A stretch of DNA of 42,451 bases from IMG/VR virus record IMGVR_UViG_3300005259_000079, positions 1 to 42,451 of that record; one strand, given 5' to 3'. The notes below the pieces were generated by a model. That model was not told the DNA's origin. It made no database searches and saw only the letters and a list, made by a program, of their open reading frames with translations. Every line of letters begins with the position of its first letter. Within the stretch, counting starts at the first letter, position 1. Made by a program: the position numbers and the translations under genes. Positions 1 through 42,451 of the stretch are shown here, one piece after another. This stretch comes from a virus. Taxonomy: Duplodnaviria > Caudoviricetes.

Positions 1-1368
1 CTAGAGACCGGACGATGATGAAGAAGAGGTGGACGATGAAGATGTCCACCACGCACCGGATGAAGTCGATGACGTCGACGAAGAAGACGATGTCGAAGAG
101 GACGATGAGGATGTTGATGACGAAGACGTAAAACATCCCAGCTTGGCCACATCGCTGCCGCTGACCGGCTTCATAAATGTAATATCCGGCAGACTGCCGT
201 CCGATTTGCGTGCCGCCGTCATCTGAGAGGCATCCAAACTCTGAAAGTCGGCACTGGAAACAGTGACGCCGCTGATGGTCCAGGAATTGTTCGTCACGTT
301 GGCGCTGGGGAGATTGGCATTTTTAATCGTTGTCCCTGTATATGCGATATTGTAGTGGAGCACTTCTCTTGTGCCCGAGATATCCGTGCTGTTGGTTCGA
401 CTGACGCGTTCCAGCATGTTGAAATTGCCGTCAGCGTTGTTATAAGCCGTATTGTAGGTCCAGTCCGCAGCCTTTCCCGGCTGGTGATTGGCATAAAAGC
501 CGTTGGCGCCGTTATTGGCCGACAAACAATATTTAACGGTGTGAACCGGCAGTGAACCGGGGGGTGTTGCCGTTCCCCAGCCGCCAACTTTGAAGCCGTT
601 CGAGTCTCCCCCGCCATTCATATTATACGCCCAGCAGTGATCAAACGTGACCGCCCCTGTCGAAGCGAGAGCGTCAAAGCCGTCATCGCTGCAATTCCAG
701 GCGCGGCAGCCGTAAAAAGTCACCTTGCCGCCGTGAGCGCCAAAGCAATCCGTATTGCCCCGCGAGTTACCGGTGGTTCCGATATTGTTGTAGGAATCGC
801 AGTTGGTACAGGACCCCGATCCTTCTCCCGTGAAATAAAAACCGTTGGCCGCGTTGTTATAGGCCGTCATCCGGTCAAACGCGGCGTTGCCTTCGATGCG
901 GAAGCATTCGGACTGCTTTTGATTGCCGACGGGAACGCCGGTGACCTTAAAGCCCCGGAAAGTCACGCCGGTTACGCCGGCCTTGATATGGAAGGCGGCA
1001 ACACGCTTGGCGGTTGTAATGGATGAAAAGTTAAAAACGGGCGTTTCTCCCGAGTAGGCTGCATAGGTGATGCCGCTTTTCGTGATCTGATGAACGTAAT
1101 TATAGTTGCTGTCGGAGGCCATGATGCTGAAGCTGCTGTAAGTCCCGCCGCGCAGATAAACCGTATCGCCGGACGAGGCCCTGGATTGGGCTTTGGCAAT
1201 GCTCTTAAAGGGAGCGCTTAAAGTCCCCCCGTCGCTGTCATTGCCACTGGGCGACACATAATAAACAGCCGCGCGGGCGACGGATGCGGAGAAAACAGCC
1301 AGGCCGACCGCAGACACCAGGAACAAAAGTACGAACACCGATCGCAGAAGCAAGATTCTTCTTAACAT
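1..1368 (-). CDS. Secreted right-handed beta-helix protein, pectate lyase family 9-like, with Ser-rich C-terminal tail (host)
   Basis: Signal peptide ending ARA-A; YYVSPSGNDS..GT..APFKSI..A N-terminal motif; GDTVYLRGGTY, NCDSYNN, SDDGFD, NGFKVGG typical of PL9/Pel9A-like proteins. Start placed at ATG 1368 with GGAGGT SD at 1379-1374. Confidence 0.75.
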   Translation of the reverse strand: MLRRILLLRSVFVLLFLVSAVGLAVFSASVARAAVYYVSPSGNDSDGGTLSAPFKSIAKAQSRASSGDTVYLRGGTYSSFSIMASDSNYNYVHQITKSGITYAAYSGETPVFNFSSITTAKRVAAFHIKAGVTGVTFRGFKVTGVPVGNQKQSECFRIEGNAAFDRMTAYNNAANGFYFTGEGSGSCTNCDSYNNIGTTGNSRGNTDCFGAHGGKVTFYGCRAWNCSDDGFDALASTGAVTFDHCWAYNMNGGGDSNGFKVGGWGTATPPGSLPVHTVKYCLSANNGANGFYANHQPGKAADWTYNTAYNNADGNFNMLERVSRTNSTDISGTREVLHYNIAYTGTTIKNANLPSANVTNNSWTISGVTVSSADFQSLDASQMTAARKSDGSLPDITFMKPVSGSDVAKLGCFTSSSSTSSSSSSTSSSSSTSSTSSGAWWTSSSSTSSSSSSGL

Positions 1369-1660
1369 GAGAGACCTCCGGAAAATCAATTTGAATGGCG
1401 ATATCTTCACCCGAACAAATCCGACGATTTCTTGATGTTCTTTTGTGTAAAGACTACATTCAGATTTTGGAGTGTACGCAACATGCGTGCCATATGTGCC
1501 TGCTGGTTTATCTATTGGAATTGCCGATTATATTTGCCGAATTTTTTTTTAAACAGGATGGCGGTTTTGTCCTGCGGGACAGAAGTGTCCGAGATTGGGA
1601 CAGTCGGGAACATCAGGTATTTCCGGCCGACCTGAAAACAGGCTGGTAAGAGAGAGCAAT

Positions 1661-2662
1661 TTATTCCTTAACCTTCAGCATAATTTTCCCGATGTGTCCC
1701 GACGATTCCATCAGGTCATGAGCTCTGGAAACCTCCGATAATGGAAAGATATCGGATATCAGAACGTTCAATCTCCGGGCGGCAAAAAGCGGCCAGACGT
1801 TTTGCACAAGGGCGCGGGCAATGGCGGCTTTTTCCTCGATGGACCGGGGGCGCAACATGGAGCCGGTAAATGTCAGGTTTTTTGTCAAGATCGGCAGGCA
1901 GTCGAGTTCCACTTTTGCGCCCTGCATAAAAGCGATTTGTACCAGACGGCCGTTGCGGGCCAGGAGCATTAAATTCTTCTGAATATACGGGCCGCCCACA
2001 AAATCAAGGATGCAGTCGACACCGCGTGGAGCGGTCAGACCGGTAATTTCTTTGGCCCAGTCCTGTGCGGCGTAATCCAGCACAATGTCCGCCCCGAGGC
2101 TTTTAGCGGCCGCCATTTGATCGGCGCCTGTGACGGTGGTGAACACTTTCGCGCCGAAGGCTTTGGCGAGTTGAATGGCGGTGTAGCCGATGCCGCCTGC
2201 TCCGCCGTGGGCCAGAAAGGTTTCTCCGGTCTTGAGGCCGCCGCGTTCAAAGACGTTGGACCAGACTGTGAAATAGTTTTCGGGCAGCGCCGCCGCTTCG
2301 GAAAGAGAAAGGCCCTCCGGAATGGGCAGACAGTGTACTGCAGGAACGGCGCAGTATTCGGCGTAGCCGCCGCCGGGCACCAGGGCGCAAACGCGATCGC
2401 CGACGTTCCACTGCATGACGTCATTGGCTTTCTCTACGATGGTTCCGGCCGCTTCCAGCCCCAGAACGGGCGAGGCGCCGGGCGGCGGCGGATAGACGCC
2501 CATACGCTGGAAAACATCCGGACGGTTGACGCCGGCCCAGGCGACTTCCATCAGAACGTCACCGGGCTTCAACTGCGGCAGAGGTGAAGTTGCAAGCTTC
2601 ATGGAGGAGGAAGGTCCTCCCTTGCCGTGATCGATATAATTCATTGTTATGGGGCGTCCCAT
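1661..2662 (-). CDS. NADPH:quinone oxidoreductase, zeta-crystallin/PIG3 family (host)
   Basis: AGVNRPD..QR.G.YPPPPGAS..LGLE, GGGYAEY, HGGAGGIG, C-terminal HIGKI; SD AAGGAG upstream. Confidence 0.92.
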   Translation of the reverse strand: MGRPITMNYIDHGKGGPSSSMKLATSPLPQLKPGDVLMEVAWAGVNRPDVFQRMGVYPPPPGASPVLGLEAAGTIVEKANDVMQWNVGDRVCALVPGGGYAEYCAVPAVHCLPIPEGLSLSEAAALPENYFTVWSNVFERGGLKTGETFLAHGGAGGIGYTAIQLAKAFGAKVFTTVTGADQMAAAKSLGADIVLDYAAQDWAKEITGLTAPRGVDCILDFVGGPYIQKNLMLLARNGRLVQIAFMQGAKVELDCLPILTKNLTFTGSMLRPRSIEEKAAIARALVQNVWPLFAARRLNVLISDIFPLSEVSRAHDLMESSGHIGKIMLKVKE

Positions 2663-2699
2663 GGCTTACTCCTTATTAAAAAGGTTATACCCGTTTGAT

Positions 2700-2730
2700 G
2701 TCCTCCTCTGGAGGGGGCGCAGGAGGAGGT
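2700..2730. repeat. Host purine/pyrimidine-tract palindrome (TCCTCCTCTGGAGGGGGCGCAGGAGGAGG)
   Basis: Same C-tract/hairpin/G-tract architecture as the elements at 16940, 30443, 32678, 38243 and 38655. Confidence 0.45.
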
Positions 2731-2768
2731 CATCTCTTTAATATTTTTCTATGTTATCCATAATCTAT

Positions 2769-2840
2769 GTAGTACGGGTCTCGCGTGACCTTCAGGTTAT
2801 TAGACCCGCCAGGGCGTGCGCACCTGAAGGTACGCACTAC
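2769..2840. repeat. Host GTAG-family REP-like element
   Basis: Begins GTAG, ends CTAC; inner inverted repeats CGGGTCT/AGACCCG and ACCTTCAGGT/ACCTGAAGGT. Confidence 0.65.
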
Positions 2841-2913
2841 ATAATGAATCCTTTTGTATCATGCTTAACTTAACACCACGCCACGCCTTGCCCCCCCGGC
2901 GGGGGACAGTTCG

Positions 2914-3423
2914 TTATTCCAGAACCGCTTCGATCAGAGAAGGTCCAGGCTCCTGAAGCGCCGCCTGAAACGCTTGAATAAATGCTTCGGAAGTGTTGAC
3001 GGATACGGCGGGAACGCCCATCCCGCGGCTTAAGCTGACCCAGTCGAGATTGGGGCGATCGAGCGTCATCAACGACTTGGCCCGATCGCCAAGCGTTGTA
3101 TAACCGGCCCTCAGGCATTCCAGTTCGATGGTGAAGTACCGGCGGTTGGAGCACAGGATGGTGATGACGTTTGTTTTTTCGCGCGCCTGCGACCACAGGG
3201 CCTGAAGTGTGTACATGGCGCTGCCGTCGGCCTGAAGATTGATTACCCGGCGTTCCGGCGCGGCCAGCGCCGCTCCGAGTGCAACCGGCATGCCCATGCC
3301 GATGGCGCCGCCGGTGAGCGTCAGATGACTGTAAGGCTTTAAGAAAGGCGAGTAAGCGTAATAAAAAGCCCCGGTGGAAATGCCTTCTTCAACGACCACG
3401 CAGCCCTCCGGTTGCAGGGCGGC
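2914..3423 (-). pseudogene. C-terminal fragment of a ThDP-dependent enzyme (acetolactate synthase large subunit-like), interrupted by the prophage
   Basis: TGGAIGMGMP.A.GAA and ThDP-binding ADGSAMYT...ILCSNRRY motifs; only about 170 aa of a normally 500+ aa protein; frame enters AT-rich phage sequence after ..AALQPEG. Confidence 0.85.
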
Positions 3424-3612
3424 TGAAAGAAGTAAGCTAATTGGAGACAAATGGGATTAGCCAGGTTATGGTGGGAAGAGATGAGATGAAAGCATTGATA
3501 TTCTTATGTATGGAAACATATTTGTTGCTTTTTTTTGCTGATTATTACTTATCTTTGTCGCCGAATAGCTTTCACGTTATCCCGGTTAATATTGAAATGT
3601 AATTGGCGACAA
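3424..3612 (+). promoter_or_regulatory. Left end (attL) with three candidate transposase-binding sites
   Basis: TG at 3424; TAATTGGAGACAA 3438-3450, inverted TATTCGGCGACAA 3567-3555, TAATTGGCGACAA 3600-3612. Confidence 0.7.
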
Positions 3613-3617
3613 TATTA

Positions 3618-4085
3618 TTATATTTTATTTTCTTTTAATACGAAGAAGCGTGGCATTTTTCTGGGTATTCCTTCTTTGTCTTTGTAATCGAAATAGTCTC
3701 CACTGGCTTTAATAATTGCACTTATTCTTCTGTATCTGGCACTACCATTTGTAAAATCAAATAATGCATGCTGAGGTGGTATATAATATTCACCTGTGTC
3801 CGTACCAATCCTATAAATAGCATGCTTTTCATCGATGAGATATGCGAATTGCGCAAAATCAACCTTAAAGCATGTTCCACTTTTATTATTAATATTAGCA
3901 GTGTATGATTCAGATATTGATGTTCCATTCTTATCGTTATTTTGTGATTTTTTAAGAATAACAATATTAATTAATGACTTGGATGGCTTAATCCCGTCAG
4001 GACAAACATTTTTTAAGTTATCTTCTGCATATAAATTCATCGACCATAATGCCATTATTAACATTGATATGATTAATTTTCTCAT
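3618..4085 (-). CDS. Exported hypothetical protein (lysogenic moron)
   Basis: N-terminal signal peptide (MRKLIISMLIMALWSMNLYA); AT-rich; overlaps stop of upstream gene; co-oriented with repressor. Confidence 0.7.
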   Translation of the reverse strand: MRKLIISMLIMALWSMNLYAEDNLKNVCPDGIKPSKSLINIVILKKSQNNDKNGTSISESYTANINNKSGTCFKVDFAQFAYLIDEKHAIYRIGTDTGEYYIPPQHALFDFTNGSARYRRISAIIKASGDYFDYKDKEGIPRKMPRFFVLKENKI

Positions 4086-4309
4086 CGTTCTGCCTTCTGA
4101 AGATTTGAATTTATTTGTTTATATTTTCCTCGCATAGCCAGCCATGCAGGAAATCCTACGATCCAGAGTAGCAGGCTTACACAAAACCATCCACCAGGCC
4201 CCATATCAGTGATACCTTTTATTTGACCCTTTTGAACTCCAATCGCTTTTGCGTCAAAATATACCCAGATGCTACTAGCTACAATAACAATAATAATTAA
4301 TGCATCCAT
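4082..4309 (-). CDS. Small two-TM membrane protein (lysogenic moron)
   Basis: Two hydrophobic segments, WVYFDA...W..LLWIVGFP pattern; SD AAGGAG. Confidence 0.75.
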   Translation of the reverse strand: MDALIIIVIVASSIWVYFDAKAIGVQKGQIKGITDMGPGGWFCVSLLLWIVGFPAWLAMRGKYKQINSNLQKAER

Positions 4310-4352
4310 AAAATCTCCTTGATTTAGAATACTCTTTCTAATCTATTTATTC

Positions 4353-4892
4353 TTATTTCTTTTCAATATTATTTACTTTTTCAATACAATTACTAAGCCG
4401 ATTAATTTGATCTAACTGCATCGTTAATTCCAATATTTTTGCGTATAATATAAAGGATAAATCCGTTCCGGATGTGAGGAGTTTGTAGGCCTTTCCCATT
4501 GCTTCTTCAAGGTTTATTTTTTGCTCGGGCGATAGCGAATTCCAGAGATCTTGAGGCGGCCTAACACCCTGGTCAATCTGCTGTTGAATCACGCTGTCTG
4601 TTACACGTTTAACATTATCTTCGGTGATCTCTGGATCGCCGCAAACCTCCGGGAATTTTGCGCGAGCGCCTGGGAATGGTTCTCCACGGCCCGTGATCAA
4701 CCACAATCCATCATAACCATAGTCTTTGCTGAGTGATGATAATACCGCACCTTTCGCATTGCCTCTGGCGTTTCTGTAACTTTGAACAGTCTCCTTTGAA
4801 ATGCCCCATTTTTTTGCCAGTGCGAAATTGGTTATATGGTGCTCATCAACAATACGGTTAATTACCCATGCTAATCTTTCGCGTTCTTCCAT
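4353..4892 (-). CDS. Prophage repressor (Xre-type HTH, no S24 peptidase domain)
   Basis: N-terminal HTH (NFALAKKWGISKETVQSY...WLITGRGEP); divergent from ner as Mu c is. Confidence 0.8.
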   Translation of the reverse strand: MEERERLAWVINRIVDEHHITNFALAKKWGISKETVQSYRNARGNAKGAVLSSLSKDYGYDGLWLITGRGEPFPGARAKFPEVCGDPEITEDNVKRVTDSVIQQQIDQGVRPPQDLWNSLSPEQKINLEEAMGKAYKLLTSGTDLSFILYAKILELTMQLDQINRLSNCIEKVNNIEKK

Positions 4893-5135
4893 AATTTATA
4901 TCACCTATTATGATATTAATTTGCATTACACTTTCGATGGCAAGTGTAAACCAAAGTGTAATTACTAATTAGATATATATTTTATTTAATAATATTAAGC
5001 ATATGTAAATAATATGCTAAATATTTTCTCGAAATTAAGCATAATGCTATTTTTTATCTTGACAGTGATATTTTTTAGCATTATAGAGTCGGTAAATGAA
5101 CGGGCACAATAAAGTCTATAAGGAGGATAAAAAAA
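4893..5135. promoter_or_regulatory. Immunity region: early promoter and candidate operators
   Basis: TTGACA 5059-5064, 17 bp, TATAGA 5082-5087 on +; repeated or palindromic AGCAT boxes near 4995-5022, 5034-5051 and 5074-5085; TTACACTT/AAGTGTAA inverted repeats 4927-4961. Confidence 0.65.
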
Positions 5136-5432
5136 ATGAACAGAAAGCATACCACAGTTAAACCCACCGGCATGACTCCCGAAGAAATAATTAGAGCAAT
5201 TGAAGATGCGGGATTGAATCAAGCTGCTATTGCGCGGGTCTGCGAAAAGAAACCTCAGGCCGTGTGGTCTGTTATTCATGGAAAATCTGTTTCGATTACA
5301 ATTCATAAAGCGATCGCAAAAGCCATCAATAAAGACATCCAGCAGATCTGGCCGCAGCATTACCTTAACAGAACTCCGAAACCTGGTCCCAAAAAGATCA
5401 TCTGGGATATAGAAGCGGCTCAAATTCAATAA
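5136..5432 (+). CDS. ner: Ner-like DNA-binding protein
   Basis: M.PEEI...I...G.....IAR and I..AIA..I.......IWP..Y Ner signature; first early gene; SD AGGAGG. Confidence 0.85.
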   Translation: MNRKHTTVKPTGMTPEEIIRAIEDAGLNQAAIARVCEKKPQAVWSVIHGKSVSITIHKAIAKAINKDIQQIWPQHYLNRTPKPGPKKIIWDIEAAQIQ

Positions 5433-5459
5433 TGTCGTTAATGTTTTAATCATGGCCAC

Positions 5460-5488
5460 TTTATAACCGAAATACAGGGGCTTATCAA
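5460..5488 (-). promoter_or_regulatory. Leftward sigma70 promoter reading antisense through ner toward the repressor
   Basis: Minus strand TTGATA (5488-5483), 17 bp, TATAAA (5465-5460). Confidence 0.55.
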
Positions 5489-5991
5489 TGACCAAAAAAA
5501 GAAATTGTTTTGATACCAATCAAGTAAGTTTGGCCTTCGACGGACCTTTTGAAGCCTATGCTCGCTTGAAAGACAACATCATCAATGCACCGCAATCGCA
5601 TTCACCAATCGAAAGTTATGACGAAGCATGCATTGAACTTGCAGCAGTATTAAAGAGCACCATCCGTGATTCCGGATATTCCAGAGAGCAAATCGTCGAT
5701 AGAGTCAATGAATATTTTGGGTGGTCGACAAAAGACAAGCGAAAATGCCTCACCATTGCCATGCTCAATAATTATCTCAGCAAGCCTACACAGTATGCCA
5801 TTCCCGCAGTCGGCATCATGGCCATCCAGCATATCTGCTCTTCTCTTAAGCCGATCGGTTTTATGGCGGACCTGGAGGGCGGAAAGGTCATCACCCGACA
5901 GGAAGTCAGGGAACTTAACCTGGGCAAGCTGGAAAAAACCGTCAGGGAAATCATGAAAATGAAGAAGGACTTAATGAAGGGAGCCCGATAA
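5488..5991 (+). CDS. Early hypothetical protein, probable DNA-binding regulator
   Basis: 167 aa between ner and A; SREQIVDRVNE...LTIAMLNNYLS HTH-like segment. Confidence 0.7.
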   Translation: MTKKRNCFDTNQVSLAFDGPFEAYARLKDNIINAPQSHSPIESYDEACIELAAVLKSTIRDSGYSREQIVDRVNEYFGWSTKDKRKCLTIAMLNNYLSKPTQYAIPAVGIMAIQHICSSLKPIGFMADLEGGKVITRQEVRELNLGKLEKTVREIMKMKKDLMKGAR

Positions 5992-6158
5992 TGCGCGCAT
6001 CCTTATATATAAAGAATACTGCATATATCAGCGCCGAAAAATTCAGTTCGATTATAGATATTCTGGATAGCGATAAAGCAAAAAAAATCATCTGGATCTT
6101 TATGTTATTGGCGTTCTTGTATTTTACGCCTGTGACCATATCAATAATGACAAGGTAA
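5991..6158 (+). CDS. Small membrane protein, 55 aa (below ORF-track cutoff)
   Basis: TAATG coupling to upstream gene; MRASLYIK...KKIIWIFMLLAFLYFTPVTISIMTR; fills the gap before A. Confidence 0.55.
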   Translation: MRASLYIKNTAYISAEKFSSIIDILDSDKAKKIIWIFMLLAFLYFTPVTISIMTR

Positions 6159-6166
6159 AAACTGCA

Positions 6167-8446
6167 ATGGCAGATAACAAAACATACACAGCAAAGGAAA
6201 TAGCTGACGTTTTAAGCATCACAAAGCAAACCGTGATGAGAAGAGCGCAGAATGAAAACTGGCTGTATATAGAAGAGCAAGTAAGAGGCGGGAAACTGCG
6301 GCAGTATGCACTTTCCTCCCTGCCAGCCGATGTCCAGGAATCCATCGTAAAACATAAAGGTGTTAATCCGGATATGCTGCCGGCGCTTAAACCTTCGGCA
6401 GCCGCCGTCATGATCAATCAATATAATGATACAGATACCCTTTTTCCCTCCTTTACCCAGGCGCTCACACCGGTGGCCCAGGGCGGGCTCGGCCTTATGC
6501 AAACCCAGTACAACCCCGAAACAGTCATCCGCGAGCAGGATATGACTGATCCGCGCATTGTAAAAATCCTTGCGATCTTAAGGGAATGCGAAGACGTACC
6601 CCGCAATTGGGCCACCGGAAAGCGCAAATGGATAGAATCTGTCGCCATGAGGCACAACGTCACATGGCAATCCATATATAAATGGATGAAAAAGTATGAA
6701 CAGAAGGGCATCGCCGGCCTGCGTCACACCAAATCTTACGCCGATTCGCCCCGCAACTGGACGCCGGATGCCGTTGATTTTTGGGTAAGTTTATGCGGCA
6801 AGCGCGAACATCGAGACGCAAACCGGCGTGCTCTTTACGACAACATCCTTATTATAGAGGCATCCCGACGCGGCTGGACCATCGGAAAATATGAAAGCGC
6901 CAACTGGTGGTTTAAAAAGAAGTGGAATCCATGCCTGGACGCTCTCCAACGCGGCGGCATGCGCGCCCTGGACAACATTCTCCCGCCAATCCTGCGCGAT
7001 TATTCAGACCTTTCCCCCTTCCAGATTATCGTCGGAGACCAGCACCGATTCGACCGCTGGGTTATGGACGAAGAAACCGGCGAAATCTTCCGGCCGGAAG
7101 GTTACCTCTGGCAGGATCTGCGCACCCGCGTCATCTACGGCGCGGCCGTCGATAAAAAATATGACGCCTGGCTGATCGGCCTGGCCCTGCGCATCGGCGT
7201 CTCCTGTTACGGCGCTTTCGGTTCAATTTATACCGACAACGGCAAGCCCGAAATATCGCGCTTTGTCACATCCATCCTGGCCAATATGCGCGCCCACGGC
7301 ATGGAATGGGAAAAGACCGACGAACTGGTCACAGACTTGCTCGATGTTGATGCCGAGGATATTTCACCTTGCTGCATCATGCCTGGATCACACCGCCTTG
7401 CAATTGTTAAAAATGCCAAAGCTAAAATGATAGAAGGTACTTTCGATAATATCGAAGATATCCAGGCATCAGTACAGTTACTACCCGGACAAACCAAAAC
7501 CATGAAAGATGATATTCACTGGCAAGATATCGATCATCAAGAGGCCAAAAATCTTGCCGCCCAGGGAAAACTCCTGACCAGCCGCGAGTTCGCCCTGGCA
7601 CTTTACCGAGCCTGCGACTACTACAATAGCAAAAAGACACATCGCGGCGTCCGGTCGGAATGGGCATGGAAACCAATACCCGCTGCGGTTACGCCGCATG
7701 ACTGCCTGCGCTCCTGCTATCACGACGGCTGGCGGCCCAAGATGTTATCCAATGACGCAGCCGACCTTCTCTTTTTAGCGCGAGACAGCCGCATCATCAA
7801 TAAGGGTATGATCAGCCTGAACAATGAATTTTATATTCACGATTCCCTTATCGAAATGCATAAAGAGCGCGTTGATATCCGTTACAACCCCATGACTTAT
7901 GCCGAATGCCATGTTTATAAAGCGGGAAAGTATATCTGCACGGCTTATCCGGTTGAGCGATCATCCATGATCGATGCCGACCTGGCATCGCGCAAAATCG
8001 CCGAAAAGCGCGAGCGCCGCCGCCGTTTTGCAGAGGAATTCAGAAAAATATCGGCTGTCGCGCCCGATTTCAGGCAGTATTCGCAGGTGCCGGAAGCTGA
8101 GCGCGTGGCTGCTTTAATCGGTACCGAACGAAAACAGCGCGCCATCGAAAACAAGGAAATTAATCGCGTCATTACCCAGGAAGAACTCGATGAAAAAGTA
8201 AAGATCATCGAGGAATTGAATCGTATCCCGGCCAAAACAGCTAAGCCTTTGGCTGGACCGCGCCCATCGTATTTCCTCTCTGATGCTCAGCGCCATGACT
8301 GGTGCATCAATGCATTTGTTGACGGTACGATTAACGACGAAGACCGCGCCTGGATGGAATCATACGAAGACGCAATGGATGATGATGACCGCAAAAGATG
8401 GGAATTTGCGCGAGAATTCCGCGCCCAGGAAGCTGCGGCGCAATAA
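6167..8446 (+). CDS. MuA-like DDE transposase
   Basis: N-terminal Mu HTH (YTAKEIA...RRAQNENW...GGK..Y..SSLP), catalytic IVGDQH / IYTDNG / KMIEGTF, Mu-transposase C-terminal beta-barrel. Confidence 0.95.
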   Translation: MADNKTYTAKEIADVLSITKQTVMRRAQNENWLYIEEQVRGGKLRQYALSSLPADVQESIVKHKGVNPDMLPALKPSAAAVMINQYNDTDTLFPSFTQALTPVAQGGLGLMQTQYNPETVIREQDMTDPRIVKILAILRECEDVPRNWATGKRKWIESVAMRHNVTWQSIYKWMKKYEQKGIAGLRHTKSYADSPRNWTPDAVDFWVSLCGKREHRDANRRALYDNILIIEASRRGWTIGKYESANWWFKKKWNPCLDALQRGGMRALDNILPPILRDYSDLSPFQIIVGDQHRFDRWVMDEETGEIFRPEGYLWQDLRTRVIYGAAVDKKYDAWLIGLALRIGVSCYGAFGSIYTDNGKPEISRFVTSILANMRAHGMEWEKTDELVTDLLDVDAEDISPCCIMPGSHRLAIVKNAKAKMIEGTFDNIEDIQASVQLLPGQTKTMKDDIHWQDIDHQEAKNLAAQGKLLTSREFALALYRACDYYNSKKTHRGVRSEWAWKPIPAAVTPHDCLRSCYHDGWRPKMLSNDAADLLFLARDSRIINKGMISLNNEFYIHDSLIEMHKERVDIRYNPMTYAECHVYKAGKYICTAYPVERSSMIDADLASRKIAEKRERRRRFAEEFRKISAVAPDFRQYSQVPEAERVAALIGTERKQRAIENKEINRVITQEELDEKVKIIEELNRIPAKTAKPLAGPRPSYFLSDAQRHDWCINAFVDGTINDEDRAWMESYEDAMDDDDRKRWEFAREFRAQEAAAQ

Positions 8447-8461
8447 ACACAGGAGGAAGTT

Positions 8462-8740
8462 ATGAAATTTTTAACAACCAAGAAGGATAAAAAATTGATC
8501 GTGAAAATCTGTGAACGCGGATGGGGAGAGGTCAGTAAATTTTATACTGATTTCATCGATATGATGATGGATATTACCGCCGTCCATTTAAACGACTGTC
8601 GCCTGGATCTTCCAAAGTTACTCGCTGCTGACGATTTTAATTTTTATCACGATATTTTCGGAATCGCTCAATACATTGATCGGACAACGGGAAAACTCAA
8701 AGACTGTTTTTTGCCGCGATCCGCTAAGCCCCACAAATAG
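8462..8740 (+). CDS. Conserved phage hypothetical protein between A and B (resembles DUF6874)
   Basis: MDITAVH...LDL..LLAADDFNF.HDI.GI..IDR.TGKL..CFLPR; strong SD. Family name is from recall. Confidence 0.75.
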   Translation: MKFLTTKKDKKLIVKICERGWGEVSKFYTDFIDMMMDITAVHLNDCRLDLPKLLAADDFNFYHDIFGIAQYIDRTTGKLKDCFLPRSAKPHK

Positions 8741-8769
8741 AATATCGATAATCGACACAGGAGGATTAA

Positions 8770-9456
8770 ATGAAACAGGAGTTTATCAGAACGGGCAATA
8801 CCAAGCAATTCGAGGAAATGTGCGCTGAAATGACCGATCCGTCATCGCTGATCGGCCCCAGTCTGGCGATGGTGACCGGCCCTGCTGGGCGCGGAAAAAC
8901 CGAAGCCGCCAAGCATTATGCCGTCAATTCCGACGCCATCTATATTCCGCCCATGAATATCCGCACTCCCGCCATGATCTTGCGGGAAATCAGCTTTGAA
9001 TTGGCCGGAATGCGGCCTTCGCGGACGGATGCCTGTCTGAACATCATCGGCGACGAAATGCACAAGCGCCGCCGCCTGATCATGATCGATGAGGCGGATC
9101 TGCTTGAAATGAAATGTTTAGAAATGCTGCGCAACGTCAACGAACGGTTTGCCTGCCCAATCATGCTGATCGGTGAAGAAGAATTAAAAGGCCGGATCGG
9201 ATCACGCCGCAGACTGGTCAGCCGCATGCGCCGCCGGATGGAATTCGGACCAATCTCCAGGGAGGATATTCATTTCTTCCTTCAGGCATCACTGGGCGTG
9301 AAAGCCCCTGTGGACGTGACAGGGGCCATTCACAAGCACGCCAACGGCGATTGGCGGCCGGTATTGACCACGGCGATTTCCCTGGAACGCACCATGAAAG
9401 CCAGCGGCATCAATACAATTACGGTGGAGATGGTCCATGACGTTACAAAACAATAA
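8770..9456 (+). CDS. MuB-like AAA+ transposition ATPase
   Basis: Walker A GPAGRGKT, Walker B IMIDEAD; follows the transposase. Confidence 0.92.
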   Translation: MKQEFIRTGNTKQFEEMCAEMTDPSSLIGPSLAMVTGPAGRGKTEAAKHYAVNSDAIYIPPMNIRTPAMILREISFELAGMRPSRTDACLNIIGDEMHKRRRLIMIDEADLLEMKCLEMLRNVNERFACPIMLIGEEELKGRIGSRRRLVSRMRRRMEFGPISREDIHFFLQASLGVKAPVDVTGAIHKHANGDWRPVLTTAISLERTMKASGINTITVEMVHDVTKQ

Positions 9457-9994
9457 TTCAGGAAGCGCTCCCAAAACCGGCCTGGCCAAACGCATGCGTT
9501 CCTGGATGGCCGCGCGCACCGGCACAAAGAAACAGCGGCGCTTTACCATCGCGCAGATCTGCAGGGAACTGGATATTCAATCAGGGGCACAGCGTGAGCG
9601 GCTTGTCAATGCTCTGGGCGATTTTATCCGTCGCAAAGAACTTATTGCATATGAAGTAAAGCTTCACGGGCGACGATCACCATCGTACCTCGAAAGACAC
9701 AAACAGGTCATAAAACAATATCTTTACCAGCACGACTGGCAGGCCGAGCTCAAGGGCAGCATCAACCGTAAAATATACAAAGCCATGTATGTCAGTCATG
9801 AGTTTGCAGCATCCGATATCCAGCGCCTTACTGGCCTGAAGGATCGCGACTGGCTGGACAGAATAACCAAACAACTCAAGGACAGCGGGTATATTCAACA
9901 GATCCGTCGCCGGCGCTGCGCACATGGGGCGGGTGCGGAAAATATTTACAACATCGTCAACCGGGACAAATTCAAACTGGAGTTTTTGAGATGA
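9437..9994 (+). CDS. Hypothetical basic protein, probably tandem winged-helix
   Basis: FTIAQICRELDI and FAASDIQRLTGL...LKDSGYIQ wHTH-like segments; overlaps B stop. Confidence 0.7.
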   Translation: MTLQNNNSGSAPKTGLAKRMRSWMAARTGTKKQRRFTIAQICRELDIQSGAQRERLVNALGDFIRRKELIAYEVKLHGRRSPSYLERHKQVIKQYLYQHDWQAELKGSINRKIYKAMYVSHEFAASDIQRLTGLKDRDWLDRITKQLKDSGYIQQIRRRRCAHGAGAENIYNIVNRDKFKLEFLR

Positions 9995-10161
9995 AGGAAA
10001 AAACAATAATGATGACGATTGCGCTGTGTATGGCCTTTTTCGGATCTTTTGTTTTCTATGGCTTTAATCTTGAAGCACTTCGACATGGGCTTCTGGCTTC
10101 TTTATGGACCGGCTACGGAATATTTGCATCTTTTCTGTGTCATAAAAAGGAGCCTTTATAA
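9991..10161 (+). CDS. Small two-TM membrane protein, 56 aa (below ORF-track cutoff)
   Basis: ATGA overlap upstream and TAATG overlap downstream; MKEKTIMMTIALCMAFFGSFVFYGF...GLLASLWTGYGIFASFLC. Confidence 0.6.
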   Translation: MKEKTIMMTIALCMAFFGSFVFYGFNLEALRHGLLASLWTGYGIFASFLCHKKEPL

Positions 10162-10655
10162 TGAGTATCCAAACCATTCCCGGCACAGAATTTCCCTTCC
10201 CGGTCATCGAGCGCAAAGGCCCGCCTGTTCTTCATACCGATGCCGAACGCAAGCAGCGACGCGGGCTTCTGGCGAAAATCCACGTCGCCAAAAAGCAGAT
10301 GCTTCTCAACGACGGCGAATACGAAATGATGCTGCGCAGTTTCAAGGTGGCCACGGCAGCGGACATGACGCTCACCCAGCTGGAACTTTTTATCAAGCTG
10401 CTCAAGCATTACGGATGGAAACCGCAAACGGCAAACAAATCCGGAAAAGCGGCAGAACAGCTCAGCGCCTTGCGCCGCCGCTGTGTTGAGGCCGCATCCA
10501 GGATTGAAAACGGCGATAAGCGTCTGGCCGGTCTGGCCATGAAGATCTGCGGTACCTCTCAGCTATCATGGTGCCGGGATATCAAAAAGCTTGAACGGCT
10601 GCTGGCCGTTTTAGGGAAAATAATCGAAGGAGGAGACAATGCCCAACACGACTAA
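10161..10655 (+). CDS. gemA: GemA / Mu gp16 family protein (DUF1018)
   Basis: RRGLLAKIHVAKKQM.L.D.EY..ML.......A.DMT..QL.......L..YGW signature. Confidence 0.88.
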   Translation: MSIQTIPGTEFPFPVIERKGPPVLHTDAERKQRRGLLAKIHVAKKQMLLNDGEYEMMLRSFKVATAADMTLTQLELFIKLLKHYGWKPQTANKSGKAAEQLSALRRRCVEAASRIENGDKRLAGLAMKICGTSQLSWCRDIKKLERLLAVLGKIIEGGDNAQHD

Positions 10656-11052
10656 AATCAACGAAATCGACAGCAATGAATACCGGCAGCGCCTGTTATC
10701 ACAGCTCACTAGCCACATCGGAGAGGCCAACGCCATCGGCATGCCCGCACTTTACCAGGCCGTTTACGGTTGCTCCTGGGATGATCGGGTAAACGATACC
10801 CGAGCCATCCGGCACCTCATCACCCGGATGCGCATGGAAGGCGTTCCGATCTGCTCGGTATCATCGGCACCGGGAGGTTATTACCTGGCCGCAGCGGGCA
10901 GCGAATTCGAGGATTATATGAAACGCTATGAGCGCCGGGCACTGAAGATCCTAAAGACCCTGGCCAGAATGAAAAAAACCAGCCTGCCCAATTACCTGGG
11001 ACAGCTCAAACTGAATATGGAGAGCACCACAGATGGCGAAGCGCATAGGTAA
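10639..11052 (+). CDS. Winged-helix hypothetical protein
   Basis: HIGEANAI...R.IR.LI..MR.EG.PICS....GGYYLA; SD GGAGGAG. Confidence 0.75.
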   Translation: MPNTTKINEIDSNEYRQRLLSQLTSHIGEANAIGMPALYQAVYGCSWDDRVNDTRAIRHLITRMRMEGVPICSVSSAPGGYYLAAAGSEFEDYMKRYERRALKILKTLARMKKTSLPNYLGQLKLNMESTTDGEAHR

Positions 11053-11569
11053 AACCAAAGCATCTTCAGCAGCGAGCCGCGATATCGCGGAGATTATGGC
11101 CGCTGAACTAATGATTATTCTCGGCGCTATTTCGCGCGACATTGCCGCCCTTGAGGCCCAGGCAAACGAACAAATGAAAGCCATTGCGGATGATTTTAAT
11201 GCGCGCCTTACGCCTCTCAGGGCGGAGCAAGCCATCCGGGACAAGGAATTGATCGGCCTCATGAAAAAAAACAAAGGCATCCTTTTCGACGGCACCGATG
11301 TCGTCAATCTGCTGCCGGGCAGCCTGATTCGGAACATGGCCGACCATGTCAGCATCCCGCGCGATGCGCTCCAGGCGTGCAAAGATAATCAGTTTACCGA
11401 CGTTATCAAAACCGTCGAGTCCCTGGACCGGGAAGCTATAGAAAAATGGACGGATAACCAGCTGAGCCTGATCGGCGCGGAGCGTAAACCGAAAGAAGAA
11501 TTTAAATATAACCTAAAAAAGGATGAATCACAGGAGGATAAAGATGGATCGGAAATATTACCTGGTTGA
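11033..11569 (+). CDS. gam: Gam-like host-nuclease inhibitor
   Basis: N-terminal coiled coil, then IKTVESLDREAI.....QL..IG.E....EEF.Y Gam-type C-terminus; Mu semi-essential region. Confidence 0.75.
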   Translation: MAKRIGKTKASSAASRDIAEIMAAELMIILGAISRDIAALEAQANEQMKAIADDFNARLTPLRAEQAIRDKELIGLMKKNKGILFDGTDVVNLLPGSLIRNMADHVSIPRDALQACKDNQFTDVIKTVESLDREAIEKWTDNQLSLIGAERKPKEEFKYNLKKDESQEDKDGSEILPG

Positions 11570-12050
11570 TCCAAACGGCAAAAGCATGGAGGCCATTAAA
11601 GAATGGCAAAGGATGAAAATTGCGGCAATTGAAGCCGCTAAAAACATAGCTCTGGAATTCGGCGCTGATACTGAAGTTATTACCCGGGGCAATTTTGTTG
11701 CTGCTTTTCAATTCAAGTCTGATCCCGGCCGCGCATGGCGGCCAATTTCCAAAATTGGTGAATTCTTGCATTGCTACACACCGGATCTGCGCAAAAAAGC
11801 AGGAAAGGCCATATTCAATAGATTATCAGCCATCCGTATGCCGGGATCTGAAGATTTTGCCAAATTAATCGGTGGCGGATTTTTTATCGTTTGCGGAAAC
11901 CAATGGGGATCAATCAGTTTCCAGAAGTTTGACGATAAATACGTCATCTCCATGCCCATAGGGGACCGCGACAATGCCGACGCCGCCTTTGTCCCGCCCG
12001 ACACAACCCCGCTTAAGCTTTCGGAATATTACGCCCTGAAAGGAGAATGA
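11544..12050 (+). CDS. Early hypothetical protein
   Basis: SD AGGAGG then ATG 11544; coupled in the operon. Confidence 0.7.
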   Translation: MDRKYYLVDPNGKSMEAIKEWQRMKIAAIEAAKNIALEFGADTEVITRGNFVAAFQFKSDPGRAWRPISKIGEFLHCYTPDLRKKAGKAIFNRLSAIRMPGSEDFAKLIGGGFFIVCGNQWGSISFQKFDDKYVISMPIGDRDNADAAFVPPDTTPLKLSEYYALKGE

Positions 12051-12053
12051 AAC

Positions 12054-12458
12054 GTGACACAGGAGAAAAAAACAAATCATTGCACGGCGACCGGCGCTTG
12101 TTTGGAAGATTCGGATGGCTGCTATCATCGAAAATACTCGCCCGGCATGGGCGCTTGTCTGTTCGGCATCCGGGAATCAAAAAAATGCATATCCCCTTTT
12201 GCCCTGAAGGAAGCCCGAGACGCTCAGGATAATGAAATAGTGGATGCCGTATTTAACTTTTGCGCGCCCGATGGTTCTTGCACGGCTGATGCGGCGCAGG
12301 AAAAGCTATGCGCCCACAATCCACAGGTTGCGTTGAAGGCACTTTGTCCGGAGCGCGCCTGGTGCGATGTCTGCTGCTCGGCGGATGCGCGTCGCGCCGT
12401 CCGGAACGTGTCGCAGGTAGCCGCAGGCGCAGTCCAAGCAGCGGAGGCGACGGCATGA
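12054..12458 (+). CDS. Cys-rich hypothetical protein
   Basis: GTG start after AGGAG; many Cys in two similar halves. Confidence 0.55.
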   Translation: MTQEKKTNHCTATGACLEDSDGCYHRKYSPGMGACLFGIRESKKCISPFALKEARDAQDNEIVDAVFNFCAPDGSCTADAAQEKLCAHNPQVALKALCPERAWCDVCCSADARRAVRNVSQVAAGAVQAAEATA

Positions 12459-12568
12459 TGGACGTCACACAGATCTGCATCCTGATCCTGAGCGGCGCGG
12501 CGATCTGGCTGGTGGGCCGACTGCGAAGTCCGTGTGAAAACGGCAAAAGGCGGATGGGCAAACGTTAA
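12455..12568 (+). CDS. 37-aa single-TM peptide, possibly a truncated membrane-protein remnant
   Basis: GGAGG SD, ATGA overlap; MMDVTQICILILSGAAIWLVGR then a basic tail. Confidence 0.45.
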   Translation: MMDVTQICILILSGAAIWLVGRLRSPCENGKRRMGKR

Positions 12569-12579
12569 GGAGAATAAAC

Positions 12580-12822
12580 ATGGCAAATCGTAAGCGCACA
12601 AAAGAATCATGCTTCCGCTGTCGCGCCCTGCATGTCGGCTCGGCGGGTGCCGATTGCATGCTGGGTGAGCCGCTGTCCGTATCAGACGCCGGGTTTTATT
12701 GTCCGGGTATAGGTGTGCGTTGCTTCAAACCGTTGACGCGAGAGGCACTGATTGAAGCGCAATCCATTACAAAGTTGGCTAAGGAAAATAATAAACAAAT
12801 GTCCCTTTTGGAGATAGGATAA
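12580..12822 (+). CDS. Cys-containing hypothetical protein
   Basis: CxxC plus C.LG and C.KP; SD AAGGAG. Confidence 0.65.
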   Translation: MANRKRTKESCFRCRALHVGSAGADCMLGEPLSVSDAGFYCPGIGVRCFKPLTREALIEAQSITKLAKENNKQMSLLEIG

Positions 12823-12827
12823 AAAGC

Positions 12828-13019
12828 ATGGGAGTTAAATTATTCGATGTCACAAAACAATATGCCTGCACGGAAATCCACCGGCTGGAATCCCTGCGTG
12901 AGTTGGCAATCACATTGGAAGATATCTATGATGAACTTGAGGAGCCGATCTTGGTGGTTGCCTCAAAACACATCAATGAATTTATCGACAACCTGGTCGA
13001 ACAGGATAAGCAGCCATGA
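12828..13019 (+). CDS. Hypothetical protein
   Basis: Fills the operon gap; ATGA overlap with next gene. Confidence 0.55.
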   Translation: MGVKLFDVTKQYACTEIHRLESLRELAITLEDIYDELEEPILVVASKHINEFIDNLVEQDKQP

Positions 13020-13420
13020 CCAAAGAAGACTGGGCCAGAGCAGAAGAAACGTTGAAAAGGCAATATCGCATCGTGATGCTGGATTGTGATGGTTACAGGG
13101 TATCACTAACGTTGGAGCAGAGTAGTCAGTTTAAGTTGAGCATTACCGTTTACGTCAATGGGTGTATTAAGGGCGAATGGTTTGTTCGTGGAAACCAATC
13201 CGAAGAAGCCCGACGCTTTTTCCCAACGAAATACATCATCGCTTTTACGGCGAAAGAAAAGAAGTCTTGGTCGAAAATATTCAGTAAAAAAGAATTGAAA
13301 GAACGGAATATCAACCTCAACGCAAGGAGCGAATATAAAGGATCTAGCTGGTCATCATTCACTGCGCTCAAACGGCATTTCATCAAGCACAACAAAGAAA
13401 TCAAACTCATCGAGGCATGA
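13016..13420 (+). CDS. Conserved phage hypothetical protein
   Basis: MTKEDW...L.CDGY.V.L......VYVNG.IKGEW...W.SF..LKRH pattern seen in Mu-like early regions. Confidence 0.75.
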   Translation: MTKEDWARAEETLKRQYRIVMLDCDGYRVSLTLEQSSQFKLSITVYVNGCIKGEWFVRGNQSEEARRFFPTKYIIAFTAKEKKSWSKIFSKKELKERNINLNARSEYKGSSWSSFTALKRHFIKHNKEIKLIEA

Positions 13421-13421
13421 C

Positions 13422-14090
13422 ATGGGATTCAACTGTTATCACTGCCACAAGGAATTAGACATCATGACCATTCAAATGGAAGAAGATCTGCGATTTGTAT
13501 TTCAGGCGCTGCCGAGCTTCGGTACGCGATATTCTCACCTGGTGATGGGCTACTGCCAGCTTTTCGGCGTTACGCCTTTTACCATCAAGTCAAAGAAGCT
13601 GCGACTTCTTATTGATGAAATGAAGCGTCTGTTTGAGAGCCAGAAATTCAGCTACCAGAAAAAGACATACGCAATCAGCCACGCCGGGATCGGAGAGGCG
13701 CTGGATGTAATGATCAAGAGACACTGGAATGAACCGCTGGACGGGCACAATTACCTCAAGAAGGTGATGATCACGATATCTGAGCGGGAAGAAAAAGACG
13801 GATCTCGGAAAGCGGATGCGGACACGCGCAAGCGCGAAGATCGGGAGCGGTCGGTGGCCGCGAGCCAGGAAAAGAATTGCAATTGCAATTATGCTGACGC
13901 ATGGCGATGTGCGAAGGATCAGAATCTTCCCGGAAAGATCGCATGTGACTGTCATTGCCACAAACGCCGCAGCTCCATGCCCTCTATCTCGGAAGGGGAT
14001 GGGAATGAGTTCACGGGATCGGGAATTACCGAAGAACAGCGCCGTCACAATCTGACCCGCGTTGGCGAAATCATTAAAAGCATCGGGTGA
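13422..14090 (+). CDS. Hypothetical protein with N-terminal CxxC and an internal Cys/His cluster
   Basis: FNCYHC; PL.GHNYLKKV; CNC...WRC...CDCHCH. Confidence 0.75.
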   Translation: MGFNCYHCHKELDIMTIQMEEDLRFVFQALPSFGTRYSHLVMGYCQLFGVTPFTIKSKKLRLLIDEMKRLFESQKFSYQKKTYAISHAGIGEALDVMIKRHWNEPLDGHNYLKKVMITISEREEKDGSRKADADTRKREDRERSVAASQEKNCNCNYADAWRCAKDQNLPGKIACDCHCHKRRSSMPSISEGDGNEFTGSGITEEQRRHNLTRVGEIIKSIG

Positions 14091-14094
14091 TGAA

Positions 14095-14661
14095 ATGGAT
14101 CCGGAAGCCGCCCTGGAAACCTTTACATGTGAAAAGTACCGCTGTGTGCTCACCCGCAAAGCCTGTGCCGAGCGCCGGGTGGCACGGCTGATTATCGGCC
14201 GGAATAAACGGCCCACTTATCCCGGCTGTCAGGAATGCGATCAGGGTAAAGAGAGGGCGAATGGCATCAGCACGGATCATATTTTACCGCGCTTATATGG
14301 CCGGAATAATAATACTCAAACACAAGGAGGAACGATCATGGGTCATCCGAACAAAATCGATAACGAAAAATTGAAGGCCATGCTGGCGGAAGGGAAATTT
14401 ACAAACGATATCGCTGCAACATTCGGCTGTGTTGAAAGTGCGGTCAATACAAGAATCCAGCGGCTCGGCCTGAAGCCGAACTATCGCCGGAAGCGAAATG
14501 ACGGAGCCGAGAATAAAGACGCGCCCGCTCCCGGATCTGTGCGTCAACCGGGAACTGATTTAAACTACAACCCGTCATCAGGCGCATGCGGCCAGGTTAT
14601 CCCGCTCACCCTGCGCCTGAATGTGGAAGTCAATGTTCGTGTCAGCACGGAGAGGGGATAG
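14095..14661 (+). CDS. Zn-binding plus HTH protein with an in-frame internal start at 14338
   Basis: C.KYRC..C..CQEC N-terminal part; AAGGAGG SD before ATG 14338; LKAMLAEG...DIAATFG...AV..RI.RLGL HTH. Confidence 0.65.
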   Translation: MDPEAALETFTCEKYRCVLTRKACAERRVARLIIGRNKRPTYPGCQECDQGKERANGISTDHILPRLYGRNNNTQTQGGTIMGHPNKIDNEKLKAMLAEGKFTNDIAATFGCVESAVNTRIQRLGLKPNYRRKRNDGAENKDAPAPGSVRQPGTDLNYNPSSGACGQVIPLTLRLNVEVNVRVSTERG

Positions 14662-14847
14662 ATGTCTTTAAACCCCGGTTACAAAGTCAAGGCGACGCGG
14701 CAGAAGATGGACTGTAAGCCAGGCCCGGCATTCATCTGCCCGGTTTGTCGCCGAACAATTCTGGAGGCCGAGGCCAAGCGCTTCCGAATTAAATGCAATC
14801 ACTGTGGCCATTGGGTTTATGCAGAGCGTCAATCCGACGCTGCATAA
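14662..14847 (+). CDS. com: Com-like C4 zinc-ribbon RNA-binding protein
   Basis: CPVCRRTILEA....RIKCNHC matches the Mu Com pattern CxxC.xLL.A...xI.CxxC; 61 aa; last early gene. Confidence 0.7.
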   Translation: MSLNPGYKVKATRQKMDCKPGPAFICPVCRRTILEAEAKRFRIKCNHCGHWVYAERQSDAA

Positions 14848-14854
14848 CCTCCTG

Positions 14855-14881
14855 AATGCGGCCTATTGGGCCGCATTTTTT
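14855..14881 (+). terminator. Intrinsic terminator ending the early operon
   Basis: AATGCGGCCT-ATT-GGGCCGCATT then T-run. Confidence 0.8.
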
Positions 14882-14886
14882 ATTCC

Positions 14887-14916
14887 TTGACGGCCCTTCC
14901 CGTTATGAACTAATCT
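14887..14916 (+). promoter_or_regulatory. sigma70 promoter of the moron
   Basis: TTGACG 14887-14892, 18 bp, TAATCT 14911-14916. Confidence 0.55.
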
Positions 14917-14923
14917 CTTTTTA

Positions 14924-15090
14924 CTATTAAACGCATCGGCTTATCCGCGCCCGTCAGAGCGGAACACTATTCGTGTATTTAAGTTTCCGCTCTGGCGGGC
15001 CGATAGGGCCTAATAAAACACTCCACAAGAGAAATAAGCCCAGTCGAATGCGTTCGATAGTTGAGACCCGCCGCCAGAGGCGGAAATTTT
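14924..15090 (+). ncRNA. C4/CI-like structured leader with alternative pairings
   Basis: 16-bp stem 14949-14964/14985-15000; competing pairing 14984-14998/15071-15086; short complements 14938-14944/15034-15040 and 14930-14936/15048-15054. Confidence 0.6.
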
Positions 15091-15106
15091 ATTCATAGGA
15101 GTACAT

Positions 15107-15412
15107 ATGCAACAGGAAACACATCACACCAAAGAAGAAGCCGCGAATTCTGTTAACTCCAGTACATCACCGCCTGCAGCAGATCCAATGGATAGCATCG
15201 TCGTACCTGCTATGGGAATTATGGACGTCCGTGACAATCTCCAGCAGTTAGCCGGCGTATCGTTTATGATGGCGGAGCTTACCTCGGACGCTCATCAGAA
15301 GGAATCATCACCATATGCCATTTTAAATTCGTATTTCATGCGGGCGCATCAATCCCTGATTAAGGCCTCACTAGACTTGGGCCACGCCCTTGAGAGGTCT
15401 CGGGCGCTTTGA
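15107..15412 (+). CDS. Hypothetical protein (moron behind the C4-like leader)
   Basis: SD AGGAG; flanked by its own promoter and terminator. Confidence 0.65.
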   Translation: MQQETHHTKEEAANSVNSSTSPPAADPMDSIVVPAMGIMDVRDNLQQLAGVSFMMAELTSDAHQKESSPYAILNSYFMRAHQSLIKASLDLGHALERSRAL

Positions 15413-15429
15413 TTGATGCAGAATTTTTG

Positions 15430-15464
15430 AGGCGGCAAACCCAACGGTTTTGCCGCCTTTTTTT
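15430..15464 (+). terminator. Intrinsic terminator of the moron
   Basis: AGGCGGCAAA/TTTGCCGCCT stem followed by T-run. Confidence 0.8.
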
Positions 15465-15599
15465 GGCCCTTTTCTTGCTTTGAAAAATGTAAAAACTTTT
15501 CTATATGACATAAAAAAAAATAATTTGCAAATTTTGCTTGATTTTCGAAATTTTTTGGTGTAGATGTCTTATCCAGTTAGTTGATCTTTGTATTTATCA

Positions 15600-15699
15600 G
15601 GCGCTTTAAGCGCCCATAAGAACACGTTAGGCTCATGAAGCCCGGTTGTTTGTAAGGAAGAGTTTGAAACCGTTCCCTACAGGCAGCCGGGTTTTTTTT
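15600..15699 (+). promoter_or_regulatory. Late-operon leader: two small hairpins and an overlapping intrinsic terminator (attenuator)
   Basis: GGCGCT-TTA-AGCGCC 15600-15614; GGCT-CATGA-AGCC 15630-15642; ~22-bp stem 15638-15659/15673-15694 with T8 at 15692-15699. Confidence 0.7.
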
Positions 15700-15741
15700 G
15701 TTTTGCAACCTTTAGGTTGTTTTTCACACAGGAGAACATCG

Positions 15742-16218
15742 ATGGCATCACGCAAAATCAGCGATTTAACACCATCCATGCAGGCCAAGTTCAAAAGGTT
15801 TGCAGCGCTCATGCTGCAAAAGGGCATTCCCTTCACCGTGACGTGCACCGCCCGCACGGTGGACGAGCAGGCGGCTTTGTATGCCCAGGGACGGAAAAAC
15901 CTGTTGTCCGTCAACGTGCTGCGAAATATGGCCGGACTGCCGGCGCTCACATCTGAAGCGCAAAACAAAATCGTCACGTGGACGCTGGCCTCCAAGCACA
16001 TCATCGACCTGAATGACGGAAGACCCGGCAATGATCAATCCCGCGCTTTCGATATCGCCATCACGCCCGGCGGAAAACCGGTCTGGGACGTCAAGGTCGA
16101 CGTCAACCAGGATCATATACCCGACTATATTCAGGCCGGAGAAATCGGTGAATCCGTAGGCCTGCGCTGGGGTGGGCGATTTGCAAAGCCGGACTATGCA
16201 CATTTTGAAGATTTATAA
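15742..16218 (+). CDS. Endolysin, M15 family (L-Ala-D-Glu-type) peptidase
   Basis: T.RT..EQ.ALYAQGR, SKH, AFDI, GLRWGG.F...D..HFE; true start ATG 15742 after AGGAG. Confidence 0.9.
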   Translation: MASRKISDLTPSMQAKFKRFAALMLQKGIPFTVTCTARTVDEQAALYAQGRKNLLSVNVLRNMAGLPALTSEAQNKIVTWTLASKHIIDLNDGRPGNDQSRAFDIAITPGGKPVWDVKVDVNQDHIPDYIQAGEIGESVGLRWGGRFAKPDYAHFEDL

Positions 16219-16300
16219 ACTCCTGTGAAAGGTTCCGGGTGGACTGACGGTAGCCATAGCCGCCACAAAGCCCGGAACCGCGACAGGTAAGGAGGTTGAT

Positions 16301-16852
16301 ATGGAAAGCAGTATTCTCAAAAAAATAGCCGACGGCATTGTCGATTATGCCCCCGAACTCGCTAAAATCCTGACCGCCACAGGCGTTGGCGCACCCGCAG
16401 GCGCGGCGCTCGAAGTCATCAGCTCTCTGGGGAAAGCATTCGGCCTGGGCGCTCAGGCGTCGCCCGATGCCGTTCATGCCGCCATCGCCTCCGACCCGCA
16501 GATTGCGCTGAAGTCCGTCATGGCCGAACAAGATTATGCGCTCAAGCAAAAAGATCAGGAACTCGAGGAGCTCAAGATTCGACTGTCGGATGTACAGTCT
16601 GCGCGTCAGCGGGAGGCCACCGTCAAAGACAACGTCAATAAGATTTTGGCTTATATTATCGTGGGGGCCTTCATCGCGCTGATCGCCGGCACACTGTTGG
16701 GATATGCCAAAGTCGAAAGCGCCCTGGCGGGCACTCTGGTCGGCTACATATCCGCAAAATGCGAACAGGTGCTGGCTTATTATTTCGGCAGTTCCAAAAG
16801 CAGCGACAAAAAGACAGACCTGCTGGCCAAAGCCGCCCCTATCAAGGATTAA
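16301..16852 (+). CDS. Holin-like membrane protein
   Basis: Follows endolysin; D.QSAR.RE then two TM segments ending YYFGSS.SS..K. Confidence 0.75.
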   Translation: MESSILKKIADGIVDYAPELAKILTATGVGAPAGAALEVISSLGKAFGLGAQASPDAVHAAIASDPQIALKSVMAEQDYALKQKDQELEELKIRLSDVQSARQREATVKDNVNKILAYIIVGAFIALIAGTLLGYAKVESALAGTLVGYISAKCEQVLAYYFGSSKSSDKKTDLLAKAAPIKD

Positions 16853-16855
16853 CGC

Positions 16856-17089
16856 ATGGCTGACGAACTCGACAGAGCCCAAGCGGCAAGCGAAGTTTAC
16901 GAAAATGCGGCAATGCGATCGCATAGTGCGCGACGATTTTCCCCCTCACCCCACCCCTCTCCCGCAAGGGGCGAGGGAGTGAAATGTGAAGACTGCGATA
17001 AGCCCATTCCCGCCGCTCGTTTAAAAGCCAATCCGGCCGCTACCCGCTGCGTGTCCTGTCAGACAAAATTCGAGTGTGGAGGCCATTGA
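16856..17089 (+). CDS. TraR/DksA C4-type zinc-finger protein
   Basis: MADELDRAQ...CEDC.KPIP.ARL.A.P...RCVSCQ; carries an in-frame palindrome insert at about 16940-16980. Confidence 0.9.
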   Translation: MADELDRAQAASEVYENAAMRSHSARRFSPSPHPSPARGEGVKCEDCDKPIPAARLKANPAATRCVSCQTKFECGGH

Positions 17090-17472
17090 TGGAAACCGTA
17101 AATGCAGGATGGGCGCTCTGGCAGATATTGCTTATGCTTCTTGCAATTATGGCTTCCTGGAGCCTGATCATTATCGCCGCGCTGCGCGTTATGTTTACGC
17201 GGTCTCTAAAGACAATCGAAGACAAAATGTCGGAATTCGCCAAAACCGCAACAGCCTGCTCTGATCTGGAGAGGGAATTTTTAGAATTTAAGGCGGAACT
17301 TCCGCTCAAATACATGATGCGCGAGGATTTCATCCGGTTTGAGGTTGGCATCAATTACAAAATGGACAAGCTTCGTGATCTTTTTTCAGAAGGAATTAAA
17401 AGCAACTACAATGAATTACGAGGCTTTTTCATAGACTTACTCAAACAGACTAAAACAGGGGAAAGCAAATGA
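17089..17472 (+). CDS. Membrane-anchored coiled-coil protein (Mu gp25-like position)
   Basis: N-terminal TM; LP.KY.MREDFIR motif. Confidence 0.75.
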   Translation: METVNAGWALWQILLMLLAIMASWSLIIIAALRVMFTRSLKTIEDKMSEFAKTATACSDLEREFLEFKAELPLKYMMREDFIRFEVGINYKMDKLRDLFSEGIKSNYNELRGFFIDLLKQTKTGESK

Positions 17473-17774
17473 ATCCAATGGACATGACAAAAGCGAAAAC
17501 GGAAGAACTCCGCTGGCTGATTCTGGAGGCGCTCAACGCCGCGCGTCCCGTGGGCACCACAGAAGCCATTATCCGGCGCGCCATTGATTCCGTCGTTCCC
17601 GGTGTGACCGAACACGAAATCCGCTGCGAGTTGGACTATCTCAAAGAACGTTCGCTGATAGATCTTGAAAGCAATAAACCTGTCTGGTTTGCCAAGATCA
17701 ACCGCTACGGCATCGACATCGTTGAATACACTGTCGATTGCCATCCGGGTATCGCACGCCCGGCTAAATGGTGA
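17469..17774 (+). CDS. Mu gp26-like protein
   Basis: RW.IL.AL.ARP.G...E.R.ELDYL.ER.L...G.D.VEYTV...PGIARP. Confidence 0.85.
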   Translation: MNPMDMTKAKTEELRWLILEALNAARPVGTTEAIIRRAIDSVVPGVTEHEIRCELDYLKERSLIDLESNKPVWFAKINRYGIDIVEYTVDCHPGIARPAKW

Positions 17775-17778
17775 GGAT

Positions 17779-18306
17779 ATGCCGCAACGCTCAAAAATCA
17801 TCCAGCTTCCGCAGGAAATCAAAGCCACCCTGGACCGCATGCTCATCGAGCGCGGTTTTTCCGGCTATGACCAGCTGGCGGAAGTTGTAAACGGTCAGCT
17901 GGCGCAAGCAGGCTATGAAATCACCGTGTCGCGCTCGGGCCTACACCGTTACGGGCAGGACTTTGAAGAGCGCCTCGCGGCGATTTCGATGGCCACAGAA
18001 CAAGCAAGGGCCGTAGCCGACGCCGCCCGTGACGATGAAAACAACATGAACGAAGCCCTCATCCGCCTGGTGCAGACCAAAGCCTTTGAAGCACTGGTGG
18101 ATGCAGAAAACCCGGAAAGCCTGTCCAAAATGGGCGTCATGATCGCCAAACTCAGCAAGGCCAGCGTCGATCAGAAAAAGTGGATGAATGAAATTCGGGC
18201 CAAAGCAAAGCAGGCTGCAGACGAAGTCGTTAAAACCGTCAAACAGGGCGGCATGAGTGAGGCCACCGCGCAGGAAATAAGAAAGAGAATTCTGGGGATC
18301 GTTTAA
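17779..18306 (+). CDS. Terminase small subunit, Mu gp27 / DUF3486
   Basis: MP.RSKI..LP.E....L...L....F.GY..L...VSRSGLHRYG; C-terminal IR..ILGI; SD GAGG. Confidence 0.88.
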   Translation: MPQRSKIIQLPQEIKATLDRMLIERGFSGYDQLAEVVNGQLAQAGYEITVSRSGLHRYGQDFEERLAAISMATEQARAVADAARDDENNMNEALIRLVQTKAFEALVDAENPESLSKMGVMIAKLSKASVDQKKWMNEIRAKAKQAADEVVKTVKQGGMSEATAQEIRKRILGIV

Positions 18307-18488
18307 TGAATCCATTTTTGATTTTTCCATACTTGATGATGCACTCAGAAATTAATGGCCGAATCTGGAATGGCCCTGAGTTGCGCAACGCACCCATTCA
18401 TAGAGGCGGCCGGAAAACATTCAAGATGAACCGTCGCAAAGAACTGAAGATCAGCGCCCGGCGAAAAGCAAGAGGGAGAAAATTATGA
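18306..18488 (+). CDS. Small basic hypothetical protein
   Basis: TAATG and ATGA coupling on both sides; Arg/Lys-rich C-terminus. Confidence 0.55.
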   Translation: MNPFLIFPYLMMHSEINGRIWNGPELRNAPIHRGGRKTFKMNRRKELKISARRKARGRKL

Positions 18489-18790
18489 TTAAGCCAACCG
18501 TAGGAAGAGTGGTTTTATACACACCAAATCAAGGAAGTCCGGATGAAACACTTGCAAAAGGAACCGGAAAGCTTGCAGCGATTATAACAAACGTTTGGTC
18601 AGATACGTGCGTTAATCTCGCTGTTTTTGATGCTAACGGCATAGCGACAAACCGCACATCTGTCCTTCTTGTCCAGGAAGGAAATCCCATCCCGACAGGC
18701 GGTTTTTATTGCGAGTGGATGGAACATCAAAAAGGACAGGCTGCTAAAACTGAAGAATTGGAAGAGAAATTAAAGCAACACCAATTATAA
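18485..18790 (+). CDS. Conserved phage hypothetical protein
   Basis: MIKPTVGRVV.Y...AAIIT.VW...VNL.VFD.NG motif common in phage genomes. Confidence 0.75.
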   Translation: MIKPTVGRVVLYTPNQGSPDETLAKGTGKLAAIITNVWSDTCVNLAVFDANGIATNRTSVLLVQEGNPIPTGGFYCEWMEHQKGQAAKTEELEEKLKQHQL

Positions 18791-18803
18791 AACGGGGAAA
18801 CTG

Positions 18804-20351
18804 ATGACCGACCAGACCGCATATAACGAACTTGACCAGACGCGTACTGCGCCGCCCGGCATCCTGCTGTCCTATCAGCAGCGATGGGTGGCCGACCAGG
18901 CCCCGGTCAAATTCATCGAAAAATCGCGCCGTGTCGGCATCTCCTGGGGCGAAGCGGCGGACGATACACTCTATGCTTCCGAAAAAGGCAAAGGCGAAAA
19001 ACGCAACGTCTGGTACATCGGCTACACAAAAGACATGGCGCTGGAATTCATTAACGATTGCGCAAACTGGGCACGCGCCTATAACATGGCAGCATCCGCC
19101 ATCGAAGAATATGAAGAACCGGATGAAGATGAAAACGGCATCGTCCAGGAAAAGAAAATCCTGGCCTATAAAATCACCTTCGAATCCGGCTGGCGCATTA
19201 CCGCCCTTTCCAGCCGTCCCACCAACCTGCGCGGTAAGCAGGGCCGCGTCGTGATTGATGAAGCCGCGTTCCATGACGATCTTCCGGGACTCCTCAAAGC
19301 CGCAATGGCGCTCTTAATGTGGGGCGGACAGGTTCGCGTCATCTCAACACATTTTGGAGATCAAAACGAATTCAATTCCGTCATCCAGGATATACGCGCC
19401 GGGAAAAAACCCTATAGCCTTCACCGCATAACCTTTGACGATGCCCTGGAAGACGGCCTGTATCGTCGGATTTGTGAAGTCCTGGACAAACCCTGGTCTG
19501 CTGAAGCAGAGACCGCCTGGCGGCAGAGCATCATCGATTCCTATGGAGACGACGCCGAGGAAGAACTCTTTTGCGTGCCCAGCCAGGGTACAGGCGTCTG
19601 GCTTACCCGAGCTATCATCGAAAAATGCTTGAATGCCGACATTCCGGTCATCCGCTATGAAAAGTCCGCATCCTTTGCCGAACTGCCCGATGTCGTCCGC
19701 TGGGCCGAAGTAAACGACTGGTGTGAAGAAACATTATTGCCGCACCTGGCTGAGCTGGATCCGCTCCAGAATTCTGTCGTCGGAGAAGACTTTGCCCGCA
19801 CCGGCGACCTCACCGTCATCAAGCCGTTGCTTGAACAGCAAAATGCCTCCTGGCGGGCGCTTTTTCACCTGGAGCTGCGCAATATCCCGTTTCAACAACA
19901 GGAGCAAATTGTTTACTACATCATCGATTCCCTGCCCCGCTTCCGCTACGGCGCTTTTGACGCGCGCGGCAATGGTCAGTACCTTGCCGAGCGCGCCATG
20001 CAGCGCTATGGGTCGGACCGCATTGCCCAGGTCATGATCACCGAACAATGGTACCGCGATGCCATGCCGGCTTATAAGGCAGCTTTTGAAGATCAAACCA
20101 TCACGGACGCAAAGGATGCCGACCTAATTGACGATCACCGCGCCGTCAAAATGATACGCGGCGTCGCCAAAGTTCCGGAAGGACGCCAAAAAGGCAAAGA
20201 CGACAAAAAACGCCACGGCGATTCCGCCATTGCCGGCGCAATGGCCTGGTATGCCACCCGCGCCGAATGGGGCGGCGAAATCGAATTTGAAAGCACCGGC
20301 ACGGCCAGAGTAACCGCCAGCGCGAGTATGTCAAATTTCATGAGCAATTAA
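18804..20351 (+). CDS. Terminase large subunit, Mu gp28-like
   Basis: LL.YQQRW, EKSRRVGISW, NLRGKQG.VVIDEAAFH, G.DFARTGD, RHGDSAIA. Confidence 0.95.
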   Translation: MTDQTAYNELDQTRTAPPGILLSYQQRWVADQAPVKFIEKSRRVGISWGEAADDTLYASEKGKGEKRNVWYIGYTKDMALEFINDCANWARAYNMAASAIEEYEEPDEDENGIVQEKKILAYKITFESGWRITALSSRPTNLRGKQGRVVIDEAAFHDDLPGLLKAAMALLMWGGQVRVISTHFGDQNEFNSVIQDIRAGKKPYSLHRITFDDALEDGLYRRICEVLDKPWSAEAETAWRQSIIDSYGDDAEEELFCVPSQGTGVWLTRAIIEKCLNADIPVIRYEKSASFAELPDVVRWAEVNDWCEETLLPHLAELDPLQNSVVGEDFARTGDLTVIKPLLEQQNASWRALFHLELRNIPFQQQEQIVYYIIDSLPRFRYGAFDARGNGQYLAERAMQRYGSDRIAQVMITEQWYRDAMPAYKAAFEDQTITDAKDADLIDDHRAVKMIRGVAKVPEGRQKGKDDKKRHGDSAIAGAMAWYATRAEWGGEIEFESTGTARVTASASMSNFMSN

Positions 20352-20367
20352 CAAACAGGCAAACATT

Positions 20368-23091
20368 ATGGCAGAAGAAACAAAAAATCCGTTAGCCCCT
20401 ACCGACGAAATCGCTACCCTCGAAAAGGATATCGAAATATTTTCAGGGTGGATCAAGCGCCTGGAAAATCCCGACCCCGTCCTGCGCAGCGAAGCGGCTG
20501 GAAAAGGCATTAAACTATACGACGAAGTGGACCGCGACGCCCATGCGGGCAGCGTGCTACAGCAGAGAATCATGGCCGTAGTTGGCAAGGAATGGCAAAT
20601 TCTTCCGGCCAAATCCGCGCGAAAGGCTGGCCGTCCCGCTTCCACCACACAGGAACAAACTATCGCCGAATTCGTTTCGAACGTTTTGTCGACGTGCAAT
20701 TTTGACCAGGCGCGGCAGGAACTGCTCAAGGCCATCCTCTATGGACATTATGAAGCGGAAATTATTTGGCAGGCAGAAAAAGACAGCAATGTCCAGAATT
20801 CAAGCCTGCGAATCAAGAAAATCATCGGCAAACATCCGCGCCGTTTCATCTTCACCGCCGAAAGAGAATTGCGCCTGCTGACCCGCAATAACATGATCGA
20901 AGGCGAATCCATTCCGGACAGGAAGTTTTTATCCTTCGGATATGGCGATTCCGACAACCCCTATGGTTGCGGCCTGGGAAGGCGTTTGTGGTGGCCGGTC
21001 TGGTTTAAAAAGCACGGCATCAAATTCTGGATGATCTTCCTGGAAAAATTCGGCATGCCCACCGTCGTCGGTAAATACCCCAGCGGCACCCTGCCCAAAA
21101 AGCAGGAAGAATTGATGGCCGCTATCAATGCCATCCAGACCGATACCGGCGTTAAAATACCCGAAACAATGGATATCGACCTGCTGGAAGCCACCAGGGC
21201 GGGCACTGTCACGCATGAGCAGCTCTGTGAGTATATGGACCGGCAGATATCCAAAGCCGTCTTGGGCCAAACCGCATCCACAGACGGCACACCCGGTAAA
21301 CTCGGCAATGACCAAAACCAGAGCGATGTTCGGCAGGAAATTGTCGAAGCCGACGCCGATCTGCTCGATAGCTACACAAACGAAACCCTGATCCGGTGGA
21401 TTGTCGACTTTAACTTTCCCAACGTAACCGCCTATCCTACAATTAAGACTTTCGCCAACGCCAAGCCGGATCTGACCGCCCGCGTAAGCGTAGACAAGAC
21501 TTTGGTGGTCGACATCGGCCTCCCGGTCGGCAAGTCATATTTTTACGAAACCTATGGCATCCCCGAACCTGCCCCCGGAGAAGACCTGGTCGAAGTGCGG
21601 CAATTATCCGCCTGGCCCAGCGATTCCTCCGGCGTCATTCCCGCAAAGGCGGGAATCCAGCAAGGTAAGGAATTCGCCGAAGGCGACTCCACTGACGTAG
21701 CCGACTATCTTGCCGCCGAACTGGCCGCCGCCTCTATGCCCAATACGGACGCCATGATGGTTCGGCTCAAAAAACTGACTGGCAGCGCCAAGTCCCTGGA
21801 AGATCTGCGCGACGGCATTATCGATATTTTTTCAGACATGAACCCGGCGGATCTGGGCAATACCATCGCCCGCGCCATGATGCTGGCCGAAATGTCCGGC
21901 CGTTATGAAGTTGCCGACGAAACCGGCATCTTGCAGGAAAAAAAAAGCCCGAAATTCGCTGAGGGCATAGCGCCATCGTTGATGGCCGTCTTTAAACTTC
22001 CGTTTAAAGAGCAGGAAAAGTTCTTTCAAAACAAGCTGAATATTCCGACCGAAAAATGGACGGACCTCTGGAAAGACCTGCACGCCAAAGGCTTCATGGT
22101 CGCAGGCGCATACAAAGCGGAATTGCTGACCGATTTCAGAGGTGTGGTGGACAAAGCCATTACCCAGGGCACCACGCTTGCCGACTTCCGGAAAGACTTT
22201 GACCGCATCGTCTCCCAGCACGGCTGGAGCTACAACGGCAGCCGCAACTGGCGCAGTGAAGTCATCTATTCCACCAACATCCGCACCGCTTATGCGGCAG
22301 GTCGCTGGGAGCAACTTCAGGATCCGGATATCATCAAAGCTTATCCGTACCTGGAATACCGCCACGGCGACAGCAAAAAGCCCCGCCCGCAGCACTTGGC
22401 ATGGAACGGCCTGGTCCTTCTCCGCGATGACGACTTCTGGAAAACGCATTATCCGCCCAACGGCTGGGGATGCAAATGCAAGGTCATCGCCGCCACAAAG
22501 CGCGACCAGAAAAAAGCGGCGGAAAACGGGAAAACCGAAGCGCCACCGGAGAAGATCGACAAGAAAACCGGCGAACCGGCCGGCATCGACAAAGGCTGGG
22601 GATATAATGTGGGTGCAGCGGCAGAGGAAAACGGTTACCGGGTGCTGGTGGATAAATTCGAAACGCTGCCTAACGATATAGCCCGCAAATGGATGGCGTC
22701 TTATGTGAACGAACCGGCGTTCGAGCGTTTCATATCCGGAGAAATCAAGGGCGAATTCCCTGTGGCGGTCATGGATGAACAAACGCAAGAAGCCATCAGT
22801 GCTCAGGCGCAGACGATATGGCTAAGTGATGAAACGCTGACTGAGCACTTAAAAAGACACCCGGAAATCGGCCTGGATCAATACAGGCTGCTGCCGGAAA
22901 TCATTAACGACGGCGAAGTCTACAAGCAAGGCGATGTAAAACTGATTTATTTGTGGCGCGACGGGAAACTCTATCGCGCAGGCGTCAAAAGAACTCGGGA
23001 CAAAAGCGGAAACTACATTCTGACGCTGTTTGAAACAACAGACAAAACGGCGCTGAAAAACGTAAGGGGAAAATATGAAAGGATTCGTTGA
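20368..23091 (+). CDS. Fused portal (Mu gp29/DUF935) + MuF (gp30) head protein + C-terminal PBECR-type putative RNase
   Basis: Portal motifs NPYG.GL, FLEKFGMP..VGKY, ISKAVLGQT to about aa 520; MuF motifs LPF.EQ..FF..K, YSTN.RTAY.AGR, RPQH.AW.G, YPPNGWGC.C; C-terminal H..RHPEI....Y..LP.II..G...LTLF. Confidence 0.88.
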   Translation: MAEETKNPLAPTDEIATLEKDIEIFSGWIKRLENPDPVLRSEAAGKGIKLYDEVDRDAHAGSVLQQRIMAVVGKEWQILPAKSARKAGRPASTTQEQTIAEFVSNVLSTCNFDQARQELLKAILYGHYEAEIIWQAEKDSNVQNSSLRIKKIIGKHPRRFIFTAERELRLLTRNNMIEGESIPDRKFLSFGYGDSDNPYGCGLGRRLWWPVWFKKHGIKFWMIFLEKFGMPTVVGKYPSGTLPKKQEELMAAINAIQTDTGVKIPETMDIDLLEATRAGTVTHEQLCEYMDRQISKAVLGQTASTDGTPGKLGNDQNQSDVRQEIVEADADLLDSYTNETLIRWIVDFNFPNVTAYPTIKTFANAKPDLTARVSVDKTLVVDIGLPVGKSYFYETYGIPEPAPGEDLVEVRQLSAWPSDSSGVIPAKAGIQQGKEFAEGDSTDVADYLAAELAAASMPNTDAMMVRLKKLTGSAKSLEDLRDGIIDIFSDMNPADLGNTIARAMMLAEMSGRYEVADETGILQEKKSPKFAEGIAPSLMAVFKLPFKEQEKFFQNKLNIPTEKWTDLWKDLHAKGFMVAGAYKAELLTDFRGVVDKAITQGTTLADFRKDFDRIVSQHGWSYNGSRNWRSEVIYSTNIRTAYAAGRWEQLQDPDIIKAYPYLEYRHGDSKKPRPQHLAWNGLVLLRDDDFWKTHYPPNGWGCKCKVIAATKRDQKKAAENGKTEAPPEKIDKKTGEPAGIDKGWGYNVGAAAEENGYRVLVDKFETLPNDIARKWMASYVNEPAFERFISGEIKGEFPVAVMDEQTQEAISAQAQTIWLSDETLTEHLKRHPEIGLDQYRLLPEIINDGEVYKQGDVKLIYLWRDGKLYRAGVKRTRDKSGNYILTLFETTDKTALKNVRGKYERIR

Positions 23092-23190
23092 ACGTGTGCG
23101 GGATCGGCAACTATCCCCGCTTCGCACTCATCATCCGGAATCCCGGAAGGTGTCGGCAGCCTGTGGCCGAAACGCGTCAACAAATCCTTT
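23078..23190 (-). ncRNA. Candidate ~113-nt structured small RNA behind the MuF-nuclease gene
   Basis: Closing stem 23078-23097/23172-23190 enclosing three hairpins; starts about 7 nt downstream of a minus-strand -10 box. Confidence 0.6.
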
Positions 23191-23197
23191 GAACGTA

Positions 23198-23225
23198 ATT
23201 TTAACACAGGCGGCATCAGAGTCAA
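23198..23225 (-). promoter_or_regulatory. Leftward sigma70 promoter for the small RNA
   Basis: TTGACT (23225-23220), 16 bp, TAAAAT (23203-23198) with extended -10 TG. Confidence 0.7.
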
Positions 23226-23234
23226 GGGGCAATA

Positions 23235-23741
23235 TTGGAACTGAAATTTGAAATCAGAGACTCGGGCATCGATGGCGTCCTGGAGCGGATCGCCCGCAAG
23301 GGCGGCGACACATCGGTGGCTCTCAAAATCATCGGCGAACGCATCGTTCGCCAGACTGATGACCGCTGGACCCGCAATGTGGATCCGGACGGCCGCCCCT
23401 GGGTTTTGCCTAAAGCTTCCAGCTGGCGCAAGAAAAAAAGCCCTCTCACCCTGGTTGAAAGCGGTCACTTGCGCAATTCCATCCGCTGGCAGGTCGACGG
23501 CAATGTGCTGAGAGTCGGCACAAACCTGATTTATGCGCGTATTCAGCATGAAGGCGGCAAGACCAAAGCGCACGACATTCGGCCCATCGAGAAAAAAGCG
23601 CTGGCCTGGCCGGGCGGCAGGCACCCTGTGCGAGTTGTTCATCATCCCGGATCAAATATTCCGTCGCGTCGGTTTCTGGGCATTGGCCGGGCGGATTCGG
23701 CGGATATTGTCGAAGTGCTGACCGACTGGCTGGAATGCTAA
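23235..23741 (+). CDS. Virion morphogenesis protein, Mu gpG (gp31)-like
   Basis: DPDG.PW..., L..SG.L.NSI, VGTNL.YA.IQH.GG, IP.RRFLGI; TTG start. Confidence 0.88.
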   Translation: MELKFEIRDSGIDGVLERIARKGGDTSVALKIIGERIVRQTDDRWTRNVDPDGRPWVLPKASSWRKKKSPLTLVESGHLRNSIRWQVDGNVLRVGTNLIYARIQHEGGKTKAHDIRPIEKKALAWPGGRHPVRVVHHPGSNIPSRRFLGIGRADSADIVEVLTDWLEC

Positions 23742-23748
23742 ATTCGAT

Positions 23749-23800
23749 GTAGCGCGGGTCTTCAGACCCGCCTGAAAGCGCGGCTAAAGACCCGCACTAG
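23749..23800. repeat. GTAG-family REP-like element, same family as host 2769-2840
   Basis: GTAGCGCGGGTCTTCAGACCCGCC versus host GTAGTACGGGTCT...TAGACCCGCC. Confidence 0.65.
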
Positions 23801-23812
23801 GAGGTAACATAA

Positions 23813-25012
23813 ATGAATTTCAAAGGTTTTGATGACTGGATTCCTATTTTCCGTGGCGGCAAGCAGATTGACTCTGCAGGCCATGATCACGATGGCGATG
23901 CCCTGATTGAAAAGGCGCTGGCCAAGTTCAACACGGCAACACACGAACCCCCCGCCTGTGTCGGCCATCCGGAAGACAATAAGCCGGCCTATGGGTGGGT
24001 TGAAGGGCTCAAAAAAGGCAAAGATAAGCTGGGAACAATCCTGCTGGCCAAATTCAAGCAGGTTGAACCCACTTTCGGCCAAATGGTCAAGGAAGGCCGG
24101 TTTAAAAAGCGCAGTTCCGCTTTTTATCCCGATGGAACCCTCCGGCATGTCGCTTTTCTGGGGGCCATGCCTCCGGCGGTTAAGGGTCTGCCTGACGTTG
24201 CTTTTGCCGAAGGCGAAGCGGCCAGTTTCGAGTTTTCCGAAGAATATGCATTGAATTCAATAGCAGATTTATTCCGTAACATGCGGGAATGGCTGATAGA
24301 AAAATTCGGCCAGGATGTCGCGAATAAAATCATCCCGGATTGGCAAATTGAAGGTTTGAGGTCGGCTGCAGATGATGAGGCCGACGAATCCCAAAACACA
24401 TCATCAACAGCAATTTATTCCGATAAGGAGGATAACCCTATGACGTTTAAACAGAAATTAGAGGCTTTTTTCAGCGAATTACTGAAGAAAATGCCGGACG
24501 ACGGCCCCGGATCCACCACAACCACCACCCAGGGCAAGCAGTTTTCCGAAGCCGACCTGGAGAGGGTCAAAAGAGAGGCGGCAGACGCCGAACGCGAAAA
24601 AGTGACCGCAGAATTCAACGAGAAGGCGAAAAAAACTCGCGAGGACGGCCTCAGGGGAGAGATTTCCGCATTTTGCGACTCATTAGTCGCTCAGGGACGC
24701 ATTTTGCCCGCCACGGTCAAATTTGGGCTTCCGGAAATCCTTTTTGCCCTGGGGCAGCGGGAAGAAACAATCGAATTTGGAGAAACAAAAGAAAAAGCAA
24801 CCGTTTACGACCGTTTTAAGGCGCTCCTGTCCGCAGCCAAGCCCCTGGTAGCCTTCAGCGAGATCGCTACCAGGGACAAAGATGCCGGCGATACCGGGCA
24901 TGATCAGCGCGAGCAGGCTATCCAGAAATACATGGAGACAAACAAGGCCGACTACAAAACAGCCGTCCTGGCTGTCTCTAAAGATCAGCCGGCATTATTT
25001 TCCGAACGATAA
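23813..25012 (+). CDS. Prohead protease with nested scaffold (internal start 24440), Mu gpI/Z-like organisation
   Basis: WI.IFR.G, VGHP....PAYGWV..L, FKKRS, LRHVAFLGA.PPAVKGL; AAGGAGG SD before in-frame ATG 24440. Confidence 0.88.
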   Translation: MNFKGFDDWIPIFRGGKQIDSAGHDHDGDALIEKALAKFNTATHEPPACVGHPEDNKPAYGWVEGLKKGKDKLGTILLAKFKQVEPTFGQMVKEGRFKKRSSAFYPDGTLRHVAFLGAMPPAVKGLPDVAFAEGEAASFEFSEEYALNSIADLFRNMREWLIEKFGQDVANKIIPDWQIEGLRSAADDEADESQNTSSTAIYSDKEDNPMTFKQKLEAFFSELLKKMPDDGPGSTTTTTQGKQFSEADLERVKREAADAEREKVTAEFNEKAKKTREDGLRGEISAFCDSLVAQGRILPATVKFGLPEILFALGQREETIEFGETKEKATVYDRFKALLSAAKPLVAFSEIATRDKDAGDTGHDQREQAIQKYMETNKADYKTAVLAVSKDQPALFSER

Positions 25013-25045
25013 ACATAATAAAATCAGTAAGGAGGATTATAAATC

Positions 25046-25429
25046 ATGTGGGGACAAACAAGCGGTATCGAAAAATCGGCAAAATGCACAGCGGCGGTTA
25101 CGGCGTTTACCTTTGCCAAATTTGGGTCGGATGACAGCACCCTGTCTATCGCCACTACTTCGGCCAGTGACAGCCTTGTGGGAATTTTTCAGCATGCTAC
25201 ATCCAACGCCGGCGACGAAGTCCGCACCATGCTCACAGGCATCAGCCGCATCAAACTGGGCGGCACCGTCACTCGCGGTCAGAAATTGACTTGTGACGGA
25301 TCCGGGCAGGGAGTAGCTGCGGCACCGTCCGCCGGATCCAATGTGCATGTTGGAGCAATAGCCCTGGCGTCCGGCGTATCCGGCGACATCATCCCCTGCC
25401 TGCTCATGCCGTCGGTCATGCAGGGATAA
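25046..25429 (+). CDS. Capsid decoration/cement protein (DUF2190-like)
   Basis: Small Gly/Ala-rich beta protein, GG.VTRG..LT.D..G..V, G.AL.SG..GDII; directly before the MCP. Confidence 0.75.
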   Translation: MWGQTSGIEKSAKCTAAVTAFTFAKFGSDDSTLSIATTSASDSLVGIFQHATSNAGDEVRTMLTGISRIKLGGTVTRGQKLTCDGSGQGVAAAPSAGSNVHVGAIALASGVSGDIIPCLLMPSVMQG

Positions 25430-25458
25430 AATTTTAAATCAACGCCATAGGCTTCAAA

Positions 25459-25497
25459 ACAGACCTGACAGTCTTTTGACCTACAGACTAACAGCCT
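25459..25497. repeat. Degenerate ACAG(A/T/C)C short tandem repeats
   Basis: ACAGACC-TGACAGTCT ... CTACAGACT-AACAGCCT between the decoration and MCP genes. Confidence 0.4.
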
Positions 25498-25515
25498 TTT
25501 AAGGAGGATCAAACA

Positions 25516-26466
25516 ATGCCCGAACCCAGGAATTTACACGTAGACCAGGTATTATCGAACCTGTCCGTCAAATACAAAAACGAAGACATGATCTGGCCGA
25601 ATATTATGCCGATTGTGAAAGTCGATAAACGCTCTAACAAGTATGACGTTTATACAAAGGCCGATTCTTATAAACTGGTCGATGATTCAATCGGCCCCAA
25701 ATCCTTGCCCAACGAATCCGACTGGGGCGTCGGCCAGGATAATTACTCCGTGGCGGATCATGCCCAGGGCGATTGGCTTCCGCAGGAGGATGTCGACAAT
25801 GCCGACAATCCCCTGCAGCCGGAAGTCGATACCAACGATTTCTTGAATAACCTGCTGGATATCGCCCAGGAAAACCGCGTTGCCAATGTCGTGTTTCCGT
25901 CAACGCCCTCTACAACGTATCCGACCGGCAATTATACGACCCTTTCCGGAACATCGCAATGGGGCCAGAGTGCCGATGACCCGGTCGGCAACCTTCTGAC
26001 CGCGATCGAAGGATGCTTCTATCGCGCCAATACTATCGTCATGGGCGTGGATGTCTGGGTAATCTTCCGCAAATTGCAGGAAATCCTCGACGCCGTTAAA
26101 GGGTCCACCCGCTACCAGGGATCTCCGGGAGGTCTCGCTACGGTTGAAGAGTGCAAGGGCCTGTTTGAAGTCGAAAACTGGCTCATCGGCAGAGGCCGTT
26201 ATATCAGCTCAAAAGAAGGCCAAACACCGACGTATGCGAGAATATGGGGCAAGCACGTATCCGCCATGTATGTCAAACCCGGCAGTCTGGGAATCAAAAC
26301 AATCACCTTTGGGAAAACCTTTGCCGAAATGCTGCGCCAGACCCAGACGGATTTCGATCCGAAGCGCGGTGTCAAGGGCGCTAAATATTTCAAGGTCGCC
26401 TGGAATAGCTGCGAGAAGGTTGTCGCATCCGATCTCGGCTACATGATCCAGAACGCCGTGCCGTGA
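25516..26466 (+). CDS. Major capsid protein
   Basis: 316 aa after protease and decoration genes; H.D..LSN.SV.Y.N N-terminus, E.RVA, GY.I.NAV C-terminus; strong SD. Confidence 0.88.
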   Translation: MPEPRNLHVDQVLSNLSVKYKNEDMIWPNIMPIVKVDKRSNKYDVYTKADSYKLVDDSIGPKSLPNESDWGVGQDNYSVADHAQGDWLPQEDVDNADNPLQPEVDTNDFLNNLLDIAQENRVANVVFPSTPSTTYPTGNYTTLSGTSQWGQSADDPVGNLLTAIEGCFYRANTIVMGVDVWVIFRKLQEILDAVKGSTRYQGSPGGLATVEECKGLFEVENWLIGRGRYISSKEGQTPTYARIWGKHVSAMYVKPGSLGIKTITFGKTFAEMLRQTQTDFDPKRGVKGAKYFKVAWNSCEKVVASDLGYMIQNAVP

Positions 26467-26557
26467 TCTTAATCTCCTCCTGGTCGTCTCCCGCCCTTGT
26501 AGGCGGGAGTGCCTGGCGGAAACGCATTTAATGAATCAAACAGAAAGAGAGGTTTCC

Positions 26558-26809
26558 ATGCCCAAATATAAAGTCAAAGACGGTGCGTTTATCCAGCACG
26601 ATGGAAAAGCATACGGGCCGGGCGATATCCTCACCGCCACCGAAGAACAGGCCGAATTGCTGTCCGTTGAGGAACTGCCCGCGGATGAAGAAAAATATGC
26701 GGATATGACCAACAAGGAACTGATCGCAGCATTAACCGCAAAGGGAATCGAAATCCCGGCAAAGGTTACAAAGGCCGCGCTGATCGACCTGCTGGCCAAC
26801 GCCAAATAA
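26558..26809 (+). CDS. Small head-associated protein with C-terminal HeH/LEM-like motif
   Basis: Y.V....I.HDGK.Y.PGD; MT.KEL...L..KGIE.P....KA.LI.LL; SD GAGGT. Confidence 0.75.
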   Translation: MPKYKVKDGAFIQHDGKAYGPGDILTATEEQAELLSVEELPADEEKYADMTNKELIAALTAKGIEIPAKVTKAALIDLLANAK

Positions 26810-26815
26810 AGCGAA

Positions 26816-26863
26816 ATCCCGCCGATTGTGGCGGGATCATGCCGGACTCGGCACCCGGCATCT
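26816..26863. repeat. Tandem palindromes (ATCCCGCC/GGCGGGAT and ATGCCGG/CCGGCAT)
   Basis: Direct inspection; related CTCCCGCC/GGCGGGAG hairpin at 26488-26509. Confidence 0.55.
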
Positions 26864-26889
26864 GATGAGCAGCCGAAGAGGTATTAACA

Positions 26890-27222
26890 ATGGCAGAGAT
26901 ATTAGCACCAGCAACATATGCGTCCCCAAAAACGATTATCATCGAACCGCAAGAGCTGGCGGGATTGTATCGTTTCGGCGCGATCGTGGCTAATAATGAG
27001 CTGATAAATAATCCTCTGCATACGGATGCGTATGTATCTGATGATGGTGCCGAGTGGCGCTATCTGTGCGGATCGGCAGACTCTGGAGAGGTCGTAGAAG
27101 GGAAAACGAATGATCACGGGTTCATCATCGATGCTAATCTGATCAATGGTAAATATATAAAAATTTCGCTCAGTTTTAGTGCGTTATTAAACGTCGGGTA
27201 TCTCATGGAGCCGGTCAAATGA
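26890..27222 (+). CDS. Hypothetical protein (accessory virion cassette)
   Basis: SD GAGGT; YVSDDG..W motif suggests a beta-sandwich. Confidence 0.65.
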   Translation: MAEILAPATYASPKTIIIEPQELAGLYRFGAIVANNELINNPLHTDAYVSDDGAEWRYLCGSADSGEVVEGKTNDHGFIIDANLINGKYIKISLSFSALLNVGYLMEPVK

Positions 27223-27893
27223 CGATTTCTATTACTCAGCAAAACTGGCTCGCGGCCACTACTACAGGCAGCCAATCACTCGCTTTTACATCTAATGTGA
27301 CAGCAGGGAATGTCTTGATTGCGGTCGGTTATACCTATGGATCGGGAATCGATTTAAATGCAATATCCGATTCCCGTGGCAATGCATGGACACGCAATGT
27401 TTACGGTGGCAATAATGGTTCATTCTCTGGCATTTGGTCATGCGTGGCTAAAGATTCCGGCATATGCACCGTCACCTGCGGTGGCACTGGTAATTATCAT
27501 AGTATAGGATTACTTGAGGTTTCCGGATTAGATACTTCTTCGCTTGTTGATAATACAAATTCCGGAAGCACAACAGGAACATCAATCACTGCATCAATCA
27601 CGACCACTACGCCAAACACATTGTTGGTAGGGGCAATGCAGGAGCCCGGTGGCGGTCTGACCATTACATCCAATAATAATGAAATCGGGAAACAGCAAAA
27701 CGGTAACTACATGGTCAGCGCTGCTGAGTATAGCATCGTAAGCGCTGCGGGTGCGAATTCTTTAACCTGGGGAATCAATACATCAACACAGTTATTTTGG
27801 TGCATTGCTGCGTATGAGGCAGCGTCATCCAACGCTCAGTCATTGCCCCCCTTCACACCCTGGCCGCAATTAGGCCCGATATTAGCCCAGTAA
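27219..27893 (+). CDS. Ser/Thr/Gly-rich beta-sandwich protein, probable virion appendage
   Basis: AF.SNVTAGN.LI...ISDS.GN.W...EVSG, two similar halves; Pro-rich C-terminal tail. Confidence 0.7.
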   Translation: MTISITQQNWLAATTTGSQSLAFTSNVTAGNVLIAVGYTYGSGIDLNAISDSRGNAWTRNVYGGNNGSFSGIWSCVAKDSGICTVTCGGTGNYHSIGLLEVSGLDTSSLVDNTNSGSTTGTSITASITTTTPNTLLVGAMQEPGGGLTITSNNNEIGKQQNGNYMVSAAEYSIVSAAGANSLTWGINTSTQLFWCIAAYEAASSNAQSLPPFTPWPQLGPILAQ

Positions 27894-27903
27894 AGGAGAT
27901 TCT

Positions 27904-28086
27904 ATGGCAGAAATATTAACACCGCAGCAGATCAACGAAGAACAAAGAAAAACAGCATGTATGCAGGAAATACAGACATCGCTCAACAAGTATCAATGCA
28001 TGCTGAATCCTGTGTTCCATATCAGTTCGCAAGGCATCAGGGGAGATATCGAAATTCTCCCGAAACCAATAATCGCAACCATATAA
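27904..28086 (+). CDS. Small hypothetical protein
   Basis: SD AAGGAG; 60 aa. Confidence 0.6.
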   Translation: MAEILTPQQINEEQRKTACMQEIQTSLNKYQCMLNPVFHISSQGIRGDIEILPKPIIATI

Positions 28087-28112
28087 TTCAATCCGGAAGG
28101 AGGATATTTTAG

Positions 28113-28598
28113 ATGAGAGAATACACAATCAAGGGACAAAACATCACAGTCGCCAATCAGGCTGTCAGTTTGGTGGCGGTCATGCCCGTTGCCGGAACCG
28201 TCATTGAAATTCTGCGTTGCTGGGTTTCCCAGGCAGCAAACGCGACATCCGCACAACAGCGAATTTTACTGGGGTTGAAGGCATCCGTCTTCCAGACCGT
28301 CACCGCTGCGACGCCGCAGAAAACCAAAACAGGCGATCCCGCGTCCGGTATTACGGGTGGCACCACGATTGCCGCTGGTGTGGCCGGTATCAATGCATCT
28401 GCTGAAGGCGCGGGAACGTTGACGGATATTATCAACGATTCGTTCAACGTCTTGAACGGATGGCTCTGGGTGCCGACACCACGTGAAACGATCATCATCC
28501 GCGCGGCAGATTCGGTGGCATTCACGATGCAGTTCCCGGCCGCGCCTGCAACATTGACTGGATGGAATTTTGGCGTCACGTACGCCGAGATTGGCTAA
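28113..28598 (+). CDS. Hypothetical protein, probable structural beta-sandwich
   Basis: SD AGGAGG; FN.LNG.LW.PTP.E motif; ends V.Y.EIG. Confidence 0.7.
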   Translation: MREYTIKGQNITVANQAVSLVAVMPVAGTVIEILRCWVSQAANATSAQQRILLGLKASVFQTVTAATPQKTKTGDPASGITGGTTIAAGVAGINASAEGAGTLTDIINDSFNVLNGWLWVPTPRETIIIRAADSVAFTMQFPAAPATLTGWNFGVTYAEIG

Positions 28599-28621
28599 TA
28601 CTATTTAAGGAATTCTGAACC

Positions 28622-29683
28622 GTGGGAATTTACTATCAACCTCCTCCGGCACCGACAATCCCGCCGGTGCCGCTGCAAAATTTACCGCCGGCGCTCCTGG
28701 CTGTCCGGGGTGATGCTCCGCCCGTTATGTGTGGCGCAAATGATCCGGATGTCATGTGGAATATCCTCCGTATGCATGACGCGCCAGATCCGCAACCGAG
28801 GCAGACACCGCCCAGCGCCATTCCCGCGCTCTATCCTAAATCAGTTGATAATCCTCCGGTAATGTGCGGTGCGAACGATCCGGATCTGTATCTATCCATT
28901 AGATCATGGGATGATCCCGCGCCCTGGCCAATACAGGGCAAGCGATCAATTGTATCTCCGCTCTATCCGATCATCATCAGCAACCCGCCGCTGAACAATC
29001 GCGGACAATTAATAAACCTTATCCGGGCATGGGATCAGGCGGAATTTCGTATTCCATCGCCTTCTCAATTTCCTCAGGCTACAATCATCAATTTGCCGCC
29101 TTTTACGCAATTATCCCGGACATCGGCATTTCAGACACTCGTTCAATCATGGATACCGCCTGATCCCATGCCGCCCAGGTCATCTATCAACCTGGCTCCG
29201 GCAATATCGGTCATACGAGGAGACAATCCTCCGGTAATGTGCGGTGCGAACGATCCGGATCTATATCTATCCATTAGGTCATGGGATGATCCCGCGCCCT
29301 GGCCAATGCAGGGCAAGCGATCAATTGTATCTCCGCTCTATCCGATGATTGTCAGCAATCCGCCGCTGAACAATCGCGGACAATTAATGAACCTTATCCG
29401 GGCATGGGATGCGACAGATTTACGGATTCCGTCCCTGGTTAAATTGCCGCAGCTTACGATCATTAATCTGCCGCCTTTTACGCAATTATCCCGGACATCC
29501 GTATATCAGACGCTTATTCAATCGTGGATGCCGCCTGATCCTATGCCGCCGCGCTCATTGCTCAACGTCGTCATTCCCTTATGGACGCCGGTATCCCTGT
29601 ACAACAAGGTTCGTCTGTCGTTCGTACCGCGACAGGGCGGCGTGCTCTTTACAGCCAAAAATGGAACGGTGAAAATAGGATGA
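28622..29683 (+). CDS. Proline-rich repeat protein
   Basis: About seven 37-45 aa units xPP...I..WxxPxP; GTG start; ATGA overlap with next gene. Confidence 0.7.
   Translation: MGIYYQPPPAPTIPPVPLQNLPPALLAVRGDAPPVMCGANDPDVMWNILRMHDAPDPQPRQTPPSAIPALYPKSVDNPPVMCGANDPDLYLSIRSWDDPAPWPIQGKRSIVSPLYPIIISNPPLNNRGQLINLIRAWDQAEFRIPSPSQFPQATIINLPPFTQLSRTSAFQTLVQSWIPPDPMPPRSSINLAPAISVIRGDNPPVMCGANDPDLYLSIRSWDDPAPWPMQGKRSIVSPLYPMIVSNPPLNNRGQLMNLIRAWDATDLRIPSLVKLPQLTIINLPPFTQLSRTSVYQTLIQSWMPPDPMPPRSLLNVVIPLWTPVSLYNKVRLSFVPRQGGVLFTAKNGTVKIG
28850..29555 (+). repeat. Internal direct repeat, 375-bp (125-codon) period
   Basis: Copy 1 starts 28850 and copy 2 starts 29225 (AATCCTCCGGTAATGTGCGGTGCGAACGATCCGGATCT...). 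Confidence 0.9.
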
Positions 29684-30000
29684 AAATAATCAACGAAAAG
29701 ACATCGCTGGTCCTGGAATTGAAATTTAGCGATGAACTGGATCGACCGGTCATCCCGGCCAGTGCTCAATACCGGCTCGATGATGTCTCTACCGGTCAGC
29801 AGATAGCGGGTTGGACAAATATCGCACCATCTGCGGCCACATATGACCTGGTTATTTCGGATGAACAAAACGCCATCATCGATCCTGACCAGGAAGTCGA
29901 AAAAAAGCGGGTCACGGTCAGTTTTACATTCGGTTCGGACAACAAGCGGGCAACGGATGAATATACATACGCCGTGCGGAATTTAACGAATATAACCTGA
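29680..30000 (+). CDS. Hypothetical beta-sandwich protein, 106 aa
   Basis: MKIINEKTSLVLELKF.DE...PV.P.SA.Y; coupled start at 29680. Confidence 0.7.
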   Translation: MKIINEKTSLVLELKFSDELDRPVIPASAQYRLDDVSTGQQIAGWTNIAPSAATYDLVISDEQNAIIDPDQEVEKKRVTVSFTFGSDNKRATDEYTYAVRNLTNIT

Positions 30001-30010
30001 GAGGAAGTCT

Positions 30011-30442
30011 ATGTACTGCACAATTAACGACCTGAAAACCGTCATTCCCGAACAGGACATGATCGAGCTGACCGACGACATGGTGCCGGCCCAGACCATC
30101 ATCGCGGCCAACGTCAACCGCGCCATCAGCGATGCCGGCGAACTCATCGACGGCTATCTGCGCGGCCGATACACCCTGCCGCTGGCTCCGGTACCCGGCA
30201 TCATCGCAACTCTTGCTTGCGACATCGCCGTATATCGGCTGTATGCCCGCAAGGTAAGGGTTACGCCGCCAGAAGGCGTCTCTGAGCGCTACAAGGCTGC
30301 CCTGAAGGCGCTGGAGCAAATCCAAAAGGGAGAAATCACCCTGGGGTCGGCAGGCACCGTATTGCCTGGTGATGACCAGGATCAGATCAGCGTAACAGAA
30401 CAAGATAGAATTTTCACCCGCAACACGATGCAGGGATTTTAA
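30011..30442 (+). CDS. Head-tail connector, Mu gp36 (DUF1320)
   Basis: MYCT..DL......LTD...AI.DA...IDGYL..RY.LPL...CDIA.Y.L...RY..A...L..I..G. Confidence 0.92.
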   Translation: MYCTINDLKTVIPEQDMIELTDDMVPAQTIIAANVNRAISDAGELIDGYLRGRYTLPLAPVPGIIATLACDIAVYRLYARKVRVTPPEGVSERYKAALKALEQIQKGEITLGSAGTVLPGDDQDQISVTEQDRIFTRNTMQGF

Positions 30443-30496
30443 CCTCCCCCTTCGCGCCACCTTCAGGTGGTTCTAAAGGGGGATTGAGGGGGATTT
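30443..30496. repeat. CCCCC...AAAGGGGG-NNN-GAGGGGGATTT element, copy 1, with nested GCCACCTTCAGGTGG
   Basis: Shared with 38243-38278 and 38655-38689; nested ACCTTCAGGT equals host 2788-2797. Confidence 0.7.
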
Positions 30497-30497
30497 G

Positions 30498-31013
30498 ATG
30501 CTAAGCGAAATCGAAGAAGCCGTCAAAAACAGAATCTGCGACAAACTGGCCGAAGCCGCCGGAAAAATCGACGTCCAGCGCGGCGTCGAAGGCATCCCGC
30601 GCCAGGCAGTCTATGTCTCCGTCGAAGAGGGTGATTTCACGCGCGTCACCTCCGACACATTTAGTTGCGCGGTCAAAGGATACGTAGACATCGTCTTTTC
30701 CAATCTGCAAAGCGAAGAAATGCGCCGCAAAGGCATCGCGCCCATCCTGGAAGGTATCTATCAGTGCCTGCTTTTGCAGAAACTGGGATTAACCATCGAT
30801 CCCATCGCCCCGACGCGCTTCCGGAACACGACAACCCAGGATTTCAAGGAAAAGGGCCTGATTGTCTATACTCTGGAATTTTCCACAAAATTCCGCATTA
30901 CCAAACTGGACGAAGAGGCCGCCACGGAATTGCTCCGGATCGGCCTGAACTACTACCTGAAGCCTGGCGACAACGTAGCCGACGCCAGCGATGAAATAAA
31001 CTTACGCCCTTAA
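30498..31013 (+). CDS. Mu gp37-like (DUF1834) tail completion protein
   Basis: Position after gp36; IEEA...RI N-terminus; L..IGL.YYLKPGD..ADASD C-terminus. Confidence 0.8.
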   Translation: MLSEIEEAVKNRICDKLAEAAGKIDVQRGVEGIPRQAVYVSVEEGDFTRVTSDTFSCAVKGYVDIVFSNLQSEEMRRKGIAPILEGIYQCLLLQKLGLTIDPIAPTRFRNTTTQDFKEKGLIVYTLEFSTKFRITKLDEEAATELLRIGLNYYLKPGDNVADASDEINLRP

Positions 31014-31015
31014 AT

Positions 31016-31052
31016 GTCATTGCGAACCGCGCCTCGCGCGGTGTGGCAATCT
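31016..31052. repeat. GTCATTGCGA...GTGGCAATCT palindromic element
   Basis: ATTGC/GCAAT outer arms and ACCGCGC/GCGCGGT inner arms. Confidence 0.6.
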
Positions 31053-31068
31053 AAACAAGGAGGAAATC

Positions 31069-31251
31069 ATGAAAGTATTGTCAGCACCGGGCACCCAATG
31101 CCCGAAAGAAAGCAATCCCAGGGATTACATCGACGACCAGACGCCTCAAGAAGTGCCGGATACCACCTATTACATCCGCCTGGTTATGGAAGGTTCCCTG
31201 GTCAAAGTGGATGAGGCTCAACCAGTATCGGAAAAAGGAGGTAAGAAATAA
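31069..31251 (+). CDS. Mu gp38-like (DUF2635) protein
   Basis: V.A.PG..CP.E..PR.YI.....EVPD..YY.RLV..GSL; immediately before the sheath. Confidence 0.85.
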   Translation: MKVLSAPGTQCPKESNPRDYIDDQTPQEVPDTTYYIRLVMEGSLVKVDEAQPVSEKGGKK

Positions 31252-32675
31252 TGGCATCAAAAAACGTATTATTTGACACCATACAGTCAGGTGTTCTGAA
31301 GCCCGGAAAATACTTCGAATACAATACACGCGGCGCTGTGCACACGCTTCCCGCCAACGAGCAGAGCGTCCTGATTGTCGCGCAGCGGACATCCGGCGGC
31401 AGCATACCGGCGCTAACGCCCATGCAGGTCTTTTCCGATTCCGACGCCGCAGCATATTTCGGATATGGATCGCATGCGCACCTGATGGTTCGCGCCGCCA
31501 TCCGGGCCAATCCTTATCTGCAAATCAGTGTATGCGCGCTGGACGACTCGGCGTCAAGCCCCGTTGCTCGGGTTCAGACGCTGGCCATTAACGGTCCGGC
31601 CACCGGCTCAGGCACATTTACGTTGTACGTCGGCAATGTCCGATACCAGATTGGCATCGCCTCGGCCGATACCGCAGCAACCATCGCTGCCAATGTGAAA
31701 GCCGCGCTGGATGCTGATCCGTCATTACCCTTTACTGTAACCATAGCGACCGCTACACTGACGTTTACCGCGAAAAATAAGGGCACCGTTACAAACCAGG
31801 TGGACTTCGAGACCGCCATCACGGCCACAGGCGTGACGGCCACATTAACTGCAACCACGGCCGGAACCGTCGATCCGGACATTTCTACAGCACTGGCCAG
31901 CGTATTTGCCAAAGATTACACAATTATTGCTGCACCGTTCAACGATGCAACCTCTCTTGCCGCCCTTAAAACACACCTCGATGCAATCAGCGGAGCGATG
32001 GAACAACGCCCGGCAACCGGCTATTTCGGATACGATGGACTTCTGGCATCGTGTACGACTCTATCGAGCAACGTTAACAGCGGCCGCATCGTCAATGGGT
32101 TTTTACGGGGTACGCGATCGCCGGCTTTTGAAGTTGCAGCGGCCTATGCCGCAGTTAAAGCGTCGGAAGAGCATCCGGCGCGCCCGCTTAATTATCTTCC
32201 GCTTATAGGAATAGGTGCGCCGCCGATCAACCAGCGCCTCTCCCGTACGGAGCAGGAGGCGTGTCTTGCCAACGGCGTCGCACCATTGGAGGTCGGCCCC
32301 GGAGAGGTGGTGCAGATCGTGCGTGCGGTAACCACTTATACCAAAGATCCGCAAAACATTACTGACAGGGCCCTGCTCGACATCCAATCAATATGTGTGC
32401 TCGATTACGTGCGCAAGGTAATCAGGACGGATATCGCGTTATGTTTTCCCCGTGATTTGCTTTCCAGTAAGACACCGCCCCGCGTTCGTGACCGGATATT
32501 ATTCCGACTCTATCAGCTTGAGGAATTAGAGATTGTCGAAAATGTGGCCGAAAATGAACCGGGTATCATCGTCGAACGCGACGAACAGGACTCCAACCGG
32601 CTCAATGCGAAAATCCCCGTGAATATCGTAAACGGCCTGCACGTATTCGCCGGCCGGATTGATCTGATACTCTAA
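31251..32675 (+). CDS. Contractile tail sheath, Mu gpL-like
   Basis: PG.Y.E.N, FG.GS..H.M, E..PARPL..L.L.G, E...L..GV.PL, RAVTTY, V.GLHVFA. Confidence 0.95.
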   Translation: MASKNVLFDTIQSGVLKPGKYFEYNTRGAVHTLPANEQSVLIVAQRTSGGSIPALTPMQVFSDSDAAAYFGYGSHAHLMVRAAIRANPYLQISVCALDDSASSPVARVQTLAINGPATGSGTFTLYVGNVRYQIGIASADTAATIAANVKAALDADPSLPFTVTIATATLTFTAKNKGTVTNQVDFETAITATGVTATLTATTAGTVDPDISTALASVFAKDYTIIAAPFNDATSLAALKTHLDAISGAMEQRPATGYFGYDGLLASCTTLSSNVNSGRIVNGFLRGTRSPAFEVAAAYAAVKASEEHPARPLNYLPLIGIGAPPINQRLSRTEQEACLANGVAPLEVGPGEVVQIVRAVTTYTKDPQNITDRALLDIQSICVLDYVRKVIRTDIALCFPRDLLSSKTPPRVRDRILFRLYQLEELEIVENVAENEPGIIVERDEQDSNRLNAKIPVNIVNGLHVFAGRIDLIL

Positions 32676-32677
32676 CT

Positions 32678-32723
32678 ATCCCTTGCCACCCCTCCCTTGA
32701 TGGGAGGGGCAGGGGGAGGGTGA
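32678..32723. repeat. Purine/pyrimidine-tract palindrome (CCCCTCCCTTGATGGGAGGGG-CA-GGGGGAGGGTGA)
   Basis: Reverse-oriented relative of the element inside the TraR-like gene. Confidence 0.65.
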
Positions 32724-32738
32724 AAACAAGGAGGAAAT

Positions 32739-33092
32739 ATGGAATTTGTCAGCGATGTCATCGTCGAAATCAACGGACAGGTCGTCCCCGAAATCAAATC
32801 GGCGACGGAAGGCGAGCGCGATCTAAACGGCACCGTCAAACTGATGGGCGGGACCGGACATTACAAAAAGAGAGAACGGCCCACCTGTCAGGTGAAATAT
32901 GTCATTCCCTTCGACAAAGCCGAATTTGATTTTACTGCTGTCAATGACGGCACCCTGACCATCGATTATAAGAACGGCGTGCGCAAGAAATACATGGGGG
33001 TTTACGTCACCAAAATCGGCGCAGCCGAATTCGACGGCGAAGTGGAAGGTGTGGTCAAAGTCGTCGAATTTTCAGCATCCACGCTGAAATAA
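32739..33092 (+). CDS. Tail tube protein
   Basis: 117 aa directly after the sheath; beta-rich; SD AAGGAGG. Confidence 0.85.
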   Translation: MEFVSDVIVEINGQVVPEIKSATEGERDLNGTVKLMGGTGHYKKRERPTCQVKYVIPFDKAEFDFTAVNDGTLTIDYKNGVRKKYMGVYVTKIGAAEFDGEVEGVVKVVEFSASTLK

Positions 33093-33109
33093 ATTAAAAT
33101 CATTACGTT

Positions 33110-33136
33110 GTCATTCCGGTGATGGCCGGAATCCAG
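33110..33136. repeat. GTCATTCC-N-GGAATCCAG palindromic element
   Basis: GTCATTCCGGTGATGGCCGGAATCCAG; sister copy GTCATTCCCGCAAAGGCGGGAATCCAG at 21634-21660. Confidence 0.7.
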
Positions 33137-33153
33137 GAAACAAAGGAGATAAA

Positions 33154-33507
33154 ATGCTTACAGAAACAGGAACATTGCCCGTCGGCGTCGAATATAACGG
33201 GAAAACCCACAAGGACTTCGAAATCCGCGAGCAACTCGTCAGCGATACCATCGCCGTATTCGATGACACCGCCCGCGCCGCAAGGGCGACAAAAAACCCG
33301 CAATATTGCGCGTTGTGCATCACCTGCCGGCAGATCGTCCGTCTGGGCGACATCCCTGCGGATAAAATCACGCCGGAGTTGCTGATGACCATGCTCAACG
33401 ACGATTACAGAGCGATATCCGCTGCGGAAGTGAGGATGGCCGTCAAACGGGAGACCTTTTGCAGCGAAGGTAAAGGCGAATCGGAAAAAAGTGCTGATGC
33501 TTCTTAA
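33154..33507 (+). CDS. Tail assembly chaperone (Mu gp41-like) with probable frameshift extension to 33601
   Basis: Between tube and tape measure; G.L..G.EY.GK.HK.F..RE; +1 frame open from 33458 to TAG 33599-33601. Confidence 0.85.
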   Translation: MLTETGTLPVGVEYNGKTHKDFEIREQLVSDTIAVFDDTARAARATKNPQYCALCITCRQIVRLGDIPADKITPELLMTMLNDDYRAISAAEVRMAVKRETFCSEGKGESEKSADAS

Positions 33508-33610
33508 GATGGGGTTTGATTACGCCACCATCATGGCCATGCCTGAAAGCGAAGCAACACAGTATTTGATATTATATAAAGAGTTAAACACACCCAAGTA
33601 GGGAAAGCAA

Positions 33611-35257
33611 ATGCCGGACATGAAATTATTCCTGGAACTGATTGCCAAATCGGAGCGCTTCCAGAGCGGAGTACAGGCGGGAGAAAATGCGCTTAAAGGA
33701 TTTCGCGGATTTGTCGGCAAAACAGCCCAGGATGTCGAATACCTGACCAAAAAAATCGGCGTCTTCGGCCAGGCTTCCGCCGCCTTGTCCTCCGGCCTCG
33801 TGTTGAAAAAACTCTTTTCCCTGGAAGACTGGAAGCCCATTGACGATGCGCTCTTGCGCACACAGGTCAACCTCAAGGCCACAGGCGACCAGATGGACGC
33901 CTTCAAAAAGAAAATCGCAGGCATCGCAGGCGAAACCGGTCTGGATCAGGGCGAGGCATTCCAGTCCGCCTACAAATTGTCGTTTGCCTTTAACCCGGAC
34001 GAAATAGAAACGATCATGAAAGCATCGGAAAAAGCCGCCAATGCCATGAAAGCGCCTTACGATGCAGTTCAGGACCGCATTGTCCAGATCATGAAGCTAA
34101 ACAGGCTGTCGGCAAAAGACGTCGGTGGAATATCCGATGCATTAATTGCGTCCAAACTGGACGTGGAATCTCTGGATATCGTCTTGCAGCGCCTGGCGCT
34201 GCGCGGCGGTACGGCCAAAGATTACACGCAAACCCTGGGCATGCTGCTGGGGATGAAAAAAGGCGGCATTACCAGCGGCCGCAGCGTCGTGCAACTCAAC
34301 GAAGTACTGGGCGGCATCGAAAACAAAGCCCAGATCCTTGAAAAAAGCGGCATCAAGGTTCGTAACGTCAAAAAGGACGGCACGGTCGAGTGGCGCGATC
34401 AACTCGCAGTCCTCAAGGATCTGGAGGCCTATATTAAGCGGTGGGAAAAAAGCACCCCCGCCACTGTCATCGATGAGCGACTCAATCGTTTATTTGGCGA
34501 CGGCGCGCGTCAGAAACTGAATTTTATCTTTTCTCAGACGGAAAACTTCAAAAAAGGCATGGATGACATGGCCAATGCCTCCGTCATTGCCGCACAACGG
34601 TCCGCCGCCGCCGAACAGACCTGGGAAAAGCAGTTAAGCAAGATTAAAAGCACGCTCAGCAGCATCAAAACCGATTTCAGTTTCATTTACGACCTGGCCA
34701 AAAAACCGGTCAAATTCCTGGCAGATTCGCCGCATCTTACCAAAGCCGCCGGTTACACTGCCGCAGGATTATCGATGGCTGTGCTGGCCGCCCTGGGCGC
34801 TTCCAAAGCCCATGAAATATTCAAAGGTCTGGGAAAGACCGGCGTGGGCATCGCCAGTGGAAAAGCCATCGAAGCCGCAACGGGTGTCACGCCCGTATAT
34901 ATTACGAACTGGCCTGCTGGAATTCTGGGACCAGGAACGTTACCCGGCCCGGCAGGTAAACTGGCCACGGCGGCAAAATGGGCTGCAGGCGCATCCGGCT
35001 CTTTTGCAGTAGGATGGGGTATCGGATCTCTGATGAATGACGGTGTCAATAACTTCACCAGCATGATGACGAACGGCGCATACAAAGGCGAAGGGGCTCT
35101 GGGCGAATTACTTTATGATTATGTCCACGGTTCGATGAAAGAAATTAAAAATGAAATCAAAATAGATCTGAAAGTTGATGCATTCGGGCGCATTATATCC
35201 CAGTCCGATGATCCCAATACCAGTTTAGCCCTGACCATGTATAGGGGAACATTCTAA
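33611..35257 (+). CDS. Tail tape measure protein
   Basis: Ala/Gly/Lys-rich helical protein; GVTPVYITNWP motif of Mu-like TMPs; position. Confidence 0.88.
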   Translation: MPDMKLFLELIAKSERFQSGVQAGENALKGFRGFVGKTAQDVEYLTKKIGVFGQASAALSSGLVLKKLFSLEDWKPIDDALLRTQVNLKATGDQMDAFKKKIAGIAGETGLDQGEAFQSAYKLSFAFNPDEIETIMKASEKAANAMKAPYDAVQDRIVQIMKLNRLSAKDVGGISDALIASKLDVESLDIVLQRLALRGGTAKDYTQTLGMLLGMKKGGITSGRSVVQLNEVLGGIENKAQILEKSGIKVRNVKKDGTVEWRDQLAVLKDLEAYIKRWEKSTPATVIDERLNRLFGDGARQKLNFIFSQTENFKKGMDDMANASVIAAQRSAAAEQTWEKQLSKIKSTLSSIKTDFSFIYDLAKKPVKFLADSPHLTKAAGYTAAGLSMAVLAALGASKAHEIFKGLGKTGVGIASGKAIEAATGVTPVYITNWPAGILGPGTLPGPAGKLATAAKWAAGASGSFAVGWGIGSLMNDGVNNFTSMMTNGAYKGEGALGELLYDYVHGSMKEIKNEIKIDLKVDAFGRIISQSDDPNTSLALTMYRGTF

Positions 35258-36564
35258 TGCCGGCACTTAACTTCGACAAATCTATGCTCCAGACCGACGA
35301 AGGACTCCTGGACAACATCATCATCGAAATGGAAACCATCGATGACACCTGGGAAAAATCCATCGCTAAATATGATTATCCCTATGCAGACGGCGTGGAT
35401 ACCGAAGACATGGGCATCAAGTCCCACGGTATTCGCTTCCGCTGTTATTTTTACGATAACGAGGCCAACCAGAGCTATGATACCCATTCTTTACTATTAA
35501 AAAACCTCGAATCCAGAAATAATCATGATTTCGTCCATCCCAAATACGGGATGATTAAAGGCAAAATCGAAACCATCGTCGTGCAGCATAACGACGACAT
35601 CCGCAAAGCTATCATCGACCTGACCTTCATCGAAGACGGCTATCGTGCCGTCGACGTGCAGCCGCCGGCGAATGTCGCATCCGCCCTGGCAGATGCCTAC
35701 CAGTCAGCGCAAGACCAGCAGCAAAGCGCCTTTGCTGCGGCCTTAAAATCCATCGGCATCGATCCGGCTGCAGTATCCCAGACGCTCGATAAAGGCAAAA
35801 CCATGCTTGAGCAGGCCCAGAATTATGCGGCAAAAACGCGCACCATCGTGGCTCAGGTTGAAAAATATATCGCCACAGGCGAATCCATCGTGGCTCAGAT
35901 AGAAAGCCCGTTAAACTCCCTGCAGGCGACCATCACTTACGGCTCCACCATATCCGGCCGCGTCGTAGGCGGGCTCTCCGGAATCCTGGAAAAAGTCGCC
36001 CGCACCTGCGATTCGCTCAAGAACGCGCCCGCCCTCTACATCAACAAACTTAATGCCGAACTGGACGGCCTGACGCAATCATTTGCCGATATGAATAAAA
36101 GCGCCACATCGGCGGTCGCAACTGCCGCAGGCGACGTGATGCTGGACCATCTGCTCATCACCGGCGCTCAGCGGCTCGCGCTGGAGGCGGCCGATATTTA
36201 TTCGGCGGATAACGAAGCTGCAAACGATACAAGCGGCGATACGGACGTCCAGCCTATGAATATTGATGAACTGGAAGCTACGCTGGCCGTTGTGAGAACC
36301 CGCCTGGAGGCGGCCATAAACATATCCCGCGACATGGACAGCCTCAAAAAAATGGCCGAATCCCTGCTGGTTTATGTCAATACCGTCCGCCTGGAGCGCG
36401 AGGCCATGACCACCGTTACACTCGACAACCCCATGCCGTTGCACCTGGTGTGCCTGAAATACGGCCTCCCGATCAGCGACGCAAAGCGTCTGGTCAGAAT
36501 CAATCGCATTTCAAACCCCAATTACGCATCCGGAGAGATTAAAATCTATGTCCGACAAAGTTGA
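35257..36564 (+). CDS. DNA circularisation protein, Mu gpN (gp43)-like
   Basis: YDYPY.DG...EDMG, F.HP.YG...G.I, L.F.E; C-terminal PL.L....YG....A..L..IN.I.NPN. Confidence 0.9.
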   Translation: MPALNFDKSMLQTDEGLLDNIIIEMETIDDTWEKSIAKYDYPYADGVDTEDMGIKSHGIRFRCYFYDNEANQSYDTHSLLLKNLESRNNHDFVHPKYGMIKGKIETIVVQHNDDIRKAIIDLTFIEDGYRAVDVQPPANVASALADAYQSAQDQQQSAFAAALKSIGIDPAAVSQTLDKGKTMLEQAQNYAAKTRTIVAQVEKYIATGESIVAQIESPLNSLQATITYGSTISGRVVGGLSGILEKVARTCDSLKNAPALYINKLNAELDGLTQSFADMNKSATSAVATAAGDVMLDHLLITGAQRLALEAADIYSADNEAANDTSGDTDVQPMNIDELEATLAVVRTRLEAAINISRDMDSLKKMAESLLVYVNTVRLEREAMTTVTLDNPMPLHLVCLKYGLPISDAKRLVRINRISNPNYASGEIKIYVRQS

Positions 36565-37603
36565 ATTAAAAGTTGACGGCCAGGTCATCACCCATTTTAC
36601 GAGCTACCGCATCGATGCGGATCTGTATACGCCGGCGGATGCCTTTCACCTGGAGCTATCGAACCCGGAAACGGACGTGAAACCCGGCAAACTCTGCGAG
36701 ATTCTCATCAACGGGCAAAAAGAACTCACCGGCGTCATCGATAAAATCAACCGCAAAGTGACAAAAAACGGCGTCACCCTGTCCGTAGAAGGCAGAGACT
36801 TCATGGGCCTCCTGCTGGATTCGTATTGCGATACGCCCATGACAATAAAAAACATGAAACTACAGACACTGGCGGAAAAGCTTCTCGCCAAAGTCCCGTT
36901 TATCAAAGTAGATGATATCAGGTATCAGGAAAATGTGGTCGGAAAACTCAAGAGTAAGACCAGTCAGACCGGTTTCTTGTCTGGTCTGGATATCACTCAT
37001 AAAAAAGGCCAGATCGAATGGGGTATGACAATATTCGAAGTATTGAAAAATTATGCATTAAGTCGTGGAATGTTATTTTATTGCAATCCGGACGGTATCC
37101 TTGTTTTCGGACGTCCGATGGCGACAGGCGCGCCGGAATATTCTGTGACAATGCTTAAAAACGGCAGGGGCAATAACGTCATCGAGTCGGATTATACCCA
37201 TGACATCTCCCATCAATATTCGAAAATTATTATCATTGGTCAACAACAGGGTGCGGAAACAGTAGCATTGGCATCCATAAACAAGAGGACAGAAAGAACC
37301 ATAAACGACTTTCCGTTTTATAAACCGTTCGTGTCAATTGATAACAACGACAACGTGTCACAGGAAGAAAGGGCTCGATTAATAGCAGAAAAACAGCATC
37401 GAGATGCAAAAAAAATGTCTTACATGGTTGGCAGGCATAATCAGAATAATAAAAATTGGAAAATCAACAAATTCTGCCGGGTAAAAGATGAGGTGCAGAA
37501 CATCGACGGTGAATACCTGATTTATGGAAGAATATTTGAGCTTAACAAGCAGAGCGGACCTACAACCAGAATAAGAATTGGAGAACCTGGAGAAATTGCA
37601 TGA
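36548..37603 (+). CDS. Baseplate hub, Mu gpP (gp44)-like
   Basis: V.L.V.G.....F.SY.IDADL..PADAF.L, G.ID, GRD..G.L.D. Confidence 0.9.
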   Translation: MSDKVELKVDGQVITHFTSYRIDADLYTPADAFHLELSNPETDVKPGKLCEILINGQKELTGVIDKINRKVTKNGVTLSVEGRDFMGLLLDSYCDTPMTIKNMKLQTLAEKLLAKVPFIKVDDIRYQENVVGKLKSKTSQTGFLSGLDITHKKGQIEWGMTIFEVLKNYALSRGMLFYCNPDGILVFGRPMATGAPEYSVTMLKNGRGNNVIESDYTHDISHQYSKIIIIGQQQGAETVALASINKRTERTINDFPFYKPFVSIDNNDNVSQEERARLIAEKQHRDAKKMSYMVGRHNQNNKNWKINKFCRVKDEVQNIDGEYLIYGRIFELNKQSGPTTRIRIGEPGEIA

Positions 37604-38238
37604 CTGGAATATTTAGAGGTATTATCAACACCATCCAGGAAGGATTTATTAAAATATTTTCATCATTCGGGAGGATAGATGAACCATTTGATGATGGTGA
37701 ATATTTTCAGCATTATGGATTTACATCCAGGCCTTTACCAGGCGGTGAGCTTATATTTATAAGCAGTGGAAATAATTATTTCGGCATCGCCTCCGACGAC
37801 CGCCGTTATCGCCTGCAGGTGGAAAATGGCGAGGTCGCCCTCTATACAGATGAAGGTGACAAGGTCCATTTTAAGCGTAATAAAACCATCGAAATCGTTT
37901 GCGGCAACAAGCTTACAGCCACCGTGGAAAACGAAGTCGATGTGACCACCAAAGTGGCCAAAGTCACGGCATCAACAAGCTGCGAAATCGACAGCCCGCA
38001 GGTCACCATCAATGCTTCGGCAAGTTGCGGTGTAACCAGTCCGGCAGTGACGATCAATGCCTCCGGATCATGCATTATCAATAGCCCGTCTGTATTGCTG
38101 GGCGCAGGCGCAACGCGCTCAGTGGTCGACGAACGCATGTTGGCAGCCTATAATAACCACACGCACCCGCCGGGCGGCGTCCCGTCGCCGCAATTGAGTA
38201 TGGCCAGTCATTGCACCAGCATAACAAAGGCGATGTAG
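37600..38238 (+). CDS. Baseplate spike, Mu gp45-like
   Basis: E.FQHYGFTSRP..G, DDRRYR.....GEVALY...G; C-terminal YN.HTH metal-binding tip. Confidence 0.92.
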   Translation: MTGIFRGIINTIQEGFIKIFSSFGRIDEPFDDGEYFQHYGFTSRPLPGGELIFISSGNNYFGIASDDRRYRLQVENGEVALYTDEGDKVHFKRNKTIEIVCGNKLTATVENEVDVTTKVAKVTASTSCEIDSPQVTINASASCGVTSPAVTINASGSCIINSPSVLLGAGATRSVVDERMLAAYNNHTHPPGGVPSPQLSMASHCTSITKAM

Positions 38239-38242
38239 TATT

Positions 38243-38278
38243 ATCCCCCTTTTCTAAAGGGGGAATGAGGGGGATTTT
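38243..38278. repeat. CCCCCTTT..AAAGGGGG-NNN-GAGGGGGATTT element, copy 2
   Basis: Direct inspection; supplies the only SD-like sequence for the gene at 38281. Confidence 0.75.
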
Positions 38279-38280
38279 AA

Positions 38281-38652
38281 ATGGATTTCGCAATCAACAT
38301 AGACAACCAAACCGGCACAGGTCAGATGACCTTCGAAAAAGCTACAACCATCATGAACAACATATACCTGTCCCTGATGATCCGGCGCGGTTCGTTCTTC
38401 GCCGACCCGGCATTCGGTAGCCGACTGCATTTACTCGAGCGGGAAAAAAACACCGACCGAACCGCCCAGCTTGCGGTAGGCTATGCCAAAGAAGCCCTGC
38501 AGTGGCTGATCGACACCGGGAAAGCAACCGCCGTCGACGTCTATGCCGAACGCGACAAAACGCAAAATATTAATCGGCTGAAACTGTTGGTCGAGGTCAC
38601 ACAGAAAAACGGTGAGCGCGTGCCCTATTCAACATTTATCAAGGTGATCTAA
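38281..38652 (+). CDS. Baseplate wedge, Mu gp46-like
   Basis: GSRLHLL.REK......A..YA.EALQWL.D.G.A. Confidence 0.92.
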   Translation: MDFAINIDNQTGTGQMTFEKATTIMNNIYLSLMIRRGSFFADPAFGSRLHLLEREKNTDRTAQLAVGYAKEALQWLIDTGKATAVDVYAERDKTQNINRLKLLVEVTQKNGERVPYSTFIKVI

Positions 38653-38654
38653 AC

Positions 38655-38689
38655 CTTCCCCCTTTTTAAAGGGGGATCGAGGGGGATTT
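38655..38689. repeat. CCCCCTTT..AAAGGGGG-NNN-GAGGGGGATTT element, copy 3
   Basis: Direct inspection; abuts the start at 38697. Confidence 0.75.
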
Positions 38690-38696
38690 GATTTAA

Positions 38697-39683
38697 ATGG
38701 ACTTTCTGAAAGACTTTGAAGCGCTTCTTGCGGCAATATTAACCGACTACCGCAACCAGTACCCGGACACCGACCTGTCCGAAGGCTCATTAATATACAT
38801 CAAAAGCGCCTGCCTGGCGTCAGCGCTCTGGGGCTTGTATAAGTATCAGGACTGGATTGCCCGCCAGATCTTCCCGGATACGGCAGACACAGCACAGCTC
38901 GAACATCATGCCTGGCTGTATGAAATCACCCGCAAAACAGCCGAGACCGATTCCGATCTGCTTACGCGCGTCCTGGAATATATGCGCAATCCGCCTGCAG
39001 GCGGTAATAAGCTCGACTATGAACGATGGGCAGAAACGATCAATGGCGTCGATCAGGCATTCTGCATTCCTCTGGGGCAGGGATTATGCAGTGTGGATGT
39101 CATCGTAATCGCTAGTCAGGATTATACCGGCTCCGAAATACCGTCATCACACGCTATATCAGGCACCGCCACGTCATTAACCGAATCCAAGCTGATCGAC
39201 AGTGCCGCTAACTATACAGGCAGTCTGCCCGTGCGTAAGGGCGATATCGTCATCAATAATGATCTGGGCACACAGGCGACGGTCACTGCGGTTGATTCCG
39301 CTAATCAGTTATCCCTGGATGCTGATATATTATCCGGCATCGGGCAGTCATATACCATTAAATCGTTGATCAGGCAGGTGCGCGACTATATCGAGACAGT
39401 GCGGCCCGTGGGTGCATCGCTATTACGTGTATTACCGCCCGTTGTGCTTACACAGGCAGTGACGATATCCGTTGCAGGCACGGGGATCAATAAAAGCGCT
39501 CTGAGCGCACAAATCAGCGCTTATATCGGCAGCCTCAACCCTGGAGATACCCTGTACATAAGCCGCCTCATATCCATTGTCATAGAGGCAGGCGCAACCA
39601 ACGCCGTGATCTGTATCCCGACAGCGGATGTCACGGTGAACTCGTACACCATGATGCGGCCTGGTGCTGTCAATATATTATGA
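38697..39683 (+). CDS. Baseplate J-like protein, Mu gp47-like
   Basis: WIARQIFPDTAD...LE.HA, ETD..L..R....R.PP.GGN..DY..WA, V..YI...RPV.A. Confidence 0.9.
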   Translation: MDFLKDFEALLAAILTDYRNQYPDTDLSEGSLIYIKSACLASALWGLYKYQDWIARQIFPDTADTAQLEHHAWLYEITRKTAETDSDLLTRVLEYMRNPPAGGNKLDYERWAETINGVDQAFCIPLGQGLCSVDVIVIASQDYTGSEIPSSHAISGTATSLTESKLIDSAANYTGSLPVRKGDIVINNDLGTQATVTAVDSANQLSLDADILSGIGQSYTIKSLIRQVRDYIETVRPVGASLLRVLPPVVLTQAVTISVAGTGINKSALSAQISAYIGSLNPGDTLYISRLISIVIEAGATNAVICIPTADVTVNSYTMMRPGAVNIL

Positions 39684-39691
39684 GGTGCATT

Positions 39692-40234
39692 ATGAATCAC
39701 GCAGATGTATTACGCCTCTTATTTCCGATTGAATTAGACGGCAATTATAATGCTGATATCGCTATTGAGGGGACACATCTGGATAAAGTGGAAGCATCCG
39801 CACTGGAGTTATTGCGAGAAATGTATCCGGACACGGCAGCACGATGCATTTCCTCCTGGGAACGCGTCTATGGCATTTCGCCCGCCAGCGATACTGTATT
39901 ATCCGCCCGCCGCGATGCGGTCGTCGTCGCCCGCCGCGCAAGAGGCGGCCAAAGCAAAGCCTATTATATCGGCCTTGCAGCGGCAATGGGCTGGACAATC
40001 ACCATAACAGAATTACAGCCTTATACGGTTGACAGTCCGTGTGATGCGACTCTGTACGATCAAATAATCCTCAGCGTCTGGGTGGTTAATATGCCATCTG
40101 CGCCGATCTATTCATTCACAGTCGATTCTCCGGTGGATGAACCACTGTCATGGTGGCCAACACAATCAGATATAGAAAATATGATCAGAAAATTAAAACC
40201 GGCACACACATATGTAATATTTAACTATAGTTAG
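39692..40234 (+). CDS. Mu gp48-like (DUF2313/YmfQ) tail protein
   Basis: LL.E..PDTA.....WER..G, GGQS..YYI.LA...G..I.I.E, KPAHT.V.F.Y. Confidence 0.9.
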   Translation: MNHADVLRLLFPIELDGNYNADIAIEGTHLDKVEASALELLREMYPDTAARCISSWERVYGISPASDTVLSARRDAVVVARRARGGQSKAYYIGLAAAMGWTITITELQPYTVDSPCDATLYDQIILSVWVVNMPSAPIYSFTVDSPVDEPLSWWPTQSDIENMIRKLKPAHTYVIFNYS

Positions 40235-40246
40235 GAGGATAGACAA

Positions 40247-40999
40247 ATGTCGAAACGTACATTCAACAGTGGAAATCCAGCCACCAACACAGTAGGCACT
40301 ATACCCGGCGCAGACTGGTTCAATGAGGTTAATAATCAGCGTCATGATGGTCTGGATGTAGACGGCCACGGCGCTCTGGATTATGCGATATCGACCGGAA
40401 CCAATACCGCATATGTGCTGAGTCTCCCGAAGCCTCTGACTGCCCACATACCTGGCATGCCAATCAGTTGGAAGGCCCACGTAGCTAACGGCGGTGCAGC
40501 AACAATCAATATCGATGGAATGGTTGCGATATCACTTAAGCGTCCCGATGGATCGGCTCTGAAGGCAGGCGACATACCATCCGGGGCGATCGTTACGATG
40601 CGATTTGACGGTACGTATTATCAGGTCACAAGCTGCAATAGCATCAATGTGTCCGATGTCACCGCCTTATTTCCGTCATCGCTGAACACGCAGGCCTATA
40701 CCACATCAGGCGGCTTCAAGCGCATACCTGATCCCAATAGCCCTACAGGCTTTATCATACATCAATGGATGTCCGGCACGTTCATGGCCAGCGGAGCACA
40801 AACATTACAAGCATCGTATCCCATCGTGTTCCCGAATTGTATCATGTACATAGGCGCATGCAACAATGAAAATCTGAATAATAACGATGCACCTGTGCAG
40901 TGGAGACCTAATCTTACAACGCTGTCACAGATTGGGTTATACTGTGCCAACGCCATCGCGACAAACACGGGATGGTCTGTTTTTGCAATCGGCTACTAA
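40247..40999 (+). CDS. Short tail fibre protein
   Basis: GNPA....GT...ADW.N.V N-terminus; N.GA.T.N.DG domain; G..R.P..GFI.QW....PI.FPN...W.V.AIGY tip domain. Confidence 0.85.
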   Translation: MSKRTFNSGNPATNTVGTIPGADWFNEVNNQRHDGLDVDGHGALDYAISTGTNTAYVLSLPKPLTAHIPGMPISWKAHVANGGAATINIDGMVAISLKRPDGSALKAGDIPSGAIVTMRFDGTYYQVTSCNSINVSDVTALFPSSLNTQAYTTSGGFKRIPDPNSPTGFIIHQWMSGTFMASGAQTLQASYPIVFPNCIMYIGACNNENLNNNDAPVQWRPNLTTLSQIGLYCANAIATNTGWSVFAIGY

Positions 41000-41022
41000 T
41001 ACTAAAAATAAGGAGACAATAA

Positions 41023-41520
41023 ATGTTATATTATTCCCCATCATCTAAAGGATTTTACGACGACGCAATACACGGCAATATGCCCGATGATAAAGTGCCA
41101 TTAACGAATGAAAAATACCGCTATCTGCTGGAAGGCCAAGCTACAGGACGCATTATATGCATGGATCAAGAAGGAAAGCCCTCATTGAGCGATGTCTGCC
41201 CCAGCCCTGATCATCGATGGACCGGAAACGCATGGGTATTGGATAAGGCAGCTCAAAAAAAGCGCCTGATCGACATAATTCAGCTCCACATGGATTCTAA
41301 AGCACAGGCCTATGGATATGATCACATTTTATCAGCATCAAGCTATGCGCAAAGCAGCGTGGATAAATGGCATTCTGAAGGCACTGCATTCAAGCAGTGG
41401 CGTGATGACGTATGGGCATGTGGTCTAGCGTTGTTACAAGCCTATGAGGCTGGCACCAATACAATCAACTCAGAGGCAGAGCTGATAGCAGCGCTCCCGG
41501 CATTTCCGCTGGATGAATAG
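41023..41520 (+). CDS. Tail fibre assembly chaperone
   Basis: YYS.S..GFY...IHG..P.D...LL.GQ..G..I..D..G.P.L; A...GYD.I.SA.SYA...EG.AF..WRD.VW. Confidence 0.85.
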   Translation: MLYYSPSSKGFYDDAIHGNMPDDKVPLTNEKYRYLLEGQATGRIICMDQEGKPSLSDVCPSPDHRWTGNAWVLDKAAQKKRLIDIIQLHMDSKAQAYGYDHILSASSYAQSSVDKWHSEGTAFKQWRDDVWACGLALLQAYEAGTNTINSEAELIAALPAFPLDE

Positions 41521-41547
41521 ATTTAGCGACAAAATATCCGCTTAAAG

Positions 41548-41641
41548 AAGGCGGACGGCAATCCTGGGAGTTGGCGCTCCCAGAACCAGGCGATAACACC
41601 GCCAGACGGGTAAACCCGCTACCATCCGCCCCATAACGTGA
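41548..41641 (-). ncRNA. Candidate cloverleaf small RNA antisense to the methylase leader
   Basis: 14-bp closing stem 41632-41619/41561-41548 is fully paired only on the minus strand (5 G-U); three inner hairpins. Confidence 0.65.
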
Positions 41642-41647
41642 CGGCGC

Positions 41648-41676
41648 TTTATAGCAGCGGGAGCCCCAAAAAGCAA
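41648..41676 (-). promoter_or_regulatory. Leftward sigma70 promoter for the cloverleaf RNA
   Basis: TTGCTT (41676-41671), 17 bp, TATAAA (41653-41648) with extended -10 TG. Confidence 0.65.
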
Positions 41677-41689
41677 TTACGGAGGAATA

Positions 41690-42451
41690 ATGAAAAGCTT
41701 TTTGTCGTATCTTGGTGGTAAATCGCTTCTGGTAAATAAAATCATACCGAAGATTCCAGCCCACACCTGCTACTGCGAAGTATTCGCGGGTGCTGCCTGG
41801 ATGCTCTTTAAAAAAGAACCATCGGAAGTCGAGATTATAAACGACATCAATACCGATCTGGTCACCCTGTATAGAGTCGTGAAGCATCACCTGGATGAGT
41901 TCGTCAGATATTTGCGCTGGATTCTCGTCGCACGCGATGAATTCGAAAGATTCAAGAAAGAGGATCCGGAAACTCTGACGGATATCCAGCGGGCGGTTCG
42001 CTTCTATTGTTTGCTGCGTATGGGGTATGCCAGTCGGATCAAAAATCCGACGATATCCATCTCTACCATGCGGCGCGCACATTTTAATTTACTGCGCATC
42101 GGGGAAGATCTATCGGAAGTGCATATGAGACTGAATCGGGTTTATATCGAAAACAAGCCCTATGCGAAAATCATTGAGCGTTATGACAAGCCGCACACGT
42201 TCTTCTATATCGATCCGCCCTACTATGGTTGTGAAGATTATTATGGCAAGGGAATATTCAGCAGAGAAGACTTTCAGGCCTTAAGGGATATTCTTGAAAC
42301 GACAAAAAGTAAATTCATTATGTCAATCAACGATGTCCCGGAAATTCGGAAGCTATATAAAGGATACAATATCGAATCGGTCTCCACGACCTATAATGTA
42401 GCCGGAGCGCAAAAAACGAAGGTCAAGGAACTGTTGATCATGAATTATTAA
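41690..42451 (+). CDS. DNA N6-adenine methyltransferase, Dam/D12 class, in the position of Mu mom
   Basis: YLGGKS, Y.EVF.G, E.INDIN.DL...Y, FFYIDPPY, KELLI.NY; SD GGAGG. Confidence 0.93.
   Translation: MKSFLSYLGGKSLLVNKIIPKIPAHTCYCEVFAGAAWMLFKKEPSEVEIINDINTDLVTLYRVVKHHLDEFVRYLRWILVARDEFERFKKEDPETLTDIQRAVRFYCLLRMGYASRIKNPTISISTMRRAHFNLLRIGEDLSEVHMRLNRVYIENKPYAKIIERYDKPHTFFYIDPPYYGCEDYYGKGIFSREDFQALRDILETTKSKFIMSINDVPEIRKLYKGYNIESVSTTYNVAGAQKTKVKELLIMNY

Follow-up and report, generated by a model that had tools for sequence, protein, structure and literature searches.

How a Mu-like prophage without a recognizable Mor/C activator switches on its late genes is the question raised by this locus. 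The window, the whole stretch of DNA analyzed here, comprises positions 1-42,451 (42,451 nt, one strand) of IMGVR_UViG_3300005259_000079, a provirus record rated 100% complete. By its gene content the record is a Mu-like transposable prophage, and its layout is as follows.

4353-4892: repressor
6167-8446: transposase
Between the transposase and the lysis genes in gene order: MuB-like ATPase, GemA and Gam
14662-14847, + strand: Com-like zinc-ribbon ORF (CxxC-x15-CxxC, 61 aa), the final early-operon gene; matches the translational regulator family phrog_6417 at E 6.8e-5
14854-14882, + strand: predicted intrinsic terminator closing the early operon (z -4.5)
14994-15080, + strand: structured RNA resembling sRNA-Xcc1, part of an inserted cassette (RF02221 of Rfam at 42.3 bits and E 1.3e-5, below the gathering threshold of 53)
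15107-15412, + strand: cassette ORF of 101 aa, with no Pfam, PHROG or NCBIfam match and Atlas matches under 0.9 only
15431-15465, + strand: second predicted terminator, insulating the late promoter
15742-16218, + strand: endolysin, first late gene (PF13539, E 3e-7; phrog_465)
15742-41520, + strand: co-oriented lysis, packaging, head and contractile-tail genes, a putative regulated operon
41690-42451, + strand: D12 adenine methylase at the mom position of the right end (PF02086, E 1.1e-31)

PF08765 gave 0 candidates in the six frames of the record, a profile built from five Mor-type ORFs of related records reached a best E of 1.3 in this prophage, and comparison of 66 ORFs with Pfam and PHROGs returned no Mor/C, in agreement with the first-pass annotation, which had recognized none. 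In L240, an ORF that looks like Mor went undetected with PF08765, and a very divergent activator could therefore escape detection here too. Since no Mor/C is detectable, the late genes lie behind a Com-type hairpin overlapping a terminator, and a com-like gene lies upstream, the Com-like protein is likely the late switch. We consider it probable from these sequence comparisons that this protein binds the late-leader hairpins, blocks the terminator and replaces Mor/C as the activator of the lysis and virion genes. The same use of Com had been proposed in the first-pass annotation, and it is supported by the comparative linkage and the alternation with Mor presented below.

The com-like gene does end the early operon and is not next to a modification gene, as had been noted; the methylase at the mom position, 27 kb away, had been missed. 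With the methylase at this distance, the com/mom-type arrangement, in which com overlaps the modification gene and the site lies near its start, is absent, and the methylase leader contains no Com-type hairpin by our fold descriptor and no Rfam family. Because a terminator and then the cassette come after the com-like gene, the late leader requires its own promoter. A hairpin like that at 15431-15465 is found upstream of the late promoter in L001, L003, L004, L005, L010 and L020, and other inserts of 0.3-2 kb occupy the cassette position in relatives. The first-pass annotation overlooked this 600-bp cassette with its own terminators between the com-like gene and the leader, as well as the boxA-like element described below. 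The same leader, together with a Com gene, is also present in prophages (L055 and L057) within a genome titled Deltaproteobacteria bacterium.

The comparisons identify, with moderate strength, the 61-aa protein as a divergent member of the Com family, the homology match being short and cysteine-rich. Cys26, Cys29, Cys45 and Cys48 are invariant among 20 aligned proteins, and the predicted structure is a four-strand model with a pLDDT of 86. The match to PF10122 (13.7 bits, E 0.044) does not reach the gathering threshold of 22.9 bits, and 10 of 20 aligned partners of the same leader match this family at E <=0.5 (best 8.2e-8). In hhalign, the clade profile aligned with a classical Com profile, made from 20 Coms of methylase or mom loci, at 94.6% and E 6.7e-8 over 32 columns, a short, Cys-rich match of moderate strength. 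When the classical profile was searched against six frames of the 42,451-nt record, the 61-aa protein was the sole ORF at >=12 bits. phrog_6417 also matches the Com upstream of a Mom-like gene in L137. A protein homologue search with the 61-aa sequence returned only itself, and Foldseek gave no match in the PDB at E 0.001 or better. A tblastn search of cultured phages with a short Com found 17 records, from Ralstonia, Burkholderia and Curvibacter. Small CxxC ribbons resemble many families, which counts against a firm Com assignment.

The stretch between the cassette and the endolysin gene contains the following elements.

15538-15566, + strand: predicted sigma-70-type late promoter, TTGATT-17-TAGATG
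15583-15593, + strand: boxA-like element GATCTTTGTAT, 45 nt past the start of the -35 hexamer, between the promoter and hairpin 1
15598-15615, + strand: Com-type hairpin 1, with a 5-bp stem, a U-A closing pair, a 2-nt loop and a bulged A
15628-15643, + strand: Com-type hairpin 2 (GGCT-CATGA-AGCC, 15630-15642), whose 3' arm is the base of the terminator
15638-15699, + strand: long predicted intrinsic terminator (stem 15641-15691, U8 15692-15699)

A check against the sequence confirmed all the coordinates first given for the hairpins, the U8 tract and the promoter candidate. The core of hairpin 1 is GGCGCT-TTA-AGCGCC (15600-15614). The endolysin ATG is at 15742, and its RBS (AGGAG, 15730-15734) lies outside the terminator, 30 nt beyond the U tract. 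A consensus promoter scan did not list the 15538-15566 promoter, which is weak; near-consensus promoters stand at the equivalent place in relatives. For positions 14000-17000 no sequencing run is on record, which carries no information on expression.

The SELEX target of a Haemophilus Com, NGAGNNCC(N)2-3GAGNNCCNN, is a hairpin whose loop-side GA is protected, according to the available text of PMC6483171. In our reading, the motif opens with an outer pair and a bulged A, continues with four pairs up to a closing pair that encloses 2-3 nt, and has a second bulged A. Both leader hairpins show the same two-bulge architecture with base-pair swaps; the outer G-C pair is missing from both, and hairpin 1 carries AA instead of the GA reported as contacted. 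The fold descriptor found eight sites on the + strand and two on the - strand of the 42,451-nt record; only the one at 15630 overlaps a terminator, and the one at 15600 is its neighbor. At classical com-methylase or com-mom loci, a descriptor hairpin lies within the 3' end of com in 8 of 28 cases, and Mu-like variants can be seen by eye at others. The hairpin GAGGGCCACGAGCCCC of the classical loci L108 and L137 has nearly the same sequence as GAGGGCCAACGAGCCCC, which overlaps a terminator in L084, and this near-identity in the two settings is the strongest reason for regarding the leader hairpins as Com targets.

No Rfam family matches the late leader, either in the prophage region or in 12 related loci. 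The pan RNA motif was considered as a candidate and gave no covariance match at E 5 in the prophage region or at E 1 in the 12 related loci; judging by the available text of PMC2864571, the likeness to it extends no further than tandem hairpins with two bulged As.

Of the 12 U-tailed hairpins listed by a + strand scan running from position 5000 to the end, this terminator has the greatest stability. Compared with 200 shuffles, its fold scores z = -6.5; 21 pairs stand above the U tract and 4 reach into it. The small hairpins alone (15590-15650) have z -1.5, not beyond chance, and their weight comes from their conservation, not from the folding z. In the studied leader, enforcing the site changes the folding energy from -48.1 to -40.8 kcal/mol, a cost of 7.3; the median gap is 8.5 kcal/mol in 54 leaders. 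The minimum-free-energy terminator uses the site arm in 53 of these 54, and the enforced site leaves 2-4 unpaired bases ahead of the U tract in 46. With hairpin 2 enforced here, two G-C pairs and the U-tract pairs are lost, and the upper terminator stem still forms. The two folds had been said to compete, which holds at the terminator base and not for the upper stem. Because the competition is confined to the bottom 2-4 terminator pairs, Com likely blocks completion of the hairpin. In stepwise folding, hairpin 2 is present once the chain reaches 15645, persists up to 15680 and is displaced by 15691. That the late operon has no other U-tailed terminator proved roughly right: the remaining candidates on the + strand are either short, no better than chance or located within ORFs, and a GC hairpin between genes, at 38623-38686, is poorly tailed.

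Covariation was examined in 14 distinct second sites, where 96% of the cells are paired, four of six pairs have two-sided changes and 0 of 500 shuffles reached the score; since the sites had been chosen by a pairing descriptor, this result leans towards structure. In slid controls, pairing drops to 24-67%. The 5' arm, the 3' arm and the terminator foot change together (GGCT/AGCC/GGGC, GGGC/GCCC/GGGGC and GCTC/GGGC/GGCCC). Across 33 protein-selected leaders the foot varies together with the site, and the inner stem is free in length and sequence. At the level of sequence comparison, this co-change of foot and site is more telling than the covariation of the site. The closing pair is U-G in 7 of the 33 leaders, which retain the asymmetric bulged As. 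In L004, most of hairpin 2 has been lost, with Com, hairpin 1 and the terminator retained.

These features bear on whether the hairpins are read as RNA and as part of a terminator. Zinc ribbons can bind DNA, as exemplified by the P2 Ogr-like zinc finger, and the inverted repeats might serve as operators for such a protein; or else Com might act on the translation of endolysin as in mom, given that Mu Com is a translational activator. However, the repeats are located on the downstream side of the promoter, retain their asymmetric bulged As and tolerate G-U pairs; the RBS stands outside the terminator and beyond the U tract; and the U tract is retained in relatives. We regard either version as very unlikely. 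It is also highly improbable that the switch works in relatives and has decayed in this copy. The weak promoter with its TAGATG -10 hexamer, the inserted cassette, and the imperfect hairpins, both without the outer pair, could be taken as signs of decay. However, hairpin 1 differs from the GGCGG/CCGCC stem and C-G closing pair of relatives through compensatory changes, the inner stem of the terminator is different from those of relatives yet fully paired, relatives have other inserts (0.3-2 kb) in this position, and the record is rated 100% complete.

Com-like genes and the terminator-overlapping site prove linked whichever of the two is searched for. In one scan (A3), the best 80 of 273 viral loci matching a Com alignment yielded 54 distinct proteins, and 14 of their loci have the site and the terminator within 2.6 kb downstream, two of the 14 being seeds. 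In a second scan (A2), restricted to the subfamily of this prophage, 8 of 12 have both, several of them being seeds or on the same contigs. Seeds of both scans came partly from RNA-pattern loci and the pairings were picked by the descriptor, so the counts are not fully independent. The background of the descriptor was one match per 1.1 Mb of shuffled loci. Weak unrelated matches (L171-L174), chance-like descriptor matches (L032, L065 and L073) and duplicates had been dropped before counting. The first gene after the terminator is an endolysin or amidase in 6 of 14 loci (A3) and 5 of 8 (A2), and never a methylase (75 of 102 candidate ORFs scanned); the overlap of site and terminator was found in none of 26 loci with a methylase or Mom-like neighbor.

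Exact searching with the RNA pattern turned up 33 loci in viruses and 23 in genomes, of which the classical Com profile matches 14 and 10, respectively. A broader profile that includes sequences from the pattern loci matches 27 of the 33 viral loci. Four of the six viral misses have <700 nt upstream, one (L029/L096) has a Com 4.9 kb off on the same contig, and L025 is without explanation. Among the genome loci, L071 has the site and terminator without Com, and 12 are chance-like matches without Com. Downstream of the pattern loci lie, among others, head, portal and protease genes from phages with no relation to Mu.

For the contrast with Mor, 50 Mu-like records were selected by the gp27 terminase subunit. 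A Mor match was found in 29 (24 above the cut-off; many are near-copies), none of which has the site and terminator upstream of gp27 or a Com match in the fetched loci. The module is carried by 13 of the 21 Mor-less records, 11 by the descriptor and two (L004 and L202) by eye, and 8 of 21 have neither; L184 and L202 show a divergent ribbon by eye. In the gp27 tree, Mor and Com types interleave in one clade, and well-supported branches force at least 5-6 changes. After correction for kinship, 5-6 independent pairs are left, none opposite, and the sign test gives p 0.5, which is not significant and underpowered. In a second batch, Mor was present in 0 of 30 leader-bearing and 13 of 20 classical com records, a weak comparison in that just one of the 30 reaches >=90% completeness, many fall outside the Mu-like group and three were assigned by eye. 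The Mor contrast supports replacement by the Com module, short of proof.

An alternative is that another early DNA-binding protein activates late initiation, such as the product of the ORF at 14062-14661 or 10639-11052, with the terminator being leaky or only damping basal expression. Candidate early ORFs (e.g. 14062-14661) have weak HTH matches (E 0.02-0.03), the 15538-15566 promoter is poor, an HTH gene stands at the early/late boundary in L231, and a divergent Mor can escape Pfam, as in L240. On the other hand, the homologue of 13422-14090 lies directly before com in L005 with no intervening HTH ORF, the late promoters of relatives are near-consensus, and an activator of initiation leaves the conservation of the bulged hairpins and the covarying overlap unexplained. 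We therefore consider such an activator unlikely and retain Com-dependent control of the terminator as the preferred reading.

The leader also resembles that of rRNA operons. The core of boxA is present in all nine rows of the clade of the prophage, at 45-48 nt. It lies 43-48 nt past the -35 hexamer and just before hairpin 1 in 8 of 13 Com-type against 0 of 29 Mor-type records, and occurs in 17 of 53 leaders overall, once within the promoter spacer. For comparison, the 16S gene was obtained from 18 of 41 genomes in the class of G101, which hosts related prophages. The same core occurs in all 18 16S leaders, 46-55 nt after the -35 hexamer in 12 of them, and the -10 hexamers TAGATT, TAGAAG and TAGATG are common there; TAGATG recurs in a promoter-like site upstream of the 16S gene of L256. 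This likeness in boxA core, spacing and -10 hexamers makes the weak-looking promoter at 15538-15566 more credible, and the comparisons suggest that the late leader may mimic a host rRNA leader. The gamma-proteobacterial boxA consensus is GYTCTTTAANA according to the available text of PMC5725501. The element here deviates at 4 of the 10 positions specified by this consensus; the phage copies agree with it in the core only.

An extension of the main reading is that Com, boxA and host Nus factors form a processive complex like that of lambda N, traveling through the 26-kb operon, with the overlap as its first checkpoint. The position of the boxA core just ahead of hairpin 1 in Com-type records and its agreement with the rRNA leaders fit this model, as does the lambda nut layout of boxA and a protein-bound hairpin (available text of PMC2724277). 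However, most leaders lack the core, so Com leaders would work without boxA, the 3' half of the element deviates from the consensus, the late operon offers no strong internal terminator to bypass, and the boxA region is AT-rich, with the class of G101 standing in for that of the host. We hold this extension only tentatively.

Returning to Com-dependent control of the terminator, the promoter at 15538-15566 would fire in the lysogen and give a terminated RNA of ~125 nt. Upon induction, the early operon would make Com. Hairpin 2 would fold ~50 nt before the 3' arm of the terminator emerges, and its early folding and persistence to 15680 would leave time for Com to bind. Bound Com would hold AGCC (15639-15642), so that the upper stem would form but leave 2 nt unpaired before the U tract, and RNA polymerase would continue; the boxA-like element may bring host Nus factors into the complex. 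RNA release is immediately preceded by completion of the hairpin, and without this step termination proceeds at low efficiency (available text of 10.1101/2022.08.30.505822). Given this low efficiency, the block by Com need not be absolute.

Among known systems, Mu Com/mom (PF10122) shares the four-cysteine zinc ribbon of ~60 aa and a target hairpin with two bulged As. As far as the available descriptions go, Mu com is a late gene at the right end and its product activates mom translation, whereas com here is early and lies ~750 bp upstream of tandem sites. The protein here has an N-terminal NPGY extension, in contrast to Mu Com, and the putative site is shared with a predicted terminator that stands ahead of the entire late operon. 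In lambda, a constitutive late promoter (pR') is followed by a terminator (tR') in the system of Q. The promoter-terminator order is the same here, and a boxA-like element lies beside a putative Com-bound hairpin, which resembles the boxA and protein-bound hairpin of N-nut (available text of PMC2724277). Unlike in lambda, no Q or N homologue was found among the 66 ORFs with Pfam and PHROGs, and the site overlaps the terminator. Mu Mor/C (PF08765) has the same position at the early/late boundary and the same putative role; Mor and C activate initiation (available text of 10.1101/2025.05.02.651988). The ANTAR proteins EutV, NasR and AmiR likewise read a pair of small hairpins, of which the second shares sequence with the 5' side of an intrinsic terminator (available text of PMC3369931). 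However, no ANTAR domain was found in the 66 ORFs, the leader has no hexanucleotide loops with A1/G4, the hairpin spacing varies widely, and ANTAR serves signaling, whereas control here would be of phage gene timing. By analogy, the mechanism is most likely a promoter-terminator gate resembling ANTAR dual-hairpin antitermination, with a reader from the Com family.

We found no description of Com-dependent antitermination in the largely open-access literature searched, in line with the initial impression that such a use of Com is undescribed. The available text of a 2025 review on RNA-binding antiterminators does not mention phage or zinc, and Com, zinc, hairpin and boxA are absent from the text of the BaGTA antitermination preprint. 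In the available parts of earlier reports, com genes stand beside methylases, bacteriocins and tailocin lysis genes, their wider role being left open (PMC3299994, PMC6240691). Com-like genes precede Pseudomonas llpA, tailocin lysis and levansucrase genes, which ties Com to non-methylase, lytic genes, and the available part of that report names no terminator mechanism and leaves the role open (PMC6240691). The Com hairpin already serves as an RNA-engineering tool, judging by abstracts.

More broadly, Com zinc ribbons might be a widespread, unrecognized class of phage late-gene antiterminators, with Com and Mor/C able to replace each other in transposable phages, the leader of this clade copying the promoter-boxA layout of host rRNA and Com loading, like lambda N, a Nus-based processive complex for the 26-kb operon; we offer this wider picture as a speculation that is possible but doubtful. 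If Com-dependent control of the late terminator is true, it would give a transcription-level role to a family known only through the translational activator of Mu, would bear on the role of com-like genes away from mom (those of PMC6240691, in its available part), and would explain the timing of lysis and assembly in transposable phages without Mor/C and in several unrelated tailed phages. The unit would be tiny, a protein of 40-60 aa with a 16-nt hairpin and a terminator, and its block of only the last 2-4 pairs in a long terminator would make a clean test of hairpin-completion models.

Between the com-like gene, which encodes a small Com-like zinc-ribbon protein, and the late leader, the window carries an inserted cassette, and further features lie in its late region and methylase leader:

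14880-15465, inserted cassette with an sRNA-Xcc1-like RNA, a 101-aa ORF of unknown function and a terminator
20368-23091, single 907-aa ORF encoding a fusion of the portal with the Mu F head-morphogenesis protein
28622-29683, repeat-containing ORF in which the stretches at 28900 and 29275 are nearly identical
38623-38686, hairpin of high GC content and poor U tail, located in the intergenic space that separates gp46 from baseplate J
41520-41690, leader of the methylase gene, containing several hairpins

Relatives carry different cargo in the com-to-leader interval, and in locus L169 a similar sRNA-Xcc1-like RNA lies downstream of the com gene and precedes a Rha-like antirepressor. The repeat-containing ORF has no family match. 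Folding of 41510-41650 in the methylase leader gave a z of -2.5, and neither a Com site nor an Rfam match was found in 41520-41690.

The leaders of L001/L031, L036, L042, L055 and L057 each contain three Com-type hairpins, the middle one of which is nested inside a longer stem. L184 and L202 encode a divergent ribbon, CxxC...CxxxC, and their late leaders carry another site sequence, GAGCYCCTGAGAGGGCC, in tandem; the ribbon protein and its site thus appear to have changed together.

Other arrangements occur in Mu-like records, with positions given upstream of the terminase subunit gp27:

L219, about 3050-2900 nt, late leader with two GGTAAACC hairpins
L199, about 1950-1850 nt, promoter-terminator late leader with motifs other than the Com type
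L231, about 2140-1950 nt, small HTH gene, excisionase-like as judged by eye
L240, 3453-3013 nt, Mor-looking ORF

L219 and L199 lack both Com and the activator Mor and have promoter-terminator late leaders, which possibly serve a different antiterminator. At the early/late boundary of L231, the HTH gene takes the place of Mor or Com. The PF08765 search gave no match to the Mor-looking ORF of L240.

In four records titled Paceibacteria/Saccharibacteria (L060, L066, L067 and L069), the Com domain forms the N-terminal start of longer ORFs (150-320 aa), which are followed by a Com-type hairpin overlapping the base of a predicted terminator and then by large genes. Com sites are repeated in L066, and no phage genes were noticed among the ORFs listed for the four records. 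In the Nitrospina locus L076, around 3900-4300, a promoter with a sequence that we take to be Fur-box-like precedes the hairpin and terminator, and the com ORF comes last. This arrangement, with the com ORF 3' of the terminator, may represent an autoregulated host operon.

Follow-up and report, generated by a model that had tools for sequence, protein, structure and literature searches.

A conserved run of nine adenines at the portal/MuF junction of Mu-like phages as a candidate programmed slip site

A run of nine adenines (A9) lies where portal and MuF are joined into one reading frame in the window, the whole 42,451-nt stretch of viral DNA analyzed here, and this run is probably (at roughly 60%) a programmed slip site. 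RNA polymerase would most likely add one A there, giving a 907-aa portal-MuF fusion together with a 531-aa portal, and a protease would cut the fusion at an F-A-E motif in the prohead. Relatives supply the run, its fixed length, the reading frames, the missing MuF starts, the close stops, and the F-A-E motif; from these we infer the slipping itself, its transcriptional nature, co-assembly in a 12-mer, and F-A-E as the cut site. The run is likely built in, because dozens of related phages keep it, for the most part in junctions whose MuF lacks a start codon.

The fused gene and its junction

The window contains Mu transposase, B ATPase, gp27, terminase, Portal_Mu, MuF, gp31-like, and protease genes, and by this gene order it is the head module of a Mu-like (transposable) phage. 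The features discussed below are as follows.

20368..23091, + strand: portal-MuF-C-terminal domain ORF, an in-frame fusion of 907 aa, stop-free
20512..21561 (aa 49-398), + strand: portal core, Pfam Portal_Mu, E 3e-99
21673..21681 (aa 436-438), + strand: first F-A-E motif, candidate prohead-protease site ahead of the portal helical tail
21938..21946, + strand: A9 candidate slip site, GAA AAA AAA AGC, proposed from sequence and from conservation of the run in relatives
21955..21963 (aa 530-532), + strand: second F-A-E motif, between run and MuF, candidate MuF release site
21960..21962, + strand: TGA in the -1 frame, ending the 531-aa stand-alone portal when one A is added or the frame shifts by -1
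21968..21970, + strand: TAG in the +1 frame, ending a 533-aa product after one A is lost
21972..21986, + strand: 6-bp hairpin over in-frame ATG 21982, forming in 4/4 fused loci
21994..22623 (aa 543-752), + strand: MuF domain, from KLPF; Pfam Phage_Mu_F at aa 590-707, E 4e-15
22624..23088 (aa 753-907), + strand: C-terminal BECR-fold (PBECR-like) domain, predicted RNase, from a model and homologues
23089..23190, + strand: conserved structured non-coding element that follows the window's C-terminal domain family
23813..25012, + strand: gene for the prohead protease/scaffold, which contains six F[AS]E motifs and is the proposed processing enzyme

A sequence-only reading of this DNA had described portal and MuF as a single ORF with A9 exactly at their junction, and both points hold, with no stops and both Pfam domains inside the ORF. 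Its two shift products, of 531 and 533 aa, are recovered when the run is read as A10 and A8. The portal core matches the solved Mu-type portals 9khx and 8rka; a model of the whole protein, with a mean pLDDT of 35.9, was set aside. Only two A9 runs occur in the window. ATG 21982 had been said to have no well-spaced SD, in agreement with the nearest GAGG (21961-21964), which ends 17 nt upstream, and the ATG itself sits in the 3′ arm of the hairpin. An in-frame TTG also lies at 21979. A promoter and terminator scan around the junction gave no excess over shuffles, and none on the + strand.

Conservation of the run among relatives

Among related phages, A9 or A10 was found in the portal's end in 30 of 120 distinct portal/MuF junctions, counts that are not independent because the loci are related by descent. 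MuF lies in the -1 frame in 26 of the 30 and is fused in frame in four, including the window. No ATG, GTG, or TTG is available for MuF in 21 of the 26 split junctions, and a possible start lies 3′ of the run in five. The remaining 90 junctions have no such run, and 89 of them are split genes whose MuF has its own start; across junctions, run presence and a missing MuF start go together. In the tree, the basal node of the A9 clade is supported at only 0.685.

The junction run is beyond chance, as the coding sequences of related portal and MuF genes, taken away from the junction, contain only five runs of at least eight A in 243,690 nt. Lysine is encoded by AAA in 38% of the Lys codons of portal/MuF genes, and none of 21 conserved Lys columns is all-AAA. 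Linker matches with A9 fell at portal/MuF junctions in 17 of 18 cases, in contrast to none of the 48 loci returned by two scans for AAG variants. Where MuF has regained its own start, the run decays, being broken in L068 and A7 in L130, with A9 still present in L004 and L149. A set of 23 loci from one bacterial order contained no new run-bearing junction.

In a second, alphaproteobacterial clade, every one of the 21 distinct junctions has a run (19 A9, one A10, one A8), which lies further upstream than in the window's clade and occurs in all codon phases (0, 1, and 2). Eighteen of these junctions place MuF in the -1 frame and offer it no ATG, but 13 of the 18 have a GTG or TTG; the three in-frame fusions share 57-63% identity and use AAA for one third of their Lys codons. 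Three cultured phages belong to this clade, with the following runs.

RcWaterboi, MW677528 19118-19126: A9
RcapMu, NC_016165 19934-19941: A8
RR1-B, NC_021557 16660-16668: A9

RR1-B was the only one of four cultured phages examined by hand to have a junction run, the others (HS6, phiSHP3, and Lsp-JY19) having ordinary coupled starts and no such run. The RcapMu site precedes the portal's helical tail, and the window's site comes after it. The A8 of RcapMu is below nine and was counted against the transcriptional reading. These cultured phages infect a host open to genetic work and carry the same proposed device, so that slippage, the number of copies, and the role of MuF are directly testable there.

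Pooled, the two clades hold 51 run-bearing junctions, of which 47 are exactly A9; MuF is in the -1 frame in 44, in frame in seven, and in the +1 frame in none. Relatives thus keep both the run and the in-frame fusion, a check that the sequence-only reading had proposed. Because the split form, in which MuF occupies the -1 frame, is commoner, the window is an inverted minority form with fusion by default.

All seven in-frame fusions with DNA, from both clades, keep A9, yet only 52-65% of their codons at conserved residues are identical. A -1-frame stop follows 4-13 nt downstream in 7/7 (background 0.21 for 13 nt) and a +1-frame stop at 21-49 nt in 7/7. In the window's clade, the empirical chance of E-K-K-S staying slip-compatible in three loci is ~0.014-0.024, the lower estimate being 9/23 x 15/30 x 15/30 x 2/14. 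In the tree, the four loci closest to the window all carry the fusion (support 0.984). A peptide-pattern scan for more fused loci returned three matches, none of them additional.

Proposed mechanism and its rivals

RNA polymerase would add one A at A9 in a share of transcripts. In the window, the unslipped message would encode the 907-aa fusion and the slipped one the 531-aa plain portal; in most relatives, the unslipped message would give the portal and the slipped one the portal-MuF fusion, and an indel outside the run would have flipped the frame in the window's lineage to make fusion the default. Plain and fused chains would then co-assemble in a mixed 12-mer portal ring inside the prohead, where the prohead protease would cut MuF free at F-A-E. 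The device may serve to bring MuF chains in metered number, together with any C-terminal cargo, into the head, as Gag-Pol loads Pol. The mixture of portal and portal-MuF chains put forward by the sequence-only reading is well supported by the fixed run length in relatives, the mostly missing MuF starts, and the fusions that keep A9 with a near stop, but only the -1 direction (one added A) recurs, never +1.

The identical two products could come from -1 ribosomal frameshifting on A_AAA_AAA, a reading that we consider rather unlikely but that draws on several observations. Under the rule of Antonov et al., a single shift direction among orthologues indicates ribosomal rather than transcriptional shifting (PMC3711429); both directions were not found here, and -1 alone in 44/44 split loci counts against the transcriptional reading. 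Many loci also have a stop one codon past the run, the heptamer is contained in every run whatever its phase, including the A8 of RcapMu, and small hairpins lie 3′ of the window's run, the 64 nt 3′ of which fold well in one test (z -3.2, against z -1.6 for a different segment). However, the heptamer needs seven A, yet 47/51 runs have exactly nine in any of three phases, which was counted for transcriptional slipping. Nine A/T is the known threshold for transcriptional slippage, and A_AAA_AAG, a better ribosomal heptamer than A_AAA_AAA in E. coli (PMC5009743), is not used in the portal frame at the junctions. Neither a conserved structure 3′ of the run (mean z -0.69 vs -0.80 in the control; consensus fold empty) nor a conserved upstream SD or suitably spaced 5′ SD stimulator was found among run-bearing loci. 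G/GT-type frameshift sites can be without stimulators, so these missing elements do not exclude ribosomal frameshifting. Two marks of dnaX-type sites are present, namely a homopolymer of at least nine A/T conserved beyond codon need and non-zero-frame stops close by.

It is improbable that fusion is simply hard-wired in the window's lineage, with every portal bearing MuF until the protease cuts and A9 a relic of a slipping ancestor. Portal-MuF fusion does not require metering, as run-free fusions exist (L177, L022, P0014, and P0034) and others are already published (PMC7302621); the fused clade is nested among slip-type loci, and the chance estimate above comes from only four fused loci with DNA in the window's clade. 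A relic is harder to reconcile with A9 and a -1-frame stop within 13 nt in all seven fusions, at the codon divergence given above, and with the decay of the run once MuF regains a start. Poly-A also slips during replication (PMC3711429), and close relatives include fused as well as split forms, as would be expected if the run gained and lost A at the DNA level, switching MuF on and off between genomes. That is very improbable and was rejected as the main mechanism, since run length is nearly constant and the indels that separate fused from split loci fall elsewhere than in the run; moreover, "off" would be the rule (44/51) even though the MuF frames are intact. Equally slight is the chance that the true run is A8 or A10, misassembled, or that MuF starts at ATG 21982. 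The same G-A9-G fusion recurs in independently assembled contigs (L088, L041, and L042; three copies) and proteins P0003, P0004, P0006, and P0009 read E-K-K-S at the junction, so an assembly error was rejected; an equivalent ATG is present in all four fused loci of the window's clade, and internal initiation was rejected for want of an SD at a usable distance and because the ATG lies inside the conserved hairpin.

Proposed release of MuF, its cargo, and known systems

Among run-bearing linkers, 27/30 contain F[AS]E, compared with 0/39 relatives whose MuF has its own start, and a 42-nt insertion in the linker of L001 preserves the frame; both findings indicate that the linker is translated in frame with MuF. 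At the first motif, F436 is invariant in nine fused proteins. F[AS]E occurs six times in the 399-aa protease vs three times in 6,859 aa of other proteins, and across 73 protease ORFs (25,138 aa) it is found 194 times vs 42 times across 69 terminases (25,780 aa). By this enrichment, F-A-E is a candidate site at which the prohead protease would probably free MuF. The Mu portal is present in the virion without its last 124 residues (PMC11915804). On this finding and the 27/30 linkers, the earlier proposal that cargo is loaded on the portal at the DNA exit vertex probably fails in that the cargo would not stay there, and continued attachment at the vertex was rejected.

C-terminal domains on MuF are interchangeable, with five families and a short form among relatives. 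The slip site had been thought to serve toxin loading, but the window's nearest fused relatives with DNA (L041, L042, and L088) end 3-5 residues past MuF with no C-terminal domain, so the site concerns MuF rather than a toxin, and the putative RNase tip is, by this comparison, an optional cargo. The claim of a C-terminal nuclease is weakly supported by the model. The tip (pLDDT 85) has a helix followed by four to five strands and its best fold matches, of middling Z, are to BrnT (Z 6.4, rmsd 2.8, 74 aligned), CdiA-CTs (Z 5.1-5.6), and colicin D (Z 4.5-4.8). His831 is invariant, with Thr/Ser at 886, in 12/12 tip homologues, and in the BECR fold the His belongs to the N-terminal helix and the Thr/Ser to strand 4 (PMC5512222). 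Pfam PBECR1 matches at E 0.009 and 16.9 bits, below the curated cut-off of 27.6, and homologue P0007 reaches 25.2 bits. Foldseek of the tip against the PDB gave no match at E 0.001, and PHROGs gave none. No protein immunity gene lies directly downstream, where a 143-nt gap precedes the gp31-like gene; the structured element at 23089..23190, which has no Rfam match, is a candidate RNA antitoxin or decoy.

More tentatively, and less likely than not, the whole may form a Gag-Pol-like device in which a polymerase slip at A9 counts portal-MuF chains for release at F-A-E, placed at a different point of the portal gene in each of two clades, with one-base indels outside the run retuning dose by flips between minority and majority fusion, and with the RNase checked by the structured RNA behind the gene. 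If slippage is confirmed, the portal gene would be added to the few phage genes that undergo programmed recoding, there would be an explanation for how MuF, lacking a start codon, gets into the head at low copy number, and many Mu-like portal ends and MuF starts would be wrongly annotated; the in-frame form, as in the window, is invisible to gene callers.

Portal-MuF fusions are already published. A literature search found no account of recoding at this junction, but a GenBank remark on RcapMu points to a frameshift; the original RcapMu paper (Fogg et al.) may discuss the shift. The RcapMu record (NC_016165) calls the portal short, states that a "possible +1 frameshift would allow readthrough," and annotates MuF without a good ribosome-binding site. 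It is a single-genome remark whose text gives neither site nor conservation, and the frame counted here is -1 at A8, not +1. The word "portal" is absent from the available text of PMC5009743 and from the main text of PMC3711429. In known MuF polymorphic toxins and portal-MuF-PBECR fusions, MuF likewise lies beside the portal or is fused to it, C-terminal domains are swappable, and a BECR tip has His and Thr/Ser, but the available portions of these sources describe no slip site (PMC5576092, PMC5512222, PMC7302621), and the window has a structured non-coding element downstream rather than a protein immunity gene.

Lambda G/GT, T7/T3 gene 10, and SPP1 17.1/17.1* also make a fixed ratio of short and C-terminally extended forms from adjacent morphogenesis genes; those cases are ribosomal and concern a tail chaperone, capsid, or tail tube, the portal not being named in the text available (PMC5009743, PMC6316719), and in the present phages a whole cargo protein, probably cut off, forms the extension. 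Closest in layout is Thermus thermophilus dnaX tau/gamma, with the long product in one ORF, a run of nine, near stops in both other frames, and slipped transcripts that yield a short subunit of the same oligomer (PMC5009743), although that oligomer is a clamp loader rather than a portal ring, most relatives use the inverse two-ORF layout, and slippage here is proposed from sequence. In retroviruses, a frameshift joins the minor component Pol to the structural protein Gag, so that it is packaged in a set proportion, and the viral protease then releases it (PMC5009743); the likeness is one of analogy only, the present case being a dsDNA phage with the portal as carrier and a homopolymer as the proposed site.

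The portal-MuF junction and its conserved A run

The window (42,451 nt) encodes a Mu-type transposase, B ATPase, gp27, terminase, portal, protease, capsid and contractile tail genes, and among named relatives the closest are prophages from genome bins of Smithella, Syntrophus and other deltaproteobacteria. As the sequence-only reading had described, a single ORF (20368-23091; 907 aa) contains both Portal_Mu (residues 49-398) and Phage_Mu_F (590-707), with an A9 run at the portal/MuF junction (21938-21946, GAA AAA AAA AGC). Read as A10, a -1 shift, the run gives a stand-alone portal of 531 aa (TGA 21960); read as A8, a +1 shift, it gives 533 aa (TAG 21968). The internal ATG at 21982 lacks a well-spaced SD, the closest GAGG being 17 nt off, and is enclosed by a hairpin common to 4/4 fused loci. 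The only other A9 of the window is intergenic, upstream of lysis genes (15512-15520), and a type II hammerhead ribozyme (Rfam RF02276, 53 bits) lies at 26809-26878 (+), between two late genes 3′ of the capsid gene.

The window's run length was checked via relatives, gathered by portal or MuF protein queries and three DNA patterns. The 314 sequences (window included) gave 218 with a portal end and MuF start and 120 distinct junctions; the 96 left out had no MuF (78), an unaligned MuF start (11), no portal (6) or a distant portal (1). A run lies within the portal 3′ end in 30 of the 120 (28 A9, 2 A10). MuF is in the -1 frame in 26 of these, 21 of them without ATG, GTG or TTG from run to MuF, and four are in-frame fusions: the window and the relatives L088, L041 and L042, which keep both run and fusion. 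A run of at least 8 is absent there from 90 junctions, namely 89 split loci with a coupled start (including L216, with a TTG directly 5′ of its A7, which the script had scored as startless) and one run-free fusion. Typical split loci have a portal C-terminus of KKKA or KKKV before the stop, and a TAA in the MuF frame immediately 5′ of the run.

Only 426 of 1,122 Lys codons are AAA and 0/21 conserved Lys columns are all-AAA, so the run is not a codon habit. Linker patterns with AAG picked up 48 loci and not one portal/MuF junction; 17 of the 18 loci picked up by the A9 pattern were such junctions. The base before the run is T in 22/30 loci and G in the four fused ones; GGT precedes it in 20/25 phase-0 loci and makes up 40/400 Gly codons. 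The motif F[AS]E occurs in the MuF-frame linker of 27/30 run-bearing loci vs 0/39 close own-start relatives, a retention indicating that the linker is read in the frame of MuF. Four loci nested in the A9 clade (L004, L149, L068, L130) have regained a MuF start, and their run, now 3′ of it, is decaying (A9, A9, broken and A7, respectively).

A second, alphaproteobacterial clade was found by protein search of cultured phages, starting from Rhizobium phage RR1-B, in which an A9 lies near the portal end and the portal helical tail, F-A-E and MuF are all in the -1 frame. Its 25 loci reduced to 21 distinct junctions (3 duplicates and 1 without portal removed), and all 21 carry the run: 19 A9 (RcWaterboi among them), 1 A10 and 1 A8 (RcapMu), with A9 in codon phases 0 and 2 and A10/A8 in 1. 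MuF is in the -1 frame in 18, all without ATG and 13 with some GTG/TTG; the other three are fusions, 57-63% identical, that use AAA for one-third of Lys and all retain AAA AAA AAA. The RcapMu record annotates a possible frameshift and a poor MuF start, and also marks the small gene right before the portal (L365:353) 'potential -1 frameshift'.

Across both clades, the 51 run-bearing junctions (47 A9, 3 A10, 1 A8) place MuF in the -1 frame in 44, in frame in 7 and in +1 in none, counts that overstate independence because the loci are related. In each of the seven in-frame loci the -1 frame meets a stop codon 4-13 nt past the run (background 0.21), and the +1 frame meets one at most 49 nt past it (background 0.45). 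On this comparative evidence the A9 is real and conserved, and probably a programmed slip site.

The in-frame fused state

The 120 best protein hits include full-length fusions, P0002-P0009, that share the window's linker; six of these read E-K-K-S. A tree of 82 sequences (6 short ones omitted, root arbitrary) joins the window to L088, L042, P0003 and P0006, each of them a fusion (support 0.984); fusions P0002, P0004, P0007 and P0009 and own-start loci are dispersed among -1 loci, and basal support of the A9 clade is weak (0.685). Run length is equal in fused and split loci, which differ by indels outside the run, and the comparison indicates that the window's fused state is real.

Other portal architectures were also seen. 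A distinct fusion group (L022, L177, P0014, P0034, P0061, P0092, P0093, P0106) has no A run and F-x-E at the joint. Portals of ~700 aa (P0057, P0058, P0059, P0068, P0081, P0083) carry another extension past F-A/S-E that ends in PPYHP-x-C, and they are probably fused to a different MuF-like domain. Short in-frame palindromic inserts in portal linkers (window 21634-21660, L001, L088, P0006), which we take to resemble REP/RPE-type repeats, encode VIPAKAGIQ, VIPWLDQGI and SPFSKGGLRG.

Proposed slippage, probable release of MuF and the C-terminal domain

Slippage at the run, which we infer from sequence, would be by RNA polymerase at a probability of about 0.6. Counted for the polymerase are a run length fixed at nine in every codon phase, nine being the known threshold for transcriptional slippage in passages of PMC5009743, and a search across relatives for conserved 3′ structure or SD around the run, which found none. 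Ribosomal -1 frameshifting, with identical products, appears rather improbable; it would fit the single shift direction among relatives, a mark of ribosomal shifting according to Antonov et al. (PMC3711429, in part), the RcapMu run of only A8, and good folding of the window's 3′ stretch in 1/2 tests. For polymerase slippage a parallel exists in Thermus thermophilus dnaX, which, in the same portions of PMC5009743, resembles the window in having a single ORF and stops in the two remaining frames, and yields its short form as about half of product.

The prohead protease would free MuF at F-A-E, which occurs at residues 436 and 530 of the window's protein, either side of the portal tail. The Mu virion portal lacks its last 124 residues, a loss attributed to the prohead protease in sections of PMC11915804. 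F[AS]E occurs six times in the 399-aa protease/scaffold vs three times in 26 other proteins totalling 6,859 aa, an excess also present in relatives; F-x-E at the joint is a tendency of run-free fusions too. Portal trimming in Mu, the flanking F-A-E and the protease excess together suggest that MuF is probably loaded while still fused to the portal and later released. That cargo stays on the portal at the vertex is less likely than release, given the trimming and the flanks.

The C-terminal domain is a predicted nuclease, as proposed earlier. The model of residues 753-907 (pLDDT 85, helix and sheet) best matches BECR-fold RNase toxins, and His831 and Thr/Ser886 agree with the PBECR active site as presented in parts of PMC5512222 and bioRxiv 10.64898/2026.08.28.747851; against this, Z scores are middling (BrnT 6.4) and Foldseek with this model gave no significant match. 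This tip is swappable (five families) and missing in L041, L042 and L088, so the slip site serves MuF rather than, as had been suggested, toxin loading as such. No immunity gene directly follows the window's tip, and the following feature does:

23089-23190, + strand: structured non-coding element of ~100 nt, directly 3′ of the RNase-like tip (also L003:6685-6791, L051, L098, L100, L110, L117, L121)

The element is kept in 10 loci bearing the window's tip family, and nine aligned copies show both-sided changes at 8/24 pairs (0/500 shuffles; structure from the same alignment). An Rfam search of it gave no match. In other tip families the element differs, and MuF genes without a tip either lack one or run into the next gene. 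It is a candidate RNA antitoxin. Eight loci (L043, L044, L050, L052, L075, L077, L113, L145) instead have MuF with a 525-540-aa C-terminal extension and lack any short intergenic element.

Relation to known systems

Portal-MuF and portal-MuF-PBECR fusions are already published (parts of PMC5512222 and PMC7302621). A literature search, covering main texts other than the original RcapMu paper, turned up no paper describing a slip site where portal and MuF meet, nor is one described in the available portions of PMC2628397, PMC8705779, PMC4378225 and bioRxiv 2021.08.04.455094. New here are the retention of the site by the in-frame form in both clades, its independence of codon phase, F-A-E as a candidate motif for release, and cultured phages in which to test it. 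The slip site would be a variant of known recoding. In SPP1, gp7 has its own gene, and a few copies reach the head through portal binding (PMC6316719 and PMC5576092, in part); the slip site here would give an equal outcome covalently.

Follow-up and report, generated by a model that had tools for sequence, protein, structure and literature searches.

The window analysed here is a 42,451-nucleotide stretch of a Mu-like phage (IMGVR_UViG_3300005259_000079, positions 1-42,451; Caudoviricetes). On its plus strand, a gene at 20368..23091 encodes a portal (Mu gp29)-MuF-nuclease fusion of 907 amino acids, with Pfam matches to Portal_Mu (E 3e-99), Phage_Mu_F (E 4e-15) and, below the cut-off, PBECR1 (E 0.01). 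The right flank of the cassette is formed by a gpG-like virion morphogenesis gene on the same strand at 23235..23741 (Phage_tail_S, E 8e-24). An earlier sequence-only reading of this DNA had noted that 143 nt separate the nuclease stop from gpG, with no immunity ORF in between. Recomputation gave the same distance (stop at 23091, gpG-like start at 23235), and the gap was found to hold no immunity-sized or conserved ORF. On the minus strand, a predicted class A non-coding RNA of about 113 nt, forming a four-way junction, occupies 23078..23191; it is supported by covariation and a match to the R1 model, and its strand was assigned from tetraloop and G-U bias. A sigma70-like promoter, TTGACT-16-TAAAAT, lies at 23198..23225 on the minus strand, its -35 box abutting the RBS of the next gene.

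The C-terminal part of the fusion protein (22810..23088, plus strand) is a predicted BECR-type RNase domain of the MuF head protein, in which alignments revealed three conserved residues (His831, Lys874, Thr886), the C-terminal tail being basic; His831 and Thr886 are invariant in 13 close relatives. The AF2 model (pLDDT 89) has a helix followed by 4-5 strands, the order expected for BECR domains. The best fold matches were BECR RNases at middling Z scores, all <8, namely BrnT (6.1; rmsd 2.9, 75 aligned), CdiA-CT NC101 (5.6) and colicin D (5.1), and a Foldseek search with the domain model found no match at E <=0.001. Colicin D and the CDI tRNases share with the domain the fold predicted for it, BECR, and a His/Lys/Ser-Thr site; their immunity factor is a protein, whereas here it is a predicted RNA. 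The window domain matched PBECR1 at E 0.009-0.01, under the Pfam cut-off, and two relatives (L128 and L082) pass PBECR3. The protein family is a large one, with 941 representatives at 50% identity. MuF/portal-BECR fusions in which a helix bears His (or Arg) and Ser/Thr lies at the C-terminal end were described by Iyer et al. 2017 (PMC5512222); the portions of that paper available to us propose mRNA or crRNA targets and name no RNA partner or immunity.

Fold, strand and promoter of the RNA element

The long outer stem enclosing three hairpins, first noted from the letters alone, was found in place. The outer stem, P1, consists of a 5′ arm at 23172..23190 (minus strand), which pairs with the 3′ end of its own gene better than with those of relatives in 23/25 loci, and a 3′ arm at 23078..23097 (minus strand), assigned from the fold and the pairing comparison, which runs antisense to the final codons of the nuclease gene and its stop. 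Comparative folding placed three arms within it, all on the minus strand: a first arm (23153..23170), a middle arm (23125..23152) and a third arm (23098..23120). The middle hairpin originally proposed at 23134-23147 is present but is merely the top of the longer middle arm, which has a 4-nt AUGA bulge (23131-23128) and compensatory changes, its lower stem being 100% and its upper stem 91% paired. The loops of the two outer arms kiss, the bases GGC of the first (23161-23159) facing GCC of the third (23108-23106), with 98% of cells paired and compensatory changes.

With hand-picked ends, the fold z was -4.05 for the minus and -3.85 for the plus strand; since it falls to only -2.1 and -2.5, respectively, with wider ends, the single-sequence fold taken alone is modest. 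The reality of the fold is settled by the comparative data: in a class A alignment of 43 relatives that was not fitted to the structure, the covariation score was 0.387, against 0.141 for shuffled and <=0.175 for slid controls. Class B RNAs scored 0.417 against 0.155 shuffled, and their 5-bp kissing helix was 97.7% paired. The R1 model gave a single match in the window, at 23090-23178 (67 bits), with a sequence that is itself a seed of the model. Stable tetraloops were found on the minus strand in 17/49 cases and on the plus strand in 0/49, and at well-aligned class A pairs G-U outnumbered A-C by 19 to 1, which also favours the minus strand; the G-U bias of class B was gone in its well-aligned subset (24 versus 24).

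The near-consensus minus-strand promoter named in the sequence-only reading was confirmed as TTGACT-16-TAAAAT with a TG extension (23225-23198), and is the sole one in 22500-23800 (0.6 expected). A promoter scoring >=8/12 was present at 36/56 class A loci and at none on the other strand, with 6.4 expected; for class B the figures were 21/44 and 1. No canonical terminator was found directly after P1 in the window. Rfam gave no relevant match in 22500-24000 or in 20 related loci, and ARAGORN made no tRNA call for the class A, B and D loci submitted. Judged by these sequence comparisons, the element belongs to a conserved structured-RNA family without an Rfam match, built as a four-way junction whose kissing loops covary and which has a bulge of sequence AUGA and a promoter motif of sigma70 type.

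Clear tRNA sequence mimicry was not found in class A; the class A bulge AUGA is the complement of U33-C34-A35-U36 in the anticodon loop of tRNA-Met. The core of the hammerhead ribozyme is CUGAUGA, which UGAUGAG resembles, but a hammerhead was rejected because the leading base is variable and GAAA is not found after a stem. A K-turn or box C/D motif was also rejected, as the opposite strand is without GA.

Association with the nuclease domain and cassette exchange

A set of 141 distinct MuF loci was compared, 127 with an intact-looking BECR active site and 14 with a degenerate one, under an intact-site rule that was fixed after the data were seen. The RNA was present in 127/127 intact-looking loci, 14 of them judged by eye and 113 identified by model, the latter being partly circular because both RNA models were trained on 87 of these same RNAs. 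The sequence-only reading had asked whether the structure also follows MuF genes lacking the nuclease; a model match was obtained at 0/14 degenerate loci, among them the Mu-type phages D108 and D3112, in which the gene order is as in the window and the element is absent. The BECR copy of Mu gp30, to which D108 is related, has been called inactive (PMC5512222). After clustering at 50% identity, model matches were found in 40/44 intact against 0/12 degenerate clusters (p 3e-9). Loss of the RNA recurs at least 6 separate times on the tree, a count taken from a quick tree with long branches among the degenerate domains. At 12/14 degenerate loci the next gene begins -28 to +8 nt from the MuF end. 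Under a strict His rule, 12 His-less loci still have the element, 11 of which have K-Q/N in the helix and keep the K and S/T. Physical adjacency alone ties the RNA to the nuclease to some degree.

Short and other-toxin MuF genes examined gave no model match save a weak one of 33 bits (L200, a MuF without nuclease), and small ORFs abut other-toxin MuF genes (e.g. L130, L283, L296, L303). A crude rule of promoter plus closing stem, suggestive only as it recovered just 1/3 known positives, selected 5/5 PBECR3, 6/10 PBECR2 and 2/14 other MuF loci. Known positives and negatives could not be told apart by fold z-scores over a fixed 150 nt, and these scores were dropped.

The nearest neighbour shared the RNA class in 43/43 cases when chosen by nuclease, in 35 when chosen by MuF core and in 37 when chosen by gpG. 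Between loci L034 and L148, identity is 88% for MuF and 75% for gpG but 30% for the nuclease, and their RNA classes differ. The RNA class therefore tracks the nuclease and not the flanking genes, so that RNA and nuclease swap as a cassette. Tandem extra RNAs, which are rare, were found at L005, L084, L122, L137, L164 and L174; they are whole, diverged RNAs and not short repeats, and L005 has its own class A RNA plus a class B copy.

Copies away from any such nuclease also occur. An orphan RNA on a non-Mu phage (L249/L260) retains just the last codons needed for P1. New class B matches in genomes had no MuF within 1.5 kb in 8/12 cases, one of the matches being weak. Three orphans in bacterial genomes lay in defence-type contexts: an R-M/PIN/Fic island, a position directly after a Cas9 CRISPR array, and a nucleotidyltransferase/IrrE/Fic island; 4/7 orphans examined more widely had no evident defence context. 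Protein immunity genes, too, are found as orphans; the frequency of orphan RNAs, including those outside defence contexts, also fits a role without the nuclease. Three viral pattern matches (L217, L236 and L251) did not pass the model even when its filters were switched off, and were set aside as chance.

Candidate function of the RNA

At loci of the sister family PBECR3, chosen by protein family, 5/5 readable ones have a stem of 5 bp capped by the loop CUCAUAC, and 15-19 of 21 nt of this stem-loop are identical to the anticodon arm of the host tRNA-Met. This class D RNA contains the Met anticodon arm with one loop change, as is likewise found in phage tRNA-Met genes. The predicted substrate of PBECR3 is the anticodon loop of tRNA-Met.

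Given that the element is conserved, folded, promoter-bearing, and swapped and lost together with an RNase-like tail, it is likely to supply as RNA the antidote that for such phage toxins is normally a protein. We consider that the RNA is probably an immunity factor, a substrate-like decoy, for the predicted virion-delivered RNase; for class A, the decoy part of this reading is borrowed by analogy from PBECR3. The sigma70-like promoter would make the RNA in the lysogen and in early infection, independently of the late operon, and the kissing loops may pull it into a compact tRNA-like shape, of which a class-specific face, here the AUGA bulge arm, would occupy the nuclease. MuF would be packaged and injected, as the literature proposes for MuF toxins, and cells unable to make the RNA would be poisoned, for example non-lysogens destroying the incoming DNA; such poisoning would account for the uptake of orphans by other phages and by defence regions of the host. 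More broadly, it is quite possible, if short of probable, that the RNases injected by temperate phages are polymorphic and that the phages shield themselves with a set of decoy RNAs shaped like tRNAs, each nuclease clade having its own class and one class going back to the anticodon arm of the initiator tRNA. These RNAs would then be stolen as orphan immunity by rival phages and by the defence islands of bacteria, allowing a cell to destroy phage DNA and yet survive the toxin injected with it.

The sequence-only reading had offered two options, a decoy or antitoxin and antisense silencing, of which the former is favoured. In the latter, a type I-like antisense or cis control, convergent transcription would silence or destabilise leaky toxin mRNA in the lysogen, with the structure serving as a stable 5′ end. 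The convergent orientation, the conserved promoter, the fact that the RNA reaches over the stop codon in many loci (that of the window among them), and the missing terminator after P1 would all suit it, and co-loss with the active site is expected here too. We nevertheless regard it as unlikely: 18/56 class A RNAs end >=10 nt past the stop, the overlap in the window is of about 14 nt with its bases paired inside P1, so that the extensive free mRNA complementarity of type I systems is lacking, orphans beside unrelated genes have no gene to silence, and invariant bulges, kissing loops and a copy of an anticodon arm would be unnecessary.

Strict co-loss and co-swap would fit any obligatory partnership, including one in which MuF is packaged as an active ribonucleoprotein together with the RNA, which would serve as cofactor, guide or activator, its AUGA bulge pairing, for instance, with the Met-tRNA anticodon loops to which it is complementary. 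This is quite unlikely, since orphan and non-cognate tandem copies (L005, L249, L253-L259) would serve no purpose, the promoter does not belong to the late operon, and the class D RNA mimics a substrate and does not complement one. Less probable again is a stand-alone counter-defence decoy against tRNases of the host or rival phages that lies beside MuF by chance. Orphans are frequent, and phage tRNA-Met genes with a comparable loop change exist, altered phage tRNA loops having been proposed to resist anticodon nucleases (PMC10264068); against this, the RNA is lost in every degenerate lineage examined and its class matches the adjacent nuclease. Finally, a plus-strand structure for late-mRNA processing or termination, or a DNA element, is very improbable: the plus fold is nearly as good by z and would show a UCAU bulge, but the tetraloop and G-U counts point to the minus strand, and D108 and D3112 do without the element despite the same gene order.

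Comparison with known systems

To our knowledge, polymorphic toxins have been described with protein immunity, and toxin-binding RNA antitoxins (type III) as repeat arrays ahead of the toxin gene. If true, a cassette giving RNA-based immunity to a toxin carried in the virion would represent a module of a new kind. It would account for the many MuF nuclease genes that have no immunity ORF, and would add to bacterial genomes a hidden class of candidate defence genes made of RNA alone; the function of MuF/PBECR, which has long been open, becomes testable with a protein of about 150 aa and an RNA of about 110 nt. The novelty rests on the genetic module, which is directly evident; for the mechanism, which we infer, the nearest working analogue is the type III toxin-antitoxin system.

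The locus resembles the MuF polymorphic toxins of Jamet et al. 2017 (PMC5576092) in its MuF head protein, variable C-terminal toxin-like domain, temperate phage packaging module and swapped cassette between conserved flanks. Those toxins have a small downstream immunity ORF; here, the slot holds a predicted, convergent structured-RNA gene. In the parts of PMC5576092 at hand, many proteobacterial MuF extensions (Ct_MAD) were left unexplained.

Type III systems (ToxIN, CptIN, TenpIN; PMC5086642) combine an RNase with a pseudoknotted RNA that binds and inhibits it and that the RNase processes; a hold of this kind on the RNase is predicted here, and in both cases the antitoxin type tracks the toxin clade. 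Their antitoxin, as given in the sections of PMC5086642 available, consists of tandem short repeats and precedes the toxin in a shared operon, a terminator separating the two, whereas the window element is single, follows the nuclease gene on the other strand and has a promoter motif to itself. The pseudoknot has its counterpart here in covarying loop-loop pairs and not in an H-type fold like that of ToxI; a virion protein carries the predicted toxin, a BECR-type domain, and non-cognate orphans occur.

In the literature searched, no description of these RNAs was found; MuF/BECR is absent from the main text of two 2026 genome-language-model preprints, whose supplements, like large candidate-RNA catalogues (e.g. 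PMC8040213), may list the motifs without function. BLASTN with the window RNA and a class B RNA against the phage collection, and with a class B RNA against E. coli genomes, returned nothing; there was one partial plasmid match. Phage tRNAs with altered anticodon loops (PMC10264068) resemble the class D RNA in its Met anticodon arm with one loop change, but ARAGORN does not call the MuF-linked RNAs tRNAs, and these RNAs go with a phage nuclease. The C that the class D RNA has at loop position 38 also occurs in phage tRNA-Met genes, at 30/46 pattern loci.

The predicted RNA element behind the MuF gene and its family

The 143-nt gap behind the nuclease gene, the promoter and the stems proposed by the sequence-only reading were all found where it had placed them (element at 23078-23191, minus strand). 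The single-sequence fold of the element was significant solely with chosen ends, and no Rfam family matched it or the 20 related loci compared. Loci were fetched by protein only and eight annotated phages were added, which gave 190 loci including the window, 148 of them distinct. The same element, termed class A, was found behind the close relatives of the window gene. When 43 copies were aligned with MAFFT without reference to structure, 22 of 26 pairs had changes on both sides, and the covariation score is 0.387 versus 0.141 when shuffled, a control that ignores relatedness, and at most 0.175 when slid. The middle arm (100% and 91% paired) and the loop-loop helix (98%) align cleanly; the outer stem (48%) and the first arm (68%) are both poorly aligned. 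An AUGA bulge sits in the middle arm: all 64 parsed copies contain GAUGA, having been chosen by that motif, and one further copy found by the search model has ACGA instead. Class B (44 copies) has the topology of class A with a kissing helix of 5 bp, and a covariation score of 0.417 versus 0.155.

The loops and base pairs point to the minus strand. GNRA, UNCG or CUUG loops occur in class A arms in 17/49 cases on the minus strand and 0/49 on the plus strand, and in class B in 13/44 and 5/44, respectively. G-U against A-C counts are 19 to 1 in the well-aligned pairs of class A; for class B they are 113 to 50 overall and 24 to 24 in the well-aligned subset. Of the 56 class A loci, 36 have a sigma70-like promoter (score at least 8/12) upstream of the RNA on the minus strand (plus strand 0, shuffles 6.4); for class B the figure is 21 of 44 (plus strand 1, shuffles 4.1). 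Since the -35 box adjoins the ribosome-binding site of gpG, the downstream morphogenesis gene, part of the promoter conservation may be due to that site. The non-coding arm of the outer stem paired better with the end of its own gene than with those of relatives in 23/25 loci, uncorrected for relatedness.

By eye, an extended variant with an extra 3′ hairpin was seen in L041, L070, L078, L110, L115, L117-L120, L188 and L189; the loop of this hairpin complements an internal segment, and a second pseudoknot is possible. PBECR2 and other BECR-like MuF tails (L267-L278, L282, L289) are mostly followed by a gap some 85-180 nt long. In these gaps are minus-strand -10 boxes and closing stems, matched by neither model, which probably represent further RNA classes. 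A G + C-rich hairpin 3′ of gpG in the window (23742-23790; weak Acido-Lenti-1 match, E 1.5) is probably an ordinary palindrome or terminator.

The predicted nuclease domain and its active site

The window record is a Mu-like phage with transposase, terminase and portal genes. Its portal, MuF and C-terminal domain form one fused ORF (20368-23091), in which portal and MuF share a single frame and join over an A-run at about 21938-21947; the C-terminal domain has a weak PBECR1 score (E 0.01, below the cut-off). The fusion contains two FAEG motifs, one of which lies at the junction, and a gpI-like protein (23813-25012) contains another; they possibly mark where a protease cuts. A second portal-MuF fusion, P0015, has FSD at its junction. 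The final 153 aa were modelled with AF2 (pLDDT 89), which gave a helix and, after it, a meander sheet. The structures nearest to this model are for the most part BECR RNases (BrnT, Z 6.1; CdiA-CT NC101, Z 5.6; colicin D, Z 5.1) and its top Foldseek match is a CdiA-CT (E 0.018), middling scores that are no proof of a BECR fold. His831, Lys874 and Thr886 are unchanged across 13 close relatives; His831 and Thr886 agree with the His and Ser/Thr active site of PBECR domains in the available text of Iyer et al. (PMC5512222), where Mu's own copy is termed inactive. We infer that the domain is an RNase.

Excluding seven loci (four truncated, one lacking the C-terminal domain, one carrying another toxin and one split by an insertion) left 141 of the 148. 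By a rule fixed only after the data were seen (His, or a helix K-Q/N that in most cases is accompanied by Arg close to where the His would be, plus Lys/Arg and Ser/Thr), and with 87 of the RNAs having been model seeds, 127 of the 141 sites were intact, with a model match in 113 and a structured element by eye in 14; with filters off, weak matches appeared at the expected place in six of the latter. No model match was found in the 14 degenerate loci. The next gene begins -28 to +8 nt from the nuclease gene in 12 of them, D108 and D3112 among them; L081 is an exception that shows some structure by eye, and L127 has a gap but no match in it. Clustering at 50% identity gave 40/4 for intact versus 0/12 for degenerate loci (p 3e-9), and the RNA-less state needs at least six changes on a quick tree. 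Under a strict His rule, 12 His-less loci still carry an element. An independent check used MuF genes taken without selection from 250 genomes (30 loci, 24 as such and six covered by overlapping PBECR loci): among them were three readable members of the nuclease clade, all with a strong class B match.

The sequence-only reading had tied the structure to the nuclease domain, and this held: short or other-toxin MuFs gave no match but a weak one of 33 bits, a class B-like element (L200:1501-1618) overlapping the stop of a MuF without nuclease tail. In L019 the C-terminal region is frameshifted around 1656, with RNA and promoter intact; in L137 (2596-4188) an insertion-like stretch splits the MuF-nuclease gene, which is followed by two tandem class A RNAs, the second with ACGA replacing AUGA; and in L049 (2001-2353) a small ORF lies between nuclease stop and class B RNA.

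Exchange, orphan copies and proposed function

Where every part could be read (43 loci), the locus nearest by nuclease had the same RNA class in 43 cases, the one nearest by MuF core in 35 and the one nearest by gpG in 37. Loci L034 and L148 are 88% identical in MuF and 75% in gpG but just 30% in the nuclease, and their RNA classes differ. Extra tandem RNAs are present in L005, L084, L122, L137, L164 and L174; in L005 a class A RNA is joined by a class B copy that closely resembles the one in L024. RNA-first searches of about 300 genomes gave 12 new class B matches: three adjoin a MuF-nuclease gene, one is weak behind a short MuF, and eight have no MuF within 1.5 kb, one of these being weak and probably due to chance. 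No MuF or PBECR was found within about 6 kb either side of the other seven. Three of these orphans stand in defence-type contexts and four otherwise. Of the three, one is in an R-M/PIN/Fic island adjoining a relaxase and one in a nucleotidyltransferase/IrrE/Fic island; the third, of 88.8 bits (L256:5994-6094), comes directly after a CRISPR array that follows cas9, has a period of 66 nt and is some 90 nt away from the RNA. A phage that has a T4-like portal but lacks MuF carries a class A orphan (57 bits); of the nuclease gene this copy retains just the final codons, and these make up its outer stem.

The RNA-nuclease module is real and widespread, and its proposed function is strongly suggested: the RNA is probably the immunity factor of its cognate nuclease. 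It would be made from its own promoter, fold into a compact tRNA-like shape and be bound by the nuclease; the available part of PMC5576092 hypothesises that MuF toxins are delivered together with the DNA. Antisense control by the RNA is unlikely, for although the joint loss of RNA and active site fits it, the orphans and the 18 of 56 non-overlapping copies do not. A role as cofactor is still less likely, and one as stand-alone decoy slightly less so again. Compared with the excerpted account of type III antitoxins (PMC5086642), the RNA is alike in predicted working but is not one of them: it has no repeats and is neither upstream nor co-transcribed. Set against MuF polymorphic toxins, it occupies the immunity slot, with no immunity ORF here. 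The module is apparently undescribed; no description of these RNAs was found in the openly accessible papers searched.

A tRNA-Met arm behind PBECR3 genes

For PBECR3, a sister family, a search of 401 genomes gave six matches, five of them readable; each of the five is accompanied by a convergent element with a -10 box and a 5-bp stem that closes the loop CUCAUAC. With 11 additions found by a pattern that itself constrains them, pairing in the stem is 100% and compensatory changes occur. Of its 21 nt, the arm shares 15-19 with that of the host tRNA-Met; the last loop base always differs. The case for substrate mimicry is strongest here, in PBECR3 and not in the clade of the window. The RNA, class D (L262-L266, L309, L316, L318, L320, L323, L326, L334, L336, L347, L349, L352; no PBECR3 gene was detected in L349), copies the tRNA-Met anticodon arm, has C at loop position 38 and continues into a short T-arm-like hairpin. 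The host tRNA has the three G-C pairs characteristic of an initiator. At 30 of its 46 loci the same pattern (L310-L351) hit genuine tRNA-Met genes of phages, with CUCAUAC as the anticodon loop versus CUCAUAA in the host. These genes are possible nuclease-resistant variants, in accord with the proposal in PMC10264068 that altered loops let phage tRNAs withstand anticodon nucleases.
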